DNA of 51,910 nucleotides, taken from contig CANQKV010000003.1 of assembly GCA_947624545.1 (NCBI GenBank), forward strand, positions 1 to 51,910, given 5' to 3'. This stretch comes from an uncultured Alphaproteobacteria bacterium (GTDB lineage: Bacteria > Pseudomonadota > Alphaproteobacteria > CAAHEQ01 > UBA3637). Positions 1 through 51,910 of the stretch are shown piece by piece. The notes under the pieces are model-generated. The model did no database searches and was not told the origin of the DNA. It was given only the letters and a program-made list of their open reading frames with translations. Position numbers and translations under genes: made by a program. Numbering within the stretch: the stretch's first letter is position 1; the number at the start of each line of letters is the position of its first letter.

Positions 1-1594
<1,594 letters not shown>

Positions 1595-1728
1595 CCTTAA
1601 AAAAAGTTTATCGATTGAAATAAAAAATCTTCACTTCTTAAAAAATACATATTTATGCAAAAAAATGTTGCTTTTTTGCGCATTTCTATTTATGCTGATA
1701 AAGGTTTTTTAATGAAAGGATATGAGAA

Positions 1729-2190
1729 ATGAAAAAATTAATGTTAGCTTCTGTCGGTTTTGTTTTATTGGCTTCCGGCTCTGCTTTGGCTCATGACAGC
1801 ACGGGTTGCGGTCTGGGCAGTATGGCATGGCGCGGGCAATCGGGCATGTTACCGCAACTGTTAGCCGTTACGACAAACGGTTTATTCGGCTCGCAAACAT
1901 TCGGTATTTCAACCGGTACTTCCGGGTGTGATCCGAACGGACGCATTACGGGCGGAACACAAAAAATGTTTTTGACATTTTTAGAAAACAATATGGAACA
2001 ATTTGCGTTTGATGCGTCACGCGGCGAAGGGGAAACGTTGGTTGCCGTTGCCGGTATTTTAAACGTGCCGGTTGAAAAAGTTGCCACGGTTTCAAAAGAA
2101 CACTTTAACGAAATTTTTTCATCGCAAAACGTTGAAGTTGTTGCCGTTGCCGAAGAAGTGTTAACCCTGTTAAATTTACAGGTTGCTTAA
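1729..2190 (+). CDS. DUF3015 family exported protein
   Basis: Signal peptide; GCGLG...TTN...QTFGISTGTSGC and GEGETL motifs; AAGGA RBS. Confidence 0.85.
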   Translation: MKKLMLASVGFVLLASGSALAHDSTGCGLGSMAWRGQSGMLPQLLAVTTNGLFGSQTFGISTGTSGCDPNGRITGGTQKMFLTFLENNMEQFAFDASRGEGETLVAVAGILNVPVEKVATVSKEHFNEIFSSQNVEVVAVAEEVLTLLNLQVA

Positions 2191-2211
2191 AAACAAAACA
2201 GAGGGCAGAGA

Positions 2212-4059
2212 ATGATTTTGTTAATTCGAAAACTTCTCTGCCTTTTCTTTTGTCTGATACTTGTTTCCTTTCAGACAAAAGCGGATTCTCTTTCCGAAAA
2301 AATACAACAAACGGCTTTTTCACAAGAATGGTTGGCATTGGTTCATTATCAGCCGACATGGTATCAAACTTATAAAAGCTCCATTGACTCGGATAACTTT
2401 TTTTTAGCTCCCGACGGGAAAACAAATCCGAAACATGAACTGGAAGCGACTCTCCGTCTGTTTCAATCAAACGACACGACAAAACAATGCCTTTTCCCCG
2501 CCAGATATTTATTTTTGAAACAACACAATTTCATTCAGAACAATTTTGTGAATTGTCCCGATTATCAATCATTTCAAAAAGATTTAAATCCCAACGGAAT
2601 AACCTTTATTTTTACCGATGCTTATATGAATAATCCGGCGTCTCTTTTCGGACATACTTTAATGCGAACAGATGCGCCGAAAGAAAAAACACAACTCATG
2701 GCGTACGGAATGAATTACGGTGCGTGGGTTGATGAAAAAACTGCCGGTGCGTTATATGCGCTTTACGGATTAACAGGCGGTTATTACGGCGGATTTACGG
2801 TAAAACCCTATTACAGCGTGATTAACATGTATAACAATATTGAAAATCGGGATATTTGGGAATACCAACTGCAATTAACCCCCGATGAACAAGCTTTTTA
2901 TGTCGCGCATTTGTGGGAAGTTGGGCAAACACAAACACGTTATTACTTTTTTACCAAAAACTGTTCTTATTTGTTAATGGAAGTATTGGATGCCGTACGT
3001 CCTTCATTAAAATTGGCACAATCGTTTCCGTTGCAAACCGTGCCGCTCGATACCGTTAAAGCCGTTGCTGGAAAAGAAGGATTGCTTCAAAGCGAAAATT
3101 ATCGCCCCTCTCGTCAACGGCGAATAACGTATCGCTATGAACAAATGAGCCCGACGGAAAAAGAAGCCTTGAAAGATTTGCTGTTTCATGATGATTTTTC
3201 AAAAACAAATGCCTTATCCGCGCCGCAAAAAGCCGCCGTTTTGGATACGGCTTATGAATATGTGCAATATCAATGGATTAAGCAAGATATTTTACTTGAT
3301 GATTATCGGGCAAAATCATTTCAAATATTAAAAGAACGCCGAAAAATGACTCTTTTATCGACAGAAGAGGAAATAAAAGGCGTTTCCCCCTTATTATCGC
3401 ACGATTCTATGCGAATTCAAGGCGCTTTCGGTACGCATCAAGGCAAAACCTATGCGGAGGTGAAATGGCGTCCTGCCTATCACGCATTAACCGATTCCGC
3501 CATCGGTTTATCACCCGAATCCGAAATTCAGTTTTTAGAAACCGTTTTTCGTTACTATACACAGAAAAAACGACTTTATTTGCAAGAAATAACGCTTCTT
3601 AAAATCAGCTCGTTTTCCCCCTATTCACTCTTATTCAAGCCGCTATCCTATCAAATTGAAACAGGCATAAAAAGAGAGAAAAATTTTAAAACAAAAACCG
3701 AAAAACTGATGTATTCTTTATCAGGCGGCTCGGGATTAACTTTTTCATTAACCTCGCATATGTCGATTTATGGTTTGGTTAATTCCGTTTTTCAATACGG
3801 CGGAAAAGCGATGCCGCACCATTTCGGAGTCGGAATCGGCGTTTCAAGCGGTATTTTATATCATCGTCAAAACTGGCAAACACAAATTGAAGGAAAATAT
3901 TGGCTTTCCGATAATGAAATGATTCGAAAAACAAGCATCAAAGGAGAAATTTCATATCATCTTGCCCGAAATTGGGCAATCGGCACAAGCTATGAAGGAC
4001 AAAAAAGAGTCGGCGGTTATGAAAATGATTTTCGCATTTTTTTAAATCGATATTTTTAA
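2212..4059 (+). CDS. DUF4105 (Lnb N-terminal-like) domain protein with C-terminal beta-barrel-like region
   Basis: CLFPARY, PASLFGHT, ENRDIWEY, YYFFTKNCS motifs; alternating beta-strand pattern ending in Phe; adjacent to DUF3015. Confidence 0.85.
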   Translation: MILLIRKLLCLFFCLILVSFQTKADSLSEKIQQTAFSQEWLALVHYQPTWYQTYKSSIDSDNFFLAPDGKTNPKHELEATLRLFQSNDTTKQCLFPARYLFLKQHNFIQNNFVNCPDYQSFQKDLNPNGITFIFTDAYMNNPASLFGHTLMRTDAPKEKTQLMAYGMNYGAWVDEKTAGALYALYGLTGGYYGGFTVKPYYSVINMYNNIENRDIWEYQLQLTPDEQAFYVAHLWEVGQTQTRYYFFTKNCSYLLMEVLDAVRPSLKLAQSFPLQTVPLDTVKAVAGKEGLLQSENYRPSRQRRITYRYEQMSPTEKEALKDLLFHDDFSKTNALSAPQKAAVLDTAYEYVQYQWIKQDILLDDYRAKSFQILKERRKMTLLSTEEEIKGVSPLLSHDSMRIQGAFGTHQGKTYAEVKWRPAYHALTDSAIGLSPESEIQFLETVFRYYTQKKRLYLQEITLLKISSFSPYSLLFKPLSYQIETGIKREKNFKTKTEKLMYSLSGGSGLTFSLTSHMSIYGLVNSVFQYGGKAMPHHFGVGIGVSSGILYHRQNWQTQIEGKYWLSDNEMIRKTSIKGEISYHLARNWAIGTSYEGQKRVGGYENDFRIFLNRYF

Positions 4060-4218
4060 TAACAACCGCCATATGTTTTTTAATTTATTCAAAATGCAAT
4101 CAAAAATATGTTTATCAAAATAAACAGCTCAAAATAAATATTGAATTTCAAAAAATATTTTTTAATGCTTTCTAATTGACTCAACTGTTTATTTTCTCGA
4201 AAGCGCTTAAATAATTTT

Positions 4219-5331
4219 TTATCTTTCTTGTTGCCGAATTAAAGCTTTCACTCCGGCTTCAATATATTTATTTTCATCTGTCGGCACTTCATAAACGGGA
4301 TTTAACCGCTTCATCATGGCATTTTTTGCCGATATTGATTTTTTAAGCACATCGGCATATTTTTGTATGTCGCGTTTTTGAGGCGGTGTTTGATTCCAAG
4401 CAACTTCAATTTCTTCAAAATATCTGTCCCATAAATCATTAACGGCAGCATTTGATTGCACTTTCATCGACGGAAAATGTATTTGATCAGCCCAAGATAT
4501 CCACCGTAAAAGTGCATCGGCATAGGTTCGTGCCAAACGGCAATCACACGATTCGCCGGTTGCAACGGCTTGTAATTGACTGTCAGTTGTGTTGTAATCA
4601 CGCGAATATTGCGGATTATGTTCTTCACTACATCCTTTAACACCGGTAACACGTTTTTCCGACCAATTTGCCAGTCGATCCGTATCACGAATGACATAGC
4701 TGTAAAACAAAACACGTTCTTTTTCTTTATCGGATAGTTTTTGAAATCGCAAATCTTTTTTTAAACTCTCTTCAAAATTTAAAACACCGTGATATTGAAC
4801 AGGCAAAATAATTTCCTCTCTGGTATAGCCCATTCTATCCAAAATGGCACTGCTTTCAAAAGCATGATTATACCCTTTACCGTAAACAGCAGCCAAATCA
4901 ATAAGCTTTCCCGACAACAAATCAACTTCTCCCAACCGACCGATATCATGCAGGCGTGCAATAATTAATAAATCTTGTGTAATTTGTTCTTTATCAAAAC
5001 CCAATTTTAAAAGAGGTTTCAGTGATTGGGGATTATTGACAAAAGTGCGTGTTTCCATAAAAACTTCCGCCGGATGTTTTTTTGCCTTTTTATCAATCCA
5101 TGTCAGCAGTTTTCTTTTTTCGGTAATCGCGTTTACATTTTTAAGTTGATCTAATTTTATTTTTAAAGCATTGCCGATAGACATACTTAAAAAAGCAGCC
5201 TCTGCGGAAGTGTTAATATCAAGCCGTTGTGCATTTGATAAAACGTAAATCGGCAAACAACACCGTTGCATTGAACCGTCTTTTTGCGCAATATCAACCG
5301 TTTTATACGTCACTTTAATTTCCGGCTTCAT
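4219..5331 (-). CDS. HD-domain metal-dependent phosphohydrolase-like protein
   Basis: LHDIGR, NHAFES, QYHG, IRDTDR motifs; start moved to ATG 5331 after an AGGAG RBS. Confidence 0.75.
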   Translation of the reverse strand: MKPEIKVTYKTVDIAQKDGSMQRCCLPIYVLSNAQRLDINTSAEAAFLSMSIGNALKIKLDQLKNVNAITEKRKLLTWIDKKAKKHPAEVFMETRTFVNNPQSLKPLLKLGFDKEQITQDLLIIARLHDIGRLGEVDLLSGKLIDLAAVYGKGYNHAFESSAILDRMGYTREEIILPVQYHGVLNFEESLKKDLRFQKLSDKEKERVLFYSYVIRDTDRLANWSEKRVTGVKGCSEEHNPQYSRDYNTTDSQLQAVATGESCDCRLARTYADALLRWISWADQIHFPSMKVQSNAAVNDLWDRYFEEIEVAWNQTPPQKRDIQKYADVLKKSISAKNAMMKRLNPVYEVPTDENKYIEAGVKALIRQQER

Positions 5332-5705
5332 AATAATCTCCTTCTGAAATACAACATTAAACAATAACAAAAAGGTATGTTTTTTGCAACACTTTCTTTG
5401 AATTTTTTCAAAAAAAAGTATTATTTTTTTATTTTCTTTGTTTTCAAGAGTTAATCGGAGGGCTTGCAGGGTATATGCCCACATAAAAAAAAACGGAGGA
5501 AAAGTGTCACAACTAGACCTACGTTTATTTGATAACAGGCAATTAATTTGTAATCTGTTGATTTTATTTGTTTTAAATAAATAATACTTCTTGTTTTTCT
5601 CGGCGATCTTTTAAAAAATGTTTATTTAGGAGAAGTGCGTTTTTTTTATTTGATTTTTTTTTAAAGATTGTATAAAATACCCCGTAAAATGAAAAAGGAT
5701 CAGTC

Positions 5706-7169
5706 ATGCGTTTTCGACTTATTTTTTCAATTATCGGCTTTATGACCGCTATCGGCGGCTTTATGATGTTATTGCCCGCTGCCGTGGATTTGTTTTGGGG
5801 ATTTTTGCAATCGTCGGCGGTTTTTGCTTTAACAAGCGCCTTAACGGTTGCCGTCGGCACCATTATGTTGCTGATTACCGATGTGCGTCACACACCGCTT
5901 CGAACGAAAGAAATGTTTATTGTCACAACGCTTGTTTGGGCGGCATTTGTTTTGTTTTCAGCTCTGCCGTTTTGCTTTTTGGGATTGAATATGTCGTTTG
6001 TTGACGCTTTGTTTGAAGCGACTTCGGGCTTAACGACAACGGGTGCAACCGTTATTGCCGATTTGTCACGTCTTTCCCCCGGCACGCTTTTTTGGCGCTC
6101 GTTAATGCACTGGATGGGCGGTATCGGCATTTTGGTGGTTGCCATTTTAATTTTGCCGACATTGCAAATCGGCGGTATGCAGTTGTTTAACATTGAAATG
6201 TCGGGCGAATCGGACAGAGACAGTCCCACAATGTCGAAAAATATATTGGGCATTGTTATTTTCTTTATCTTTTTAACCGTATTGGCAACAATTTCATTAT
6301 ATGCCGGCGGAATGGATTGGTTTGACGCCGTTAATCACGCCATGAGCGTTGTGGCAACGGGCGGATTTTCCACACATAACGAATCCATTGCTTATTTTAA
6401 CAGTCCCGTGATTGATTGGATTTTAATTTTCTTTATGTTCATCGGCGGATTACCGCTCGGTATCGGGTGGTGGTTGTTAACACGCAATTTTACGGCGATT
6501 CGAAATAACGAACAAATCAAATATTTTTGCTTTTTCTGTATCGGACTTGTTTTGTTTCTTGCCGCCGTTCGTTGGCATCAGGTATCGTTTGATAACAACG
6601 CTTTGCCCCAAGTGTTGCGCTCAACGGCGTTCAGTGTGGTTTCCATTGTTTCGACAACGGGTTTTGTAACGGTTAATTACGAAGCGTGGGGCACTTATGC
6701 AACAGTTATTTTCTTTTTCCTCTTGTTAACGGGCGCCTGTACCGGATCAACATCGGGCGGTATTAAAATTTTTCGTTATACAATCTTGTTTAAAACCATT
6801 CGCGCCAAATTGAAGAGTGCCGCGCGTCCGAAAGGGATTTTTATTCCCCGTTACGGCAGTAAACCCGTTACGGAAGATGTTGTGACGGGTGTTTTGGTGT
6901 TTATGGGTTTGTATGCCGTTTGCGCTTCCGTGGGCGCTGTGGTGTTGTCGCTGTTCGGACTTGATTTAATTACCAGCCTGTCGGGGGCTGTTGCTTCTCT
7001 TTCCAACATGGGTCCCGCATTGGGAAAACTCATCGGTCCCGATCAAACGTTTGCTTTGTTGCCTGACGGCGCAAAAGTGGTTATGACGCTTCTCATGATT
7101 ATCGGACGATTGGAGTTTGTGGCTGTCTTTGTTTTGCTTGTTCCCTTTTTCTGGAAACGAAATATTTAA
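5706..7169 (+). CDS. trkH: TrkH family potassium uptake membrane protein
   Basis: SGLTTTGAT, WMGGIG, ATGGFS, STTGF, GSTSGGIK, SNMGP, GRLE motifs; multiple TM helices. Confidence 0.97.
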   Translation: MRFRLIFSIIGFMTAIGGFMMLLPAAVDLFWGFLQSSAVFALTSALTVAVGTIMLLITDVRHTPLRTKEMFIVTTLVWAAFVLFSALPFCFLGLNMSFVDALFEATSGLTTTGATVIADLSRLSPGTLFWRSLMHWMGGIGILVVAILILPTLQIGGMQLFNIEMSGESDRDSPTMSKNILGIVIFFIFLTVLATISLYAGGMDWFDAVNHAMSVVATGGFSTHNESIAYFNSPVIDWILIFFMFIGGLPLGIGWWLLTRNFTAIRNNEQIKYFCFFCIGLVLFLAAVRWHQVSFDNNALPQVLRSTAFSVVSIVSTTGFVTVNYEAWGTYATVIFFFLLLTGACTGSTSGGIKIFRYTILFKTIRAKLKSAARPKGIFIPRYGSKPVTEDVVTGVLVFMGLYAVCASVGAVVLSLFGLDLITSLSGAVASLSNMGPALGKLIGPDQTFALLPDGAKVVMTLLMIIGRLEFVAVFVLLVPFFWKRNI

Positions 7170-7265
7170 AACAGAAATATTTTTGCCGAAATATTAAAAA
7201 ATGCTTTATTTTTTTGTAAAAAATTGGTATAACAAAATCACTTTGAAAATAAGATAGGACGAAAG

Positions 7266-10200
7266 ATGAAAAAATTTCTCTCAATGCTGTTTATTTTAGC
7301 CTTGTTGATTGTTGGCGGATTGAGCTTTTTTATTGTGCATTCCTTTAATGCCAATGCCTTTCAACAACAAGTCGTGAAAGGTGTTTCCGACTTGACGGGG
7401 CGTGATTTTGCCATTACGGGCGAAACACAGGTCAGCTGGTTTCCGGCGCCGCAAATTATTATGCACGACGTGACTTTGTCCAATGTGCCTAATTCCATGT
7501 ATCGGAGTATGTTGGAAGCTAAAACGGTTATTGTTCAGTTTGATTTAATGTCGCTTTTAAAAGAACCGTTGGTTATTAATCGCATTGAAATTGAAGAGCC
7601 GAAAATTTATATGGAGCGCTTGAATGATTCGGAAACAAACTGGAACTTCCCGTTTTTATTTGTTGACATCAATGATAATTTAGACAGAGATTTAATGGCA
7701 AGCGATATTAATCAGACACGGGTTAATGCGCTGACAATTAAAGACGGTACTTTGGAATATGATAATCGGTCGGATAAAACGGAATGGGTTTTCCAAAAAG
7801 TCAACGGAACCGTTTCATTGGATTCGTTGCAAGGTCCTTATTCCTTTGCGGGTACGTTCGAGGCTTTAAATAAAACGATTGCGGTGCAATTACGGTTGGA
7901 CAGATTAAAAGACGATGCGCCTGTTCGTTTTCAAATGAATTTAAGCGGAGAAGACGGAAATTTTTCATTGGATGATGTGAACGGTACTGTTTTGGTCAGC
8001 GAAAAAAGTGCGCCCAAAATAACGGCTGACGGCTCCTTTAACGTGACTCGCCCGAATGACTTTTTAAAACTGATTAACCTGAAACCGTTAGATCCCTCTT
8101 TAAACGTGCCGTCAATGGGCAGTTTCGGATATGAAACGGATTACGGAAAAGAAACGTTGAAAAACTTTATTATTCGATTCGGTAATCAGGAAGATTCGGT
8201 TGCTTTATCCGGTTCCGTCAGTCGGGAAGAAAAAGATAATCAAACGTTTTATACTTCAACATTGGCGATAAATCGGTTGGACTTCGCTCAATGGCAAAAT
8301 ATTTTGTCCGACATAAATTTGCAACAATTAACCGATGAAAAACGTCCGAACGTAACGTTAAAACTCAATATTAAAGAATTGTTGTGGCAAAAGGAAAAAG
8401 CGGAAAACTTTTCTGCCGATTTAATTAAGAAAAATAATCGGTTTTTAATTGAAAACGGAAAAGCTCTTTTAACGGGAAATACGGCAATTACGTTTTCGGG
8501 CGGTACCTTGACGCAAGATGATAAAATCGGGTTGGATTTGTTGATTGCCGCTTCATCTGAAAATATTAAATCGCTCTTGAATAACTATGTCGATATTAAA
8601 GATTTATCCGATTCGCTTTTGAAAAACGTTAAGTTTAACGGACGGGTTGTTTTTTATCCCGATCGGTACAACGTGGATATTCAATCTCTTGATTTTGATA
8701 AAAGCAAAGTATCGGGTGAAATTGCTTATCAGAAAACGGATAAATTGCCGCAAATAAACTCGCAGTTGAATATTGACAGCATTGATTTTGACTCATACAG
8801 CGGTTATCAACCGCCTAAGGAAGCCGCCGATGTGACAAAATCGGTCACGTTGATTAAAAATTATTTGCAAAACGCTTCTTTTTTAAAAACATTCAACGGC
8901 GGTATTAATTTGGAGCTGAAAAACGTGCGTTTCCATGCCATGCCGATGGAAGAAGCCACCTTGAAAGCTTCCGTGAACGATAATGTGTTGAAAATTGATT
9001 CTTTTGAAACCACAAAAATGGCGAACGCTTCTTTAACGGGATCGGGTGAGTTTACGGGCGTCGGTACGGAAAATGTGGGCATTTCAAATATGAAACTTGA
9101 TTTTAAAACAGACGAATTGGGTTTGTTTTTGGGAAAAGCGCACCTGACAACGGATAACGCTTTCTTGAAAAACTTAAAAGCCTTTGAAATGAATTTGGAT
9201 ATTGCCGAGGCGGAAAATATTTGGAATATGGCTTTGCAGTTAAAGGCTGCCGATATGGAAACTTCTTTCAGCGGTAAAATCGATACAAGTAAAGACATGG
9301 TGCAATATCGTGATATGAATGTTTTTGTGTCCTATCCGAATTTTGCGCGCTTTATGTCGGGAATTGTCGGCTATAATAACATTAACAACTCATTGAGCGG
9401 TCTGATGAAACTCAATGCGACGGTCAACGGAACGGCAAAAGATTTTACCTTTGCAAACGGTGTGTTGCAAATCGGACAAAATCAGCTTAATTTTGACGGA
9501 CATTATGTCGCCGGTGAAAACGGTTTGTTGGATATGAATATTGCAACGCCGTCATTTGACGTCAATAAATATATTTGGAATGAGTTGCGTAATATTTCTT
9601 ATACGGGTTTGGATTCGCAAAAAGCATTACAGCTTTCGAAATTAGATAATTTTAATCAACATATTACCGTTAAAACGGCGCAACTGCTGTATGATAACTT
9701 TGAAGTGAAAAACGCCGTGTTGGAGGCTTCTTTGGGCGAACAGACGTTAACGCTTAAAAACTTAACGGGTACACTGGGAACCGAATCGGCACCCGTTCAA
9801 TTAAACGGATCGCTTTCTTGGCAAAAAGAGCCGGAAATCAATTTTGATTTTAAAGTGGAAAATATGCCGATGAACAATAATATTATCACGCTTAAAAATA
9901 TGTCAATCGGCGACGGAATTTTATCGGCAAACGGACATTTAAGCGCCAAAGGAAAATCGCCCGCCGAAATGTTATCTCATTTAAACGGGCAGGGGCATTT
10001 CGAGTGGAAAAACTTAATGTGGGTCGGCACCAATATTGAGAAAATAGAACCGCTGGTTGATCGAGCCATTCAAAATCGTGTGCCGCAGGCAACATTTGAT
10101 AAAGCCATTTTGCGGTTGTTAACATCGGGAAAAACGCTTGTTGACAGTGTTGCCGGCGATTATACAGTGAATAACGGACAAATGCAGGCAATGGATTCTT

Positions 10201-11324
10201 CTTTGAAAGGCAAAGGTTTCTTATCTGATCCGATGCAGATTGTTTGGGGTATTTCAACGCGTGATTTGGATATTTCCACGCCGCTTTCTTTAACGGAACG
10301 CCCTGATTATCCGCCGTTTGCCTTGTCTTTGAAAGGAAAATTAGGACAGCTTTCTTATCAAACGAATTATGTTGACTTGTCGGCTTCCGTTGCCGATGTC
10401 GTTCGGGCAGATAATGAAAAAATTGAAAAGAAAGCGCAGGCTGATCAGGAAGAACAGGCAACAAAAGCGCGCAATGAACGGGAAGAAAAGGCTCGTCAAG
10501 CTGTTCAGGCTGCGCGTCAGGCTGTTCAAACGGCTTCCGCCAAAGTTAAAACCGGCGATAATTCACGGGCATTGCAACTGTTGCAAAGCGCCCAAGATGC
10601 GTTAGAGTTTATGAACAATCTTTCCATTAAAGAAAACTTGACCGATGCCGAGTATATTCAATTAACCGAGCAATCGCGGTTAGCTGTGTTAAAAGCCGAA
10701 GAAGCCGTTGCCGAAGCGACAAACGACAAGTTTTTTGATGATCGAAAGTTTATTCGAGCAATGGAAAAACAAGCCGTCGCCATGCAACGGGAAATCGAAC
10801 GCATCAGTTCAAGCTATCCGGATATTGAAATTGTGCAAAAATTAGCACCGTTAACGGCAAAATATGCAAAAATGTTATCGGATATATCGGCGCCGTTACC
10901 TATGCCGAATGAAACCGATGAAGAACATTTATCGCATATGGCGCATTCCAAAGCGGCTTATTTGAAAGTGCTGAAAGGATATCAATATGTGTTACGCTTT
11001 GATCCGGAAGCCGTTCCGATGACACCGTTATTGACTGAACAAAACGGTAATAACGGGGAAGAATCGGCAACCCCTCAAATTCCGTTGCAGGAAATAGCCG
11101 ATGAGAGTGCAGATGAACCGCAACAACCTGACACGAGTTTGTCCGATGCGCTGCGAACACGCATTCGGGGGCATATTTCCAAAGAAGGAGAAAATATGCC
11201 GACGGATGAACTTTCGGAAAGTAAATCGGAAACTTCTTTTACTCCCATGGATGCGGGAGAAGAAGAGGCGATGAACTTAACCGTTGGAACAGGTTTGAGA
11301 GGCTCTATTCGCCGATCGGATTAA
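7266..11324 (+). CDS. AsmA-like (bridge-like lipid transfer) protein with C-terminal coiled-coil/acidic extension
   Basis: N-terminal TM anchor, TGRDFAITG, IEIEEPKIYMER, NWNF; repetitive beta structure; 1352 aa. Confidence 0.8.
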   Translation: MKKFLSMLFILALLIVGGLSFFIVHSFNANAFQQQVVKGVSDLTGRDFAITGETQVSWFPAPQIIMHDVTLSNVPNSMYRSMLEAKTVIVQFDLMSLLKEPLVINRIEIEEPKIYMERLNDSETNWNFPFLFVDINDNLDRDLMASDINQTRVNALTIKDGTLEYDNRSDKTEWVFQKVNGTVSLDSLQGPYSFAGTFEALNKTIAVQLRLDRLKDDAPVRFQMNLSGEDGNFSLDDVNGTVLVSEKSAPKITADGSFNVTRPNDFLKLINLKPLDPSLNVPSMGSFGYETDYGKETLKNFIIRFGNQEDSVALSGSVSREEKDNQTFYTSTLAINRLDFAQWQNILSDINLQQLTDEKRPNVTLKLNIKELLWQKEKAENFSADLIKKNNRFLIENGKALLTGNTAITFSGGTLTQDDKIGLDLLIAASSENIKSLLNNYVDIKDLSDSLLKNVKFNGRVVFYPDRYNVDIQSLDFDKSKVSGEIAYQKTDKLPQINSQLNIDSIDFDSYSGYQPPKEAADVTKSVTLIKNYLQNASFLKTFNGGINLELKNVRFHAMPMEEATLKASVNDNVLKIDSFETTKMANASLTGSGEFTGVGTENVGISNMKLDFKTDELGLFLGKAHLTTDNAFLKNLKAFEMNLDIAEAENIWNMALQLKAADMETSFSGKIDTSKDMVQYRDMNVFVSYPNFARFMSGIVGYNNINNSLSGLMKLNATVNGTAKDFTFANGVLQIGQNQLNFDGHYVAGENGLLDMNIATPSFDVNKYIWNELRNISYTGLDSQKALQLSKLDNFNQHITVKTAQLLYDNFEVKNAVLEASLGEQTLTLKNLTGTLGTESAPVQLNGSLSWQKEPEINFDFKVENMPMNNNIITLKNMSIGDGILSANGHLSAKGKSPAEMLSHLNGQGHFEWKNLMWVGTNIEKIEPLVDRAIQNRVPQATFDKAILRLLTSGKTLVDSVAGDYTVNNGQMQAMDSSLKGKGFLSDPMQIVWGISTRDLDISTPLSLTERPDYPPFALSLKGKLGQLSYQTNYVDLSASVADVVRADNEKIEKKAQADQEEQATKARNEREEKARQAVQAARQAVQTASAKVKTGDNSRALQLLQSAQDALEFMNNLSIKENLTDAEYIQLTEQSRLAVLKAEEAVAEATNDKFFDDRKFIRAMEKQAVAMQREIERISSSYPDIEIVQKLAPLTAKYAKMLSDISAPLPMPNETDEEHLSHMAHSKAAYLKVLKGYQYVLRFDPEAVPMTPLLTEQNGNNGEESATPQIPLQEIADESADEPQQPDTSLSDALRTRIRGHISKEGENMPTDELSESKSETSFTPMDAGEEEAMNLTVGTGLRGSIRRSD

Positions 11325-11422
11325 CTTTTTTAAACTTTGAAACGGGAAAACCTGTTTCATAAAATATGTCCGAAGATGTGTCGGATTGGAATTTCACATC
11401 ACGTATAAACAAAGGAGATTAT

Positions 11423-13504
11423 ATGTCATTAGATTCGTTTTTTAATCCGCAAAGCATTGCGGTTGTCGGTGTTTCAAATGATCCGAAAAAATTGGGCGCC
11501 GTTGTTTTTAACAATTTAATCGATGCCGGGTTTCAAGGGCATTTATATGCCGTAAATCCGAAATGCGCGGGAACACAACTGTATGGCAAGGATTGTTTTG
11601 CTTCGTTACGGGATTTACCCGAAGCGGTTGATTTGGCTGTGATTGTTGTACCGGCGAAGTTTACCATGCCCGTTATTGACGATGCCGTTGCCAACAAAGC
11701 CAAAAACATCAGCATTATCACGGCGGGATTCGGCGAAGTCGGCAATCACGAATTGGAAGACGGTATTGCCTTGAAATGTGCCGAAAACGGTATTAATTTA
11801 TTGGGTCCGAACTGTTTGGGACACATTTCCACATTCGATAAATTAAACGCCAGTTTTGCCGACGGTTTCCCTGCACAGGGCAATGTTGCGTTTATTTCGC
11901 AATCAGGGGCATATTGTTCGGCATTAATGGATTGGGCGCGGGAAAAAGGAATCGGCTTTTCGCATTTTATTTCCATCGGGAACAAAGCCTTGTTGGCGGA
12001 AGATCAACTGTTAGATGCTTTGAAAAACGATAAAAATACAACAGCGTTTATTTTCTATTTGGAATCTTTAAAACACGGTAAAGCATTTTTGCGTGTGTTA
12101 AAAGAAGTTTCCAAAACAAAACCGGTTGTGATTATGGAGCCGGGAAAATCGCAAAAAGCGCAAGCTGCCAGTTTGTCGCATACGGGTTCGTTGGCGCCGA
12201 ACTATCGCGTGTTGGAAATTGCTTTGAAAGGATCGGGTGCCGTTCAGGCATATACAACCCGTGAACTTTTCGGATTGTTGGAAATTTTGCAATATACGCA
12301 TCATCACGAATTCGACGGTTCCGTTGCCATTTTAACGAATGCCGGCGGTGTGGGCGTGTTATCCAGCGACTTGTGCGAAGATAACGGTCTTGATTTGGCG
12401 CGTCCGAGCGATAAAACCATTGAAGCATTGAAGGCAGCGTTGCCGGTGGAAGCTTCTTTCGGTAATCCGATTGACGTAATCGGTGATGCGCGGGCGGACA
12501 GATACGAATCGGCGTTAAAGATTTTGTGTGAAAGCGGTGAATATAAAAATATTTTGGTGCTTTTAACGCCGCAAATGGTTACGGACGCAACAGGTACGGC
12601 TGAAGCTATCGTGCGAATTGCTCCGCAATATAAAAACGTGAATATTTTTGCCGTATTTGTCGGCGGTGTTCGTGTGAGAGAAGGGCGTGATATTTTGGAA
12701 AAAGCGCACATTTTGAACTATGAATATCCGATTGATATTATTCGTTCGTTAGGCTTGTTAAAAGCGCAAATGGCTTATCGCGGCGTTAAAGACGTGACGG
12801 TTGAAACAAAGCCTGTTCCGGCGGAAATTAAGGCTGCCGTTCAAAAAGCCAAAGATGAAAAATTAGCGTCCTTACCGCAAAGTACGGTTAATATGATTAT
12901 GGATCATTACAAAATTGATTATCCCAAGAGCGGTAACTATACCGATAAAGCGGCAGCGCTTGATTTTTGTCGGAAAATCTTCCCTGCGCCCGTCGTGTTG
13001 AAATTATCGGCGCCCGATGCACTTCACAAAACGGAAATGAAAGGCATTTATCTGAATGTGTGTGACGAAGCTTCCTTTAACGAAGCGTGGGACGGCTTAA
13101 ACGGCTCTATTGCCAAGTTTAACTTAAAAGGTGCCAGTGTTCTCATTCAGGAAATGATTGTGAAAGCAACGGAAACAATTATCGGTGTAAATTCCGATAA
13201 GAATTTCGGGCGTATTATGGTGTTCGGTACCGGCGGTATTTATACGGAAGTGATGAAAGATACCACGTTGCGTATTTTACCTGCGGAAGACTTTGATGCC
13301 ATGATTAAAGAAACAAAAGTCGGCACTATTTTAAACGGTGTGCGGGGTGAAGAACCGAAAGCCGTCGGTGCCTTGGCGGAAACGCTCAAAAAAATTCAAC
13401 AGGTTGTTTTGGAAATTCCCGAAATTACCTCCATTGACGGTAACCCTGTTTTGGTCACAAAAGACAGAGCCGTTGTGGTTGACTTTAAAATGCTTTTGAA
13501 ATAA
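11423..13504 (+). CDS. ADP-forming acetate/acyl-CoA ligase (fused alpha-beta)
   Basis: FNPQSIAVVG, GPNCLG, SQSGA, SHTGSLA (phospho-His), NAGG, NPIDVIGDA, ATP-grasp HKTE; no GNAT domain; AAGGAG RBS before ATG 11423. Confidence 0.93.
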   Translation: MSLDSFFNPQSIAVVGVSNDPKKLGAVVFNNLIDAGFQGHLYAVNPKCAGTQLYGKDCFASLRDLPEAVDLAVIVVPAKFTMPVIDDAVANKAKNISIITAGFGEVGNHELEDGIALKCAENGINLLGPNCLGHISTFDKLNASFADGFPAQGNVAFISQSGAYCSALMDWAREKGIGFSHFISIGNKALLAEDQLLDALKNDKNTTAFIFYLESLKHGKAFLRVLKEVSKTKPVVIMEPGKSQKAQAASLSHTGSLAPNYRVLEIALKGSGAVQAYTTRELFGLLEILQYTHHHEFDGSVAILTNAGGVGVLSSDLCEDNGLDLARPSDKTIEALKAALPVEASFGNPIDVIGDARADRYESALKILCESGEYKNILVLLTPQMVTDATGTAEAIVRIAPQYKNVNIFAVFVGGVRVREGRDILEKAHILNYEYPIDIIRSLGLLKAQMAYRGVKDVTVETKPVPAEIKAAVQKAKDEKLASLPQSTVNMIMDHYKIDYPKSGNYTDKAAALDFCRKIFPAPVVLKLSAPDALHKTEMKGIYLNVCDEASFNEAWDGLNGSIAKFNLKGASVLIQEMIVKATETIIGVNSDKNFGRIMVFGTGGIYTEVMKDTTLRILPAEDFDAMIKETKVGTILNGVRGEEPKAVGALAETLKKIQQVVLEIPEITSIDGNPVLVTKDRAVVVDFKMLLK

Positions 13505-13523
13505 AACGTTTCAAGAAGCATTT

Positions 13524-13561
13524 AAAAAATCCGCGTTGTTGAAATAACGGCGCGGATTTTT
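13524..13561 (+). terminator. Rho-independent terminator
   Basis: AAAAAATCCGCGTTGTT-GAAAT-AACGGCGCGGATTTTT hairpin after the acyl-CoA ligase. Confidence 0.8.
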
Positions 13562-13629
13562 AATAAAACGAAAAAAAAGAAGCTTGACAAAGTGATTAAA
13601 AAGAAGTAATATCTGTTTAAATTTAAAAC

Positions 13630-13705
13630 GGGGTTATAGCTCAGCTGGGAGAGCGCTGCGTTCGCAATGCAGAGGTCGGGGGTTCAATCCCCCCTAACTC
13701 CACCA
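13630..13705 (+). tRNA. tRNA-Ala(CGC)
   Basis: 76 nt cloverleaf; acceptor GGGGTTA/TAACTCC with G3:U70; anticodon arm CTGCG-TTCGCAA-TGCAG; encoded CCA; TTGACA-17-TAATAT upstream. Confidence 0.97.
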
Positions 13706-13823
13706 AAAAACCGCTTTATAACGGTTTTTTTTATAACAAAAATGAGAGAAAACCCGAAAGAAGCCGTTTCAATCAATAATGAATGCTTTTTTTTAATCGT
13801 TCAAATTGTTTTAAGGAGTTTTT

Positions 13824-14417
13824 ATGAGTCATACATCAAAAAATTTCACAATGCCGACGCAAATTTGTTCCGAGCGTTTGACTTTGAAAAAAATTAAACC
13901 GAGTGTTCGATTAGCCGATCAATTATTTCAAATTGTTGCGGAAAACAGAGATCACATTTTGCCTTTTCTTGAATTTGCCATGCCCCAAATAACGGGTTCG
14001 ATTGATGATGAATACAAATATCTTGTTCAAGCCGAGCAAGATTGGAATGACGGCAAAAGATTCGAATATGTTATCTGTCCGAAAGGCAAAAACGAGGTGT
14101 TGGGCTGTGTTTGTGTGTTTCAAAGGCATTTACAGATTGATAAATGCGTTGAACTCGGTTATTGGTTAAAGGAAAAGGCAACCAAAAAAGGCTATATGAA
14201 CGAGGCGTTGCGTCAAGTGGTTAAAACGTGCTTTAAAAAAGGCACTGCACGCATTTATATTCGAATCGATACCGAAAATCAAGCTTCCGTTCATGTTGCA
14301 CAAAAAATCGGCTTTCAAAAAGAAGGTGTTGAGCGAAACGGGCGGTATAATTTTTACTTTAAAACGTTTCGCCATATGAATATATTTTCAAAAATAAAAG
14401 AAGATCGGGATGATTAA
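13824..14417 (+). CDS. GNAT N-acetyltransferase, RimJ/RimL family
   Basis: SERLTL, ELGYWL, KKGYMNEA, NQASVHVAQKIGFQKEG. Confidence 0.9.
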   Translation: MSHTSKNFTMPTQICSERLTLKKIKPSVRLADQLFQIVAENRDHILPFLEFAMPQITGSIDDEYKYLVQAEQDWNDGKRFEYVICPKGKNEVLGCVCVFQRHLQIDKCVELGYWLKEKATKKGYMNEALRQVVKTCFKKGTARIYIRIDTENQASVHVAQKIGFQKEGVERNGRYNFYFKTFRHMNIFSKIKEDRDD

Positions 14418-14449
14418 AAAAAAGCCTTTGAATTTTGTTCAAAGGCTTT
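14416..14449. terminator. Bidirectional terminator between convergent genes
   Basis: AAAGCCTTTGAA-TTTTG-TTCAAAGGCTTT hairpin preceded by an A run. Confidence 0.75.
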
Positions 14450-14466
14450 AAAAAAATTGCTTGTGT

Positions 14467-16356
14467 TTATTCTTCGCCCTGATATTGTTTTACCAACGTT
14501 TTCAAAGCTTTTTCATTGACTTTGACATCGGCATCTTTCATATAATTTTGCATAAAAGCTTCTTTTAAAATGGTTGCGGTACCCGAGGCCGTTTCCTCTT
14601 TTAATGCCGATGTGATTTCCGTTTGACTGCCGGGTTGAATTTCATGCACGATGACCACGAATCTTGATTCGTTCACGGGATAAGCCTGCACGTTATCTTT
14701 GCCGACGGCTTGATGAAAAATATTTTGATTTAATTCGTCATTCAATTCAAAGTTATTATCCCGTGTAAAAACTTCTTTTTGAAGGGTAACGGTTTGCGGC
14801 GGTAAAACAGGTTCTTTTCCTGCCCGAATATCCGCTAAAATCGATTCGATTGTTTTATCCGTGAGCGCTACTTGTTTGTCATGCACCCATTTGGAACGCA
14901 ATTCCTCTTTCACCTGCTCAAAGGGTTTTTGCATAACGGGCGTAATCTCATCAATTTCGGCAACCAGATAACCGTCACCGTTTCGCACAAAACTTGAAAC
15001 ATCACCTTTCTTTAAAATAAACACGTTTTGCAATAATTCCTGATTTTTCATATTTTCAGGTATTGTTTTCCCGTCAGCCGAGTTGCCGGCAATATCTGTT
15101 TTATTGACGGTTACGGTTTGTAAATTCAGTTTTTGTGCCGCTTCTTTCAAAGAAGCACCCGTTCCTAAAATATCTTCCGTTTCGCGCACCAGATTTTCAA
15201 GCGCATCGTAAGCTTCATCGGCAGCCAATGCTTTTCGAATTTGCGCTTTAATCGTTTCTGCCGGTTGCGTTTGAGCAGGCACAATATCTTTGACCCATAA
15301 AATGTGCCACCCCGCCTGCGAGTGAATGGGACCGACAATTTCATTTTTTTCTGCCTTAAAGACAGGCTCTGCCAATTCCTCCATTAATTGATTTTTGGCG
15401 GTTAAGCCGAAATGCGTTTCTTCAGGGGTTTGCGTTGTGTTTTTTAACGCCGTTTCTTCAAAGTTTTCCGGTGTTACAATGCTTTTTGTCTCATTGGCAG
15501 CGCTTTCGGATTTGAAGAACATTTGATATAAATCTCTTTCTTCCGGTTTGTTGTATTTTTCTTTTTGTTCTTCATATCGCGCGTTGACTTCGTTTTCGTC
15601 AATTTTAACGCGTTGCATCATTAATTCGGGCGTTAATGCTAATACGGTTAACGTGCGATATTCCGGATTCATCAATTCCTCGGCATAAGCTTCATAGTAA
15701 TCTTTCAAATCCTGCTCGGAGGGTTGGTCGTTTATAACAATGTTGCTCGGTATAATCGGCATAACGGAAACAATGCGTTTTTCGTTTTTATAATTGTTGG
15801 CGGCTTTTACAATCAATTCGGGGGCATAACTTAAACCCGTCAACGAATCTTGCAAATGCTTGAATGCCAATTCTTTTTTCAGTCGTTCCGATAATTGTGT
15901 TTCATTTAAATCGGTTTGCATTAAATAGGCATAGAATAAATTTTTATCAAACTTCCCCGTATTATCTTTAAAAACGGGATTTTGTTCCACATAAGCGGCA
16001 ACCGATTCGTTTGAAGCGGCAAGTCCGAACCGATCGATTAAAGATTCTTGTACCAAAGCGGAAATTTCTTGTTGTAAAACTTGATCGAAAATGCCGTTTT
16101 TGAGAGCTTGCGAAACAGACATATATTTATTGCCTGCCAAGCGGGCGTAAGTTTTACGGGCGCGTTCAAACGATTGATGAAGCTGTTGCGGCGTTAAGCC
16201 TTTCTTGCCGACTTGCACAATGTCGCTCGACGAATCGTAAGCCGATAAATTGGCTAATCCGCCCAAGCCCCAAAATGCCAACATACTTAATGCCAATGCA
16301 CCTAAAATTAATTTGGCAACCCATGAATTTCCGAGTTTGTTAAAAAAAGTAATCAT
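14467..16356 (-). CDS. ppiD: PpiD-like periplasmic chaperone (SurA N-terminal + rotamase domains)
   Basis: N-terminal TM (LAFWG), FKDNTGKFD, PEYRT, GPIHSQAGWHI; 629 aa. Confidence 0.85.
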   Translation of the reverse strand: MITFFNKLGNSWVAKLILGALALSMLAFWGLGGLANLSAYDSSSDIVQVGKKGLTPQQLHQSFERARKTYARLAGNKYMSVSQALKNGIFDQVLQQEISALVQESLIDRFGLAASNESVAAYVEQNPVFKDNTGKFDKNLFYAYLMQTDLNETQLSERLKKELAFKHLQDSLTGLSYAPELIVKAANNYKNEKRIVSVMPIIPSNIVINDQPSEQDLKDYYEAYAEELMNPEYRTLTVLALTPELMMQRVKIDENEVNARYEEQKEKYNKPEERDLYQMFFKSESAANETKSIVTPENFEETALKNTTQTPEETHFGLTAKNQLMEELAEPVFKAEKNEIVGPIHSQAGWHILWVKDIVPAQTQPAETIKAQIRKALAADEAYDALENLVRETEDILGTGASLKEAAQKLNLQTVTVNKTDIAGNSADGKTIPENMKNQELLQNVFILKKGDVSSFVRNGDGYLVAEIDEITPVMQKPFEQVKEELRSKWVHDKQVALTDKTIESILADIRAGKEPVLPPQTVTLQKEVFTRDNNFELNDELNQNIFHQAVGKDNVQAYPVNESRFVVIVHEIQPGSQTEITSALKEETASGTATILKEAFMQNYMKDADVKVNEKALKTLVKQYQGEE

Positions 16357-16425
16357 TTGCGTTTATCCTTTGTTACTGTTTTTTGTTTTTTATACAAAAA
16401 AACGCGCCGTTTTTCAAGTGTTTTT

Positions 16426-18894
16426 TTATTTTTGCCGCATTTTATCTTCAATCAGGCGAACAGCCTCTTCCAAAGAAGGAACTTCTTTTTTGTTTTTAAC
16501 CGATGCCATCACTTTTTCCCATTTGACATAAGGACCGTAATGCCCGATTTGATAGGTAATTTCTTTATCGTTCCATTTGCCCAAAACGGTTGCTTTGGCT
16601 TTTTCTTTCGATTTTGACAGCAATTCTTGCGCTCTTTTGAGATCAATGGTCAACACGTTATCGGTCGGTTCCAACGATTGATATGTTTTTCCGCGTTTAA
16701 CGTAGGGTCCGAATTTGCCCAATGCCGCTTCAATCGGTTCTTTTGTTTTGGAATCGATTCCCAGTTGTCGCGGCAATGAAAGAAGTTGTAATGCCACATC
16801 AAGCGTGATTTTTTCGGGTGCCGTATTCTTGGGTAAACCCGTTCTTTTGGCTTCTTTACCGCTGCCTTCCTGCACATACCAACCGTAAGGACCTTTTCTT
16901 AAAATAATCGGTTTGTTTTGAGGGCTGACTCCCAGCTCTTTTAAGGTTTCTTTACTCTCTTTATCGGTTCCTTCGGCTAAATCGCTCGGCATTTCAAACG
17001 CTTGTTGTTTCGTATATTTACATGTCGGATAATTGGAACAGCCGATAAACGCACCGAATTTTCCCAAATGTAAAGAGAGTTTTCCCGTATGGCATTCGGG
17101 ACAAACACGCGAATCGGGTGTCGGAAAAATTTGTTTTTCCAAACTATGCAACACGGTTTCCATAATGTCATGCGTTTTTGTCGGAACGGCGTGAACCGTT
17201 TGATTGAATTGTCCCCAAAAATCTCTTAAAACAGGCTTCCATTGCGCTTTTCCGTTGGTAATGTCATCAAGCTTGTTTTCCATATTGGCGGTATAATCAT
17301 ATTGGACATATTGATTGAAATAATTTTCCATAAACGCCGTTACGATTTTTCCTCTGTCCTGCGGAACGAACTTTTTGGCAATTAACTTTACATATTCTCT
17401 TTCCTGCAACACGTTTAAAATGGTGGCGTATGTTGAGGGACGTCCGATGCCGAGTTCTTCCAGTTTTTTCACCAGACTGGCTTCCGAAAAACGCGGTGGC
17501 GGTTCGGTAAAGTGTTGCGCCGGTTCGACTTTAATTAAATCGGTTTTATCGCCGACATTCATGGGCGGCAGTAAGGCGTTATCTTCTTCGGGCGAATCAT
17601 CGACATCTTCTTTATAAACTTTAATGAAGCCCGGGAAAGCAATCGTTTGCCCCGTTGCCCGAAATTGTGTTTTTTGCGTGTTTGAAAGAATATCAATACT
17701 CACTTTATCCAAAAGTGCATTTTCCATTTGACAGGCTATGGTGCGCTTGAAAATCAACTCATATAATTTTCGTTGATCGGGCGTTAAATGCGCGGCAATC
17801 GATTCGGGTGTGCGTCGAGCTTGCGTCGGACGAATGGCTTCATGCGCTTCTTGGGCGTTTTTGGAATTGTTTTTATAAAAACGCGGTTTATCGGGTAAAT
17901 AATTTTCACCGTATTCTTTTAAAATCAATTCGCGAATTTGTCCGATGGCTTCTTGCGATAAAGCAACGCTGTCGGTACGCATGTATGTGATTAAACCGAC
18001 CGTTTCTCCGCCGATATCAACGCCTTCGTATAATCCTTGTGCCAGCTGCATGGTTTTTTTGGCACTGAATCCCAGTTTGCGAGAGGCTTCCTGTTGCAGG
18101 GTTGACGTTGTGAACGCGGGCGCGGGATTGCGCTTGATTTGCTTTTTCTCGACGGCGCCGACGGTGTAAAGCGTGTTCAACGCCGTATCAAGTGCTTTGT
18201 CTGCCGCTTCTTTTGTCGGAATATCAAACTTTTTCAATTTTTCGCCGTTTAAATGCGTAAGCTTTGCCTGAAATGCCGTTCCGTCTTTTGTTTGAAAATG
18301 ACCTGTTAAATCCCAATATTCTTCCGCCTTGAAAGCATTGATTTCATCTTCACGTTCACAAATAAGTCGTAACGCTACCGATTGCACGCGTCCGGCGGAA
18401 CGGGCGCCGGGCAGGCTGCGCCATAGCAACGGGGAAATTTGAAATCCGACCAGATAATCAAGCGCGCGTCGTGCCAAATAGGCATCAACCAGCTGCATAT
18501 CAATTTCGCGCGGATTTTGAACGGCTTCCAATACGGCGCTTTTGGTAATTTCGTGAAACACAATACGATAAACGGGCAGTTGCGGATTTAATTTTTTTCG
18601 CTTTTTCAATTCCTGAACCACATGCCATGCAATGGCTTCCCCTTCACGATCGGGGTCGGAAGCCAAATAAAGCGCATCGGCTTTGGCAAGAGCTTTAATA
18701 ATTTCCCGAACGGTTTTTTCGCCGCGACTTTGAACTTCCCAATCCATGGCAAAATCTTCATCGGGACGAACAGAGCCGTCTTTGGCAGGTACATCGCGAA
18801 TATGTCCGAAACTTGCCATGACAAAATAATCTTTTCCCAAATACTTGTTAATTGTTTTGGCTTTCGCCGGTGATTCCACAATAACCAGTTTCAT
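16426..18894 (-). CDS. topA: DNA topoisomerase I
   Basis: LVIVESPAKAKTI, DPDREGEAI, SAGRVQS, ITYMRTDS, Zn ribbon and C-terminal repeats; ATGA overlap with the dprA stop. Confidence 0.99.
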   Translation of the reverse strand: MKLVIVESPAKAKTINKYLGKDYFVMASFGHIRDVPAKDGSVRPDEDFAMDWEVQSRGEKTVREIIKALAKADALYLASDPDREGEAIAWHVVQELKKRKKLNPQLPVYRIVFHEITKSAVLEAVQNPREIDMQLVDAYLARRALDYLVGFQISPLLWRSLPGARSAGRVQSVALRLICEREDEINAFKAEEYWDLTGHFQTKDGTAFQAKLTHLNGEKLKKFDIPTKEAADKALDTALNTLYTVGAVEKKQIKRNPAPAFTTSTLQQEASRKLGFSAKKTMQLAQGLYEGVDIGGETVGLITYMRTDSVALSQEAIGQIRELILKEYGENYLPDKPRFYKNNSKNAQEAHEAIRPTQARRTPESIAAHLTPDQRKLYELIFKRTIACQMENALLDKVSIDILSNTQKTQFRATGQTIAFPGFIKVYKEDVDDSPEEDNALLPPMNVGDKTDLIKVEPAQHFTEPPPRFSEASLVKKLEELGIGRPSTYATILNVLQEREYVKLIAKKFVPQDRGKIVTAFMENYFNQYVQYDYTANMENKLDDITNGKAQWKPVLRDFWGQFNQTVHAVPTKTHDIMETVLHSLEKQIFPTPDSRVCPECHTGKLSLHLGKFGAFIGCSNYPTCKYTKQQAFEMPSDLAEGTDKESKETLKELGVSPQNKPIILRKGPYGWYVQEGSGKEAKRTGLPKNTAPEKITLDVALQLLSLPRQLGIDSKTKEPIEAALGKFGPYVKRGKTYQSLEPTDNVLTIDLKRAQELLSKSKEKAKATVLGKWNDKEITYQIGHYGPYVKWEKVMASVKNKKEVPSLEEAVRLIEDKMRQK

Positions 18895-20030
18895 GCGTTC
18901 TCCCATTCATTGTTGTAAACGAGGGCTACTTTTCCGCCGGCAAACCGTTCAATTCGACCGGCAAGCTCCAATTCCACCAAAATAATGTTGACTAACTCCG
19001 TTCTTAAACCCGAGCCGCGAATAAGCTGATTGACATCGGTTGTTTCGGGGGAAAGTCTGCTTAAAATAATTTGACGGGCATTATTTAATTCCTGTTCCAT
19101 GGGCAGTGATACGGAATCGTTTTCGGTTGCCTGTAAACTGTCCATTAAAATTTTTGTTGTGTCAAAATCGAGCAAACGTAAAATATCTTCGGCACTTGTT
19201 ACCAAATGAGCGCCGTCTTGAATGAGTTGATTAGGTCCTTCACTGCGCGAATCGAGCGGTGAACCCGGAACGGCAAACACTTCCCGATTTTGATTCAGGG
19301 CGCATCGCGCCGTAATTAACGAGCCGGACAGTTTGTTGGCTTCAATAACCAACACGCCGACGGATAAGCCGGATATAATGCGATTCCGTCGCGGAAAGAA
19401 AGAGGGTATCGGCAAAGTACCCATCGGTAATTCGGATATTAAGCACCCGAGCGATGCGATTTTCTCATATAATTCTTCGTTTTCTTTCGGATAAACTTTA
19501 TCAACGCCCGTACCCAAAACGGCGATTGTTCCGCCTTGTTCCGTCGTATTTGCCAAGGCGCCTTCGTGAGCTGCCGAATCGATACCGCGCGCCATGCCCG
19601 ATGTGACAACGTAATTGTTTTGAGCTAATTGAAAAGCAATTTTTCGCGTGATGTTTTGTCCGTTTGCGGAACAGTTGCGACTGCCGACAATACCGATACT
19701 TGTTTTTTGAAGTAAATTTTTCCAACCTTTTATAAATAAAATCGGCGGACGATCTTCAATTTCTTTTAAAAGCGGCGGATAATCGGGCGATGAAACGGTC
19801 AGAATTTCGGCGTTGTTTTTGTGCGCCGATTCCAGTTGTTGATTTACAAACGAATCGTCGGCAATTTTAATCGGACGATTGCGCCCGCCGCGACGGGCAA
19901 ACTCGGGTAAATGAATGACGGCTTCACGCGCACTTTTAAAATATTTCATTAAGTCGCGAAAGGTAATCGGTCCGACATTTTCACTGAGTGCCAGTTTAAT
20001 TTGATAATATGCTTCGTCCGTTGGTTGCAT
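18891..20030 (-). CDS. dprA: DNA-processing protein DprA
   Basis: IVGSR, SGMARGIDSAAH, FPRRNRIISG, SGSLITA, REVFAVPG. Confidence 0.98.
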   Translation of the reverse strand: MQPTDEAYYQIKLALSENVGPITFRDLMKYFKSAREAVIHLPEFARRGGRNRPIKIADDSFVNQQLESAHKNNAEILTVSSPDYPPLLKEIEDRPPILFIKGWKNLLQKTSIGIVGSRNCSANGQNITRKIAFQLAQNNYVVTSGMARGIDSAAHEGALANTTEQGGTIAVLGTGVDKVYPKENEELYEKIASLGCLISELPMGTLPIPSFFPRRNRIISGLSVGVLVIEANKLSGSLITARCALNQNREVFAVPGSPLDSRSEGPNQLIQDGAHLVTSAEDILRLLDFDTTKILMDSLQATENDSVSLPMEQELNNARQIILSRLSPETTDVNQLIRGSGLRTELVNIILVELELAGRIERFAGGKVALVYNNEWENA

Positions 20031-20635
20031 CAGGCTTTTTTCTCCTTTTTGAAACGGATTTTGCTTTCTTCGCCTTTAATTAAGCGTTGAATATTGTTGC
20101 GATGACGATAATAAGATAATAAAGTCAACAAAAAATAAATTACGGCAACCGATTTTTTCGATTCTGTCAAATATGCCGCTATCGGCGCAAGGGTTAAAGC
20201 CGTTAAAGCGGCAAGGGAAGAATAACGAAACGTAATGGCGGTTATCAGCCAACATAATGCCGTTATAATGCCGGTTAAAGGTGTCATTGCCAACATAAGT
20301 CCCAGCGTTGAGGCAACGCCTTTTCCGCCCTTAAATTTGAGCCAGACGGGGTAATTATGCCCGATAATTGCCGCAACGCCTGCCGTTAAACCGATGGCTT
20401 GCGCGTGAAATAAAGCTTGAAACACAAAGGCTGCCAAAGCCGCTTTGCCGATATCGCAAAGAAGCGTTGCCAAGGCTAAATCTTTGCGCCCCGTTCTTAA
20501 AACATTTGTTGCGCCGATGTTTCCCGAGCCGATTTTGCGAATATCGCCCAAACCTGCCAAGCGGGTTAAAACAAGTCCGAACGGAATTGAGCCGATAAAA
20601 TAGCCGATGACGATTGCCGTAAAATAAATAAGCAT
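20030..20635 (-). CDS. plsY: Glycerol-3-phosphate acyltransferase PlsY
   Basis: GSIPFG, GSGNIGATN, GHNYP, FKGGKGVA, HRNNI; start moved to ATG 20635 after AAGGAG. Confidence 0.98.
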   Translation of the reverse strand: MLIYFTAIVIGYFIGSIPFGLVLTRLAGLGDIRKIGSGNIGATNVLRTGRKDLALATLLCDIGKAALAAFVFQALFHAQAIGLTAGVAAIIGHNYPVWLKFKGGKGVASTLGLMLAMTPLTGIITALCWLITAITFRYSSLAALTALTLAPIAAYLTESKKSVAVIYFLLTLLSYYRHRNNIQRLIKGEESKIRFKKEKKA

Positions 20636-20774
20636 AACTTCTCCTTTAATGTTGTTTAAAGTTTTAAACAATTTTAATTTAAAACGCAAGCAAAAAAGAG
20701 AGCTTTTTTTGTTTTCATATATATATGAAAGATTTTTTTTATCGATTTAAAAATTTTTCGAACGAAATGATGTT

Positions 20775-22544
20775 TTAAGGCAGAATAATATCAATTAATT
20801 GTAATTGAATGCGTTTTTTATCGCGCCAAAATTCACGTTTCAGCGTACCGACGGCATAAATCGGCGTTTGTTTTTGATTCAGCAAAAATTGTCCGACGGG
20901 TGTGTCATGAGAACGGAAAGCAATGGCGTTTAAAGAAACGCCGTTCGGTGCTTTCAGCGTGCAACTGATATGTCCGTTTCTTAAAAGTAAGGAACGGGTA
21001 ATCGAAACATTTTTAATCATAAATATCGGTTCGGGATTCGATTCGCCGAAAGGTGCCAACAATGTCAGCGAATCCATCAGCGAATCGGTAACGCCGGAAA
21101 TGGAAATAACGGCATCGAAATATTGCTTTTGTCCGTCAGATACAAGCATTTCCGGCTTAATGTTTTCAAGTAAATATTGCTTGAATGCCGATAAATTGCT
21201 TTCTTTCAGCGAAAAACCGGCAGCCATGGGATGCCCGCCTCCTCGGGATAAAATGCCCCGTTGAATGGCGTTCATGACCAAAACGCCCAAATCAACCCCC
21301 TGTACGGAACGCGAGGAGCCTTTGACTTCATCATTTTCAATGCTTAACGCAAAGACTGGTAAATTATATTTGTCTTTGAGCCGTCCTGCAACAATACCGA
21401 CCACACCCTGATGCCAATTATGCCCTTCAACCACAATAAACGGTGTGTGAAGCCCCGCGCGTTCAACCTGTTGAACGGCTTCTTGCAAAACAGCGCTTTC
21501 AATTTCACGGCGCATATTGTTTAATTCTTCCAATTCTTGCGCCAATATGGTTGCCTGCATGGAATCTTTGGCGGAAAGCAGGTGCATGCCGATATCCGAT
21601 TTGCCGACTCGACCGCAGGCATTAATGCGCGGACCGAAAACATATCCCAAATGATGCGAATCGGGCGGTTCCTTAATTTGCACCATTTCCGCCAATGCTT
21701 TTAAGCCTAAATTTTGTCCCGTACGCATTTGTTTTAAACCTGATTTGACAAACAAGCGATTAACACCGCTTAATTTAACGACATCGCAAACCGTTCCGAA
21801 AGCTACCAAATCCAAATAAATCATTAAATTCGGTTCCGTTCGCGATTGATAAAACCCTTTTTCGCGCAAAATGGCATTTAAGGCAACCGTAAATAAAAAC
21901 ACAACACCTACCGCTGCCAAATAACGACAGGGATGATGAATATCTTCATCCAATCGTTTCGGATTGACCAACGCATACGCGTTCGGCAAATGCGTTGCAT
22001 CGGGATCGTGATGATCTAACACCAACACATCCAGTCCTAAGGCTTCACCGTCGGCAATGGCTTCAAAAGCCGTTGTGCCGCAATCCAACGTGGCGACAAC
22101 CGTACACCCCTTTTCTTTGTATTCTTTCATTTTTTGACTGTTCGGACCATAGCCGTCTTCCCGATCGGGAATAAAACAAAAAACTTGAATGCCGCACGAT
22201 TCCAAAAACATTTTTAATAATGCCGTTGATGTGGCGCCGTCCACATCGTAATCGCCCATTAAACCGACAGGCTCGCCCGCCAATACGGCTTGCGCCATTC
22301 TTTCGGCGGCTTTGCGCATATCTTTCAATGAAAACGGGTTAGGTAAATTATGTTTTAAAGTCGGATATAAAAACGCTTCGGCTTCATCGCATGTGATTTG
22401 TCGTTCCGCCATAATGCGTGCCGTTATTTCGGGCAGATTAAATCGTTGTTGCAAAGCCTCTGCCAAGGAGGAATTATAAGTTTTTGCCGTCCATTGATTT
22501 TTCATGAGCGATTGAAATATTTTTTCATTATCCGAAGCGTTCAT
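20775..22544 (-). CDS. recJ: Single-stranded DNA exonuclease RecJ
   Basis: GDYDVDG, DCG, DHH, PRINACGR, GGGHPMAAG, PFGESNPEP. Confidence 0.98.
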   Translation of the reverse strand: MNASDNEKIFQSLMKNQWTAKTYNSSLAEALQQRFNLPEITARIMAERQITCDEAEAFLYPTLKHNLPNPFSLKDMRKAAERMAQAVLAGEPVGLMGDYDVDGATSTALLKMFLESCGIQVFCFIPDREDGYGPNSQKMKEYKEKGCTVVATLDCGTTAFEAIADGEALGLDVLVLDHHDPDATHLPNAYALVNPKRLDEDIHHPCRYLAAVGVVFLFTVALNAILREKGFYQSRTEPNLMIYLDLVAFGTVCDVVKLSGVNRLFVKSGLKQMRTGQNLGLKALAEMVQIKEPPDSHHLGYVFGPRINACGRVGKSDIGMHLLSAKDSMQATILAQELEELNNMRREIESAVLQEAVQQVERAGLHTPFIVVEGHNWHQGVVGIVAGRLKDKYNLPVFALSIENDEVKGSSRSVQGVDLGVLVMNAIQRGILSRGGGHPMAAGFSLKESNLSAFKQYLLENIKPEMLVSDGQKQYFDAVISISGVTDSLMDSLTLLAPFGESNPEPIFMIKNVSITRSLLLRNGHISCTLKAPNGVSLNAIAFRSHDTPVGQFLLNQKQTPIYAVGTLKREFWRDKKRIQLQLIDIILP

Positions 22545-22641
22545 TTGATTATGTCCTTACATTTTTTATCAGTTTATCTGTTTTTTTTTCGGAAAGCAAG
22601 TAAAAATGCGACTCTCTTTTTTGAAAAAAGTAAAATAAATC

Positions 22642-22670
22642 TTGCAACAAACGTTTTTTTCTTTTATAAT
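22642..22670 (+). promoter_or_regulatory. sigma70-type promoter for glgA-ddh
   Basis: TTGCAA-17 bp-TATAAT. Confidence 0.6.
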
Positions 22671-22695
22671 GTAATTATTCGACCCAGGGGGAAAA

Positions 22696-24177
22696 ATGGC
22701 GCGAAATGTTTTATTTATAGCAAGTGAAATGACACCGTTTGTAAAGACGGGCGGGTTGGGAGATGTTGTCGGTTCGCTGCCCAAAGTGTTGGCTTTTAAC
22801 AAAGAAATGGTCGTAAAAGTGATTGTTCCGCTTTATTCGTGCATTGATTATCAAAAATACGGTTTATTTTTGCGGATGCAGGGTAATTGCGTCAATATGG
22901 GAAATTGCCAAGAATTTTTCAGTGTACATCAATCAAATTTTGTGCCGAATGTTGAAACATACTTTATTGAATTTAACAAATATTTCGGGCGTCCGATTTA
23001 TCGGCAACACGGCTTGTACGATGATGCTTATTCTCATAATGAATACCAAGATAATGCCTATCGATTTTCGTTTTTTACGCGGGCAGCGTTGCAAACGGCA
23101 AAAGATTTGGGTTTTAAGCCCGATATTGTCCATGTTCACGATTGGCAAACCGCATTGGCGCCGTATTATTTAAAACATGATAACGATCCTTTTTTTGCCG
23201 AAACAAAAAGTCTTTTAACCTTGCATAATGTGCCTTATCAGGGGCGTTTCGGTGCCGATGTCGTTCCGTATGCCAAAATTGATTGGGCAGATTTTAATTG
23301 GACGGCTTTTGAAGATTACGGACGTATTAATTTATTAAAGGGCGGTATTCGGTTTGCCGATAAGTTGACAACCGTTTCCCCGAATTACGCCCGCGAAATT
23401 CTGACGCCCGAATACGGTGCCGGGCTTGATTTTATTTTAAGAGAACGCCAAAACGATTTAACAGGTATTTTAAACGGAATTGATACGCAGTTATGGAATC
23501 CGCAAAAAGATTTTGTTATTCCGCATCAATACAATCAGGTGACGTTTGAACAGGGAAAATCGCTCAATAAAAAAGAGTTGGTGCGCCGTTTCGGGCTTGA
23601 AACCCCTCAAAAACCTGTTTTTTCCATGGCAGTTCGTTTAACGGAACAAAAAGGCGTTCATATGTTGCAGGAATGTATCGAATCGGTGTTGAATACCATG
23701 CAATGTCAGTTTGTCATTATGGGGAACGGCGATGGCGATATTCAAAACTATTTTGAAGCTTTACCCCGTAAATATCCCGGGCAGATTTCCGTGAAAATCG
23801 GCTTTGAAACAGAGTTAGAGCATTTAATGGATGCCGGTGCCGATTTTTCACTCGTGCCGAGCTTATATGAGCCGTGCGGCTTAAAACAAATGGTTTCGCA
23901 AACATACGGAACGTTACCGGTCGGACGGGCAACGGGCGGATTGGAAGATACCATTTTAAATTATAATGAATTCAGCGGAAACGGTACCGGCTTTAAGTTT
24001 CATGATATTTCCTCAAAAGCACTTTATAATACAATCGGTTGGGCAAATGCCACATGGTTTGATCGTCCGAATCACATTCGGGGAATGCGCGAGTTGGCCA
24101 TGAAACAAAATTATTCATGGGATAAATCATCTTTGGAATATAAAAATTTGTATAATCAAATGATAGGAGTAAAATAA
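22696..24177 (+). CDS. glgA: Glycogen synthase
   Basis: KTGGLGDV, HVHDWQT, TVSPNYA, GILNGID, PSLYEPCGL, TGGLEDT. Confidence 0.96.
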   Translation: MARNVLFIASEMTPFVKTGGLGDVVGSLPKVLAFNKEMVVKVIVPLYSCIDYQKYGLFLRMQGNCVNMGNCQEFFSVHQSNFVPNVETYFIEFNKYFGRPIYRQHGLYDDAYSHNEYQDNAYRFSFFTRAALQTAKDLGFKPDIVHVHDWQTALAPYYLKHDNDPFFAETKSLLTLHNVPYQGRFGADVVPYAKIDWADFNWTAFEDYGRINLLKGGIRFADKLTTVSPNYAREILTPEYGAGLDFILRERQNDLTGILNGIDTQLWNPQKDFVIPHQYNQVTFEQGKSLNKKELVRRFGLETPQKPVFSMAVRLTEQKGVHMLQECIESVLNTMQCQFVIMGNGDGDIQNYFEALPRKYPGQISVKIGFETELEHLMDAGADFSLVPSLYEPCGLKQMVSQTYGTLPVGRATGGLEDTILNYNEFSGNGTGFKFHDISSKALYNTIGWANATWFDRPNHIRGMRELAMKQNYSWDKSSLEYKNLYNQMIGVK

Positions 24178-25085
24178 TGCAAAAAATATCAATAGCGATT
24201 GTCGGTTGGGGTAATGTCGGACGCGCTTGTCGTCGCGCTATCGGCGAATGTTCCGATATGGTTTTAAAAGGCGTTGTGCGTCGTGAATCGTCATTGAGTT
24301 TCGGCGATCCCGAGCTTAAAACAATCAAGGTTGTTTCCGATATTAAAGCTTTGGGACAAATCGATGTCGCTCTTTTGTGCATTCCCTCCCGAGAAGTGCC
24401 GCAACGCATTAAAGAATATCAATCGTTAAAAATCAATACCGTTGACAGTTATGATGAACATCAAAACATTGCTGCTTTGCGTCGTGATCTGGATATGACG
24501 GCAAAAGTGAAAAAAACCGTTTCCATATTTGCTGCCGGTTGGGATCCGGGAACCGATTCGCTGGTGCGAGCGCTCATGAAAGTTGTTTCATTAACGGGGC
24601 GTACCACAACCACGTTCGGCGGTGAACAGGGGGGTCGCAGTATGGGGCATACCGTTCAGGTTAAAAGTATTGAGGGGGTTAAAGATGCCGTTGCTTTAAC
24701 AATGGCAAACGGACGCGGCAAACAAAAACGCAAAGTTTATGTTGAATTGAAAGAAGGTGCCGATATTCGAAAAATTGAAAAAGAAATTCTTGCCGATTCT
24801 TATTTTAAATCGGAGCCGACGGAAGTAATTGCTGTTGAAAGCATTGAACCGTACAATACGTTACATCATTCGGCGGAAATTGAGCGAACCGGTATGGAAG
24901 TTCGGCAAACCTATATTGTCGAGGGAACAAATCCGGAGTTTACCGCCAATGTAATGGTTGCCGCGGCGCGGGCTTGTATGCGCGCTTTCGAAAAAGAGGA
25001 ATACGGCGTTTATACTTTCATTGAACGCCCCGTTATCGATTATTTGTCGGGAAGCGGTCTTGATGAAAGATTGGAGGGCTATTAA
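24177..25085 (+). CDS. ddh: meso-diaminopimelate dehydrogenase
   Basis: GWGNVG Rossmann motif, NTVDSYD, GWDPG, SMGH, NPEFTA; TAATG overlap with glgA. Confidence 0.92.
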   Translation: MQKISIAIVGWGNVGRACRRAIGECSDMVLKGVVRRESSLSFGDPELKTIKVVSDIKALGQIDVALLCIPSREVPQRIKEYQSLKINTVDSYDEHQNIAALRRDLDMTAKVKKTVSIFAAGWDPGTDSLVRALMKVVSLTGRTTTTFGGEQGGRSMGHTVQVKSIEGVKDAVALTMANGRGKQKRKVYVELKEGADIRKIEKEILADSYFKSEPTEVIAVESIEPYNTLHHSAEIERTGMEVRQTYIVEGTNPEFTANVMVAAARACMRAFEKEEYGVYTFIERPVIDYLSGSGLDERLEGY

Positions 25086-25104
25086 CATTTGTTAAACATT
25101 CATC

Positions 25105-25143
25105 AAAAAAAACGGCATCACGGTGAAAAGATGTCGTTTTTTT
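25105..25143 (+). terminator. Rho-independent terminator
   Basis: AAAACGGCATC...GATGTCGTTTTTTT hairpin after ddh. Confidence 0.65.
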
Positions 25144-25358
25144 ATAAAAAAGGTGTTATGTCCGTTTTTTTATTGCTTAAATGCTTTTTTCAGACGTCTG
25201 ATTCGTTTAATATGTTGAAATATATTTTTATTTTATTTTTTTTTGTTTATTTTAAGTAATTTTTTAATTTAGAACTTGACTTTTTTAAAAAAACTGATAG
25301 AATAAGTTTAATATCTCGTTTTTTAACGGATTATTTTTTCTGAAAAGGAAATTTTATT

Positions 25359-26042
25359 ATGAGACGAAGAAGTACGCTGAGAAGAGCTGCAAATGTTGTA
25401 TTTTCACCGAGGGGAAAAATGGCAGAATTATTTACGATTGTATGGTGCCACAATACTGAAATGTTGGCAAAACGTATTGCTCAAAAAGCAAATCTGAATG
25501 TTCAAGACGGTTTGGGTGATACATTATTAATAAAATCAATTATGCGTGGTTTTGATGATATGGCTCAATTATTGATTGATGCCGGTTGTCGGTTAGATAC
25601 GCAAAATATGCGCGGTGATACCGCTTTAATCGTTGCCGCCAAATATCAGAATGAAAAAATGGTGCGGGTGTTGGCAAAAGCCGGTGCCGATATTGATATT
25701 TGCAATGAACATCTTCAAACGGTCAATGATTTCGTCAGAGAGGAAGAAACCATTCGTTTGTTAGAACAAATTCGTAATTCGGAAAAAGGGCGCCCCGTCA
25801 GAGAACTTAAAGAGTTGGTCTGTAACGGTCCGGCAACAAAGATTATGAAACAATTTGAAACAAAAGAGTTTTTAACAAGCTTGCGTCTGTACGGTTTGTT
25901 TGCGGAAGCGTTTCAACAGTTGAATGTTGAAGAGATTGAAAAAACAAACGATACCATTAAAGGCAAAATTACACGGCGTGAACAGCTCAGCATTGATAAA
26001 GTTCGTTGGGCAAAACTGAAAGCCGAAAAATCGCACTTTTGA
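25359..26042 (+). CDS. Ankyrin-repeat protein
   Basis: NLNVQDGLGDTLL, LLIDAG, GDTALIVAA, LAKAGADIDI; TTGACT...TAGAAT promoter upstream. Confidence 0.85.
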   Translation: MRRRSTLRRAANVVFSPRGKMAELFTIVWCHNTEMLAKRIAQKANLNVQDGLGDTLLIKSIMRGFDDMAQLLIDAGCRLDTQNMRGDTALIVAAKYQNEKMVRVLAKAGADIDICNEHLQTVNDFVREEETIRLLEQIRNSEKGRPVRELKELVCNGPATKIMKQFETKEFLTSLRLYGLFAEAFQQLNVEEIEKTNDTIKGKITRREQLSIDKVRWAKLKAEKSHF

Positions 26043-26058
26043 TTTTGTTGTGATTGTT

Positions 26059-26092
26059 AAAAAAAAGCGGTCTTTATCAGATCGCTTTTTTT
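26059..26092. terminator. Bidirectional terminator
   Basis: A8-GCGGTCT-TTATC-AGATCGC-T7 between convergent genes. Confidence 0.75.
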
Positions 26093-26119
26093 ATAAATGC
26101 TTCAATTCAACCGCTTGTT

Positions 26120-26569
26120 TTAAATGCCGAAGAAAGCGTTTAAAAAGGAATTAAAAGAATCACCGATATAATCTAAAAATCGGGTTAATTGGCGTTCTGT
26201 TTTTTCTTCTGCCTGTTTCAAATGAACGGATTTTGCCTCTGATATTTTAAATGATGATGATTTTTTTAAAGGCGCCTGATGTGTTCCCGAACGGGCATGT
26301 AAAGCTTTTGAGGGCATTGGAGCAAATAAGAACGTATGGTGCGGCACCGTATTTTTGTAATGCGGTTGAATATTTAAAATTGATCCGTAAGAGTTTCGGT
26401 GTGTTTGATGTTGTGTAAAAACGGGGCTTTGGCGGCGGGTGTTTTTCTGATGATAAAACGGATGGGTATGCGCTGTGTGCGTAGTGTGCGTATTATGATA
26501 ATAATAAGGTCGGTTTGCCAAACAAAGCGGCGTGTATAATAAAATTAAAAGAATAAGAATAAAACGCAT
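26120..26569 (-). CDS. Hypothetical exported His-rich protein
   Basis: Signal-peptide-like N-terminus, His/Thr-rich body; no family recognised. Confidence 0.55.
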   Translation of the reverse strand: MRFILILLILLYTPLCLANRPYYYHNTHTTHTAHTHPFYHQKNTRRQSPVFTQHQTHRNSYGSILNIQPHYKNTVPHHTFLFAPMPSKALHARSGTHQAPLKKSSSFKISEAKSVHLKQAEEKTERQLTRFLDYIGDSFNSFLNAFFGI

Positions 26570-26636
26570 AACTTACTATACAACAAAAAAAATAAAAAAG
26601 AAATAAGAAAATGAATTCGATTATAAAAATCCCCTG

Positions 26637-27689
26637 TTATTGATTTAAAAAGTTATCGTTTTGTGTCTTTTTTTGAAGTTGATCGGCAAATGACTGTAAT
26701 CGCATCAAAATTTCGTTAAAATCGGAGAATTGTTGTTGATTTTCTCTTTTGTTTTTTCGCTTTTCTTTCGGATCGAATGACAATACAGATCCTTTAAATT
26801 GATTGTCGGAAGAATGTGTCATCAGAACGGGTTGTGTTGTTCCTTTTTGTTTTTTCTTTTGCGGCGGATTTGGTTTTGAAAAATTGTTTAAGGGTTCCTC
26901 GATTGTTTTTTTCTTTTTAGCGTTTTTTTTGTAAGAATTCATAAATTTTATAAAATGTTGATTCTTTTGAAATTCCGGATGTGATGCTAAAAAGGCGTCG
27001 GGCGGTATCGGTTTTTTTAAAAATTGTTTGTCAAACGCAAGCGGATAATGCGTATCAAGCATTTTAAGCGGTGGAGGCAAAAAATATTCTTCGTCAACAA
27101 ATTTTAAGTTTTGATAAGGTTGTTCCTTTTCATTTGTGAGTGCTTCAACATATTCTTCATCATTTTGAATATTTTTGAAAGTCGAACGCGAACTTGTTGT
27201 ATCCAACAGCTGCCATTTTTTGTTGATTTGTACGGCATTCCAGGCATGCAATCCGCCAGGCGAAAATCCGTTTACAACAATAGCGTTCAGACCGGCACGT
27301 CGTGCCATATACACAAACAGTTTGGCAAAATGCCGACAAACGCCGGCACGTTTTTGAAAGGTATCTTGTGGCGTGTCTTTATAGCAATCATACATGCCAT
27401 CGGGTGTGAGAAGACAGTCGGTAAAAGGTTTGTCATTGGTATGTTCATATTTGGTTCGCAACTCATAGTCATCGTAGAGAATATTTAAAGAAATCCAAAC
27501 ATAAATAACACGCGTTGTCAACAGTTCGTCACCCTGAAACGGTCTTGTGAGATAATCGGTTAAGGTGTTTAAATCGTGGGTATATTTATCAGGCACGTTC
27601 ATAGCATGTTTATCCGCCCGCGAATAGACGGCATAACTCCAAACGGGAAAGGAATAAAGCAAGAAAAAAAAGAAAAGAATATACCGCAT
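26637..27689 (-). CDS. Transglutaminase-like domain protein
   Basis: Triad GVCRHFA / HAWNAV / LDTT; signal peptide from ATG 27689 (start uncertain). Confidence 0.85.
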   Translation of the reverse strand: MRYILFFFFLLYSFPVWSYAVYSRADKHAMNVPDKYTHDLNTLTDYLTRPFQGDELLTTRVIYVWISLNILYDDYELRTKYEHTNDKPFTDCLLTPDGMYDCYKDTPQDTFQKRAGVCRHFAKLFVYMARRAGLNAIVVNGFSPGGLHAWNAVQINKKWQLLDTTSSRSTFKNIQNDEEYVEALTNEKEQPYQNLKFVDEEYFLPPPLKMLDTHYPLAFDKQFLKKPIPPDAFLASHPEFQKNQHFIKFMNSYKKNAKKKKTIEEPLNNFSKPNPPQKKKQKGTTQPVLMTHSSDNQFKGSVLSFDPKEKRKNKRENQQQFSDFNEILMRLQSFADQLQKKTQNDNFLNQ

Positions 27690-27726
27690 CAATTCATTAT
27701 ACAAAATATATGCAGACAATGCAAGG

Positions 27727-28941
27727 TTATTTTAAAGATCCCTTATCAGCTCTGAATGCGGGAATATAAAGCATATCACAGAGCAGGGCGGTTGAATAAC
27801 CGATTATTAATGCCGTTGCCGGATTGGTTAAGTCGGCAACATAACCGACAAATGTTGTTCCCAACGTATAAAAAACACAAATAAACATTGAGAAAATGGA
27901 AAGCAACGTACCGCGCTCTTTTTCGGAAACAATATTTTGCATATATGTGCAGGAAGCAGGGGTATAAATGCCGTTGGCACCTGATCCGAGCGTTTTAAAA
28001 AACGGGGCAAAAAAATTGGAGAAAAGGGCTGATGTGATGCAAAAAAGATTATCGGCGCATGCCCCGAAGAAAATGGTTTTTTTAAGACCGATTAAATGTC
28101 CGACTTTGCCTGACAGCCAACTGCAAACAGCGTCTGTCATATGCCCGGCAAAGCGGAAAATTCCCAATGACCAAACAGGAATGATTTCTTTATAAAAATT
28201 GCTGCCGAAGGTAAAAGTCGCTTCGTTGACGGCAAAATGCGCCGAATCGGCAAGCATATAAAGAGAGAGCCTTTTTTCACGATATAAATAACGTAGCGCC
28301 GAAAAAAAATGTTTGAAAGGATTCGTAAAAGTTTGTCGGCAATTTGTTTCCGTTAAAAACAAACTGATTATAAAGGCAAGAGTCATCGGAAAGATAGTGG
28401 CAATCATTGCCGTTTTCATGGAAAAATAAACAAAAATACCGCTTAAAAGCGATCCCAAAGCTAATCCTACGGAGGGATAAATTTTAACATGCGATAAAAC
28501 CGTATGGTATTCGGATTTTCGTCCCAATTTTTCCATACTTTCATAAACAAGGGCATCATTGTTGGCATTGCCGATTCCCCGATATATGCCGAAAAATAAA
28601 CTGCCGATGATTAAAAGTTCGTAAGACGGCGCAAATGCATAAATGATTGCCGCAATCACGCGACAGGCAGCGCCCGTGATGCACACTTTTTTCCGCCCCC
28701 ATGAATCGGCTAAAACGCCTAACGGTAAACTGCATAAAGTACCGGTTGCGTAAGCAATGGCATATATGCTCATTGCTTTGGTAAAGTTCCCTGTAATTTG
28801 TGCAAAAAAAATGGCTTCAATCGGCAATGAAAAAAACATTTTTGTACACAAATAATAAAGGCAAATTAACCGTATGTTTCGTTCATAAGGCGAAAAAGAA
28901 GTCAGCTTAAAAAATGAAAATAATGCCGTTATTTTTTGCAT
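27727..28941 (-). CDS. MFS transporter
   Basis: About 12 TM helices, motif A GVLADSWGRK. Confidence 0.92.
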   Translation of the reverse strand: MQKITALFSFFKLTSFSPYERNIRLICLYYLCTKMFFSLPIEAIFFAQITGNFTKAMSIYAIAYATGTLCSLPLGVLADSWGRKKVCITGAACRVIAAIIYAFAPSYELLIIGSLFFGIYRGIGNANNDALVYESMEKLGRKSEYHTVLSHVKIYPSVGLALGSLLSGIFVYFSMKTAMIATIFPMTLAFIISLFLTETNCRQTFTNPFKHFFSALRYLYREKRLSLYMLADSAHFAVNEATFTFGSNFYKEIIPVWSLGIFRFAGHMTDAVCSWLSGKVGHLIGLKKTIFFGACADNLFCITSALFSNFFAPFFKTLGSGANGIYTPASCTYMQNIVSEKERGTLLSIFSMFICVFYTLGTTFVGYVADLTNPATALIIGYSTALLCDMLYIPAFRADKGSLK

Positions 28942-29036
28942 ATTGCTTTTTTATCCTCTTTTAACAGATTTTGCAATAACTTTTTTACTTGCTTCTTCCT
29001 TTTTTTTCTCTTAATCTGAAAAGAGAAAGGTTAAAA

Positions 29037-29192
29037 ATGAAGCAAAGAATAATTTTTATCTGCGGAAAAGTGCTTTTAATCGGAATGATATGCAGCGTTT
29101 TCGGTATGTGTCGATATTCTGTGCCGATGAATAAAGCATGGAGCGCCTCTTATTTATCCGAACACGTTCACACGAAGGGGTTTCACAAATAA
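29037..29192 (+). CDS. Possible small membrane/exported protein (51 aa)
   Basis: GAAAGG RBS, hydrophobic N-terminal segment, fills the gap between the MFS gene and the large membrane-protein gene. Confidence 0.35.
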   Translation: MKQRIIFICGKVLLIGMICSVFGMCRYSVPMNKAWSASYLSEHVHTKGFHK

Positions 29193-29207
29193 AGCCGATG
29201 AGGAGCT

Positions 29208-31535
29208 TTATTTATGAATACGTCGCCGATTTTTACGCTTGTTGGCTTTGTCATTCTGATTGTTTTCTTCATGAACGACTTTTGCGTTATTTTCATTTGA
29301 AGCGTTATCGGCAACCGCCGCATTGTTTGCTTTATCCGCATTTTGAGCGTTGTTACCTTTATCTGCATTTTGAGCATTATCGGCAGCCGCATTGTTTGCT
29401 TTATCCGCATTTTGAGGATTGTTGCCTTTATCCGCATTTTGAGCGTTATCGGCTTTATTCGCATTTTGAGCGTTGTTACCTTTATCCGCATTTTGAGGAT
29501 TGTTGTCGGCTTTTTGAGAATTGTTTTCCTCTTTGGCAGCAGGCTCCTTGTCCTTTTTCTTTTGCGGTTCAACCCGATGATCAACCTGATGATACCGTCC
29601 GTCGCTTTCCTTTTGGAAATATTCTTCACCGTATTTATCCCATCTTAAATTTAACGCAACATCATCAAAATCCAAAATGGTAGCATAATCGGTAAACTTA
29701 TTATCAACATTCCGATACAAGCGATAAGGAGATGTTTGTACCAATGTGTCTGTCCAATATTTATGCGTAACGGGAATCTCGACTTTCTTGAAGTTTTCTT
29801 GTTCCTGTGCGAGCGCTTCATCATATTCCAAGATTTGGAAACCGTCAATGTTTTTAATTTTGCTCTTAATTATTTCCACACTCGGATTCAGTTTTGCCGC
29901 TTCATCAATTCGCTTGGAAAGATCCGAATCGATTAAGTAGAAATATTCTTTAAACGGTACAAATCCCGCTAAAATATTTTCACGAACCTGGTTGACCAAT
30001 TTTTCGGTTTTCGATGAGGGTCGATTTAAAAAGCCGTAGTTCACGTTTTTATTATGGCGTATTGCCCAACGCCACATATCACGATAATTATCGTTATGCG
30101 CAAAGATAAAAACGTTTTTGTATTGTTTATCCAAGCGATCCCATTCTTCCGATTTAAACGGATGGGTTATCGTGTAGGGGTGACGAATATAATCGGATTT
30201 TCCTTTATAGTTCGGATATAAATCCCAAATTTGAACGACAAGCAAAAACGGTAACAGCAGATAAGCAAATTGCGGAAAAGTTTTTCCTGCCGTTTTAATC
30301 AGGAAAAATGCCAATAAATACCATATCGGCCAGAAGAAACGTCCGGAATAGCGGAAAACACTGCCGATCCAATCAATAATCGGACCGGGATTATAATCAA
30401 CTAAAACCAGTGTGCCGTATTTAACCTGACTGGATAAAGAATAAATGAAAAAACCTGCCAATAATAAAGCAATCAGCGCATTTTTCTTTAAGTTTTCCAT
30501 TTTGAAAAGATGCTTGATATGCGGAAAGAACATAATCAACAAAATCAATAAGCCGAATCCGAAATAATTGTCGGCATCAAAATCGTCTTTCAGTCTGGGT
30601 GTTATTGCTGAAAAAACACGTGATTGACTCCAAATCGGATTAAATAAGGCTGCTAAATTTAAGCCGAACAAGCGCCAACCGCCACTGGTTAATACTTGTT
30701 CTTTTTCAACCATACCCAACAAGTAAAACCAGAACAGAAACACACACGCCAGGCAAGTTATGCCCCAAAGAATCGTGCCGAGTCGCACTTCTTTATCAAA
30801 CCAATATTTTTTCAAAATTAAAATGAAAAAGAAACCGCCGACCATCGGTAAAAAGTAGGGGCAAGTCAACGTGGCAAGCGAAAGAATAATGCCCATTGCC
30901 AACCATTCGTTTTTTGTCAGCTTATCGTTTAACCATAAATAAATTGCCCATAATAATATAAATTGACACATAAGGTTAATGTGAACAAAAACGCGCATCA
31001 GCATAATCGGCGCGGTAACGAAAAACAAAGCGCCGATAATAACTAAAAACTTGTTTTTAAAGGCTTTTCTGAAAATTAAAACCGAAAAAACAGCTTGCAA
31101 CGTATAGCTGATTAACATCCAAATACCCACAAACTGTGTTTCGGCAGAAAGTCCGAAAAACTTATGAAATACCTTAAAAATAAGAGAAAGCAAGGGGCTG
31201 CCGTCCGTTCCGTGAACGGAAATGCCGTAAGGATATGCCAGATTCATATGTGTAAAAATCGGCCATCGCCATTCATCCAATCGATAAAAAACACTGCCTA
31301 AATATGAAACCGTAAAATCACCGCCCACAAGAACGAAATCTGTATTATAAACGTCCAGAACGGTAAAACCGAACATAACGAAAAAGGCGATTAAGGTCAG
31401 TCCTACCGTCACGATCATATCGCAGTTGGGATAAATAAAATTTATCAGCTTCGAATAAAATCGACCCAATTTTGTGTTTTGATTTTCCCGAAATTTAAAA
31501 CGGAAGAGCTTTGATGTATCCAGAACAATTTTCAT
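29208..31535 (-). CDS. Polytopic membrane protein, DUF6311/GT-C glycosyltransferase-like, with C-terminal HxxW module and repeat tail
   Basis: GGD...WRWP...YPYG...TDGSPL, FRYSGRFFWP, YFGFG, VQIWDL; more than 10 TM helices. Confidence 0.7.
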   Translation of the reverse strand: MKIVLDTSKLFRFKFRENQNTKLGRFYSKLINFIYPNCDMIVTVGLTLIAFFVMFGFTVLDVYNTDFVLVGGDFTVSYLGSVFYRLDEWRWPIFTHMNLAYPYGISVHGTDGSPLLSLIFKVFHKFFGLSAETQFVGIWMLISYTLQAVFSVLIFRKAFKNKFLVIIGALFFVTAPIMLMRVFVHINLMCQFILLWAIYLWLNDKLTKNEWLAMGIILSLATLTCPYFLPMVGGFFFILILKKYWFDKEVRLGTILWGITCLACVFLFWFYLLGMVEKEQVLTSGGWRLFGLNLAALFNPIWSQSRVFSAITPRLKDDFDADNYFGFGLLILLIMFFPHIKHLFKMENLKKNALIALLLAGFFIYSLSSQVKYGTLVLVDYNPGPIIDWIGSVFRYSGRFFWPIWYLLAFFLIKTAGKTFPQFAYLLLPFLLVVQIWDLYPNYKGKSDYIRHPYTITHPFKSEEWDRLDKQYKNVFIFAHNDNYRDMWRWAIRHNKNVNYGFLNRPSSKTEKLVNQVRENILAGFVPFKEYFYLIDSDLSKRIDEAAKLNPSVEIIKSKIKNIDGFQILEYDEALAQEQENFKKVEIPVTHKYWTDTLVQTSPYRLYRNVDNKFTDYATILDFDDVALNLRWDKYGEEYFQKESDGRYHQVDHRVEPQKKKDKEPAAKEENNSQKADNNPQNADKGNNAQNANKADNAQNADKGNNPQNADKANNAAADNAQNADKGNNAQNADKANNAAVADNASNENNAKVVHEENNQNDKANKRKNRRRIHK
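29305..29518 (-). repeat. Intragenic ~27-bp tandem repeat encoding NADK(G/A)NN(A/P)Q
   Basis: Repeated TTTATCCGCATTTTGAG cores on the + strand; about 6-7 imperfect units. Confidence 0.9.
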
Positions 31536-31665
31536 TTTTTCCCCTCTTGTTTCAGTGTGATTAAAAGTTAGTTTTCTTTTTATACCATATTTTATAAAAT
31601 ATCAATAAAAAAATATGTTTTTTTTAAAAAAAATATGTTTCGTGCCGAATAAAGGGGCGGCACAC

Positions 31666-31698
31666 AAAAAAACCGCTCTCGAAAGGAAAGCGGTTTTT
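31666..31698 (-). terminator. Rho-independent terminator after ferredoxin
   Basis: AAAACCGCT...AGCGGTTTTT hairpin. Confidence 0.7.
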
Positions 31699-31716
31699 AT
31701 AAATGTTATTAAAGAG

Positions 31717-31953
31717 TTATGCTTTCGGCCATTCGGCAGATTGTCGAGCATTAAACTCAATCCACTTGTCATCGGCCTCATCGGAAGAGGAGATGGCACC
31801 TTGCGGACATTCGGAAATACAAACACCACATTCAATGCAATCATCGGGATTCACAACCACTTGCGAATCACCTTCATGAAAAGCGCCAACAGGGCATACT
31901 TCCGTACAACTCTTACATAAAACACATTTATCACCATTAACAACTGACGGCAT
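31717..31953 (-). CDS. Dicluster 4Fe-4S ferredoxin
   Basis: Two CxxCxxCxxxCP motifs; GGAGG RBS. Confidence 0.95.
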   Translation of the reverse strand: MPSVVNGDKCVLCKSCTEVCPVGAFHEGDSQVVVNPDDCIECGVCISECPQGAISSSDEADDKWIEFNARQSAEWPKA

Positions 31954-32091
31954 AATTCCTCCTTTTTTTATTGTTGTTACGATTTAAAAACTCTTATCAC
32001 AGAAAATAAAATTAAGCAAGTCTTTTTTTCATATTTTTGTATTTTTTAAGTCATTTTAATAAAATAAGGCAATTACCGAAATGAAAGTCGG

Positions 32092-32916
32092 TTATAATTC
32101 GGGTTTTAAATCGGAAGGAGTATCCCAATATTTTTCTTTTTCGTGAACGGGCATATACAATACGTTATATGTTTGCACCTGATATCCGAGCGGGTTTGTG
32201 CTGGACGGAATGCCGTTTTGATTGATTCGAATAATCACGCGAAAGCGTTGGCGTGCCAAAGCATTTTGTGTTTTGCATTCAATACATGTCTTTGAGTTGT
32301 CTTCACACGGGCAAAGCGGATTAAAAGCATTCGGAATGGGCATATCAAACGTATCAAACACGCCTTCCCACGTGTTTCCGTGAACGCGTTGTAATTCATA
32401 AATATGCACATCGCGGACAAAGCCTTTTGTTCGGGATTCGTTATACATTAAATCGGCTTCTGCCTGAAACGGCGCATAAACTTGTTTGTGATTGGAAAAT
32501 ACGGAAACGGGACCGGCGCTGCCCCACCGTTTTTGCATAGCCGCATTATCCCAAACAATTTCATTTCGATATTTAATATAGTCGCGTAAAATCGATTCGA
32601 TATACAAACGGCTTGCCGAAACGGTTATTTCTTCATATTCTGCCGGTAAAATAACTTTGCGCGACGAATCAATGGTATATAAATTGACGGCACGGCGATT
32701 GGCAATGGATATATCAACACGATCGGCGGAATAAATGACAAATGAGGCAATTAAAATGGTTAAAGCAATATTGATTATAATAATTACCGCCAGAAAACGC
32801 GCTGTTTTCATATACCGCCGTTCGGGCAGGGCTTTAACTTGCATATATTCGGGATAAGCACCTAACACATCGGGCGAATTCGTATTTTTCGGTGCAAATA
32901 AAAACCCTAGACGCAT
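32092..32916 (-). CDS. VirB8/TrbF-like bitopic membrane protein
   Basis: Single TM, LRDYIKYR helix, C-terminal NPLGYQVQTY matching the VirB8 NPxG motif. Confidence 0.65.
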   Translation of the reverse strand: MRLGFLFAPKNTNSPDVLGAYPEYMQVKALPERRYMKTARFLAVIIIINIALTILIASFVIYSADRVDISIANRRAVNLYTIDSSRKVILPAEYEEITVSASRLYIESILRDYIKYRNEIVWDNAAMQKRWGSAGPVSVFSNHKQVYAPFQAEADLMYNESRTKGFVRDVHIYELQRVHGNTWEGVFDTFDMPIPNAFNPLCPCEDNSKTCIECKTQNALARQRFRVIIRINQNGIPSSTNPLGYQVQTYNVLYMPVHEKEKYWDTPSDLKPEL

Positions 32917-32928
32917 TTTCTCCTCTTT

Positions 32929-33384
32929 TTAATAATAATTTTTTGCGGCGCTTGTGTTTTTGCTGAGTGAAACATCGAAAATCACTTCTGTGCCGTTCAG
33001 TGAAGAAGAACCAAGCAAAATCATTGCGACACGGTTATCTTTGGCATACGTTAAATAACTGTTGGTTGCGCGAATACTTGTCAACTCCTGCCAGCCGAAT
33101 TTCGGCATTTCCTGCATATAAAAATCAAACATATTCGCTTGATTATACGGCACTTTAAAAGCCAATCGACCGATGAGCGGATCATTGCCGAACAATAATG
33201 TTTTATCCAAACTCATGGTTGCGTTTTCGGGAATGGGAATCTCGCGAAATTGCGCAAAATTAGGGGTTGATTGCATGACGCCGTTTTCAAATGTGTTTTC
33301 TGACTTAAATGAAGGTTGAATGCTTTCATTGTGACAAGCACTCAAAAAAACAAAACTGCTTAAAATAAAAAGTATTGCGCGCAT
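32929..33384 (-). CDS. Putative lipoprotein
   Basis: Lipobox LSA-C; FREIPIP and FY...MPKFGW motifs. Confidence 0.75.
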   Translation of the reverse strand: MRAILFILSSFVFLSACHNESIQPSFKSENTFENGVMQSTPNFAQFREIPIPENATMSLDKTLLFGNDPLIGRLAFKVPYNQANMFDFYMQEMPKFGWQELTSIRATNSYLTYAKDNRVAMILLGSSSLNGTEVIFDVSLSKNTSAAKNYY

Positions 33385-33490
33385 TTTTTATCCTTTCGTA
33401 ATTTAAGAATAAAATAAACTTAAAAATAAATCAAGAGATTTTTATAGAAATCGGCGTTTAAAAAAGCTTTTCTTCATTCAAAAAAGGTAT

Positions 33491-33525
33491 AAAAAAACCT
33501 CTTCCCGAAAAAGAGAAGAGGCTTT
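33491..33525 (-). terminator. Rho-independent terminator after pal
   Basis: CCTCTTC...GAAGAGG stem followed by a T run on the - strand. Confidence 0.7.
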
Positions 33526-33536
33526 GTTTTGAAATT

Positions 33537-34031
33537 TTAATAAGCAACCGTTGTGGCACTTCTGTTTTGAGCCCAAGCTTCTTCGGAGGAACCCAAAACG
33601 ACCGGACGTTCTTTACCGTAAGAGATAACCCGAATCCGATCAGATGAAATACCTTGCGCCATTAAGTAATTGCGCGCTGCCATGGCACGACGTTCTCCTA
33701 ATGCCAGGTTGTATTCGCGTGTGCCGCGTTCATCGCAACGACCTTCAATTACAACTAAAACCCGGGGATGATCAGCCAACCATTTTGCTTGTTCAGCCAA
33801 GTTTTGGCGCGCATCGGCCGTTAAATCGGAACTGTCTAACAAGAAATACACAACACTCGGTGTTTCATCGCGGAACTTTTGTGTGTTTTCCGTTTCTTGT
33901 AAATCGGCGATATTGACATCATCATTCCAACCGCCGTTGCCGTTACCGTATAAATCGGCACCGTCTTTTTTTGTTGCACAAGCACTCAACAGCGACATTG
34001 CGCAAATTAAAGCAAATAATTTTTTAAACAT
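33537..34031 (-). CDS. pal: Peptidoglycan-associated lipoprotein (OmpA-like domain)
   Basis: Lipobox LSA-C; DERGTREYNLALGERRA, ISYGKERP, WAQNR; start ATG 34031 after GAGG. Confidence 0.93.
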   Translation of the reverse strand: MFKKLFALICAMSLLSACATKKDGADLYGNGNGGWNDDVNIADLQETENTQKFRDETPSVVYFLLDSSDLTADARQNLAEQAKWLADHPRVLVVIEGRCDERGTREYNLALGERRAMAARNYLMAQGISSDRIRVISYGKERPVVLGSSEEAWAQNRSATTVAY

Positions 34032-34220
34032 TTTTTCCTCTTTCATTGATAAAGTTTTCGGCGGCGTTTTGGCGTTTGGGGATATATTAAACATCAATTT
34101 ATTCCGTTTGGCGTTCAGCGTCGCGTTTTCGATTGTATCAAAACATAAAGGCGATTGAAAGTCAAGGTTTTTTTTCAAAAACGGGATATAAATATGAAAA
34201 AAATTTGAAAACAGGTGTTT

Positions 34221-35411
34221 TTATTGAATGCCTTTTTGATATTTTAATTGATTTCCGTCGTTTTCTTTTATAAATACTTCCGTGCCGTAATGATCCCATT
34301 TAATCGTGACGGTCTCATTATCTTCACGGATGATTTTGCCTGTTTCTTCCGGTATATCCACGCGATAAAAGTTTTTTTTGTCTTTAAAGCGAATCCAATC
34401 TGTCCAATTCGGATGAGAGACAAAAATATCATCTTTTAATATTTTGTTTTTAACACACGAAAAATCATAAGCTTTTTTCAAAACAGTCTGATTGAGTATT
34501 TTTAATTTTTCATTTGATTCGATCATTTTTTGATAAATGAGACATTTATGTTCCGTACTCACATACATGCTTAACCAATTATACGGCACATCTTCCCAAA
34601 AAGGCTTAATTTTTTCCAGTTGAATTTGTTTATATGATTCATTTTGAATTCTGTGATATGAAGGGGGACGTTCGACATTTTTAACATAGCCGAAATACAA
34701 AAGTTTTTCATTGATTTTTGTTATTTTACCGCCTTTGTTTAAAATATCTTTCCATAAACCGCTGTCTTCGGCGTATAAATATTTCGGGTTATATCGTAAA
34801 TGATGCTTATTTAAGAAATCACGACGCATCATAACGGTCGGATGCACAACACCCGATGTAAAATAAGTACTTAAAGCAATTTCATCGGGCGAACTCAGTC
34901 GGGGCGGTGTCAGCGGTTTTCCCGGCTCGATATCCGATCGGTATATATCGCCGCCCAACACGACAATATCGGGATTTTCATTCATTGCCCATACTTGCCG
35001 TTCCAACCGATACGAAACGGATTTGTCGTCATCGTCCATACGGGCAATATATTTACCGCGTGCTTTATCCAATCCGCGATTGAGCGAATAAATCAGCCCT
35101 TGATTGATTTCATTTTTTAAAGGTTTAATGCGCGAATCTTTTTTTGCGTAATTTTGAATTATTTTCCATGTTCTGTCGGTTGAACCGTCATCGATAATAA
35201 TGAATTCGAAATCTTTAAATGTTTGTTGCAGAATCGATTCAATGGCGGTCGGCAAAGCATGTTCGCGATTGAAAGTTGACATCACGACGGAAACTTCGGG
35301 CTGATGTTTCAAATGTTCAATAAAATCATGCGGATTAAAGTATTGTCTCGATAGAAAACCCGATAGAAAAACAAAAATCAAGCTGATAATAAAATAAACT
35401 GTTTTCTTCAT
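34221..35411 (-). CDS. Glycosyltransferase family 2 with N-terminal TM anchor and C-terminal HxxW module
   Basis: VSVVMSTFN, IIIDDGSTD, ARMDDDD, HPTVMMR, AED. Confidence 0.93.
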   Translation of the reverse strand: MKKTVYFIISLIFVFLSGFLSRQYFNPHDFIEHLKHQPEVSVVMSTFNREHALPTAIESILQQTFKDFEFIIIDDGSTDRTWKIIQNYAKKDSRIKPLKNEINQGLIYSLNRGLDKARGKYIARMDDDDKSVSYRLERQVWAMNENPDIVVLGGDIYRSDIEPGKPLTPPRLSSPDEIALSTYFTSGVVHPTVMMRRDFLNKHHLRYNPKYLYAEDSGLWKDILNKGGKITKINEKLLYFGYVKNVERPPSYHRIQNESYKQIQLEKIKPFWEDVPYNWLSMYVSTEHKCLIYQKMIESNEKLKILNQTVLKKAYDFSCVKNKILKDDIFVSHPNWTDWIRFKDKKNFYRVDIPEETGKIIREDNETVTIKWDHYGTEVFIKENDGNQLKYQKGIQ

Positions 35412-35442
35412 GGAAAGAACTTCGTAAAATTATTTTGTCTTC

Positions 35443-36630
35443 TTATTGAATTCTCCACCGTTTTCCGCCGTTTTCTTTGGTAAACACTTCCGTACCGTAG
35501 TGATCCCATTTGATTGTGACGGTCTTATCATCTTCATGAGTGATTTTACCTGTTTCGGTCGGGATATTTAAACGGACAATCGTTTTATCTTTGGGATTGA
35601 CATAAATAAAGTCATTCCAGAATTTGTGAATGGTTTTGATTGCACCTGCCATCAATTCATTTTTTGTGCAAACAGCCTTTTTCCTCTTTTCAAGTATATC
35701 CTGATTTAAAATATGTAATTGCTCATTTTTTTGAACCATATTTGTGAGAATGATACACTTGTCTGTATTGTTGTTGAAGGCGCCCAATATTTCATAAGGT
35801 GCATCGAAAAAAGGCGCTAATTTTTCTTTTTGAACTAATTTAAACGTTTCACCTTGAATATAGCGATATTTGTCCGGATGCGTAACGTTTTTGATATATC
35901 CGAGATATAATAAGCCCTCGTCAAGTGAAGAAATTTTACCGCCTTTATTCAAGATATCCTTATAAAGACCGGTATCTTCGGCATAGAGATATTTGGAATT
36001 ATATCGAATGTGATGTTTTTCCAAAAAGTCACGCCGAATCATAATGGTCGGATGTGCCAGTGCTGAAGAAAAATAAGTGTTGATGGCAATTTCATCCGGA
36101 TCATTAATCAAGGGATAAGAATGTAACCGTTTCGGAACGGCATCGGCGTTTAAGATAGCTGTGCCCAACACGACAATATCGGGATTTTCTTCCATTGCCC
36201 ATACTTGCCGTTCCAATCGATACGAAACGGATTTGTCGTCATCGTCCATACGGGCAATATATTTACCGCGTGCTTTATCCAATCCGCGATTAAGGGAATA
36301 AATCAAACCTTTGTTTTTTTCGTTTTTAAGGGGAACAATGCGTTTATCCTTTTTCGCATAAGATTGAATAAGTTTCCATGTATTGTCGGTTGAACCGTCA
36401 TCGATGATAATAAATTCAAAATCTTCAAATGTTTGTTGAAGAATCGATTCAATGGCGGTCGGCAAAGCGTGTTCACGATTGAAAGTTGACATTATAACGG
36501 AAACGACAGGCTTGTGGAAAAGATGATAAATAGACGGAAATAATAACTTTTCACTAAATATTCCGGCACAAAAAACGACGATTGTATATAAAATACCGAT
36601 GAGTGCTCTCATGATTTTTGATTTTTTCAT
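35443..36630 (-). CDS. Glycosyltransferase family 2 (paralog of the adjacent gene)
   Basis: Same GT-A motifs; start ATG 36630 after GAGGGG. Confidence 0.93.
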   Translation of the reverse strand: MKKSKIMRALIGILYTIVVFCAGIFSEKLLFPSIYHLFHKPVVSVIMSTFNREHALPTAIESILQQTFEDFEFIIIDDGSTDNTWKLIQSYAKKDKRIVPLKNEKNKGLIYSLNRGLDKARGKYIARMDDDDKSVSYRLERQVWAMEENPDIVVLGTAILNADAVPKRLHSYPLINDPDEIAINTYFSSALAHPTIMIRRDFLEKHHIRYNSKYLYAEDTGLYKDILNKGGKISSLDEGLLYLGYIKNVTHPDKYRYIQGETFKLVQKEKLAPFFDAPYEILGAFNNNTDKCIILTNMVQKNEQLHILNQDILEKRKKAVCTKNELMAGAIKTIHKFWNDFIYVNPKDKTIVRLNIPTETGKITHEDDKTVTIKWDHYGTEVFTKENGGKRWRIQ

Positions 36631-36694
36631 ATTCCCCTCACATAAATAATAATGTTTTTTTCTAGCATACTCCGAATAAAAAAGCAATAAAAAA

Positions 36695-38560
36695 TTAATG
36701 AATGGGAAAAAGAAAATTGTTTTCATAAAATTGAATCGGCACAACGGCATAATAAAAAGTGGCAGGAATTATGGCACGATAAACTTCTTCGCCTTTATTC
36801 AAACGCATGACAATCGTATTTCCACGGGTGCGATTATGTTCAATCGGAACGGTGGTTGCCGATACCCAAATTTCCTTTGTCACGGGATGAATATAAACAA
36901 GGGATCCCATTTCGGCATGAAAGTTTAAATCTTTCAGAAAAAGCTGATGAACGGTTCGTTTTTTATCATTGATTTTATAAATTGAGGCATATGAATTTTT
37001 TGTTGTTTTAAGCTTTTTATCGAATAATTCACCGGAATTGTCAAAAATAGAGTAAATCCCGTTGCCGGCATATAAAACATTATGTGTTTTTAAAGGCCAT
37101 TTAAAATCGGGAACGGTTTCGATTCCTTCTTGCACGGCTTGCGGATACGGTTTGCCGTTTTTGTCGACAACCGTTAAAACTTTATTTTTCAGTGAACCGT
37201 TTTTTCCGTTTCTGCCTGATTTATTCACTTGTTGATGCGGTGTAAACCACCACAGAAGCTTTTTTGTTTTTTCATCGATTTTGGCAATACCGAAGTGACG
37301 CCCCGATACAATAACGGCTTTGTTTTCGGCATCATAGGTAATGCCGTTGGTATGCGCCCAATCTATTTTATTATAATCATATTCCGTGGATTTGACAATT
37401 AACGATCGATCGGGATTAAGCATTTCCGCCAAATCATAACGTGCCACTTCTTTCCCCGTTTCATAATCTAACTCTAAAACAAAATCGCGATGAGTTGGCA
37501 AATTTTTCCCGTCAATAAGCGCCGTTGTGTTGTTAAATGAGCCGAAAACAAGCAAATTGCCGTTCGGTTTGTGTCCCATGCCGTGAACATAAGTGTAAAA
37601 ATTAGCAGGGTAAGAATAATGCTTTTCCAATTCGCCGAGCAGATTATAGCGATTAATGCCGTTTGGATATTCCGCAAAAATTTTATCTTTGAAAAAATAG
37701 GCATGATGTCCGTTAGGCAGGTTTAAAAAATAGCGTAAATGTCCTTTTTCATCATAAACATCGCCATTGTATGAAGCGTAATAATAAAATTGATTGTCTG
37801 TTTTGCGCTGAACAAACCATTGCGTTGTTAAAGGAATATTTCCCGTTTGAACGTGAACGGTATTTTTTTGAATGGATTTATCTTCAAATTCCGCCGTAAT
37901 CGTTACGGTGTTTTCATAATTGGCATATAAGCCTAAAACAGGCAGAGAATGTTCGTTTTCAAAGGTAGGGAATGTATGAGTAATATCGGGCGAATCGTCT
38001 TTGCCGTGAATGGTTAAAGTAATACGGGCTTTTTGCTTTGTCGGAAACTTTATAAGTGCCGTCAGCGGAGCGATTTTATAGGGATTAACCAGAATAAACG
38101 GCTCTTTTAAAGAATAATCGAAGGAAGAATAGTTTTGCTCAATTTCTTCCGTTATCGGTGTGTTCAAAGTTTTTTGCAAAACATAAGAATTTTTTTTGTC
38201 AGATTGAATAAATATTTCCCAAGGCCATTTTTCCCATTTCACGATGATTTGATTGTCTTTAAAAACAACAAAGGCGCAGTCGTTGTATCCCGTGTTTCGG
38301 CAAAAGCGATTATTGACTATTTTAACCGTTTCGCGCCAGTATATATGTATTAAAGTGATTTGTAAATCATCGGATGATGAGTCGTTTTGTTGAGTTTTTG
38401 ATTCTTTATTCGGAAGAGGGGATTTGTCGGCATAGATATTGTCAATAACGGTCAAACTTCCGATGACGAGTGCTGCAACAAGCAATGTGATTGATAGAAA
38501 GCATAAAAACACGTGATGATGAATGATTTTGCATAAATCACTTTTTAGTTGTTTTGTCAT
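36695..38560 (-). CDS. Arylsulfate sulfotransferase (ASST) family protein
   Basis: NPYKIAPLTA, PVLGLY (Ig-like N-domain), DWAHTNGI, SGRH, HNV, FDN; N-terminal TM. Confidence 0.88.
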   Translation of the reverse strand: MTKQLKSDLCKIIHHHVFLCFLSITLLVAALVIGSLTVIDNIYADKSPLPNKESKTQQNDSSSDDLQITLIHIYWRETVKIVNNRFCRNTGYNDCAFVVFKDNQIIVKWEKWPWEIFIQSDKKNSYVLQKTLNTPITEEIEQNYSSFDYSLKEPFILVNPYKIAPLTALIKFPTKQKARITLTIHGKDDSPDITHTFPTFENEHSLPVLGLYANYENTVTITAEFEDKSIQKNTVHVQTGNIPLTTQWFVQRKTDNQFYYYASYNGDVYDEKGHLRYFLNLPNGHHAYFFKDKIFAEYPNGINRYNLLGELEKHYSYPANFYTYVHGMGHKPNGNLLVFGSFNNTTALIDGKNLPTHRDFVLELDYETGKEVARYDLAEMLNPDRSLIVKSTEYDYNKIDWAHTNGITYDAENKAVIVSGRHFGIAKIDEKTKKLLWWFTPHQQVNKSGRNGKNGSLKNKVLTVVDKNGKPYPQAVQEGIETVPDFKWPLKTHNVLYAGNGIYSIFDNSGELFDKKLKTTKNSYASIYKINDKKRTVHQLFLKDLNFHAEMGSLVYIHPVTKEIWVSATTVPIEHNRTRGNTIVMRLNKGEEVYRAIIPATFYYAVVPIQFYENNFLFPIH

Positions 38561-38710
38561 CGGTTACTGTTCCCCCCTCAAATCATTTGAATCGAAACAT
38601 AAGCGAATATCTTGATATTCTTTTTCAAAAAAAACTTACCATTCTTTATACTTAAAGTCAAGTTTTAAAAAACACTTTAAAAAATTTAACGGTAGTGCGT
38701 ATCATTTTGC

Positions 38711-38782
38711 TTGACAAATTTTAAAAGATAATATATAATCTATAAAAGATAAAAAATCGAAATAAGAGATAATATAATGTCT
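38711..38782 (+). promoter_or_regulatory. Consensus sigma70 promoter of hipBA with two AGAT-N8-RTCT operator-like sites
   Basis: TTGACA(38711)-17-TATAAT(38734); palindromes at 38726-38741 and 38767-38782. Confidence 0.65.
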
Positions 38783-39076
38783 ATTATGTTAAAAACGCCG
38801 GCGGAAATATCGCTGGAAATTGCACAGCGTGCCAAAACGGCACGATTAAATGCCAATTTATCCCAAAGCGGTTTAGCCGAAAGGTCGGGCGTGAGTTTAG
38901 GTTCGTTAAAGCGGTTTGAATCGACGGGACAAATCGCGCTGGAATCGCTTTTAAAAATTGCATTGACGCTGAATTGTCTGAATGAGTTTAACGCTTTGTT
39001 TTTAACGCCTGTTTCTCAAATTTCTTTATTTTCTCCGCATACCGAAAAAGTCCGAAAACGCGGGTTGTTAAAATAA
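38777..39076 (+). CDS. XRE-family HTH antitoxin (HipB-like)
   Basis: RLNANLSQSGLAERSGVSLGSLKRFE HTH; directly upstream of hipA. Confidence 0.88.
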   Translation: MSIMLKTPAEISLEIAQRAKTARLNANLSQSGLAERSGVSLGSLKRFESTGQIALESLLKIALTLNCLNEFNALFLTPVSQISLFSPHTEKVRKRGLLK

Positions 39077-39088
39077 AGCGGGGGAAGA

Positions 39089-40282
39089 ATGATTCGGTTG
39101 AATGTTTATTTGAATGCCTATCAAAAGCGTCAATTCGTCGGTGTTTTGGAACGGCGTGATCGCATTATGTTTGAATATGCGCCGACATTTTTAAAATCGG
39201 GCATTGAGTTGTCGCCGTTTATGTTACCGCTCAAAAGCGGTGTTTTTGTTGATAGCGAACAAACGTTTGACGGATTGTTCGGGCTTTTTAACGACAGTTT
39301 GCCCGACGGGTGGGGGTGTTTGCTTTTAGACAGATATTTGCAAAAGCAGGGTTTATCATATTATGCCATTAATCCGTTGCATCGGTTGTCCATTATCGGT
39401 TCGCAGGCAATGGGTGCGTTGGAATATGACCCGACGCCGACGCCGAATGATAATTGGAAAGATATTTTGCATTTGGATTCGTTATCCAAAGGAGCGGTAG
39501 AGATTATTCAGGGATCCAGTTCCGAATTGTTGGACAGATTAAAGGGTTTGAACGGATCGGCGGCAGGTGCGCGTCCGAAGATTGTGGCTTTGGTGTCAAG
39601 CGATTACAAAACCATTGTAAGCGGACGAATGGCAATGAAAGAATTTCAACCGTGGATTATTAAGTTTTCATCGAAATACGACAATCCGAATTTAGGGGCG
39701 TTGGAATATATTTATTCCGTTATGGCAAAAAAGGCGGGTGTGGATATGCCCGACACATATTTGTTTGAATCCAAGGAGTGTGCGGGACATTTCGGCGTGG
39801 CGCGATTTGATCGGCAAGGTGCCAACAAAATACACATACACAGTGCATGCGGCTTGTTACATGCTTCTCATCGAATGCCGACGTTGGATTATGAAAATCT
39901 GATGCGATTAACGGCGCATTTAACGCATGATATGCGTGAAGTGGAAAAAATGGTTCGGTTAATGATTTTTAACGTGAAAGCGGGCAACAAAGATGATCAC
40001 ACGAAAAACTTTTCCTATATGATGACGGCAGATTATCGGTGGAAAATGACGCCGGCGTATGACATAACACCCTCGGCGGGAATGAACGGGGAGCAAACGG
40101 CTATGGTAAACGGCAAAGGGCGGCACATTTTGAATGATGATTTAATTATGACAGCGCATTTGGCAGGCGTGAGTGAAGCCAAAACGAAGAAAATGATTGA
40201 AGAAGTGGAAGCGGCACTTTCCGATTTTCCGCGCTTATTAAAGGAATACGGCATTCAAACGAATCCGCGTGTTTATTTTTAA
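39089..40282 (+). CDS. hipA: HipA-family Ser/Thr kinase toxin
   Basis: DSLPDGWG, GSAAGARPK, IIKF, RFDR, GNKDDHTKNFS, PAYD. Confidence 0.95.
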   Translation: MIRLNVYLNAYQKRQFVGVLERRDRIMFEYAPTFLKSGIELSPFMLPLKSGVFVDSEQTFDGLFGLFNDSLPDGWGCLLLDRYLQKQGLSYYAINPLHRLSIIGSQAMGALEYDPTPTPNDNWKDILHLDSLSKGAVEIIQGSSSELLDRLKGLNGSAAGARPKIVALVSSDYKTIVSGRMAMKEFQPWIIKFSSKYDNPNLGALEYIYSVMAKKAGVDMPDTYLFESKECAGHFGVARFDRQGANKIHIHSACGLLHASHRMPTLDYENLMRLTAHLTHDMREVEKMVRLMIFNVKAGNKDDHTKNFSYMMTADYRWKMTPAYDITPSAGMNGEQTAMVNGKGRHILNDDLIMTAHLAGVSEAKTKKMIEEVEAALSDFPRLLKEYGIQTNPRVYF

Positions 40283-40289
40283 CGCTTTT

Positions 40290-40724
40290 TTATAAAGCGC
40301 TGAATTGAAAGGATATGTTTGAAGTTTCGTTTTGAGAGCATCCCTCTTTTTTTGCCGGTGCCGTTACGGTAATATCGGAAGCGGCTAAAACAGAACTCAT
40401 TTCCAACACCCGTTCGCAAATATTTGATGCCACGTTTTCAACGGTAATCTCATATTTCGGATTCAAGTCGTGTGTGAATTTATATGTTATTGTGTAATTT
40501 AAATTTGCCTTTAACAGACGAATGACTTCGTTTGATTGCGATTTATTCGTGTTGACGGAAGCTGATTTTTTTGCCATAAACAAAGCATCCCGAATTTGTC
40601 CGGCGCGATATGAAGCAAGCGCATATTCATAACCGCTTAAACTGCCGAGGGATAAAAGACCGATTAAGGCGAGAACCCCGATCATTTCAACCATACTGCG
40701 ACCGCTTTCCGTTTTGTTTTTCAT
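40290..40724 (-). CDS. Type IV pilin/pseudopilin-like protein
   Basis: Class III signal ESG|RSMVEMIGVLALIGLLS; C-terminal Cys pair. Confidence 0.85.
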   Translation of the reverse strand: MKNKTESGRSMVEMIGVLALIGLLSLGSLSGYEYALASYRAGQIRDALFMAKKSASVNTNKSQSNEVIRLLKANLNYTITYKFTHDLNPKYEITVENVASNICERVLEMSSVLAASDITVTAPAKKEGCSQNETSNISFQFSAL

Positions 40725-40873
40725 TTTTACTCCTTCCAAGAATCATTTATTTTTTTATATTGTAAAAAAAATCGTTTATAAAAGCAATCTTTTTTTCTCA
40801 AAATAAATAAAAAACAGGATAAAAGTTGATTATTTTTTCATTTTGTGATAAAATAATATGACAGGAGAGGAAA

Positions 40874-41326
40874 ATGGGCGTACATTTTACATTACAAGAT
40901 CCGCGTGTTACAAAGGCAATGCGCAAAGAGTTTGACAGACGAAATATGAATCAAAAATTCGTTAAATGGCTCTATCGTAAAGGTTTTTTAATACCATATG
41001 CCGACAAAATCAGTTTGGAGCGGTGTCGACGCGGTCGAATCCCCAACGGCTTCGATGTTCATCATATTGTGCCGTTAAGCGGCGGCGGCACAAATCATGT
41101 TTCGAATTTTTGCTTAATTGAACGCTCGCTTCATAAGTTTATCAACAAGAAATGCTTTGAACCGGCTGTTCGGCGTCTGAAAATCGGAGAAAGTGTTGAA
41201 ATAGAATTGCCTGATTTTCCGAAAGTGGCGTTACGTCGTGATTTTAACGGGTTTATCGATAAAAAATTGCAACACGACAGAGATCGGCAAAAGTTCTATC
41301 AATATTTGCGCCGATACGAAAGATAA
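40874..41326 (+). CDS. HNH endonuclease
   Basis: DVHHIVPLSGGGTNHVSNFCLIERSLH; GGAGAGG RBS; TTGATT-17-TAAAAT upstream. Confidence 0.9.
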   Translation: MGVHFTLQDPRVTKAMRKEFDRRNMNQKFVKWLYRKGFLIPYADKISLERCRRGRIPNGFDVHHIVPLSGGGTNHVSNFCLIERSLHKFINKKCFEPAVRRLKIGESVEIELPDFPKVALRRDFNGFIDKKLQHDRDRQKFYQYLRRYER

Positions 41327-41572
41327 ACTTCGCGAGCGAACTTGTAAGTTCTTATCCCTGCCGATTTTGCACAAAAAAATCCCCTCTGAAAGGGGATTTT
41401 TTATGGCGCACCCGCCATCGATTGCACTCCCTCGCGGGAGTGTCTTCACTGGCGTTCAGACCGCCTGCGGCGTCCGCTTCGTAAACTTCGCGAGCGAACT
41501 TGTAAGTTCTTATCCCTGCCGACTTTGCACAAAAAAATCCCCTCTGAAAGGGGATTTTTTATGGCGCACCCG
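41324..41572. repeat. tRNA-linked direct repeat: two 91-bp copies (41324-41414, 41482-41572), period 158 bp, each containing a terminator and the last 11 nt of tRNA-Arg
   Basis: Copies differ at one base by eye (GATTTTG vs GACTTTG); each holds ATCCCCTCTGAAAGGGGAT and TGGCGCACCCG. Confidence 0.95.
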
Positions 41573-41638
41573 GCAGGATTCGAACTTACAACCTTTTGAT
41601 CCGTAGTCAAATGCTCTATCCAATTGAGCTACGGGTGC
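41562..41638 (-). tRNA. tRNA-Arg(ACG)
   Basis: 77 nt; GCACCCG/CGGGTGC acceptor stem, anticodon arm TTTGA-CTACGGA-TCAAA, TTCGAAT loop, encoded CCA. Confidence 0.95.
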
Positions 41639-41780
41639 ATTTAACGTTTTTCCCTTATACACCTCTTTTTTTTATTTTGCAAGTCTTTTTTTCTCTTTTT
41701 CCGCTTTTTTTTGAAAAAATATTCTTTTCCCCTTTATAACTCCTTGTTTTGCCGATATTTCATTTTTTTTAAAATCATTA

Positions 41781-41809
41781 TTGACAGTCGTTTTAAAAAA
41801 TGATATAAT
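41781..41809 (+). promoter_or_regulatory. Consensus sigma70 promoter with extended -10
   Basis: TTGACA-17-TATAAT with TG just upstream of the -10. Confidence 0.7.
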
Positions 41810-41842
41810 AAGTTAAGTTTTTTCAATAAAGGAGAAGTCAAT

Positions 41843-42697
41843 ATGAGTACAGTGAATAACCCGTCACAAACTGATGCAGCTGCTATAGAAGCCGCCAAAA
41901 AGCAAGCGGCAGAAGATAAAAAACGCGCGGCAGAAGAGAAACTCTTAACAGATAAAGAGGTCAATGCTTACATTGATAAGGCAAAAGGCATTGATGGTCA
42001 GCCGGCAGAAGGAAAGGCAAAAGAAAAAGCATTGAGTAATCAAGATGCGCAAAATATCGAGAAGATTTCGAAAAATCCTCAAACGGTTGCAAAAATGAAT
42101 GAACTTTTGAGTGATCCCGTTGTTCAACATGCTTTTGTTTATTCGGCGGAATTTCGTAATACATTACTGAGCAACGCAGCTTCCGCTACCGGTTTATCGG
42201 ATAATGCTGTTAAAGATTTTAAAAAGCTTGTTGAAAGTAAAAACGTGCAAGATGAAATTGCCGAAACAAAAGAAACGCTCAAAAGACCTGAAATTAAAAA
42301 TATGACAGAAGAGCAAAAGAAATTTTTTGCCGAGGAAGACAGAATCGATGGATTGGACGAAGAGAAACGATTGATTCCTCGCTTCATGAATATAGCACAT
42401 GGTGCGCTTTTTTCGGGAGATCGGGTTGTTATGACGCAATCATTAGCATCGATTGTCGGTATGGGTGCCAGTATGGGCAAATTCGGTAAATTCGGCGGTG
42501 CTTTTCAACTGTTGAGCGGTTTCTTTGGGAAACAACGGTTTCTCAATTATATCAGCCTTGATTTTAATAATACATATGGTAACGGCAATTCCACAGAAGA
42601 TAGGAATAAGACCCTCGCTTCAGTTCAAAGCGGAAAACTGGCAAATGACCAGATTTTAGCCATGATGGGGAATATTGGTAACAGCGGCAATGCCTAG
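41843..42697 (+). CDS. Hypothetical alpha-helical protein
   Basis: 284-aa ORF with AAGGAG RBS, own promoter and terminator; no family recognised. Confidence 0.8.
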   Translation: MSTVNNPSQTDAAAIEAAKKQAAEDKKRAAEEKLLTDKEVNAYIDKAKGIDGQPAEGKAKEKALSNQDAQNIEKISKNPQTVAKMNELLSDPVVQHAFVYSAEFRNTLLSNAASATGLSDNAVKDFKKLVESKNVQDEIAETKETLKRPEIKNMTEEQKKFFAEEDRIDGLDEEKRLIPRFMNIAHGALFSGDRVVMTQSLASIVGMGASMGKFGKFGGAFQLLSGFFGKQRFLNYISLDFNNTYGNGNSTEDRNKTLASVQSGKLANDQILAMMGNIGNSGNA

Positions 42698-42743
42698 GTT
42701 GGGTTGCAGCCTTTTAAAGCTTGTCACATTGAGTTTTTATTGC

Positions 42744-42774
42744 AAAAAATCGGTCTTTTTCAGACTGATTTTTT
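42744..42774 (+). terminator. Rho-independent terminator
   Basis: AAAAAATCGGTCT-TTTTC-AGACTGATTTTTT. Confidence 0.7.
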
Positions 42775-42881
42775 GTATGCTTTAAGGCTTAAAGGTTTTT
42801 TCTGTTTTTTTCATTGACTTTTAAAGGATTTTTTGATATAATATAAGAAAACGAGGGATTTTCCAATAAGGAAAGGAGTTT

Positions 42882-43784
42882 ATGATGAGCGGTTTAGATA
42901 ATTTTATCAACGGATTAAAAGATACACAAAGCGCCATTAACCGAACGCAAAACGTTGCGAACAGGGTTAGTCGGGTGGCTTCCACCGGCACTAAAATTGT
43001 AAATACGGGCAGTAATCTGGCAGGAAGAGTAACGGGGGTGCAAACAACGTCAAACGGCACTACCGTCGCTGTTCAAACGCAAGGCGGTGCTGGGGCGGCA
43101 GATGAAGTTAACGGTGGGTTGATTGCCCCCGAGGGAACCTGTATTATTCTTCCGCCGCAAGTAACAACCGGCGGAAAACCGCGTTATATCGGGAAAGAAG
43201 CGTATCAAACCATTGTCGATATGATTAACGGAAAATCTACGGTGGGAAATGCGGTTGTTATCGGCGATGATATGAAGCTTTCTTCAAAAGTTTATGATAT
43301 TACCTCGTCGGGTGTGTTTTTAAAAGGCACAAATACGCCCGTTGACATTCAATATAACAGTGATCGTAAAGTTGCAGGGGTTTATTTAACCGAGCGTGAA
43401 TATGAATCGTGTGTGAAAGGCATTACAACAACGGATCAAAACACGCAAAAGTTTACAACTTCTTCCGAATTAGGTACTGCCGAAGATGAAGATGTAAGAC
43501 CATGGTATATTCGTTGGTTAAAAGAAATTATCATCGGAACAACGTTTGTTTTGGGTGGCGGGCTTATGTTTTGGTTGGTTCATCGACAGAAAAAGAAAAC
43601 AAAACAAGCCAACAATCAAGCAAACGATTTAAAACAACAAGCATCGACATTAACCGAGCAAGTGAATGATTTGCAAAAGCAAAATCAAAACACGCTGGCG
43701 GATAACGCGACAAAAGTCAATCCCGACACGTTAGACCCCTCCGCCTCTTTTGTGCAGGTTAATACGGGCAACAGTTTAGGCTGA
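42882..43784 (+). CDS. Hypothetical protein with a single TM near the C-terminus
   Basis: AAGGAG RBS, TTGACT-17-TATAAT (42814-42842); TM IIIGTTFVLGGGLMFWLV, then a basic patch and a Q/N coiled coil. Confidence 0.8.
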   Translation: MMSGLDNFINGLKDTQSAINRTQNVANRVSRVASTGTKIVNTGSNLAGRVTGVQTTSNGTTVAVQTQGGAGAADEVNGGLIAPEGTCIILPPQVTTGGKPRYIGKEAYQTIVDMINGKSTVGNAVVIGDDMKLSSKVYDITSSGVFLKGTNTPVDIQYNSDRKVAGVYLTEREYESCVKGITTTDQNTQKFTTSSELGTAEDEDVRPWYIRWLKEIIIGTTFVLGGGLMFWLVHRQKKKTKQANNQANDLKQQASTLTEQVNDLQKQNQNTLADNATKVNPDTLDPSASFVQVNTGNSLG

Positions 43785-43788
43785 AAAT

Positions 43789-44589
43789 ATGTTAACACCG
43801 ATGAACGATTTTTCGGAAAAAAACTCATCTGCGATTTTGGCAAAAACCGTTCGTTGTTTGGTGCAAAAAGTTCAGTTGTTGCAAAATGCCGTTACCGATA
43901 AAAAAACGGTTTCGCAAGTGGCGTTGGAACAACAACGTCAAGCAATGGCAAAGCTTAAAAATTTGGCGTTAAAAGAGCCGATCGGCGTTATGGGATATGT
44001 AACGGCGTGTTGTGTTACAAAAACGAATCTCAATCAGGTGTTTGATTTTCAATATATGCCGTTTCCCTCTGCCGACGGGGCAATTTTAAAAGCTTTTTTT
44101 GAACCGCAAAACATATTTGCGTTATTTCAAAAATATCAAGTGTTAAAAAGGGTTGATTTGCCTGTTTTTACGGCTGATTTTCCTGATTTGGGTCAAAAGC
44201 CGTTTTCGCCGCGGTTGTATGATGTTTTAAATGATACAAAAGACAATTCTCTTTCCTTTTCGAATGAGCTGGCATTTCTTTTTAAAGAGCGCTATTTTCA
44301 GTTGAATTCGGCGAATATAATTGAAAAGCGCGAAAAGCACCGTTTGCAAAACGTGATTGAAGAATTGGCTCAAAAAAATTATCCGTCCATGCAATTATTG
44401 GCGGCGCAAATTGCCGAAAGAAATCGGGAACCGTCGGTAATGAAAGAGTGGTTTAATGCGCTTTTACGCAACAAATACGGTTCGAAAGAACAAGTCAATC
44501 GGGCGCGGGAAGCTTTGCATTTCATTCATCGAAGTCGCAATCCTTTTCAAAAATCGTCTTTCGCAAAGAGTTTTGAGCGAAACGGATAA
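43789..44589 (+). CDS. Hypothetical protein
   Basis: 266-aa ORF starting 4 bp after the previous gene; no family recognised. Confidence 0.65.
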   Translation: MLTPMNDFSEKNSSAILAKTVRCLVQKVQLLQNAVTDKKTVSQVALEQQRQAMAKLKNLALKEPIGVMGYVTACCVTKTNLNQVFDFQYMPFPSADGAILKAFFEPQNIFALFQKYQVLKRVDLPVFTADFPDLGQKPFSPRLYDVLNDTKDNSLSFSNELAFLFKERYFQLNSANIIEKREKHRLQNVIEELAQKNYPSMQLLAAQIAERNREPSVMKEWFNALLRNKYGSKEQVNRAREALHFIHRSRNPFQKSSFAKSFERNG

Positions 44590-44695
44590 AATTGTTTTTT
44601 AAGCCCTGCGGTTTATGAATAAATTTTTTCAAAAAAACATTTTTTTTGTTGCGTTTTTTGAAAATATCGTTCATATTAAACGAAAAGGAGATAAA

Positions 44696-45163
44696 ATGAA
44701 AAAAACAGCGGAAAACGGTCGAAGTATGGTTGAAATGCTTGGTGTTCTTGCTATTGCGGGCGTGTTAAGCATTGGCGGTATCATCGGGTATAAACAGGCA
44801 ATGGAAAAGCAGCAATCAAATGCGTTAATGTTTGCTGCCGAACAATATGCCGGCATTATTTTTACGGGTAAAGGGGCGTTGAATGATCAATATGGAAATC
44901 CGAAAATACCGACGGCAGATGAATTGAATTTAAATCCGTTAAAGATTGGTATCAGTGTTACGAATAATTATTTACGGGATACGGGTGTTAAATTGCGATT
45001 AAGCTTTTTTAATGCAAATCTGTGTCGTATTTCTGCCGAGTTGGTCGGCGAGACTTGTATTTTGGCGCAGAATGTATGCCGAACGAATGATCATACGGGG
45101 CTGACTGATGATGATCGGGCGCGTATTGTCGGTTGTTTTGATCATGTTTTTCAATCAAGATAA
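44696..45163 (+). CDS. Type IV pilin/pseudopilin-like protein
   Basis: ENG|RSMVEMLGVLAIAGVLSIGG; four C-terminal Cys; AAGGAG RBS before ATG 44696. Confidence 0.88.
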   Translation: MKKTAENGRSMVEMLGVLAIAGVLSIGGIIGYKQAMEKQQSNALMFAAEQYAGIIFTGKGALNDQYGNPKIPTADELNLNPLKIGISVTNNYLRDTGVKLRLSFFNANLCRISAELVGETCILAQNVCRTNDHTGLTDDDRARIVGCFDHVFQSR

Positions 45164-45172
45164 GGAGGCTGT

Positions 45173-45535
45173 ATGAATAAAAACGAATCGGGACGGTCAA
45201 TGGTTGAAATGTTGGGCGTGCTTGCCATTATCGGTGTTTTATCGATTGGGGGCGTTACGGGCTATTCCATGGCAATGAATCGTTATCAGGCAGAGCAAAT
45301 TTTTAATGCGGCGGTGCAGTTGACGGCAACCACAACGGGGGGCGGAACGGCGACATCGGGTAAAACAATTAACGGAGTCGGTTTATCATTAGATGCAAAG
45401 GGGCGTGTGTGTTTGACATGGGGCGCTGTTTCAGATGATGTCAAAGAAATTGTTGAAACACGGATTGCGCCTTATGAACGCTCGGGTGATTGCATTAATT
45501 TTAAAAAGAAAAAGCGGTTATCTCAATCCGATTAA
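45173..45535 (+). CDS. Type IV pilin/pseudopilin-like protein
   Basis: ESG|RSMVEMLGVLAIIGVLSIGG; Cys pair; AAGGAGG RBS. Confidence 0.88.
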   Translation: MNKNESGRSMVEMLGVLAIIGVLSIGGVTGYSMAMNRYQAEQIFNAAVQLTATTTGGGTATSGKTINGVGLSLDAKGRVCLTWGAVSDDVKEIVETRIAPYERSGDCINFKKKKRLSQSD

Positions 45536-45571
45536 GTTCTTATTGTTTTTTTAAAACGAACAGAAAATAAA

Positions 45572-45622
45572 AACAGCGGGCAGAAAAACGGAAACTCAAG
45601 AAAAACCGTTCTGCCCGCCGTT
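45572..45622. terminator. Hairpin between convergent pilin genes
   Basis: AACAGCGGGCAGAA...TTCTGCCCGCCGTT inverted repeat. Confidence 0.65.
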
Positions 45623-45661
45623 CTTTGCTTTAAAAAGATGAACTTTTCAAAGCAAAAGTCG

Positions 45662-46108
45662 TTAGCTTTGTTTGAATACAATACCTGTTAAAGTTGAAGC
45701 GTTTCCGCAGTTGTTTGTTACGCCCAAAATACTGGCACCTGCTTTACAAACGCCGTTAGAGCCGAAATTAATAGTCATTGTAACCGAATCATTACTAACT
45801 GCCGTAGCGGTGATTTCCGCGCCGCCGGGTGTTTTATTTTTATTAGAACTGGTTGAATCTGTTGTTAAACCTGTACTATATAAAGTATGATTGCCTAGTG
45901 TAAATGTATTGTTCATTGCAGCAGCAGTTTGACTGGCTGAATATAATATAACGGCAAATTTGCTTGCCATATCTAACGCTTCGTTAGCCCGATAGCGGTT
46001 CATTGCCATAGAATAACCTGCAATACCGCCGATTGATAAAACGCCGATAATAGCCAAAACACCAAGCATTTCGACCATTGACCGACCTGATTCGTTTGTT
46101 CTTTTCAT
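45662..46108 (-). CDS. Type IV pilin-like protein, probable major pilin
   Basis: ESG|RSMVEMLGVLAIIGVLSIGG; S/T/N-rich head, C-terminal Cys pair; long structured leader. Confidence 0.88.
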   Translation of the reverse strand: MKRTNESGRSMVEMLGVLAIIGVLSIGGIAGYSMAMNRYRANEALDMASKFAVILYSASQTAAAMNNTFTLGNHTLYSTGLTTDSTSSNKNKTPGGAEITATAVSNDSVTMTINFGSNGVCKAGASILGVTNNCGNASTLTGIVFKQS

Positions 46109-46482
46109 TTTGTTTTCCTTTCATTTAAGTTTTTTTCAAGCTCCCCGAGCCTGAAAAACGTTATTTTTAAGGCATTACCGCCTTTTTTTTTCACCTTTGA
46201 GAGAAACTGTCCCTCAATAATCAGTATAAATTAAACGTACCTTTAATTCATCGTTTTTTTCGACAACTTTTTTTAAAAACGGGGGTTGAACGAGGAGGTT
46301 AAAAACTCAATAAAAATCAAAAAATTATGAGAGAAACAAAAAAAATGCAAAAAAGATAAAAAAAGATAAAAAAAAGTGTTGCAAAAAACGTACGTTTTTG
46401 CAACGCATATTTTTCCTTATATTTCAAATACTTAAAATAGTGCGTAAACGCTTGTTGAAACAAAACGGCGTTTTTGCTTATT

Positions 46483-47346
46483 CTATTGATATGACTGCTT
46501 TTTCTTAAAATCTAAGGCAACGGAGTTAATGCAATACCGATTCCCTGTTTTTGTCGGACCGTCGGGAAAAAGATGCCCCAAATGACTGCCGCACCGCGCA
46601 CAAACCACCTCGTTGCGCACCATAAAGTGCGATAAATCAAGCTTTGTGTCAACGGCGTGGGGCAGGGCTTTGTCAAAACTTGGCCAACCGCAGGCAGAAT
46701 TGAATTTCGAATCGGCATTAAAAAGCGCTTGTCCGCAGGCGCCGCACACATATGTGCCGTTTTCCTCAAAAACGGTATATTTGCCCGAAAACGGTTGTTC
46801 CGTTCCCTTTTGACGCATAACTTTATAGCGTTCGGGTGTCATTTTGGCGCGATAATAGGCTTCTTTGTCAAAGGCGTTTGTGTCATGAAAACAGCTTGTT
46901 TTCCCTTGTTTTTCAAAATATTTTTGATGATATTCTTCCGCCGGATAAAAAATGCCCGCTTTTTCAAGTGTTGTGACAATCGGATTTTTAAAAAACGGCT
47001 GATATTCTTTTATTTTTTTCTCTGCCGCCTGTTTTTGCGACTCGTTCAAATAAAAAATTGCCGATCGATATTGCGTGCCTCTGTCAACGCCCTGACGATT
47101 TTTTGTTGTCGGATTATGCGATTGAAAAAACACGTCAAGTAATTCTTCAAAGCTGATTTTTTCAGAATCAAATGTTATTTTTAATGCTTCGGCATGCCCT
47201 GTCGAATCGGTGCAAACATCGGCATAAGTCGGATTTTGCGTTTTTCCGCCGATGTAACCGACTTCGGTGTTTATAACACCCGACAAAGAATCAAAAACGC
47301 TTTGAACACCCCAAAAACAGCCGCCTGCCAAAATAGCTTGTTCCAT
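46483..47346 (-). CDS. msrAB: Peptide methionine sulfoxide reductase MsrA-MsrB fusion
   Basis: GCFWG, GTQYRS, AEEYHQ (MsrA); CGWPSF, HLGHLF, RYCINS (MsrB). Confidence 0.97.
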   Translation of the reverse strand: MEQAILAGGCFWGVQSVFDSLSGVINTEVGYIGGKTQNPTYADVCTDSTGHAEALKITFDSEKISFEELLDVFFQSHNPTTKNRQGVDRGTQYRSAIFYLNESQKQAAEKKIKEYQPFFKNPIVTTLEKAGIFYPAEEYHQKYFEKQGKTSCFHDTNAFDKEAYYRAKMTPERYKVMRQKGTEQPFSGKYTVFEENGTYVCGACGQALFNADSKFNSACGWPSFDKALPHAVDTKLDLSHFMVRNEVVCARCGSHLGHLFPDGPTKTGNRYCINSVALDFKKKQSYQ

Positions 47347-47368
47347 TTTTCCCCCTTTTTCCCCCTTT

Positions 47369-47692
47369 TTATCGACGCCATTGCCAACGTTTTAAATCAA
47401 CGCGATAGTCTTTTGAAACAATAACGTTTTCATCGGTTAAAAGTTGCTTTTGCCTTTCAATGCCCTCAAACCCGAAATGCTTTGCCAGCTTGCCATTGCC
47501 GTTCACAACACGATGACACGGTGTTGTTACGGGGTAGGGGTTGTGATGTAATGCGTTTCCGACGGCACGCGCTGCCCGCGGTTCGCCGATTAAACGAGCT
47601 ATTTGTCCGTAAGTTGCCACACGCCCTTTGGGAATTTGCTTTGTAACAAAATAAACCCGCTCGGCAAATGATTTTTCAAACGCATTGTTCAT
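47369..47692 (-). CDS. O6-alkylguanine DNA alkyltransferase family protein (C-terminal domain only)
   Basis: IPKGRVATYG, ARAVG, PCHRVV with the acceptor Cys. Confidence 0.9.
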   Translation of the reverse strand: MNNAFEKSFAERVYFVTKQIPKGRVATYGQIARLIGEPRAARAVGNALHHNPYPVTTPCHRVVNGNGKLAKHFGFEGIERQKQLLTDENVIVSKDYRVDLKRWQWRR

Positions 47693-47737
47693 GCCTTTCA
47701 GTTTAACGGCGATTGACGCAAAAAGCAAGTGTTTGTT

Positions 47738-48034
47738 TTACTGATTGATGTTTTCAAGCGTTTCTTCTTCCCCGTGTCGATACTCCGCCGCGTCTTCGGG
47801 CGAGAGAATCGCCAACAATTTGTATAAACCGCCAACGTGATGTTTTTCATCTTCGGCAATTTCCGCCAACACGTTTTGAACACTTTCATTGTCCGTACTT
47901 TCCATAATTTGCTGATATAATTGTATGGCTTCAAACTCCGAAGCAAGCGCAAACTTGACGGCGCGCAACAGTTCAACCGCACTCAATTTATTTTTCGGCG
48001 TGTAAACCGAATCGATATTTGTAAAATCAGGCAT
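47738..48034 (-). CDS. Small ferritin-like/rubrerythrin-family protein
   Basis: EFEAIQLY...EIAEDEKHH di-iron motif; AAGGAG RBS. Confidence 0.85.
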   Translation of the reverse strand: MPDFTNIDSVYTPKNKLSAVELLRAVKFALASEFEAIQLYQQIMESTDNESVQNVLAEIAEDEKHHVGGLYKLLAILSPEDAAEYRHGEEETLENINQ

Positions 48035-48259
48035 ATTTTTCTCCTTACTTGGTTTATGTTCACAACAAAAAAATAAGTTGCGAGTACAATTCCTGCAATC
48101 CGCCGAAAGACGGTAAAGAAAAAAATGAAATTTTTGGAAATTTTTTTCCTTGAAAAAACAAAAAAATCGGTTTTGATAAAAAAAAGAGTTGAAAAAATAA
48201 AATGAATGTGTTAAGTTTAACTTGTATTAATTTTTATGTGTCCGAAAAGGAGTTTAAAT

Positions 48260-48526
48260 ATGAAAAAATTTTTAGCATTGGCGCTTGTTTGCTCCGTTGT
48301 CAGCGGTTGTAGCTATTTGGGAGCGCCGGAATCTTATACGGTTGTTGAAGAAAATGTGGCACCTGTTGCCGCGCCGGCTCCGGTTACGGTTTTGCCGTGC
48401 GGCGGTGTTTATTGTGCCGCGCGTACACCAAGATGCGGTTGCGCTCATGCACCGTGCCAAACGAATCCGGGTGTGACCGGTCCGTTAATGGTTACCATTC
48501 CCACACAAGCGGTTACGGTTCAATAA
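48260..48526 (+). CDS. Small Cys/Pro-rich lipoprotein
   Basis: Lipobox VSG-C, AAGGAG RBS, five further Cys, terminator after. Confidence 0.75.
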   Translation: MKKFLALALVCSVVSGCSYLGAPESYTVVEENVAPVAAPAPVTVLPCGGVYCAARTPRCGCAHAPCQTNPGVTGPLMVTIPTQAVTVQ

Positions 48527-48542
48527 TTTCTTGAAATGAAAC

Positions 48543-48577
48543 AAAAAACCCGCTAATGTTTTTTAGCGGGCTTTTTT
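48543..48577 (+). terminator. Rho-independent terminator
   Basis: CCCGCTAA...TTAGCGGG followed by CTTTTTT. Confidence 0.75.
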
Positions 48578-48701
48578 GTGAAATATTCGGAAAAAAAGCA
48601 ATGAACGGCGCTTTTTGAGCAGAAAAGAATTGACTTATTTTTAAATTATGATAAAATAAGTACATATCGTACAAGTATATCTTTCAATCAAAGGAAAAAC
48701 A

Positions 48702-49370
48702 ATGACCGAAACAAACGAAAAAAATTTAAAACAGTCGGAAAGAATGGTTTCTTGCCGCGTGAAACTCGGTTGTCGAGATGCCATGGATTTTTATAAAAAA
48801 TTCAGTCAAAACGGGTTGTTGTTTTCTTATCCGAAATATCAAAAGCACGAAAGCGGTGAGCGCAGACTGAATGAAAAATCCGCCATTGTTTATGCTGAAA
48901 TTTTCAATGTGGATTGGTTATGGTTGCTTTACGGTAAGTCGGAAAAATCCGCCGAAACGGTTGCCATTGATGTGGTTGATGCCATCGCCTGTTGCGGAAA
49001 CGGACATGTGAATTTTGATACACATGTCATCGGGCAACAAATGATGACGGTTTCGGCATTGCATCAAATAACGAACGTGAATCCGAATTATATTAAAATA
49101 TTAAAGGTTGTCGGAGACAGTATGGAACCGACAATCAGCAATAACGATTTCGTTTGGGTTGATATTTCCTGTCATACGCCGACGGGTGACGGTATTTATT
49201 TGTTTTGTATCGGCGAAATGCTGGTTGTAAAACGGGTACAAATCAATCCGTTTGATCAATCGGTGCAAATTTTATCGGATAATGTAAAATATCAGCCGAT
49301 TCGGGCGGAAAATTATCAAGCCGTTCAAACGGTGGGACGTGTGATTTCTTTCACAAAAATGATCGGATAA
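48702..49370 (+). CDS. XRE-HTH / peptidase S24 repressor (CI/LexA-like)
   Basis: N-terminal HTH ending VDWLWLLYG; VVGDSMEP (Ser) and VVKRV (Lys) dyad; SDN; VGRV. Confidence 0.9.
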   Translation: MTETNEKNLKQSERMVSCRVKLGCRDAMDFYKKFSQNGLLFSYPKYQKHESGERRLNEKSAIVYAEIFNVDWLWLLYGKSEKSAETVAIDVVDAIACCGNGHVNFDTHVIGQQMMTVSALHQITNVNPNYIKILKVVGDSMEPTISNNDFVWVDISCHTPTGDGIYLFCIGEMLVVKRVQINPFDQSVQILSDNVKYQPIRAENYQAVQTVGRVISFTKMIG

Positions 49371-49374
49371 CAAA

Positions 49375-50175
49375 ATGGATTGGTTACGTCGCTTTATTTT
49401 GTTGAGTATTTATTCGATTGCGCCGCCTTTTTATATGATTTGCGCTACTTTCTTGCTGGATGATTACAGCGGACGCAACAACTTTTTGAAAGAGCATATT
49501 TTCCCTTTTTTAAGTGTGACGATTTGGATTGCCTTTATTTGCGCCTTATCGGCGAATCATTTATGGCGTCGCTATCGGCAAAAACATTTGTTACCCGGCG
49601 AAAAAGTGCGAGATTATCCGTTAATTTTTGTTTTCGTATATTCAATTTATTTTTTGCTGATCGGTTGCTTTTTTTGGGGAGGCGATTGCCTTTATGCGGC
49701 GTTCAGCGGGTTATCGGTGGTGTTGTGGGTTTTGATTTTTCGCGAAAATATGCGCCGATGTGTCGAATATTTGCCGCTTGTGGAAAAGTTTTATTTTTAT
49801 GTGGTAGCGTTTGTTTATCCGATTTTAATTTTAATGATGAGTGATACACTTTCTCTCATTGAAAATACGCCATGGCATATGACCATTTTGTTATCGCCCA
49901 TTGCTTATGTGCCGGGTGTCACAATGTTTGCGTGCGCTTGTTTAATGCTCAAATTAATTTGCCGAATGCGTGAAAGTGCTTTAAAAAAGAACGTGTTCGG
50001 CTTAACGCAAGCCATTTTACTGTTATTAATCGGTGATGTGAGCGGCTGTTTATATTTGGTGCCGTATGTCGGACGCGGTATTTTTCTCATCGGTTTTGTG
50101 ATGAGCTTCGGCGTTTATTTAATTGAATTGTTATATTATTACAAGCGGTGTCGTCATTTTAAAACGGGAAATTAA
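49375..50175 (+). CDS. Hypothetical polytopic membrane protein
   Basis: About 8 hydrophobic segments; starts 4 bp after the repressor. Confidence 0.7.
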   Translation: MDWLRRFILLSIYSIAPPFYMICATFLLDDYSGRNNFLKEHIFPFLSVTIWIAFICALSANHLWRRYRQKHLLPGEKVRDYPLIFVFVYSIYFLLIGCFFWGGDCLYAAFSGLSVVLWVLIFRENMRRCVEYLPLVEKFYFYVVAFVYPILILMMSDTLSLIENTPWHMTILLSPIAYVPGVTMFACACLMLKLICRMRESALKKNVFGLTQAILLLLIGDVSGCLYLVPYVGRGIFLIGFVMSFGVYLIELLYYYKRCRHFKTGN

Positions 50176-50271
50176 TTTTTTTATGTTTCATACATAAATA
50201 AATCTTGTTTTTTTCATATTTTACGGATAAAATAACTTAAAACGTTTTTTTGTAGGGAAAGGAAAAATGAA

Positions 50272-51910
50272 ATGACGGCATTCGTTATGTTCTTTTTGGC
50301 ATTTATTATTGCTTTATGGAGTTCGGCGCGCTTATGGCAAGGACAAAAGTTATCGCGGTCTCAAAAGGCAGGATTTTATGCGTTTTTCGTGTTTATATGG
50401 CTTTTGCCGTTAATTTACAGACAGTTGGGCTTTAATTTGCCGATTGTTTATACTTTTCCTTATCATTTTTTCGGTTTTTTGTTCTATTGGGCTTATTTGT
50501 TTTTCATTTTTATTTTCGTTCAAGATATTGTTTGGGCTGTTAAGTGGGTGATTCGTTTTTTGAAAAACAAATATAAACCTTTTCCGTGGAAAAGAGAAGC
50601 GCGCATTAAAAAATCGAATGCGTTTTGTTTGATTTGTTCGTTTGTTTTGGCGCTTTTTGCTTTGTTTTCGGGGCTTAAAACACCTGATGTGAAAGAAGTG
50701 AAAATCTATACTTCAAAGCTTTCTTCCAATATGACCATTGTCGCATTAAGCGATTTACATTTACATCATAATTTATCATTGACAAAAATTCAGGAAATTG
50801 TGGATAAAGTCAATGCAATTCAGCCGGATATAATTGTCTTTTTGGGCGATTTTGCCGATGAAGGCACGAGTCGGTTACATCAGCAGTTGTTTGAATTATC
50901 GCAGTTAAAAGCATCGCTCGGAAAATATGCCGTTGCGGGGAATCATGATTTTTATTTAGGGCATGAAGAAGCCAAAGAAGCCTTTAAAGAAGCCGAATTC
51001 ACTTATTTATTCAATGAGGGCGTACAGGTAACGCCGCAACTTTATTTGGCAGGCGTTCCCGATTATCATTCCGTTCGTCAAATCAGCGATTCGGTTGATA
51101 TTCTTCGGGCGCTTTCATCGGCGCAACCGAGTGATTACAAAATATTGTTATCACATCGTCCGAAGTTAATCGATACGTTGGTTCCCAAACAAATTGATTT
51201 ACAGCTTTCGGGGCATACGCACGGCGGACAGGTGTTTCCGCATCATTTGATTGTAAAACTGTTTAACAAATATTTGTCGGGGTTGTATCAAACCAAAAAC
51301 GGCAAGTTATATGTCACATCGGGCGCAGGACAATGGGGCGGACAAATGCGTTTGTTTGCGCCGTCGGAAATTACGGTTATACGGCTCATAGCCGAAGCGC
51401 ACGACGTATTGCCGAAAACGCGTCAAATACCGACATCAACAACAAAGAAAAAAGAAACAGCTGACAAAGGCTTTGTCATTGAAGCTATGCCGAAAGATGA
51501 AGTGGTTGTGAAGAAAGAAACCAAGAAAAGATCGCCGTTAATGCCGATTGTCGGCAAAGTGTTGAAGAAAAACAACGCGTCCGAAGCGAAAAAGACGGCT
51601 TCCGAGCAAGAAGCGAATCTGCCAAAAGAACAAACGTTGCAAACGCAGGAAGAAGTGCTGTCAGAACAAGTAAAAGAGCCGTCCGTCGCGCCGTCGCCGA
51701 TTGATTCGAATAAAAAAACGCTTGAAAAAACAACGAAACAATCAACATTGACTCAAGAAGAGGCTTCTCATGATGAAAATCCGTTTGAAGATATTTCAAA
51801 AGATATTGATTCGCTGATTGCCTCCATTCGTCCGACTCAAATTGATGATTCGGCGCTTGATGACACATCAACGGCGGATACCGATGAAGATATTGATGAA
51901 GAAACGGAAG
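50272..51910 (+). CDS. Membrane-anchored metallophosphoesterase (YkuE-like) with long charged tail; 3'-truncated by window edge
   Basis: Not in the ORF track; manual translation from ATG 50272 is open to the end: TM helices, SDLH, LGD, GNHD, LSH, SGHTHGGQ. Confidence 0.92.
   Translation, partial: MTAFVMFFLAFIIALWSSARLWQGQKLSRSQKAGFYAFFVFIWLLPLIYRQLGFNLPIVYTFPYHFFGFLFYWAYLFFIFIFVQDIVWAVKWVIRFLKNKYKPFPWKREARIKKSNAFCLICSFVLALFALFSGLKTPDVKEVKIYTSKLSSNMTIVALSDLHLHHNLSLTKIQEIVDKVNAIQPDIIVFLGDFADEGTSRLHQQLFELSQLKASLGKYAVAGNHDFYLGHEEAKEAFKEAEFTYLFNEGVQVTPQLYLAGVPDYHSVRQISDSVDILRALSSAQPSDYKILLSHRPKLIDTLVPKQIDLQLSGHTHGGQVFPHHLIVKLFNKYLSGLYQTKNGKLYVTSGAGQWGGQMRLFAPSEITVIRLIAEAHDVLPKTRQIPTSTTKKKETADKGFVIEAMPKDEVVVKKETKKRSPLMPIVGKVLKKNNASEAKKTASEQEANLPKEQTLQTQEEVLSEQVKEPSVAPSPIDSNKKTLEKTTKQSTLTQEEASHDENPFEDISKDIDSLIASIRPTQIDDSALDDTSTADTDEDIDEETE

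Follow-up and report, generated by a model that had tools for sequence, protein, structure and literature searches.

A small mobile beta domain shared by glycosyltransferases, an arylsulfotransferase and a DUF6311 membrane protein of an uncultured alphaproteobacterium

Four proteins encoded in the window, the whole stretch of 51,910 nucleotides (positions 1-51,910) analyzed here, carry copies of one autonomous, seven-stranded all-beta domain of about 65 residues, a new domain family that is named in none of the libraries searched. The likeness of the four segments exceeds chance, and the domain is mobile, biased towards glycan enzymes as partners and found with N-terminal anchors or signal-like sequences. 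We tentatively propose, with a probability of roughly 0.45, that it serves these enzymes as a non-catalytic binding module by which they are held on a polymer of the envelope. The most likely ligand would be a glycan, with peptidoglycan or a lipid-linked glycan as possible alternatives.

The four peptides singled out in a preliminary description were all located on the minus strand, where it had placed them, and all features given below are on that strand. The first peptide lies in a polytopic membrane protein of 775 aa (29208..31535), labelled GT-C-like in that description, whose sole Pfam match is DUF6311 (PF19830, E 1.2e-19) and for which a search of PDB sequences found no relative. Hydrophobicity and charge pattern, judged by eye, indicate 11 transmembrane helices in an N-in/C-out topology with an acidic first loop, and by the positive-inside rule, likewise applied by eye, the C-terminal domain reads as periplasmic. 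The module is found in this predicted periplasmic part (29577..29807, profile E 3.7e-27; motif at aa 590-642, 29610-29768) and precedes a tail of low complexity that spans about 130 aa. GT2a (34221..35411) and GT2b (35443..36750) are glycosyltransferases (GTs) of family GT2, as evidenced by matches to PF00535 at E values around 1e-37 (2.1e-37 and 9.4e-37) and by the acidic residues D75, D126, D128 and D129 of DxD-type motifs, invariant among 22 relatives. Both carry the module at the C-terminus, in GT2a at 34233..34457 (profile E 2.1e-29; motif at aa 332-382, 34266-34418) and in GT2b at 35446..35670 (profile E 3.8e-28; motif at aa 374-425, 35476-35631). Note that GT2b probably begins with the ATG at 36630, as the extended reading frame would overlap the stop of the ASST gene described next, and that the two proteins are paralogues with 62% identity over their whole length, so that the window holds three independent contexts of the module rather than four. 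The last protein is a PAPS-independent arylsulfotransferase (ASST) of 621 aa with an N-terminal anchor (36695..38560; PF05935, E 8.6e-46; PF17425, E 5.5e-24), in which the module is N-terminal, directly after the membrane anchor and before the Ig-like domain (38171..38389, profile E 1.6e-26; motif at aa 71-119, 38204-38350). Its alignment with E. coli AssT (3elq, E 3.5e-28) shows His252, His356, Asn358, Arg374 and His436 to be conserved, while Thr501 falls outside the alignment. According to PMC13426309, His436 is the catalytic residue and the other four bind the sulfuryl group, and ASSTs are periplasmic enzymes. An Ig-like N domain and a six-bladed propeller are further hallmarks of the family, in keeping with the matches to PF17425 and PF05935.

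In pairwise BLASTP comparisons, GT2 and DUF6311 protein match at E 1e-5, and pairs involving the ASST reach only E 0.04-0.16, as might be expected of a chance resemblance. Leave-one-out HMMs were run over a six-frame ORF set of the genome (14,213 ORFs). The model built without the ASST recovered it at E 7.4e-4, whereas the best match below it, at 0.21, was noise; the model built without the DUF6311 protein recovered that protein at E 1.2e-8, and a model from these two alone recovered GT2b and GT2a at E 3.7e-4 and 6.5e-4, respectively. The four segments therefore recover each other, at E values from 7e-4 to 1e-8, in agreement with the relationship that the preliminary description had proposed. 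With every member well above noise, 350 clusters in a library of 1.84 billion proteins and a separate, confident fold prediction (pLDDT 85.9), a chance motif without a common domain is refuted.

This prediction, an AF2 model of the module, shows seven strands in an all-beta fold of about 65 residues, which together with its varied positions bears out the earlier idea of an autonomous, mobile, aromatic-rich beta module. The consensus reads I.[LVI].HP.W.D...R.[YC]R...[DE][CY][AG].[IV][LIV]...[LI].[ILV]KWD.WG.E.F.[KR]..DG.Y, and part of the conserved signature, namely W19, W55 and F63, may do no more than form the hydrophobic core. The expectation that the module had no named family likewise held in the Pfam-A, NCBIfam and PDB searches. 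An hmmscan of eight copies against Pfam-A at E<=10 returned two unrelated noise matches only (0.03 and 0.06), matches to NCBIfam r20 at E<=1 were all far below the cut-offs, and precomputed annotations, which draw on later Pfam family versions, leave the module region of the GT2 and ASST proteins without any entry. No counterpart was found among PDB sequences, PDB folds or viral folds, and fold searches with the module alone gave no clear match, with no CBM or lectin and none of TarS, TarP and RmlT among the matches. The precomputed family PF25853 occurs on the same DUF6311 proteins as the module, yet it is distinct and was rejected as its equivalent: it is missing from 13 module-bearing proteins and present in 15 of 16 distant DUF6311 proteins that have no module.

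A profile of the four segments retrieved four further copies from unrelated places in the genome, carried by two other GT2s and a stand-alone protein of 104 aa, which brings the total to eight copies in seven proteins, with only 16-52% identity between them. The search of 1.84 billion proteins returned its 350 clusters at E<=0.001, 89 of them at E<=1e-10, and a local hmmsearch yielded 246 module instances in 163 proteins, situated at either terminus, internally, or in tandem arrays, which are common and comprise up to 5-6 copies. The link to glycan enzymes that had been suspected at the outset is evident from the partners: 76 of 149 representative matches have a partner domain in Pfam, and in 69 of these it is a glycan enzyme from one of at least 14 families. 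GT2 contributes 38 of them, and the others include GT4, 6, 8, 10, 31, 32 and 80, pyruvyl- and methyltransferases, CMP-sugar synthetases, ASST and DUF6311; the remaining seven partnered matches are ankyrin proteins and transmembrane kinases. In congeners, several ASST paralogues as well as PM0188-like sialyltransferases bear the module, and two congeners (G001 and G016) yielded no copy other than the stand-alone, anchored form, which argues for a role of the module that is independent of other module-bearing enzymes.

As a discrete non-catalytic fold on carbohydrate-active enzymes, by the AF2 model and the 69 of 76 partners, the domain resembles the class of CBMs and lectins, and it may act like one. 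We propose that, in this genus, the domain would be extracytoplasmic and tethered close to the inner membrane, where it would keep exported or membrane-anchored glycan-modifying enzymes (the GT2s, the PM0188-like transferases, the ASST and the DUF6311 protein) on a polymeric envelope ligand common to them all, with tandem copies adding avidity. The CBM families of CAZy and the bacterial wall-binding repeats SH3b, GW, LysM, SPOR and PASTA are likewise small, autonomous, often tandem non-catalytic beta domains on envelope or carbohydrate enzymes, and PASTA occupies the same position in PknB-type kinases as the module in kinases; however, none of their Pfam models matches the module at E<=10, nor is there a clear fold match. 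The layout of the module-bearing GT2s, with an anchor, a GT-A domain and a C-terminal non-catalytic beta domain, is also that of the animal polypeptide GalNAc-transferases, type II-like enzymes in which a C-terminal ricin-type lectin steers the enzyme to glycosylated acceptors. These transferases work in the Golgi lumen, where donors arrive via nucleotide-sugar transporters. Their lectin domain is a beta-trefoil of about 130 aa, a fold unrelated to that of the module, and the Pfam search gave no ricin match on the latter.

The full-length AF2 model of GT2a (pLDDT 90.4) consists of an N-terminal hydrophobic anchor helix (aa 2-24, 35340..35408), the GT-A domain (aa 40-240), an antiparallel helical hairpin (aa 286-321, 34449..34556) with helices 286-303 and 308-321, and the module strands (aa 329-391). 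Its closest matches in Foldseek are RmlT, TarS and TarP (E ~1e-16 to 1e-17), wall-teichoic-acid GTs that likewise have a GT-A (GT2) domain and an antiparallel-helix linker and end in at least one small beta domain; these are the top matches for the whole model, not for the module alone, which gave no clear match to the CBM48/CBM68-like fold of the TarS-type beta domain. TarS differs from the anchored GT2a in being cytoplasmic and without anchor, and the module described here, unlike its counterparts in TarS, TarP and RmlT, also occurs on non-GT2 enzymes, at N-termini and alone. According to PMC5156392, TarS comprises a catalytic domain, two antiparallel helices that form a linker, and CBM-like beta domains in tandem, which contribute to processivity; its C-terminal domain may bind the polymer. 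From this shared layout derives the main rival to a binding module, which we consider unlikely: an oligomerization or scaffold domain whose copies bind one another as in the C-terminal trimerization domains of TarS and TarP, assembling the enzymes into complexes with the anchored 104-aa protein as a membrane hub. The abundance of tandem arrays and the presence of the module on several enzymes in one cell would fit such a role, but in G001 and G016 the hub would be left without clients, the modules of a single genome share only 16-52% identity, and ankyrin proteins and the ectodomains of kinases carry the module as well.

An extracytoplasmic location of the module in this genus is suggested by export signals, the known location of partner families and cysteine pairs that co-vary. 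In ASSTs and PM0188-like proteins of congeners (L026, L027 and L031), the module directly follows sequences that by eye read as Sec signal peptides, the N-termini of the latter look like cleavable signal peptides, and in two kinases (P0118 and P0125) the module lies beyond a transmembrane helix that itself follows an N-terminal kinase domain. Cysteines at module columns 32 and 40, on either side of the beta3-beta4 loop, co-vary: 40 modules, among them that of the ASST, have both, 16 have one and 190 have neither, counts that are not phylogenetically independent. Among the 35 pair-bearing proteins, an N-terminal hydrophobic segment is seen in 28 and a signal-like sequence in two more, while four look truncated and one has neither feature. 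A second pair, C290 and C319, sits in the hairpin of GT2a as its sole cysteines and recurs in 42/42 and 41/42 GT2 proteins with the module (again not phylogenetically independent), while GT2 paralogues in the same genome that have neither module nor anchor do not contain it; in this genome, an N-terminal anchor is present in 4/4 module-bearing and 3/12 complete module-less GT2s. DsbA-like genes are present in the genome (77% complete), in which DsbB was not found.

It is distinctly unlikely, in our estimate, that the GT2 modules are instead cytoplasmic, with an N-terminal helix that is re-entrant or N-out, GT-A domain and module on the inner membrane face, cysteines without a disulfide, and a lipid-linked acceptor or the membrane itself as ligand. 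Leloir GT2 enzymes depend on nucleotide sugars, which are cytoplasmic, and a periplasmic GT-A enzyme would have no obvious nucleotide-sugar donor. The GT-A fold begins only ~5-15 residues past the anchor, and there is no clear charge bias around the anchors, with K/R richer on the N side in 37 of 84 proteins, on the C side in 28 and tied in 19. Moreover, large proteins without hydrophobic segment that contain CMP-sugar synthetase, GT10 or GT31 domains (P0027, P0028, P0033, P0087 and P0158) also carry the module and should be cytoplasmic, so that it is not confined to one compartment. Against a cytoplasmic site for the GT2 modules stand the position of the same module outside the membrane in ASSTs and kinases, the restriction of paired cysteines to anchored or signal-bearing proteins, and the signal-peptide-like N-termini of the PM0188-like proteins.

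The preliminary description had further assigned the ASST, GT2a, GT2b and the DUF6311 protein to one dedicated system for a sulfated surface glycan, with the module as a tag recruiting them to the same intermediate. The order ASST-GT2-GT2-Pal-hyp-hyp-DUF6311 is indeed kept on the same strand in L004 and L005, with one GT2 in L006, and by match coordinates also in G011, G015 and G017, so the genes may be functionally linked. However, Pal and two unrelated, highly conserved genes break up the cluster (85-95% identity, compared with 54-79% for the enzymes); in L007, a more distant relative, the DUF6311 gene is not accompanied by the ASST and GT2 genes; and a scan of window ORFs revealed no genes for a flippase, a polymerase or sugar nucleotides. 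As the module is found outside this cluster too, with four extra copies elsewhere in the same genome and many on ASST and PM0188-like paralogues of congeners, the idea of a single pathway is weakened, and we hold it to be improbable. According to PMC13426309, natural ASST acceptors, although not established, are usually phenolic, and at least one enzyme of this type, Cpz4, transfers sulfate to a sugar hydroxyl.

If the module is indeed extracytoplasmic in the GT2s and PM0188-like proteins, nucleotide-sugar-dependent transferases would be active in a compartment thought to be free of donors, and Leloir-type GTs facing the periplasm would be the surprising part of the finding. A more far-reaching scenario, which is doubtful, is that this genus of small-genome Alphaproteobacteria exports Leloir-type GTs (GT2 and PM0188-like) and PAPS-independent sulfotransferases, as type II-like or signal-peptide-bearing proteins with disulfide-stapled linkers and a lectin-like module, so that envelope or foreign glycans would be glycosylated and sulfated outside the cytoplasm, and the nucleotide sugars and aryl sulfates that serve as donors would come from the environment instead of being synthesized by the cell. 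The new family would add a widespread accessory domain, with 350 clusters and at least 14 families of glycan enzymes as partners, to the carbohydrate-active enzymes, and it would provide an annotation handle for proteins that presently appear as a GT2 domain with an undefined tail and for hypothetical proteins of about 100 aa. An extracytoplasmic location would, in addition, bear on the way in which bacteria with reduced genomes decorate their surface.

The four peptides quoted in the preliminary description were all confirmed in place, and their host genes all lie on the minus strand of the window. By Pfam, the hosts are a DUF6311 protein (PF19830; motif at residues 590-642, window 29610-29768), two Glycos_transf_2 proteins, GT2a (residues 332-382, 34266-34418) and GT2b (residues 374-425, 35476-35631), and an ASST with Arylsulfotran_N and Arylsulfotrans domains (residues 71-119, 38204-38350), and no Pfam model covers the segment that the four have in common. 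As GT2a and GT2b are paralogues over their whole length, with 62% identity, the window offers three independent contexts. BLASTP gave a convincing match between the GT2 and DUF6311 segments (E about 1e-5) and weak ones for the pairs involving ASST (0.04-0.16). Leave-one-out HMMs were run over the 14,213 six-frame ORFs of the entire genome, and every member left out was recovered above noise: ASST at E 7.4e-4 (next noise match 0.21), the DUF6311 protein at E 1.2e-8, and both GT2a and GT2b at E about 5e-4 with a model built from ASST and DUF6311. The four segments are one real domain, predicted to be an all-beta module of about 65 residues, and its proposed mobility is borne out by the profiles, which find it at the C-terminus of the GT2 enzymes, at the N-terminus of ASST, in tandem and standing alone. 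Note that the longest ORF of GT2b (36630-36750 region) shares 56 nt with the ASST gene, including its stop, while the alignment of its relatives begins at the ATG at 36630, probably the true start. C-terminal to its module, the DUF6311 protein bears a low-complexity tail rich in N, A, D, K and Q, encoded by a tandem repeat at 29320-29505 (7.3 copies of 27 nt or, alternatively, two of 69 nt) and variable in length and sequence among relatives.

The assembly, to which the window belongs as contig C3, amounts to 1.26 Mb on 91 contigs and is 77% complete. Searching it with a profile of the four segments returned four additional copies: a tandem pair that closes a third GT2 (contig C21), a single module in the same position on a fourth (C64), and another on C12 in a 104-residue protein that comprises only an N-terminal hydrophobic anchor and the module. 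The neighbours of these copies are housekeeping genes. W19, R33, W55, E61 and F63 (alignment numbering) are invariant in all eight. A fifth anchored GT2 (C61:1058-2167, minus strand) has a hairpin cysteine pair and ends in a seemingly degenerate module in which both tryptophans are lost. The genome has 20 Glycos_transf_2 matches (e.g. C14:5143-5532, C61:1655-2077 and C10:26153-26575), an unusually high GT2 gene load for its small size.

Searches with the module yielded only noise in Pfam-A (E<=10) and NCBIfam (E<=1) and nothing below E 0.97 in a PDB sequence profile search, so that, as surmised from the sequence, it carries no name in these libraries. Foldseek found no match at E<=0.001 in the PDB or among the BFVD viral models (best E 0.22 in the latter), and in the ESM Atlas the 104-residue protein had no usable match and the library representative P0019 reached a best score of 0.76. 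PF25853, a precomputed annotation on DUF6311 proteins (P0007 and relatives), was ruled out as the module: it is present on 15 of 16 distant DUF6311 proteins that have no module and missing from 13 module-bearing proteins. A literature search for 'DUF6311' gave no mention, and word searches for GT-A enzymes of the periplasm that bear lectin domains, and for exported GT80 sialyltransferases, which leave absence from print unproven, retrieved no description of the module. We class it as a new family within a well-known type, the accessory modules without catalytic function that accompany carbohydrate-active enzymes.

Among 1.84 billion representative proteins, the profile matched 350 clusters (E<=0.001), of which 89 pass E<=1e-10 and four E<=1e-30. 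The matched proteins measure 77 to 1547 residues and contain between one and six matching stretches; 246 instances were counted in 163 proteins. Partners were surveyed in 149 listed representatives (90 at E<=1e-5, 59 at E<=1e-8), 76 of which have a Pfam partner, in 69 cases a glycan enzyme; the remaining 73 have no Pfam family, and many are anchor-plus-module proteins of about 100 residues. With proteins allowed to count under several families, GT2 leads with 38, followed by GT31 (6), GT10, CMP-sugar-type cytidylyltransferase and ankyrin repeats (5 each), GT8 (4), GT32-like and ASST (3 each), GT6, GT4, PM0188 sialyltransferase, pyruvyl transferase and Ser/Thr kinase (2 each), and DUF4422, FkbM methyltransferase and DUF6311 (1 each). 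In P0118 and P0125, both PknB-type Ser/Thr kinases, the ectodomain is filled by module arrays, where one would normally find PASTA repeats.

The closest loci are in the uncultured alphaproteobacterial MAGs CANREI01, CANPXT01, CANQUX01 and JAZUBA01. The module is present in every one of the 18 sampled congeners, the number of matches ranging from 1 to 14 per genome, and one additional congener has nine; two congeners (G001 and G016) show only the stand-alone form of about 108 residues. No copy was found in two genera that belong to the same family, in the other 397 sampled Alphaproteobacteria or in 400 additional genomes of the phylum. An amino-acid composition proxy indicates a GC-rich origin for 20 of the 149 representatives, and the module therefore occurs in other lineages as well. 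Its fusion to DUF6311 is confined to relatives of at least 43% identity, remoter DUF6311 proteins being without it.

The predicted model of full-length GT2a (pLDDT 90.4, pTM 0.79) comprises an N-terminal helix (residues 2-24), a GT-A domain (40-240), helices including an antiparallel pair (286-303 and 308-321) and the module (329-391). Its best PDB matches, the wall-teichoic-acid GT2 enzymes RmlT, TarS and TarP, share this layout. We favour, with a probability of roughly 0.45, the reading that the module would bind an envelope ligand or tether its host enzymes there. TarS is described as having a two-helix linker and, in tandem, CBM-like domains that form trimers and promote processivity (PMC5156392), and a similar role in oligomerisation is a possible, if unlikely, alternative; a complex prediction for the GT2a module with the stand-alone module scored 0.00 and 0.00, which, obtained without controls, counts neither way for binding.

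The order ASST-GT2b-GT2a-Pal-hyp151-hyp274-DUF6311-MFS is the same in two related loci (L004 and L005) and recurs with one GT2 in a third (L006); in a fourth (L007) only hyp151, hyp274 and DUF6311 are still together. Neither hyp274 (32092-32916, minus strand; 274 residues, one transmembrane helix and a CxC...CxxC cluster) nor hyp151 (32929-33384, minus strand; 151 residues, lipoprotein-like N-terminus) has a Pfam or NCBIfam match. Between genomes, the cluster enzymes are 54-79% identical, against 85-95% for Pal and these two hypotheticals, which lie between the Pal and DUF6311 genes (85-95% in L004-L006; 63% and 80% in L007); this contrast fits fast-evolving surface functions within a housekeeping stretch. 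A promoter/terminator scan of window 26000-39200 stayed at chance level (43 versus 41.9 and 15 versus 14.7). The cluster is flanked by an ankyrin-repeat protein (25359-26042, plus strand; place kept in L004-L006) and a transglutaminase-like protein (26637-27719, minus strand; place kept in L004 and L006). A HipB-like/HipA toxin-antitoxin pair (38777-40282, plus strand) lies directly upstream of ASST on the opposite strand; among the other loci it was seen in L005 only. The preliminary description had read the shared module as the mark of a single pathway to a sulfated surface glycan. Since no flippase, polymerase or sugar-nucleotide gene was found among the scanned window ORFs (most of those of at least 100 residues) and the cluster is only partly kept in L007, a pathway is not defined by the common module; that ASST and the GT2 genes stay adjacent does leave room for a functional link, and the single pathway, although compatible with the other readings, is improbable.

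In this genus the module probably resides outside the cytoplasm, and with somewhat less assurance so do the GT2 catalytic domains. ASSTs are periplasmic and do not use PAPS (PMC13426309), and that of the window retains His252, His356, Asn358, Arg374 and His436 (E. coli AssT numbering, 3elq). Several of 19 module-bearing congener ORFs (7 GT2, 6 ASST, 4 PM0188-like, 2 without Pfam family) begin with a putative cleavable Sec signal peptide, judged by eye, followed directly by module or transferase. Two kinases have the module on the far side of a transmembrane helix that follows their N-terminal kinase domain, and the DUF6311 protein is read, again by eye, as N-in with 11 transmembrane helices, its short K/R-rich loops all on one side and its C-terminal 333 residues outside. 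Cysteines point the same way. At columns 32 and 40, on either side of the beta3-beta4 loop, cysteine occupies both positions in 40 instances, a single one in 16 and none in 190; the 35 proteins with the pair have an N-terminal hydrophobic segment in 28 cases and a signal-like one in 2, 4 being apparently truncated and 1 having none, whereas no such segment occurs in the 21 proteins of a second subfamily with a lone Cys at column 23. The only two cysteines of GT2a (C290 and C319) sit in its helical hairpin; they are conserved in 42/42 and 41/42 GT2-module proteins and absent from this genome's GT2 paralogues that lack an anchor. Among its 16 complete GT2 ORFs, 4/4 with the module are anchored versus 3/12 without. 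DsbA-like genes are present.

Against an outside location, however, K/R counts around the anchors (n = 84) favour the N side in 37, the C side in 28 and neither in 19, DsbB was not found in the 77% complete genome, and the module also occurs on giants that lack transmembrane segments, carry CMP-sugar synthetase, GT10 and GT31 domains and should be cytoplasmic. We know of no donor supply for a periplasmic GT-A enzyme; a TLC transporter search was silent in this genome and equally so in control genomes, and a search of genome content found no NeuB. A role of the module at the cytoplasmic face is quite doubtful. The most interesting point left by the analysis is the Leloir transferases with putative signal sequences and cysteine staples.
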